From: a virus | Taxonomy: Monodnaviria; Loebvirae; Hofneiviricota; Faserviricetes; Tubulavirales; Inoviridae | IMG/VR virus record: IMGVR_UViG_2617270947_000002 | Strand: one strand, 5' to 3' | DNA: 8,569 nucleotides | Part shown: piece by piece, positions 1 through 8,569 of the stretch | How the letters are laid out: every line of letters begins with the position of its first letter | Numbering within the stretch: the stretch's first letter is position 1 | The notes under the pieces: generated by a model | Told to the model about the DNA's origin: nothing | What the model saw: only the letters and a program-made list of their open reading frames with translations | Database searches by the model: none | Program-made: the position numbers and the translations under genes

Positions 1-1266
1 TCAAAGCGCACGAATAATATGAGCAGTCAGCAGGACATACATAATGCGTTGCTCATTACTGTCAGCTTTACTCCTGAAAAGCCAGCCAATTACCGGAATT
101 TTGCTGATAAATGGTACAGAACGGTCAGCATTGCTGGATGATGAATCAATCAGCCCACCAAGTAAGAGCGTCTGGCCATCCTTAATCTGAACTGTTGTCT
201 GTATCTGACGCTGGTTCGTAATAATATCAGATGCCTGGTCATCGTTGCTGATGGAATCAGCGCGGGTATCAATAGTAAGTACAAGCTGGCCGTTCCCCAT
301 AACAACAGGCGTCACCTTCAGAGATACGCCAACATCATGACGTTCAATGGTCTGAAACGGATTATTTACCCCGGCAGATTCACCCGTAACTTTACCCGTG
401 ATAAACGGCACATTCTTACCTACGGAAATATAACCAGTCTGACCGGACTGAGTAAGAATGCGCGGTGTTGAAATCACCTTAGAGCGTGAATTACTCTGGA
501 CAGCACGCAGAGACAGCGCCAACACGTTACCATCAAAAATACCAAAAGAGCCGCCCACCGTAGAAAGAGCATTACCCAGCGCAGAAGTATTAAAACCCCC
601 CGCCACCTTATGGCCGGATGCAGAGCCAGCTGCAAATGACAAATCAACACCATCAGACAAACTGGTTTCAAACATGAGCGATTGAATGAGTACCTGATCA
701 CGGGCAACATCAACTGAGTTAATGAAATCGGACAGAACAGGCAGTAGCTCGTCAGGCGCAGATACAATCAGGGAGTTATTGCCGGGATAATCCACGACAT
801 TACCCCCGCCATTCGAATCCAGATAAATTTTAACCAGTTGCTGAACATCAGACGCTCGTACTTTTGTCAGCTTAAAATTTCTGACAGTGAGCGCCACAGG
901 CGCTGGCTGATAGGATGGCTCTGGCGGAAAAAAGTCATAAGACTGATTATCGGAATCATCAGGGTCTGATGCCATCTGTGACGGTAATTTTGACGGCAAA
1001 GATACTACCGCAGGATTACCAGAAAGCATGACAAATCCATTAGCATTCAGAACAGATTTGAAAAAGTCATCAATATTTGTGGGATTAACATCAGCATTAA
1101 ATACTGTTACGGAGCCTTTAACATCGGGGTCAACAATAACAGGCTTACCAGTTTTTGATGAATACCACTGGACAAATGAACGAACGGATGAATTATTAAG
1201 ATTAACAGTTTCAGCAGAAACACAAAAAGAATAAATGAATAAGATGGCAATGCAAAATAAACGCAT
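1..1266 (-). CDS. gIV: pIV secretin (outer-membrane phage export channel), 421 aa
   Basis: Start MRLFCIAILFIYSFCVSA (signal peptide) at ATG 1264-1266; stop TGA is window nt 1-3. Recalled M13 pIV matches closely (e.g. GGSFGIF, VPFITG.VTGESA.VNNPFQTIER, GQTLLLGGL, C-terminal ..RAL). The ORF-track N-terminal extension (1267-1359) overlaps gI and is rejected. Confidence 0.95.
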   Translation of the reverse strand: MRLFCIAILFIYSFCVSAETVNLNNSSVRSFVQWYSSKTGKPVIVDPDVKGSVTVFNADVNPTNIDDFFKSVLNANGFVMLSGNPAVVSLPSKLPSQMASDPDDSDNQSYDFFPPEPSYQPAPVALTVRNFKLTKVRASDVQQLVKIYLDSNGGGNVVDYPGNNSLIVSAPDELLPVLSDFINSVDVARDQVLIQSLMFETSLSDGVDLSFAAGSASGHKVAGGFNTSALGNALSTVGGSFGIFDGNVLALSLRAVQSNSRSKVISTPRILTQSGQTGYISVGKNVPFITGKVTGESAGVNNPFQTIERHDVGVSLKVTPVVMGNGQLVLTIDTRADSISNDDQASDIITNQRQIQTTVQIKDGQTLLLGGLIDSSSSNADRSVPFISKIPVIGWLFRSKADSNEQRIMYVLLTAHIIRAL

Positions 1267-1273
1267 AGTAATA

Positions 1274-1648
1274 TTACTCCTGACAGGTGACGCTTTGTAA
1301 ATAATGGCCTTTTCTGATAACAATTCGGCAGGCATCTTTAATATCAACGGAATAACCATCTTTAATTAAATCAAAATACTGGTACTTCATACCCTTAGCG
1401 TCAACAAACGTAACAGAAACATCAAAACCAAGCTGAGAGAAAGAATCAATAGAAAGTCTCGGTAAATCGCTGGTACTGTCAGGTGTTACCGCCCTCACCT
1501 GTTCAGCATGAACTGATTTAATAGCCGAAATTTCATCGGCATTCTTACCAGATTGTAGCCAGAAGCCAAGCCCAAGCCCAAAGGCCAAAAATGAAAGCAT
1601 TAATATTAATCGGTTTGATTTTCGGAAATAAATTTTCGTGAGGCGCAT
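1274..1648 (-). CDS. gXI: pXI, in-frame internal-start product of gene I (C-terminal 124 aa)
   Basis: Internal ATG (complement of cat 1646-1648) is Met241 of pI, the same position as in M13 pI as I recall it; begins MRLTKIYFRK vs M13 MKLTKIYLKK, just before the TM segment. Confidence 0.65.
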   Translation of the reverse strand: MRLTKIYFRKSNRLILMLSFLAFGLGLGFWLQSGKNADEISAIKSVHAEQVRAVTPDSTSDLPRLSIDSFSQLGFDVSVTFVDAKGMKYQYFDLIKDGYSVDIKDACRIVIRKGHYLQSVTCQE

Positions 1649-2368
1649 ATAATAATTAAGTCCTTTGTGAACAGAAAACTGGCCATGTGTAATAAATGGC
1701 GGTAAAAGCGAATAAGCACCATGCGGATAGTTATCAGTAAAAACCTGTTTTGTATTGTAGGCGGAATATAATGATTTTCCGGTGTATATCCATTTATCAA
1801 CAGTAATTGAATTAACGTTATCACCATATTTAACAATACCAAAATGTCCCTTTGGTAAAGAAAATCGCGCTCCTGAAACTAAATTCATAATAGAGCCAAT
1901 AAAAGGAATGTTTAATTTATCTGAACGGCGGCAATAAACAACATGTTCAGCAAGCGCCAGACGAGCTTGTTTATCCATTATCGAAATATCCTGAATCAAA
2001 AAAATAATATCCCAACCTAATTTACGGGCATGTAAAAACCAGTCAATAACAGGTTGTCTGTCTTTATCACCCCATGAACGGGAATTAAACCAAGTACCAC
2101 ATTCATCAAGCACTAAAAGGCCATTGCGGGATTCATCGTAAGATGTATTTCCAATACCAATAGCCAGTAAATCATTTAATGAAGGCTTATCAGGAACACG
2201 AATAACGCGCGTTTTTTTAGCATAACGCCCAACCATAGGCATATTATGCAATTTAAGGTCAAGATTAGTGGCAACAGGACAACCCTTAGCCAGTCTTTCC
2301 TGTATTCTGGAAACACTAACCAGTGTCTTGCCTGAGCCTAATTTGCCTGTTACTACATGAACCGCCAT
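1274..2368 (-). CDS. gI: pI assembly ATPase (Zot-like P-loop NTPase), 364 aa
   Basis: Starts MAVHVVTGKLGSGKTLVS (Walker A GSGKT); near-colinear with recalled M13 pI (LLVLDECGTWFN, QPVIDWFLHARKLGWDIIFL, EHVVYCRR); single TM segment near residues 254-270. Confidence 0.95.
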   Translation of the reverse strand: MAVHVVTGKLGSGKTLVSVSRIQERLAKGCPVATNLDLKLHNMPMVGRYAKKTRVIRVPDKPSLNDLLAIGIGNTSYDESRNGLLVLDECGTWFNSRSWGDKDRQPVIDWFLHARKLGWDIIFLIQDISIMDKQARLALAEHVVYCRRSDKLNIPFIGSIMNLVSGARFSLPKGHFGIVKYGDNVNSITVDKWIYTGKSLYSAYNTKQVFTDNYPHGAYSLLPPFITHGQFSVHKGLNYYMRLTKIYFRKSNRLILMLSFLAFGLGLGFWLQSGKNADEISAIKSVHAEQVRAVTPDSTSDLPRLSIDSFSQLGFDVSVTFVDAKGMKYQYFDLIKDGYSVDIKDACRIVIRKGHYLQSVTCQE

Positions 2369-2710
2369 TTAAATCACCCTGTTTGCATAATCAAGAAATT
2401 TTTGTTTTAAATCGAAAACAAAAACACTGATACGAGTAACCATAATAACGTTAACACACGCCTGAAAATGGTCAGGCAGTACAGACGCCATTAGATGTGA
2501 AAAATCAGCGGGTAACCCGATATACATGACCTCAGCAAGGTACTGCATTAAAAGCGTAACAGTTGTTGTAATTAGCGCAACCAATGCAACCGCTATTAAA
2601 CCTGTTTTGGTTGCAAGCCGAGCTAAAAAACTTGCCGCATAGCCAATAAGCAAAGGAACAAGACCAATAAGAAAACGCAACAATGCAGGAATACCTAATA
2701 ATAAAGGCAT
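2369..2710 (-). CDS. gVI: pVI minor coat protein, 113 aa
   Basis: [16 protein letters not shown].. resembles M13 pVI MPVLLGIPLLLRFLG..; hydrophobic; ends FDLKQKF like M13 FDVKQKI. Stop TAA 2369-2371 abuts the gI ATG (TAAATG); start ATG 2708-2710 overlaps the gIII stop (ATGA). The ORF-track GTG start at 2713 is rejected in favour of the ATG. Confidence 0.9.
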   Translation of the reverse strand: MPLLLGIPALLRFLIGLVPLLIGYAASFLARLATKTGLIAVALVALITTTVTLLMQYLAEVMYIGLPADFSHLMASVLPDHFQACVNVIMVTRISVFVFDLKQKFLDYANRVI

Positions 2711-3954
2711 CACTCACCACCTTTACGAAGCAATGAAGTTAAAGAAGTAAATACATACCAGAACGTAAGGCAATAAAAAACCCATGAAAGAGCATTTTTA
2801 ATAGTCAGCAATTTATCGCAGCCAATATCGATCTGATAAACCTCTCCGGGAAAAATAATAAAATCAGAACAACCATTACCATTAGGTAAATTGGGCAACA
2901 TAGCACCTTTATTTAAGAAAGCCTCCCATAACGCACCATGAGAATCCTTTGCAATTCCTAATTCAGATTCAGCTAAAGTGGAAGCGCTATCTAATTCAGA
3001 CCCTCCCTCCCCATAACGGGAATCGCCGCCAGAAGGATCAGCAAAACGTCCGGCTCCGCGAGTAAGGTTATTTATAGAGTCAACAAGACGATTTATATTA
3101 TTTTTAGTCTGTTCATCAGCCGACTTTTTATCATCAGATGAGGTATCTTTTTCTGTTAACTTATCATGAATCTCACTGGCAATTTTAGGTGAAGCACCTT
3201 CGATAGCTGACTGAATATCTCCTTTGGTAATACTTGAGCCATTACCACCGCCAGAACCGCTACTTGGGTTACCACCGCCTGTATCACCTTCCTCGGTATC
3301 ACCATCACCTGTATCCCCGCCTCCAGTATCACCGCCATCGCCAACAGGAGAAGAAGGCTTATCTGAAGGTGCGGCTACAGTTCCGGTAGGCTTCCATGTC
3401 GCAGCACAAACAGTGCTATCACTCTGGCAAACAATGACGCCAGTGGCCTCATATTCACAACCGTTATAATAAATATAACGATCACCGTCATAAGAATAGA
3501 CATTATTGAATACACCTTCTTCGGGGGGTTTAGCTTCACAAATCTCTTCAGGCGTAGGCTCGGAAGGTTTTTCATCAGGAATAGATCGTTGAATATCACC
3601 TATAATATAAGCAGTTAAAGTCCAGTATTTATCTTTCTGGCCTGGAGAGTCGCTGTAAGTACAAGCGTCAGAAAATACAAGACGGAATTCAGAGTTAGGC
3701 CACATTCCCTCATAAGTTGGTTTAACCTGATTAAAAACAACCTGAGCACTGTCTTTAGCTCCCTGACAGGCAGAAGCCTGCATGGTTGCATCAATATAAT
3801 AAACAGTTTGTTTAGTGCCATATTGGTTGGTTATTTGCTTACTTTCAGCATATGCAGAGCTTTGAAAAGTAGATTTAGTAATGCTCTCCCATGAATCAGC
3901 ATACGAAAAAGAAGAAATAAAAATAGAGAAAGTAATTAATATTTTCCTTTTCAT
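2710..3954 (-). CDS. gIII: pIII adsorption protein, 414 aa; signal peptide, N-terminal domain of unknown specificity, N1-like TolA-binding motif, Gly-rich linker, C-terminal anchor domain
   Basis: Start [19 protein letters not shown] (ATG 3952-3954) just after the gVIII terminator. [34 protein letters not shown] parallels M13 N1 DRYANYEGCLWNATGVVVCTGDETQCYGTWVPIG. Linker [25 protein letters not shown]-terminus [24 protein letters not shown] parallels M13 FVFGAGKPYEFSIDCDKI..LRNKES. Confidence 0.9.
3240..3345 (-). repeat. Imperfect short tandem repeats encoding the Gly/Asp/Thr-rich pIII linker
   Basis: Plus strand shows reiterated ggtatcacc / gtatcacc / gtatcccc units with ccgcc spacers; encodes (G)nDTG repeats on the minus strand. 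Confidence 0.6.
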
Positions 3955-3961
3955 AATAACC

Positions 3962-3991
3962 CAATTTAATAAAGGGGCAACAAATGCCCCT
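3962..3991 (-). terminator. Rho-independent terminator between gVIII and gIII
   Basis: Minus-strand read AGGGGCA-TTTGT-TGCCCCT followed by TTATTAAATT (7-bp GC-rich stem, U-rich tail); same position as the classic Ff terminator after gene VIII. Confidence 0.7.
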
Positions 3992-4000
3992 GAGTGAATT

Positions 4001-4243
4001 TTAAACTGCTTTGGAAGCGAATTTTTTAAAAATACGAATGGCAAGGCCAGCACCAACTACAGCAACAACGACAGGCCATACTTTACCAATAAGATCATTT
4101 GCCTGAGTCAGTAATGCATCCATTGCCTGACCTGCATAATCAGCCCCGCCTGTAGACCCATCTGCCGCAAAAGAACTCGCAGAAACAAAAAGCGCTGTTG
4201 AAGCTGCTGCAATTTTAAATTTAACAAGAGATAAAACTTTCAT
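4001..4243 (-). CDS. gVIII: pVIII major coat protein precursor, 80 aa
   Basis: [26 protein letters not shown] signal then AADGS..; C-terminus [12 protein letters not shown] resembles recalled IKe (..KKFSSKAV) and M13 (..KLFKKFTSKAS). RBS GGAG 9 nt upstream of the ATG. Confidence 0.92.
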
Positions 4244-4267
4244 ATAAATAACTCCATTAAAGTTACA

Positions 4268-4363
4268 TTACATTAATCGGTCAGAAAATGATTTAAATGA
4301 ACCGACCGCGTAGAAAAGGGCAAAACCAAAGGTATAAGCCCCGAAGAAATAAGCTATATACAT
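4268..4363 (-). CDS. gIX: pIX minor coat protein, 31 aa (hand-translated, below ORF-track size cutoff)
   Basis: ATG overlaps the gVII stop (TAATG); MYIAYFFGAYTFGFALFYAVGSFKSFSDRLM, hydrophobic; C-terminal FSDRLM parallels M13 pIX ..FTRLMETSS; correct position between gVII and gVIII. Confidence 0.6.
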   Translation of the reverse strand: MYIAYFFGAYTFGFALFYAVGSFKSFSDRLM

Positions 4364-4449
4364 TAACGAAAAACCCCCGCAGTAATTGCGCCGAGGCCAA
4401 AAGAGATAACAATGCCTGACGCTATTAATATTTGTATAACATCAGCCAT
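4363..4449 (-). CDS. gVII: pVII minor coat protein, 28 aa (hand-translated, below ORF-track size cutoff)
   Basis: ATG 4447-4449 lies 2 nt after the gV stop, with AAAGG upstream; MADVIQILIASGIVISFGLGAITAGVFR, hydrophobic; correct position and size for gVII. Confidence 0.6.
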   Translation of the reverse strand: MADVIQILIASGIVISFGLGAITAGVFR

Positions 4450-4451
4450 AT

Positions 4452-4769
4452 TTAACCTTTTATTTCAGTGATTCCACCGTCAGATGAAATATTATAAGTT
4501 ACTCCTTCTCTACCCTCCATTGACCAGACACGAACATATACAGGTATCTGGACTAACTTACCGATAAGATTATTTGCCTGATTCATTACACCGGCATTAA
4601 CAAGAGCCTGAGAAACACGAATAATAATTTGGTCTTGTTTAGTGCCGCCAAAACCATCAGGGATCTCAAGGCCAATACCAATTTCATTATAGTATCCCTG
4701 ACCGTTGACTTTATTACGCTGACGAGCACCAAGCATTTTACCTTTTACGAAAAGACCATAATTAGACAT
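4452..4769 (-). CDS. Protein in the gene-V slot, 105 aa; presumed ssDNA-binding/packaging protein by position, sequence not recognisably Ff gVp
   Basis: Strong RBS AAGGAG 6 nt before the ATG, immediately after the gII stop; sits exactly between gII and gVII. I see no similarity to the 87-aa M13 gVp as recalled. Confidence 0.7.
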   Translation of the reverse strand: MSNYGLFVKGKMLGARQRNKVNGQGYYNEIGIGLEIPDGFGGTKQDQIIIRVSQALVNAGVMNQANNLIGKLVQIPVYVRVWSMEGREGVTYNISSDGGITEIKG

Positions 4770-4780
4770 ATTACTCTCCT

Positions 4781-5095
4781 TTAATGCCAGCTACTGGCAT
4801 GTGGAATGCGGTTATAATCGAAAATTAAACCTTTCTCATAAACCCATGATGGAATTTTGGCTGGTTTAGCCTCAAGTGTTCTTACTAATGGAACAACATT
4901 ATTTGAATCAGGGGATTCACAATAAAAATTAATATCTATCCCAAAAGACAGCAATTCTTTACGATGTCGGTAGAATGTAGGTTTCGGTAACATTTCTTTC
5001 ATGTTCGCGCCCTGCTTCCACAACAAATATGTAGACTGTATTTTTCTTGGGAGATTAATTATTTTTTCATCAGTTAATATGGTATTTTGATTCAT
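4781..5095 (-). CDS. gX: pX, in-frame internal-start product of gene II (C-terminal 104 aa)
   Basis: Internal ATG (complement of cat 5093-5095) preceded by AGGGAG with a 7-nt spacer; starts MNQNTIL.. vs M13 pX MNIYDD..; size comparable to the 111-aa M13 pX. Confidence 0.7.
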   Translation of the reverse strand: MNQNTILTDEKIINLPRKIQSTYLLWKQGANMKEMLPKPTFYRHRKELLSFGIDINFYCESPDSNNVVPLVRTLEAKPAKIPSWVYEKGLIFDYNRIPHASSWH

Positions 5096-5833
5096 TTCTA
5101 TTCTCCCTGCATAGTCAGAGAATAATTTATTGGGCGTATCAATATTCCAACTATTACCAAGCGTAAGGTTCAAATCAATTAATTCAGTTGTTCTTAACGT
5201 TAATTCAATACGTAATTTATCTTTTGACCAGTCCAGTAAACCAGCGTTAACAAATTCATCAGCAATCTGGTGCCCTTTTTTACCAGATATGTGTTCATCA
5301 TATTTTGAATAAAATTTCAAACTCCAACGACGGGAGTTTTTTCCTAAGTAAACAGTGCCACCTTTACCACAGGCGCGACCGTGGCGAGTTTTCGCTTTAA
5401 ATTCTGCGGCATATAACCATGCGCGGACATTTTCTAATGTTGACAATGAATACATATAGTTGATATCAATACGCGAGATCTTAAATTGCCCTGCCATTAC
5501 CTGTCGATAGGATGAAAGATCATGAGGAATATGCAGTAATGCCAATATTCTGGCATAAGCTGTTAATACTAACCCTTGCAAATCATCGGAGCCGATAACA
5601 GAGTGACCTTGCAAAAACTTTGACGGATTGCCGTCAATATAGAGATGTGTTGCCCGACCTTCGCCATCAGATCCAACAGATCTTACTTTCATAGTGGATT
5701 CATACGAACCGCGAACGGTCAACCGTTTTAGTGTTTCCCACTCCACTGCACCGTCAGCATCAACGCTGACGACACTACCAGCCGGTAATGGTCGGTGTAT
5801 GCAAGGTAGGATCCCGGTAAACCAGTCAATCAT
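4781..5833 (-). CDS. gII: pII rolling-circle replication initiator (nickase), 350 aa
   Basis: MIDWFTGILP vs M13 MIDMLVLRLPF; PSKFLQGHSVIGSDDL vs M13 PAKVLQGHNVFGTTDL; NNVVPLVR identical to the M13 pII C-terminal motif. RBS GAGG 7 nt upstream. About 60 aa shorter than M13 pII (410 aa). Confidence 0.93.
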   Translation of the reverse strand: MIDWFTGILPCIHRPLPAGSVVSVDADGAVEWETLKRLTVRGSYESTMKVRSVGSDGEGRATHLYIDGNPSKFLQGHSVIGSDDLQGLVLTAYARILALLHIPHDLSSYRQVMAGQFKISRIDINYMYSLSTLENVRAWLYAAEFKAKTRHGRACGKGGTVYLGKNSRRWSLKFYSKYDEHISGKKGHQIADEFVNAGLLDWSKDKLRIELTLRTTELIDLNLTLGNSWNIDTPNKLFSDYAGRIEMNQNTILTDEKIINLPRKIQSTYLLWKQGANMKEMLPKPTFYRHRKELLSFGIDINFYCESPDSNNVVPLVRTLEAKPAKIPSWVYEKGLIFDYNRIPHASSWH

Positions 5834-6000
5834 GTATCGCCTCAGAGAACAATTTTGTGACCAGAAAGCCTGTCAAGAGCTTATTAGTACCAATTCAGTC
5901 ACACAAATGTACCACCCAAGATCTTACCTCTCAAGTGATTTTGTACTGGATAAGTGACATATTTGTTCTTTTGAAATGGAGCAAAAAAGTAGGATATAGA
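5834..6000. promoter_or_regulatory. Divergent intergenic control region between gII (minus) and the HTH regulator gene (plus)
   Basis: 167-bp AT-rich non-coding gap between divergent start codons; direct repeats CCTGTCAAGAG (5869-5879) and CCTCTCAAGTG (5927-5937); ATTTTGT-containing repeats at 5852-5864 and 5939-5951; -35-like TTGTAC/TTGTTC hexamers. Promoter positions not determined. Confidence 0.45.
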
Positions 6001-6453
6001 ATGAGCGACAACTTCAACAGTAATGGCTACCCGGAAGAAATGGCAGAAGACATAGACTTACAGCGGGCAGAAAGGATAAAAAAAGCGATCCTAAGCAAAT
6101 TCACATACGAAAGGATGGAAGAACTGTCAGGCATCAACATTGGCACACTGAAACGAATCGCAAACGCACAGAGGGATGCGAAAATCAGTGAGCTGGAAAA
6201 AATTGCTGAAATCACTCAGACAGACATATTTGAACTGATTTTTGGCTCCAGTAGCAGTGATATCTACGATTCCAGCAAACGCTTCTTTGAGACGAGAAGT
6301 AAAGATGCGGCTCAGGCGGCTCAATTCATCATCTACAATCTTCGTACCCTTGATGATGAGGATATCCTTTGTTTGGGGAGAGTTTCGAGTGCCTTGCAAA
6401 CAGCAACAACATCAAGAAAATGGGATGAGCTTTTCGGGAAGAAGAAAGGCTGA
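6001..6453 (+). CDS. XRE (Cro/CI)-family helix-turn-helix transcriptional regulator, 150 aa; candidate phage repressor
   Basis: RBS AGGA about 7 nt before ATG 6001; residues around 24-60 (RIKKAILSK..MEELSGINIGTLKRIANAQRDAKISELEKIAEITQTDIFELI) fit the XRE HTH pattern; divergent from the replication gene. The ORF-track upstream extension (5857-6000) is rejected. Confidence 0.8.
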   Translation: MSDNFNSNGYPEEMAEDIDLQRAERIKKAILSKFTYERMEELSGINIGTLKRIANAQRDAKISELEKIAEITQTDIFELIFGSSSSDIYDSSKRFFETRSKDAAQAAQFIIYNLRTLDDEDILCLGRVSSALQTATTSRKWDELFGKKKG

Positions 6454-6507
6454 GTCTCAGAAATGAGACAAACGTGCAGTATTACCAACACTGCACGTTC
6501 TTTATTG
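6454..6507 (+). terminator. Tandem hairpins after the regulator gene; the second is a rho-independent terminator
   Basis: GTCTCA-gaaa-TGAGAC (6454-6469), then ACGTGCAG-tattaccaaca-CTGCACGT (6472-6498) followed by TCTTTATT. Confidence 0.65.
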
Positions 6508-6541
6508 TGCGAATTTTGAACAGTAAAAAAGGATCAAAAGG

Positions 6542-6964
6542 ATGAGTAGAAATAACGAAACAAGCGGCGTTGAACTGGTTGTCGTCGGCGTATTTGCTTT
6601 CTGTCTGGCAGTTGTTGCCTGGCTAATGAAAACTTTCGATGTTGAATGGCAAACAGCACTGGAAACTGCGCCTGGCCTGATAGTCTGGCTGCTTGTTGTT
6701 GGGGCGGGGGTCTTTTTCGGGATCAAAATGGAAACAGGTCTTGTTCGCTGGGGTGCTCCACTGGCGATCGCCCTTCTGATTCCGGTATTCAAACCAATTA
6801 TTAAGGAAGCGGCCGGAGTTCGTGAAATGGGCGGATTGGTTTTCGATGATATGGTTTCGTGGTACGGAACTGGCTGGGGAATGTCTCTGATGTTCTTCGG
6901 GATTCTTATCGTCGGATACGGTCTGCTTTATTGGTGGCACAGAAGGAATTCATATTACTGGTAA
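6542..6964 (+). CDS. Small integral membrane protein, 140 aa, about 4 predicted TM helices; prophage cargo, function unknown
   Basis: AGGA-containing RBS upstream; hydrophobic stretches VELVVVGVFAFCLAVVAWLM, GLIVWLLVVGAGVFFGI, WGAPLAIALLIPVF, GMSLMFFGILIVGYGLLYWW; no motif I recognise. Confidence 0.65.
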   Translation: MSRNNETSGVELVVVGVFAFCLAVVAWLMKTFDVEWQTALETAPGLIVWLLVVGAGVFFGIKMETGLVRWGAPLAIALLIPVFKPIIKEAAGVREMGGLVFDDMVSWYGTGWGMSLMFFGILIVGYGLLYWWHRRNSYYW

Positions 6965-7020
6965 TAATATTTTACCGAATCGAGCTGATGGAAAATCGCC
7001 TTAAACAGGAGTCAATTTAA

Positions 7021-8569: not shown

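Follow-up and report, generated by a model that had tools for sequence, protein, structure and literature searches.

The locus considered here raises the question of whether the attachment protein of a filamentous phage, in which an N1-like TolA-binding motif is preceded by another folded domain, represents a new architecture. The stretch of DNA analyzed (hereafter the window, 8,569 nucleotides) is a piece of an Escherichia coli chromosome, and it contains a complete inovirus module whose genes lie in the order II-V-VII-IX-VIII-III-VI-I-IV on the minus strand (Table 1). The product of gene III is identified from its sequence as pIII (G3P), the host-attachment protein of a filamentous prophage carried by this chromosome. 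The open reading frame is intact: on the minus strand it starts with the ATG at 3954, ends with a stop codon at 2710-2712 and translates into 414 amino acids, and the protein gives a full-length match to PHROG 4150, a family of virion structural proteins, with E = 4.5e-245. The same start is annotated by RefSeq, under the name "attachment protein", in the 99.9% identical genome NZ_CP035884.

A longer pIII of 448 amino acids, starting at an upstream TTG (4056), has also been considered. This start was rejected because the resulting protein overlaps gene VIII, while the alignment of the start and signal peptide with IKe and the RefSeq annotation both favor ATG 3954. The 19-residue signal peptide of IKe, as annotated in X02139, aligns column for column with residues 1-19 of pIII, and the crystallized chain of PDB 4EO0, the pilus-binding domain of IKe, begins at DNWES, which is the equivalent of the DSWES that follows the signal peptide here. 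The original prediction had placed the N1-like motif about 190 residues into the mature protein, a figure that fits only when the count is made from TTG 4056. With the start at ATG 3954, the motif begins at residue 158 of the precursor, that is, at residue 139 of the mature protein after the 19-residue signal peptide, and the N1-like domain itself begins at mature residue ~110.

Table 1. Features of pIII, of the prophage module and of the flanking region (positions are those of the window, residues those of the pIII precursor).
Feature	Residues	Positions	Strand	Basis or remarks
Gene III, pIII / G3P attachment protein precursor	1-414	2710..3954	minus	translation, 414 aa plus stop
Signal peptide, cleavage before DSWES	1-19	3898..3954	minus	alignment with IKe X02139
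Pilus-binding domain (PBD), conserved Cys63 and Cys98	20-128	3571..3897	minus	PF21443, 4EO0, AlphaFold model
TolA-binding domain (TBD, N1-like), Cys139/166/176/183	129-194	3373..3570	minus	PF05357, 4EO1, model
N1-like motif	158-191	3382..3483	minus	19 of 34 residues shared with M13
Gly/Asp/Thr-rich flexible linker, GGGDT / GDGDT repeats	195-240	3235..3372	minus	alignment with IKe, I2-2
C-terminal domain, Cys362/Cys379	241-414	2713..3234	minus	matches to fd, M13, IKe
Hydrophobic anchor	~389-409	2728-2790	minus	within C-terminal domain
Gene II		4781-5833	minus	PF05144, PF05155
Gene V		4452-4769	minus	PF17426
Gene VII		4363-4449	minus	
Gene IX		4268-4363	minus	
Gene VIII, major coat protein		4001..4243	minus	PF19199 Phage_coatGP8, E = 2e-18
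GC-rich hairpin and T-run, GGGGCA-TTTGT-TGCCCC-TTTATT, between VIII and III		3968..3990	minus	read from sequence
Gene VI, minor coat protein		2369..2710	minus	PF17537 DUF5455, E = 3e-9; RefSeq coordinates
Gene I		1274-2368	minus	
Gene IV		1-1266	minus	
Regulatory/accessory module		5857-7353	plus	
HTH regulator		6001-6453	plus	
Membrane-like ORF, 140 aa		6542-6964	plus	
ORF, 110 aa		7021-7353	plus	
GC-rich hairpin with T-run beside dif-like site		~7390-7430		
Degenerate dif-like site		~7430-7459	minus	by eye
hipA		7536-8569	minus	
hipA remnant, N-terminal ORF, 41 aa		8444-8569		
hipA remnant, separate C-terminal ORF, 313 aa		7536-8477		

A folded domain does stand ahead of the N1-like motif, as had been proposed; it had been regarded as unassignable, and this is not borne out by the present results. 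Residues 22-125 match the Pfam family PF21443 ("G3P, pilus binding domain") over profile positions 2-105 of 105 with 82.8 bits and E = 2.3e-23, well above the cut-off of the family (27 bits), and a sequence search of the PDB matches residues 20-128 to 4EO0 with E = 2.9e-26. The AlphaFold2 model of residues 20-198, for which 49 aligned homologues served as input, has a mean pLDDT of 93.1, and its top match in a Foldseek search of the PDB is again 4EO0, with a TM score of 0.95 (on the target) and an rmsd of 1.1 Å over 106 columns at 45% identity. The leading domain is identified, from sequence and model alike, as the IKe-type pilus-binding domain (PBD) at its usual position. It is found directly after the signal peptide, and a domain of the PF21443 / 4EO0 type at this place is what marks an IKe-type G3P. 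The crystal structures of the two IKe domains, 4EO0 and 4EO1, date from 2012, and PBD has a Pfam family of its own. The functions assigned here to the IKe domains are based on the titles of the PDB entries and the name of the Pfam family; for the order of the domains in IKe the alignment serves as well, since no explicit statement of it was found in the open literature.

The domain that follows PBD is of the N1 type. Residues 135-176 match PF05357 (Phage_Coat_A) with 33.5 bits, the cut-off being 20.8 bits, and residues ~129-194 match PDB 4EO1, the TolA-binding domain of IKe, with E = 4.8e-25. Other N1 structures are also recovered by phmmer, namely those of fd (1FGP, E = 1.3e-11) and If1 (2X9A, E = 0.0016), and full-length fd G3P matches pIII with E = 2.5e-18. 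In the Foldseek search 4EO1 is the second match (TM 0.89, rmsd 1.1 Å), followed by the fd and If1 N1 structures, and the N1-TolA complexes 1TOL and 2X9A are among the matches ranked below 4EO0 and 4EO1. The structure prediction that had been put forward as a check thus yields a confident model that superposes on both IKe domains. The likeness of the motif to M13 N1 is real (Table 1), and M13 pIII itself is matched with a BLASTP E of 3e-13. By analogy with these homologues, the second domain (TBD) is predicted to bind domain III of TolA. The spacing of its four cysteines is 27-10-7, and that of the fd N1 cysteines is 29-10-7.

The layout of the protein is signal peptide, PBD, hinge, TBD, linker and C-terminal domain, in an order reversed relative to M13. 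The claim that this is a pIII with N1 in second place is therefore upheld by the matches to PF05357 and 4EO1 behind PBD. The pIII of M13/fd/f1 and of If1 have in common with the window protein a homologous TolA-binding N1, including the cysteines of both disulfides, and a homologous C-terminal anchor, but in them N1 is N-terminal and the pilus-binding N2 comes after it, whereas in the window protein the N-terminal place is taken by the pilus binder, which has an unrelated fold. Residues 131-190 correspond to residues 15-74 of If1 and residues 137-198 to residues 23-85 of M13, and the pIII of both phages can be aligned to the window protein through N1 and the C-terminus only. An fd-like N2 domain was found neither by sequence, in the comparisons with M13 and If1, nor by fold, in the Foldseek search of the PDB, where the best fd N2 match of the model of residues 20-198 (9G8E) has a non-significant E of 0.72. 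The Ff-type layout, in which the mature protein begins with N1 and continues with N2, is thus not the one found. If1 had been named together with IKe and I2-2 as a phage sharing the PBD-first layout; its pIII has N1 first, like that of fd, and an If1-like layout is ruled out for the window protein.

The agreement with IKe, in turn, extends over the whole protein. The window pIII is colinear over its entire length with the pIII of IKe, I2-2 and the Erwinia phage PEar6, with 54% identity to each. With IKe and I2-2 (Lineavirus), whose own pIII are near-twins, it shares the domain order, the length of the signal peptide, the positions of the cysteines, the GGDT-rich linker and the C-terminal anchor; the differences are the overall identity of 54% and a linker that is ~17 residues shorter than in IKe. 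The cysteines at positions 63, 98, 139, 166, 176, 183, 362 and 379 are invariant when the protein is aligned with IKe, I2-2 and PEar6, with one pair in PBD, two in TBD and one in the C-terminal domain, the disulfides being putative. PBD and TBD are connected by a short Pro/Glu hinge (residues 126-136). Jakob and colleagues (2012) reportedly found that the two IKe domains are independent and that the TolA site is not masked, unlike in fd. The hinge fits independent domains, without constituting a proof of them.

Behind the Gly-rich linker lies a C-terminal domain that includes a hydrophobic anchor, again colinear with IKe. The C-terminal domain of fd G3P in the cryo-EM entry 8B3O is matched as a second stretch with E = 0.00065, and the C-terminus of M13 pIII matches this domain with a BLASTP E of 1e-11. 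By analogy, its role would be virion anchoring and membrane insertion. The type of the linker repeats depends on the allele, being GGDT-like in the window, IKe and I2-2 and GGGES in the UM146 prophage, which is of the UPΦ901 type and has a linker 16 residues longer than that of the window. Such GGGES repeats in the pIII linker have been reported for UPΦ901 as well (PMC7307601).

On these grounds we consider that the window encodes, very probably, a standard adsorption protein of the IKe type (Lineavirus / UPΦ group). The alignment with IKe and I2-2 finds the leading domain in the usual IKe position, an outcome that by the original prediction's own account makes the arrangement ordinary; the feature is indeed already known, and is ordinary for the IKe-type phage group.

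The surroundings of gene III are in line with this assignment. All the larger products of the module have the expected Pfam matches. The start of gene VI overlaps the stop of gene III, and its position is as in IKe. Between genes VIII and III lies a GC-rich hairpin with a T-run, and an annotated stem-loop, described as a potential terminator, is found between the same two genes in IKe. The plus strand encodes an HTH regulator as well as two ORFs of unknown function, neither of them with a Pfam family, and hipA is located at the right-hand end. The module of regulatory and accessory genes is a mosaic: the membrane-like ORF of 140 amino acids is 96% identical to its UM146 counterpart at the nucleotide level, and for the HTH regulator and the ORF of 110 amino acids no match was found in the UM146 prophage. 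NZ_CP035884, the closest genome (L001 in the coordinates given here), contains a 776-bp tandem duplication (window 5708-6486; L001 10484-11262) that takes in the HTH regulator together with the 5' part of gene II and is annotated as a second regulator copy and a gene II fragment; the same segment is single-copy in the window.

The UPΦ group has been described as a set of Enterobacterales prophages that integrate at dif, have structural genes most similar to those of IKe and I2-2, and were proposed for inclusion in Lineavirus; their genes II and V are of the Ypfφ rather than the IKe type, and two specific genes of unknown function, h1 and h2, lie downstream of gene IV (PMC7307601). IKe and I2-2 themselves do not integrate (PMC7307601), whereas the window pIII comes from an integrated prophage. 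The Lineavirus-like gene order and the integration at dif that characterize the group are both found here, and the prophage, dif/hipA-adjacent and Lineavirus-like, belongs to this published group. The UM146 prophage has the same dif-hipA location, a core from gene II to gene IV that is 85% identical at the nucleotide level, and a pIII of the same architecture with 83% identity; it differs in the linker repeats and in PBD, which is 82% identical. Beyond gene IV, in the part of L001 that lies outside the window, only a 76-bp stretch with 80% identity matches UM146 at the nucleotide level.

Exact and degenerate searches for the E. coli dif sequence gave no match in the window. By eye, a degenerate dif-like site, GGTGCGCATAA-TGTACG-ACTCGTTATGT, can be recognized ~75 bp from the hipA stop, in which the XerC arm is identical to that of E. 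coli dif and the XerD arm is degenerate. In NZ_CP035884 an intact dif is present ~1 kb beyond gene IV, at the other end of the prophage (the coordinates compared are window ~7430-7459, minus strand, and L001 2978-3005). A dif-like site at one end and an intact dif at the opposite end form the pattern expected of XerCD-mediated integration. A second GC-rich hairpin with a T-run lies beside the dif-like site (Table 1). Compared with NZ_CP035884, hipA has an internal deletion of 289 bp, with the breakpoint at 8464/8465 (L001 13240|13530), which splits the gene into an N-terminal and a separate C-terminal ORF; this persistence toxin gene is therefore a pseudogene in the window.

The architecture established above would, by analogy with the homologues that have been solved and studied, support an infection route of the following kind. 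The first contact would be made by PBD, on the virion tip, with the tip of a retractile conjugative pilus, and retraction of the pilus would bring the virion tip through the outer membrane to the periplasm. TBD would then bind the C-terminal domain of TolA, after which the C-terminal domain of pIII, which also serves as its anchor in the virion cap, would become inserted in the inner membrane, initiating the uncoating. By homology, the leading domain would determine which pilus is recognized, and F-specificity is not expected of the phage; this part of the original prediction stands, but it is not new. N pili are among those reported for IKe. Cells with IncI-type plasmids are described as hosts of IKe and I2-2, and IncI plasmids were also present in the hosts of UPΦ901; Shapiro and Putonti obtained no new infections with UPΦ901 (PMC7307601).

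Other explanations of the locus have to be weighed against the IKe-type assignment. That a novel, unassignable domain has been grafted before an Ff-like N1 to give a new architecture would agree with the lack of similarity between the leading domain and the pIII of M13 and If1, which are matched outside it, in N1 and the C-terminus; seen from the Ff phages, the domain does look foreign. However, IKe, I2-2, PEar6 and dozens of prophage homologues have this domain at the corresponding place, and it matches PF21443 and a crystal structure of 2012 with E values of ~1e-23 to 1e-26 and a TM score of 0.95. We therefore assign this explanation a vanishingly small probability, and take it to be refuted by the Pfam, PDB, alignment and fold matches together. 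A decaying or cryptic prophage, in which gene III is a relic without adsorption function, could be suspected from the disruption of the adjacent hipA by the 289-bp deletion, from the truncated gene III of some related prophages (the partial matches H89 and H90), and from the early gene III stop reported in one genome (PMC7307601). On the other hand, each of the nine core genes is present in the window as an intact ORF with a significant family match, and relatives of UPΦ901 shed phage DNA that is protected from DNase into the culture medium (PMC7307601). The dN/dS ratios relative to the UM146 allele amount to 0.16 for PBD, 0.04 for TBD and 0.05 for the C-terminal domain, and gene III is therefore under purifying selection, which also argues against a relic. 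We regard such a decay of function as quite improbable.

The same ratios bear on a different possibility, namely that the fold and the domain order have been kept but the diverged PBD has switched to a pilus other than those of IKe and I2-2, such as a different type of conjugative pilus or one encoded on the chromosome. Among the folded domains dN/dS is highest in PBD, so that this receptor-binding domain is the most relaxed folded part of pIII; it is also the least conserved folded domain relative to IKe, with 47% identity compared to 73% for TBD and 52% for the C-terminal domain (58% for the linker). Moreover, PEar6, whose PBD is 54% identical to that of IKe, infects Erwinia amylovora, the leading domains of more distant relatives fall outside PF21443, and the UPΦ paper raises the idea that the pilus used may differ between g3p variants (PMC7307601). 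Yet the overall dN/dS is well below 1 and gives no signal of diversifying selection at the level of domains, and the predicted fold of PBD is essentially identical to that of IKe. A switch of receptor is in our view rather unlikely, although it deserves to be kept in mind: with a PBD that is 47% identical to IKe and 82% to the common UPΦ allele, the specificity could be either the same or shifted. Should the switch be true, the rarer prophage lineage would have a distinct host range, and this could explain the lack so far of laboratory propagation of UPΦ-type phages.

Under the preferred, IKe-type assignment the discovery value of the locus is small, the PBD-first order being a documented IKe-type layout, the pIII being annotated in RefSeq, and the prophage group having been described in 2020. 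A modest use can be seen for this rare receptor-binding allele as a probe for the pilus of an unculturable prophage group. Prophages of the UPΦ type are found in ~1% of complete E. coli genomes. The arrangement of the whole window is present in 46 of 5,426 such genomes according to megablast, and the DNA coding for PBD in 54; in ~6 of these 54 it is more than 90% identical to the window at the nucleotide level, and in ~48 it is ~84% identical and of the UPΦ901 type.

The family extends beyond E. coli. A search with PBD only returned 13 proteins, mostly partial, and the full-length protein was used instead, giving 68 cluster representatives, most of them with both PF21443 and PF05357. They come from Salmonella, Escherichia, Yersinia, Citrobacter, Izhakiella, Providencia, Proteus, Pantoea, Pectobacterium and other genera. 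The plan of this clade is a leading domain followed by the TolA binder, with the leading domain as the variable part. In distant relatives from Pantoea, Tatumella, Pectobacterium and Arsenophonus (P0065, P0073, P0077, P0079, P0080 and P0081), the PF05357 match is kept at residues ~100-170 and the 80-120 leading residues fall below the PF21443 threshold. These leading domains could be genuinely different receptor-binding domains, and as such a better source of novelty than the window protein. One further observation concerns E. coli EC5502 (NZ_CP092647.1, H77), which has 15 separate places matching the PBD-coding segment, a number that suggests a long tandem array of the prophage.

Follow-up and report, generated by a model that had tools for sequence, protein, structure and literature searches.

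Within the 8,569-nt stretch of DNA analysed here (the window), the slot that gene V holds in filamentous phages is occupied by an ORF whose product an earlier note had described as unlike the ssDNA-binding protein (gVp) of M13, and as a possible non-orthologous replacement for it in an otherwise Ff-like module. The locus raises the question of what this protein is, where it came from and whether it does the job of gVp. The ORF is very probably gene V of a UPΦ-like, dif-integrated E. coli filamentous prophage, of the I2-2 type, and its product most likely does the job of Ff gVp.

Gene content of the window

The window was mapped from an ORF listing and from Pfam and PHROG scans, and consists of an inovirus prophage in minus-strand orientation and, after it, the chromosomal gene hipA. 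The replication genes are headed by gene II (4781-5833, minus strand), an I2-2-type rolling-circle replication initiator of 350 aa (PF05144, E=5e-72; PF05155, E=4e-34). A probable gene X (4781-5095, minus strand, 104 aa) lies in frame within it and would start at Met247 of pII, where the upstream sequence reads GCAGGGAGAATAGAA-ATG and includes a GGGAG/GGAG motif. The matches to phrog_17464 and PF05155 cover pII residues 247-345 and 253-336, respectively, and gene X of I2-2 is annotated likewise.

An IKe/I2-2-like structural module follows, also on the minus strand. Its first member is gene VII (4363-4449, 28 aa; PF19978, E=4e-10; 69% to the pVII proteins of I2-2 and IKe), the stop codon of which overlaps the start of gene IX as TAATG (4268-4363, 31 aa; phrog_28333; 53% to I2-2 and 57% to IKe pIX). 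Gene VIII encodes the major coat protein precursor (4001-4243, 80 aa; PF19199, E=2e-18; 55-57% to I2-2 and IKe). The morphogenesis module, assigned from Pfam and PHROG matches and 51-74% identical to I2-2 and IKe, comprises gene III (2710-3954 from the RefSeq start, 414 aa), gene VI (2369-2710), gene I (Zot, 1274-2368) and gene IV (secretin, 1-1266). In the mechanical ORF listing, gene III begins at a TTG (4056), which would make it overlap gene VIII; the RefSeq start is at 3954. The central part of gene III encodes glycine-rich repeats of the GGGDTG type.

The region 5857-7353, between gene II and the dif junction, is occupied by three plus-strand ORFs. The first of these (about 6001-6453) has a weak HTH_3 match (E=0.0012) and probably encodes an RstR-like repressor, divergent from gene II. 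The other two, a hydrophobic 140-aa ORF (6542-6964) and a 110-aa ORF (7021-7353), gave no family match in the scans. The same arrangement was found between fimA and hipBA in the closest complete E. coli genome, that of strain LSN03-016011/A. In that genome, a unit of about 776 bp is also duplicated in tandem (L002 8708-10262, against 5708-6486 of the window), of which the window has a single copy; the unit consists of the HTH regulator and the 5' end of gene II, and its extra copy bears the annotation of a second regulator plus a partial rep pseudogene.

The gene V-slot ORF

The earlier note had given the ORF as 4452-4769 with a 105-aa product, and had stated that its position, ribosome binding site and coupling to gene II were those of a gene V; both statements were borne out. 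The ORF listing places it at precisely these coordinates, on the minus strand, with an ATG start and a predicted pI of 9.3. The minus strand at the gII-gV junction reads ...GGCAT TAA AGGAGAGTAAT ATG, with the gene II stop codon at 4783-4781 and the gene V ATG at 4769. The 11-nt spacer between the two genes (4770-4780), when read directly, contains the Shine-Dalgarno motif AGGAG (4780-4776) 6 nt 5' of the ATG. In M13 this spacer is also 11 nt long (gene II ends at 831 and gene V starts at 843), and in I2-2 it is 10 nt. On the other side, the gene V stop codon TAA (4454-4452) is followed, 2 nt further on, by the gene VII ATG (4449). A scan for promoters and terminators around gene V gave nothing bearing on the gene above shuffle expectation.

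At the nucleotide level the ORF does not differ from the gene that RefSeq lists for WP_024249599.1, a 'DNA-binding protein' of E. coli LSN03-016011/A. Its product shares 98% identity with the representative of a 415-sequence cluster found on at least 1000 contigs. Selection on the gene was assessed by comparison with L013, a prophage with 85% DNA identity to the window: 44 of the 52 nucleotide differences in gene V are synonymous, and the dN/dS of 0.026 indicates strong purifying selection. The ORF is thus a constrained gene and not a chance reading frame.

Membership of the I2-2 gene V family

The window protein matched the Pfam family PF17426 ('Putative_G5P', 'Putative Gamma DNA binding protein G5P') with an E-value of 1.5e-52 and 176.7 bits (gathering score, 25), residues 2-104 aligning with profile positions 1-108 of 108. 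In BLASTP, the gene V product of I2-2 (NP_039617.1) aligned with residues 3-104 (102 residues, 97% of the length) at 42% identity and 69% positives (E=1e-30), and is itself a member of PF17426 (E=3.6e-25). Judged by these matches, the product of 4452-4769 is a member of the known and annotated I2-2-type gene V family.

This result divides what the earlier note had treated as one homologue, 'IKe/I2-2 gVp', clear similarity to which would make the protein simply the expected homologue. On the I2-2 side the similarity is clear, and the window protein is consequently the homologue that one would expect of a gene V product already known. On the IKe side there was no match (E=18), and the gene V products of I2-2 and IKe, which matched each other only at E=0.44, belong to two unrelated families.

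The resemblance to I2-2 extends beyond the family to the length class (105 against 108 aa), to the slot between gII/gX and gVII, and to the partner pII, which is of the same type (57% identity). The differences are that I2-2 is a non-integrating, plasmid-pilus-specific phage, whereas the window phage is a dif-integrated prophage, that genes V and VII of I2-2 overlap by 11 nt where the window has a 2-nt gap, and that 58% of the residues differ.

When 1.84 billion representative proteins were searched exhaustively with an HMM, 63 hits were obtained, 12 of them below 1e-10. When 51 of the short hits were aligned with the window protein, all 52 sequences proved to belong to PF17426, which indicates a small, self-contained family; two long proteins from the same search (P0106 and P0139) were rejected as TPR/repeat false positives. 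Further members were found with a word-seeded profile search in Salmonella, Brenneria, Pectobacterium, Enterobacter, Pasteurella, Haemophilus, Actinobacillus and other Pasteurellaceae, and several of these bear the source name 'single-stranded DNA-binding protein'. NCBIfam has no model for a protein of the PF17426 type, and neither the window protein nor a 55-sequence profile found a significant sequence match in the PDB.

In I2-2, the human-saliva inovirus D_HF2_144 and Dulem virus 55, the PF17426 gene stands directly 3' of a PF05144/PF05155 Rep gene and 5' of small coat genes, and the same holds for Haemophilus ducreyi prophages, metagenomic inoviruses and UPΦ901-type E. coli prophages, that is, for every genome examined.

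Comparison with Ff and IKe gVp

The statement that the protein does not resemble M13 gVp was upheld at each level of comparison. BLASTP of the window protein detected no similarity to M13 gVp (E=5.2) or to IKe gVp, and the positive control, M13 against IKe gVp, aligned at 44% identity (E=7e-26). Both of these gVp proteins are members of PF02303 (Phage_DNA_bind; E=1e-42 for M13 and 2e-23 for IKe), a family that the window protein did not match. A profile of 55 PF17426 sequences was aligned by hhalign with a profile of eight gVp sequences, which range from Ff and IKe to saliva inoviruses and Xanthomonas phages, with a resulting probability of 0.6%. None of the 55 PF17426 members matched PF02303, or PF17878 ('Phage single-stranded DNA-binding protein'), at E<=10.

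What the window protein shares with Ff and IKe gVp (PDB 1GVP/1VQB) is the slot, a similar size (105 against 87-88 aa), the 11-nt spacing to gene II that is found in M13 and, presumably, the job of coating viral ssDNA for packaging.

Exchange of the gII/gX/gV module

Gene-by-gene BLASTP was used to locate the limits of the exchanged segment. The window pII is 57% identical to that of I2-2, 21.5% to that of IKe and 23% to that of M13 (E about 1e-7 for these two), and pV matches that of I2-2 but neither of the other two; pVII, pIX, pVIII, pIII, pVI, pI and pIV share 51-74% identity with their counterparts in both I2-2 and IKe. The same division was seen between I2-2 and IKe, the structural genes of which share 69-93% identity, whereas their pII proteins share about 23% and their pV proteins do not match. 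These identities indicate that the exchanged unit is the whole gII/gX/gV segment and not gene V alone, with its right-hand boundary at the gV/gVII junction. The suggestion of mosaicism in an otherwise Ff-like module therefore stands as regards the genome, which is mosaic, and does not stand as regards gene V being the single replaced gene, since gene II is of the I2-2 type as well. I2-2 is reported to have been presented by Stassen and colleagues in 1992 as a case of 'module evolution', in which it exchanged its replication module, and the pattern obtained here reproduces that conclusion.

A second, independent case of module exchange is provided by two lemur-saliva inoviruses, Dulem virus 55 (L006) and Dulem virus 57 (L007), which are 80-95% identical everywhere except in rep and gV. 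Dulem virus 55 has a PF17426 gene V and a divergent Rep, and Dulem virus 57 has an Ff-type gVp (PF02303) and an IKe-like Rep (42% identity). The unrelated block covers about 3118-5289 of the Dulem virus 55 sequence, and the two DNAs become similar again where gV ends, so that the breakpoint again falls at the gV/gVII junction. Each sibling phage has one of the two gene V types at this position, PF17426 or a true gVp, and none has both or lacks both, which is the pattern that functional equivalence of the two predicts.

Two JGI metagenome contigs encode an identical PF17426 protein (P0033) followed by the same downstream coat genes (L016 3948-5324 and L017 2336-3358). The gene upstream of it encodes a 346-aa PF05144/PF05155 Rep in the first contig and, in the second, a product of 228 aa for which no Pfam hit is recorded. 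The 'replication initiation factor' of D_HF2_144 is just 221 aa long and has the G2P_X_C domain only. Given these differing upstream genes, gene V may not always co-segregate with one type of Rep.

Predicted fold and origin of the protein

Structures were predicted for the window protein (pLDDT 89.3) and for a Haemophilus ducreyi member that is 35% identical to it (pLDDT 93.4). The prediction was confident and reproducible, and both models show the order β1-β2-β3-helix-β4-β5 of a classic OB fold, which is also the topology of bacterial SSB (PF00436). Foldseek searches with the model retrieved SSBs from the PDB (E about 3e-5) and phage SSBs from BFVD. The top matches were overwhelmingly ssDNA binders, with generic OB folds (pertussis toxin S5, for example) scoring almost as well. 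The likeness to the OB-fold domains of bacterial and mitochondrial SSB and of PriB is one of predicted structure, at a moderate TM of about 0.5. The hhalign comparison of PF17426 with the N-terminal domain of E. coli SSB gave 2.5%, and none of the 55 members matched PF00436 at E<=10. Unlike bacterial SSB, the window protein has no disordered, acidic C-terminal tail and ends (...SSDGGITEIKG) directly after β5. We claim an SSB-like OB fold for the predicted model and, in view of the moderate TM, the nearly equal scores of generic OB folds and the low hhalign value, we do not claim homology to SSB.

Positions conserved across the family include aromatic residues at 7, 40, 82 and 92, basic residues at 16, 51, 71, 80 and 87, and two glycine-rich turns (P37-D-G-F/Y-G-G42 and G86...G89). 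In the predicted fold, these positions would suit hairpin loops that stack on bases.

Ff gVp is classed as an OB-like five-stranded barrel, so that both proteins would be small β-barrels of OB-like form, that of the window protein being predicted. Ff gVp is not known to have a helix between β3 and β4, whereas the predicted model of the window protein has this classic OB helix and, among the Foldseek matches listed, is closer to SSB and PriB. No gVp structure was among the matches listed for the PDB and BFVD, although gVp is present in the PDB copy that was used for the sequence searches. The difference in predicted fold mildly favours a separate origin.

Two accounts of that origin were weighed. 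PF17426 may represent an independent recruitment, into the inovirus replication module, of an SSB/PriB-like OB-fold domain of cellular or plasmid provenance, and not a diverged gVp; we put this forward tentatively, as a possibility of rather low probability. Were it true, two structurally different ssDNA-coating proteins would be interchangeable in one packaging pathway, their oligomeric state might differ and with it the architecture of the pre-assembly nucleoprotein rod, and the pairs I2-2/IKe and Dulem 55/57 would be natural experiments on what the assembly machinery recognises.

The other account, which we consider unlikely, is that the protein and Ff/IKe gVp are true orthologues separated by extreme divergence, gII-gX-gV having descended from one ancestor and gene V having drifted, with no foreign gene involved. 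It agrees with the shared slot, size and spacing and with the OB-like barrel of Ff gVp, and draws on the partner gene: the pII proteins of the window, I2-2, IKe and Dulem viruses 55 and 57 all match PF05144 and PF05155, which makes the window pII still recognisable as a homologue of its IKe and M13 counterparts. Moreover, pV diverges faster than pII (44 against 60% identity between M13 and IKe, 42 against 57% between the window and I2-2). With pII at only 21-23% identity and pV diverging faster, even an orthologous pV would be unrecognisable by sequence, and the missing similarity is what common descent would lead one to expect. The predicted β3-β4 helix speaks against this account, as do the 0.6% hhalign probability and the failure of any of the 55 members to match either gVp family. 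Of the proposed non-orthologous replacement, then, one part holds, namely that the protein belongs to a sequence family different from that of Ff gVp; replacement itself is not proven, the pII proteins all being still homologous.

Proposed function

An ssDNA-binding role in replication and packaging is the most likely function of the protein; it is deduced from the position of the gene and from the predicted fold, and the Pfam name is itself qualified as 'putative'. By this reading, pII would drive rolling-circle replication and pV, binding cooperatively, would coat the viral single strand that is displaced, thereby blocking its return to the double-stranded replicative form. The coated ssDNA would then be passed to the pI/pIV export machinery, where pVIII would replace pV. 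In the predicted OB fold, the β2-β3 and β4-β5 hairpins carry the conserved aromatic residues, which could stack on bases, and the conserved basic residues, which could contact phosphates. Gene V travels with gII/gX as one replication module, which inovirus lineages have exchanged separately from their coat and assembly genes.

That the protein has some other role (as a regulator of replication or translation, or as an immunity or exclusion factor), with ssDNA handled by host SSB or another phage protein, is very improbable: OB folds do also serve as protein- and sugar-binding modules (pertussis toxin, SilF and ArtB were among the non-SSB matches of the model) and the window protein has a weak PHROG match to a scaffolding family (E=0.005), but the phage part of the window holds no other candidate ssDNA-binding gene, the slot is kept in every examined inovirus that carries PF17426, the one-or-other pattern in sibling phages fits functional equivalence with gVp, and ssDNA binders dominate the top fold matches.

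As a discovery the gene is of small value, being an ordinary, catalogued protein with a modular split that has been described for I2-2 and for the UPΦ phages. Its residual value is as a target: the literature search found no experimental report on any PF17426 member, none of which appears to have been studied biochemically, and the OB-fold prediction together with the module-swap pairs makes the family an easy one to approach. Biochemical studies of the family would address how far the assembly machinery of filamentous phages depends on the identity of the protein that coats the ssDNA.

Relation to UPΦ901 and other dif-integrated prophages

The window gV protein is already present in Pfam and RefSeq, and the gII+gV split has already been published for the UPΦ phages: genes II and V of UPΦ901 are more than 85% identical to those of YpfΦ and less than 15% similar to those of IKe and M13, a split that its authors attributed to past recombination (Shapiro and Putonti, 2020; PMC7307601). 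According to the same study, the core genes of UPΦ901 have at least 98% amino-acid identity, UPΦ901-specific primers are available, tandem prophage repeats are common in UPΦ and the most variable part of the phage is the central gIII region (PMC7307601).

The window has the features of this group, namely IKe/I2-2-like structural genes, gII and gV of the I2-2 type (as judged against I2-2) and integration at dif. Both UPΦ901 primers were absent from the window (searched with up to 3 mismatches) and from its closest genome, and were found in gene III of prophage L013. L013 has 85% DNA identity to the window over the core (85-88% for UPΦ901-type prophages), and its gV protein is 94% identical to that of the window. 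The lack of a primer match in the window and its presence in the 85%-identical L013 make the window a diverged relative of UPΦ901 and not UPΦ901. Sequence comparison thus identifies the window prophage as a diverged relative of the UPΦ group, integrated at dif next to hipA.

An identity with CUS-1/YpfΦ, which had at first been assumed from the dif/hipA location, was rejected, as YpfΦ shares only gII and gV with such a phage (PMC7307601) and the structural genes of the window are IKe/I2-2-like. Prophages of the UPΦ901/YpfΦ/CUS-1 type (RefSeq 'DNA-binding protein' WP_024249599.1 and WP_001734928.1) resemble that of the window in gene order and in the dif/hipA site; those of the UPΦ901 type differ from it in the accessory ORFs next to dif. 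In L013, for example, an 'ECs_2282 family putative zinc-binding protein' is encoded there. At least 80% of the window is held by 46 of 5426 complete E. coli genomes.

The dif site and hipA

A hybrid dif was located at 7437-7459 on the minus strand, about 77 nt from the hipA stop codon, where the sequence reads GGTGCGCATAATGTACG... An exact XerC arm of E. coli dif is followed by a non-dif centre and XerD side, which identifies the site as a prophage/chromosome hybrid. The full 28-nt E. coli dif (allowing up to 3 mismatches) and the XerD arm were not found in the window; in the closest genome, an intact dif (28/28) lies at the other end of the prophage (L002 1978-2005). An inverted dif-like site, GGTTCGCACAATGACGTTATGCTAAAG (7365-7391), lies about 50 nt from the hybrid dif, and a GC hairpin is present at 7394-7430. 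As ssDNA, the region 7355-7465, which includes this hairpin, was predicted to form a single hairpin, long and imperfect (-32.7 kcal/mol, z=-7.6), resembling the forked hairpin of CTXφ attP(+), which is used for XerCD-mediated single-strand integration.

In the window, hipA (7536-8569, minus strand) is broken into a 41-aa N-terminal ORF (8444-8569) and a 313-aa ORF (7536-8477). The break is due to a clean internal deletion of 289 bp at 8464/8465 (L002 12241-12529 is missing), which throws the coding sequence of the HipA toxin kinase out of frame; related genomes carry an intact hipA of 1323 nt.

Follow-up and report, generated by a model that had tools for sequence, protein, structure and literature searches.

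The stretch of DNA analysed here (8,569 nt, IMG/VR record IMGVR_UViG_2617270947_000002; "the window") is an inovirus prophage read on the minus strand, with hipA following its attachment site. Its features are:

1-1359, minus strand: gIV, secretin
1274-2368, minus strand: gI/Zot
2369-2713, minus strand: gVI
2710-4056, minus strand: gIII
4001-4243, minus strand: gVIII
4268-4363, minus strand: small g7-like ORF
4452-4769, minus strand: gV
4781-5833, minus strand: gII, rolling-circle replication initiator and presumed target of the regulation (Pfam Phage_CRI, 5e-72; G2P_X_C, 4e-34)
6001-6453, plus strand: regulator gene, 150 aa, PGAP WP_000069317.1, "transcriptional regulator" (phrog_3557, 1e-68)
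6454-6499: two stable hairpins (6454-6469 and 6471-6499), then CTTTATT (DNA fold -17.6 kcal/mol, z -4.45)
6542-6964, plus strand: ORF140, predicted membrane protein (phrog_4174), function unassigned
7021-7353, plus strand: ORF110, 110 aa, without a family match
7366-7392: dif-like site 1, GGTTCGCACAA-TGACG-TTATGCTAAAG
7434-7461: dif-like site 2, complement of GGTGCGCATAA-TGTACGACTCG-TTATGTTGAA

The gII product also matches the replication protein family phrog_702 (2e-117). The two dif-like sites are inverted and enclose a GC-rich hairpin (7393-7430), forming at 7366-7461 a double attachment site of the CTXphi type. The opposite end of the prophage is marked by a perfect 28-bp dif about 1 kb to the left of the window, at 1278-1305 of locus L001, in which the window corresponds to positions 2302-11157 with 98.7% identity; complete E. 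coli genomes carry this element with a perfect dif on one side and hipBA on the other. On the hipA side, a perfect chromosomal XerC arm is joined to the phage central region, and on the far side dif is intact. It follows from this geometry that the minus strand of the window, the sense strand of gII, is the integrated viral strand, and by the same geometry the prophage is of the CUS-1/YpfPhi type (PMC4266046). The regulator ORF, placed between the perfect dif and the double attachment site, is therefore a phage gene, as had been proposed. Of the 5426 complete E. coli genomes, just 3 contained at least 80% of the segment 4700-7500, and a megablast search of phage records with this segment gave no match. 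Likewise, a search for Rfam families over 5600-7600 returned nothing meaningful.

Comparison of positions 1-4400 with loci L003, L004 and L028 showed that the phage is strongly mosaic. The morphogenesis module of the window encodes an attachment protein, a DUF5455 protein, Zot and the secretin, and that of CUS-1 a DUF2523 protein, a 520-aa protein and another Zot, so the modules differ despite gII and gV being about 95% identical. ORF140 and ORF110 sit between the regulator and the attachment site; ORF140 is conserved in CUS-1, and this accessory position holds other genes in L003, L004 and UTI89, for example one for an ECs_2282-family zinc-binding protein in L004. Beyond the attachment site, at 8464/8465, hipA has an internal deletion of 289 bp relative to L001 and L002 (L001 10764-11052 is missing). 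The deletion splits hipA into two out-of-frame ORFs (7536-8477 and 8444-8569), and the HipA toxin beside the prophage is thus inactivated in the window's strain.

The original prediction placed a 150-aa protein with a helix-turn-helix (HTH) of the XRE family opposite gII, across a gap of 167 bp (5834-6000), and the coordinates, length and orientation of this ORF all proved correct. The elements of the gene are:

5991-5994, plus strand: Shine-Dalgarno sequence AGGA (AGGA.ATAGAATG is invariant in alignment A4)
6034-6243, plus strand: XRE/Cro-C1 HTH domain, residues 12-81
residues 47-54, plus strand: predicted recognition helix, IGTLKRIA
6250-6447, plus strand: conserved helical C-terminal region, residues 84-149 (alignment A2; predicted model)

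The start at 6001, with the arrangement AGGA-N6-ATG, is conserved among relatives (the four sequences of A4). The first 13 residues are poorly conserved, and Met14 (6040-6042) aligns with a conserved methionine at which several homologues are annotated to begin (A2; consensus M.D..RAERIK); judging from this alignment, the true N terminus might be 13 residues shorter. We considered an extended ORF of 198 aa from a GTG at 5857 and ruled it out, given the conserved Shine-Dalgarno sequence and ATG at 6001 and the position of the operator-like sites upstream of 6001. The dN/dS of 0.038 against the copy in Erwinia tracheiphila identifies the regulator as a real gene under strong purifying selection, and the comparison with locus L018 gave pN 0.08 and pS 0.83, at which synonymous sites are saturated. 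Other databases name the protein as XRE-family, and it belongs to the XRE/Cro-C1 superfamily (Pfam HTH_3, clan HTH) with a five-helix domain like that of lambda repressor. The HTH was found at the level of family and fold: taken by itself, the protein scores just below the gathering threshold of HTH_3, but 19 of the 24 aligned members of its family match the model, so the Pfam check proposed for it succeeds on the family and falls short on the single sequence. Its closest structural match is C.AhdI, a controller protein that acts as activator and repressor. The family is small: a search of 1.84 billion proteins yielded only 39 representatives at E <= 1e-3. The gene carries an HTH, is strongly constrained and lies inside the prophage, and on each of these points the original prediction stands.

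The extra C-terminal domain of about 70 aa that had been proposed is also real. It spans residues ~84-150, is conserved in A2 and is modelled as three helices (84-98, 101-114 and 119-149). Throughout the family it carries the motif A..FII(W/Y)NLR.L...DI..I...V.AL, which may also be written A..FIIyNLRtL...DI..l..v.AL. A profile of this part found nothing significant among PDB sequences (the best match, E 0.58, was the GCN4 coiled coil) and no consistent family in Pfam, so the description of the domain as one not recognised holds. By sequence it defines a small family that lacks a Pfam model. The regulator has no Pfam match to an S24 peptidase domain, and its C-terminal region is all-helical. 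From this helical nature and by analogy, we presume it to be a module for oligomerisation or partner binding.

The intergenic region contains three 16-bp pseudo-palindromes of the form GTCACA-N4-TGTkmC, which we call O1, O2 and O3, together with candidate promoter elements:

5840-5843, minus strand: Shine-Dalgarno sequence GAGG of gII, 6 nt before the ATG, read from the sequence
5846-5861, minus strand: O1, GTCACAAAATTGTTCT, 3 nt from the gII Shine-Dalgarno sequence
5871-5876, minus strand: perfect -35 hexamer TTGACA, read from the sequence (TGTCAAG does not vary among the four A4 sequences)
5898-5913, plus strand: O2, GTCACACAAATGTACC
5906-5934, minus strand: predicted gII promoter, from a consensus scan
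5954-5969, plus strand: O3, GTGACATATTTGTTCT
5955-5963, plus strand: candidate regulator promoter, extended -10 TGaCATATT inside O3, from the sequence and conserved in A4

In each site, a good half-site (GTsACA) is separated by 4 bp from a second half that is degenerate, and the centres of O1, O2 and O3 are 52 and 56 bp apart. Within O3, the four A4 sequences share GTGACATATTTGTTC unchanged. The region had been described as containing direct repeats; this is true of O2 and O3, which are direct and 56 bp apart, but O1 is inverted and the elements are pseudo-palindromes. The pattern has 3 matches in the window against 0.4 expected, a count to be read knowing that the pattern was derived from those same sites. 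Independent support came from L018, whose regulator is 86% identical and whose synonymous divergence is saturated (pS 0.83): O1, O2 and O3 keep 12/16, 15/16 and 15/16 positions, respectively, against 54/98 (55%) of the remaining intergenic positions, and the sites are thus conserved at saturated divergence. Moreover, the intergenic region of the metagenomic inovirus L013 holds a perfect palindrome, GTCACAGATTTGTGAC, and a site similar to O1, GAACAAAATTGACAC, which adjoins its gII start.

The sole consensus match to a promoter in the intergenic region is a leftward one, the predicted gII promoter, with a -35 TTGAGA (5934-5929), a 17-bp spacer and an extended -10 TGgTACATT (5914-5906). This -10, which is invariant in A4, and the expected start point fall inside O2. 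Promoter-like sites in the scanned region are not more frequent than in shuffled sequences (2 against 4.1 expected), and the assignments are made by consensus matching alone. The hexamer TTGACA, paired with a weak -10 (AATTGT) inside O1, may be part of a second gII promoter. The candidate promoter of the regulator, missed by the consensus scan, lacks a good -35. A leaderless promoter for the regulator, or one of the form TTGAAA-N18-TATAGA, was ruled out, being absent in L018 and placing the start downstream of the ATG. As predicted, the promoter positions would fit repression of gII together with autoregulation.

Comparison with L004, which carries the CUS-1 allele of the regulator, delimits a unit of exchange. 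Up to its start codon gII is 94.8% identical; the intergenic region is 39% identical and the regulator 47.5% identical in nucleotides (40% in amino acids over 146 aa, E 1e-27); and from the first base past the stop codon the hairpins are again 97.9% identical. The intergenic region and the regulator are thus exchanged together between phages that are otherwise about 95% identical. The L004 allele is 99.2% identical to the copy in UTI89 (O18:K1:H7), where it lies in a prophage at the same site, dif beside hipA, and it also occurs in NU14 and NC101. L003 presents another combination, with an intergenic region and regulator identical to those of the window and different downstream genes and morphogenesis module. 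With the exchange, the sites change as well. The intergenic region of L004 holds three sites of its own, TGCTCA-N4-TGAC, against 0.02 expected; all of them are intergenic and they are 39 and 39 bp apart. This motif was not found in the window, and the motif of the window is absent from the L004 intergenic region. The helix IGTLKR is paired with GTCACA in the window, in L018 and in L013 (helix NIGTLKRI, regulator 49% identical), and the helix S(V/I)STLVR with TGCTCA in L004 and in L014. The L014 regulator is distantly related to that of L004 and resembles it in the recognition helix, and its intergenic region holds a perfect palindrome, TGCTCACTAATGAGCA. The half-site thus tracks the recognition helix and not gII or the cargo. 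No other computational evidence speaks as strongly as this pairing for the protein reading the sites and for the unit being an immunity determinant.

A rearrangement of the same unit was observed in L002 (strain LSN03-016011/A), where positions 10302-11530 hold a tandem duplication of 776 bp corresponding to 5708-6486 of the window. It takes in 129 nt from the start of gII, all of the intergenic region, the regulator and half the hairpin, with a 3-nt ACC microhomology at the junction in the hairpin loop, and the prophage therefore has two copies of the regulator and its operators.

Wherever enough surrounding sequence was available, homologues of the regulator with 33-49% identity were seen to face a Phage_CRI gene, namely in L013, L014, L015-17 and the Vibrio inovirus PQ189297, and so does the 86%-identical regulator of L018; Vibrio cyclitrophicus inoviruses are among these loci. 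We excluded L011 from the synteny analysis, as the ORF upstream of its regulator homologue matched gII with an E value of only 0.11. In L018 (1-3906), the regulator and gII lie beside structural genes of the Ff/IKe type (Phage_DNA_bind PF02303, Phage_coatGP8 and G3P_pilus-bind), so L018 would be an Ff-like phage with a temperate-style regulator. L019 (1925-3405) is an exception: there, an 82%-identical homologue (P0005) faces a 294-aa protein without a Phage_CRI match and with a weak NikA-like match only, in an E. coli element that also has a resolvase and a gene with an SNase domain. A mobile element of a different kind may have acquired the regulator module in this case. With 15 carriers among the 5426 complete E. 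coli genomes, the window allele is rarer than the CUS-1 allele (about 121); further hosts are Salmonella, Y. enterocolitica, Klebsiella, Kosakonia and Erwinia. E. coli DA33137 (L030 16438-33376) has two complete prophage copies with the window-type allele in tandem at dif, and other strains have up to 5 cassette copies per genome; arrays of this sort are also formed by YpfPhi and CTXphi. In DA33137, the one array examined for mixed alleles, both copies were of the same type.

The hairpins downstream of the regulator are 97.9-100% identical in L003 and L004 while their flanks diverge, and they probably form the terminator of the regulator gene. Since the block 6454-6525 is nearly invariant (98-100%) between differing modules, it marks a recombination boundary and is probably a functional element. 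One hairpin loop contains CACGTTCTTTATTGTG, which resembles the nick site of f1 gpII. We dropped the idea of a plus-strand origin in 6471-6512, as the local alignment score of 28 lies within that of shuffled sequences (25.9 +/- 2.3, maximum 32); CACGTTCTTTATTGTG as an origin is also disfavoured by its location on the strand complementary to the viral, gII-sense strand. A convincing f1-like origin core was observed in L013 (5085-5150), on the gII-sense strand and downstream of the regulator, with CCACGTCCTCTAATAGTGG inside a hairpin followed by GTCCAAAATGTGGAC. Its location corresponds to the position of ig-1 in CTXphi.

The nearest described relative is YPO2273 of YpfPhi, which has been called an RstR homologue in the position of rstR and whose role "awaits experimental demonstration" (PMC4266046). 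CUS-1 and YpfPhi are 99% identical (PMC4266046), and, judging from this identity, the UTI89 allele probably equals YPO2273. The 148-aa UTI89 protein (WP_000527682.1) shares with the window regulator its length class, the two-part architecture and the divergence from gII; CUS-1 and YpfPhi are likewise integrated at dif through a double attachment site of the CTX type, and gII, gV and the downstream ORF140 of CUS-1 are about 95% identical to those of the window. Through the L004/UTI89 allele, the regulator belongs to the CUS-1/YpfPhi lineage, the HTH and the C-terminal part both being homologous and the dif position beside hipA the same. The CUS-1 allele differs in its half-site (TGCTCA, against GTCACA here) and in its spacing (39/39 bp, against 52/56 bp here). 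The idea of a repressor has thus been published for the counterpart in a sister phage (PMC4266046), and the window provides a fresh allele.

The resemblance to rstR/rstA of CTX-type phages that had been put forward holds for position and cassette behaviour, but not for sequence family. As in CTXphi, an XRE-type HTH gene diverges from a replication gene of the Phage_CRI type over a short gap (167 bp here), repressor and intergenic region are exchanged together, so that regulator and operators co-vary while the replication gene is conserved, and integration at dif proceeds via a folded double attachment site and gives tandem arrays. Each RstR of CTXphi represses only its own ig-2 promoter, which defines allele-specific immunity types (PMC11509585). 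By sequence, the window protein had no match to the NCBIfam model phage_RstR (NF041951) at E <= 0.1, the CUS-1 allele reached 19.7 bits against a cut-off of 80, and tblastn of phage records found no CTXphi. Compared with RstR, which is about 110 aa long, the window regulator has an extra conserved C-terminal region of ~67 aa. In CTXphi, PrstA is co-repressed by LexA; a LexA box (CTGT-N8-ACAG with at most one mismatch) was not found in 5834-6000, which sets the window apart from CTXphi-type SOS control. We know of no RstC-like antirepressor for the window system. No S24 peptidase domain, LexA box or antirepressor was identified that would point to a route of induction; this route is probably different from that of CTXphi. 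The repressors of lambdoid phages (cI, P22 c2 and 434) have an S24, RecA-cleavable C-terminal domain that the window regulator lacks; there is also no Cro partner, and the regulated gene is a rolling-circle initiator rather than a lytic cascade. The term "switch", by which the locus had been described, is loose, as there is only one regulator and no Cro-like partner. SinR-type proteins combine an HTH with a short helical domain for oligomerisation, and the match to them lies in the HTH; similarity in the C-terminal part is not significant, and the likeness in architecture serves only as a lead.

On balance, the evidence makes it likely that 5834-6453 is an immunity-type cassette whose product is an allele-specific repressor of gII working in the manner of CTXphi RstR. 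According to this model, the N-terminal XRE-type HTH would read 16-bp pseudo-palindromes with the consensus GTCACA-N4-TGTGAC, and the C-terminal helical region would probably keep the dimers together and might bridge those sitting on different operators. O2 would overlie the predicted promoter of gII at its extended -10 and start point; O1 would lie in the gII leader by the ribosome-binding site, over the -10 of the possible second promoter; and O3 would cover the candidate extended -10 promoter of the regulator. With O2 and O1 occupied, gII would be silenced, which would limit rolling-circle replication and virion production from the prophage and also block replication of an incoming phage of the same allele. 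Occupation of O3 would allow the regulator to control its own expression.

The regulator could instead bind the three sites mainly as an activator or a Cro-like modulator, without maintaining repression or immunity. The XRE family does include activators and dual-function controllers, C.AhdI, the best structural match, among them, and the regulator's own candidate promoter, weak and lacking a -35, looks like one that depends on activation. However, O2 on the -10 and start of gII and O1 in its leader are repressing positions, cassette exchange with allele-specific operators is the signature of an immunity repressor, as for RstR (PMC11509585), and YpfPhi lysogens show partial protection from superinfection (PMC4266046). 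We consider this reading unlikely, though it is the most credible of the alternatives. There is very little chance that the regulator serves ORF140 and ORF110, as an XRE antitoxin or in control of cargo or exclusion, and that its adjacency to gII is incidental. A strong terminator-like hairpin separates it from ORF140; in L003 the identical regulator is followed by unrelated genes, and in L004 the same ORF140 accompanies a regulator of 40% identity, combinations from which it follows that the regulator co-varies with the intergenic region and not with the cargo. Moreover, L013 and PQ189297 have no such genes after the regulator, and the repeated sites are all on the gII side.

It might also be argued that the sites arose by chance or belong to another factor, be it a host protein of the SlyA/RovA type or gpII, and that the HTH protein acts elsewhere. 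RovA indeed binds the promoter region of the gII homologue of YpfPhi (PMC4266046), and the motif statistics are partly circular. Nevertheless, O1-O3 are conserved at saturated divergence, and independent loci whose regulators have matching recognition helices contain the same half-sites as perfect palindromes. As for gpII, it is not the reader of the sites, because the motif changes with the regulator allele while gII stays about 95% identical. We therefore regard this explanation, too, as highly improbable, and retain the reading of the cassette as encoding an allele-specific repressor of gII.

The same logic could extend to a whole group of phages, a proposal for which we see slightly less than an even chance. 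The enterobacterial inoviruses that integrate at dif (the group of CUS-1, YpfPhi and PhiYep-1, and their mosaics) would carry exchangeable, non-cross-reacting immunity cassettes, each composed of a regulator and three 6-N4-6 operators, bounded by the gII start codon and the conserved hairpin, and encoding repressors of a previously undescribed family with an HTH plus a helical domain. This involves no new principle, as the logic matches that of CTXphi RstR; what is added are the definitions of the operators, the exact boundaries of the cassette, the correspondence between helix and half-site, and a C-terminal family for which Pfam has no model. A link to fitness or virulence in E. coli K1 and Y. 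pestis has been drawn for CUS-1 and YpfPhi, and the control of their production and immunity was never tested (PMC4266046). The circuit described here is testable: with three operators, predicted promoters, two natural alleles and a correspondence between helices and half-sites, cross-repression experiments are straightforward. If the proposal is true, these cassettes would be the counterpart in E. coli, Salmonella and Yersinia of the rstR types of CTXphi, and the C-terminal domain would be the point at which an inducer or antirepressor acts. The cassettes would then decide which filamentous prophages stack in tandem at dif, and the circuit could explain which of them co-reside in dif arrays.
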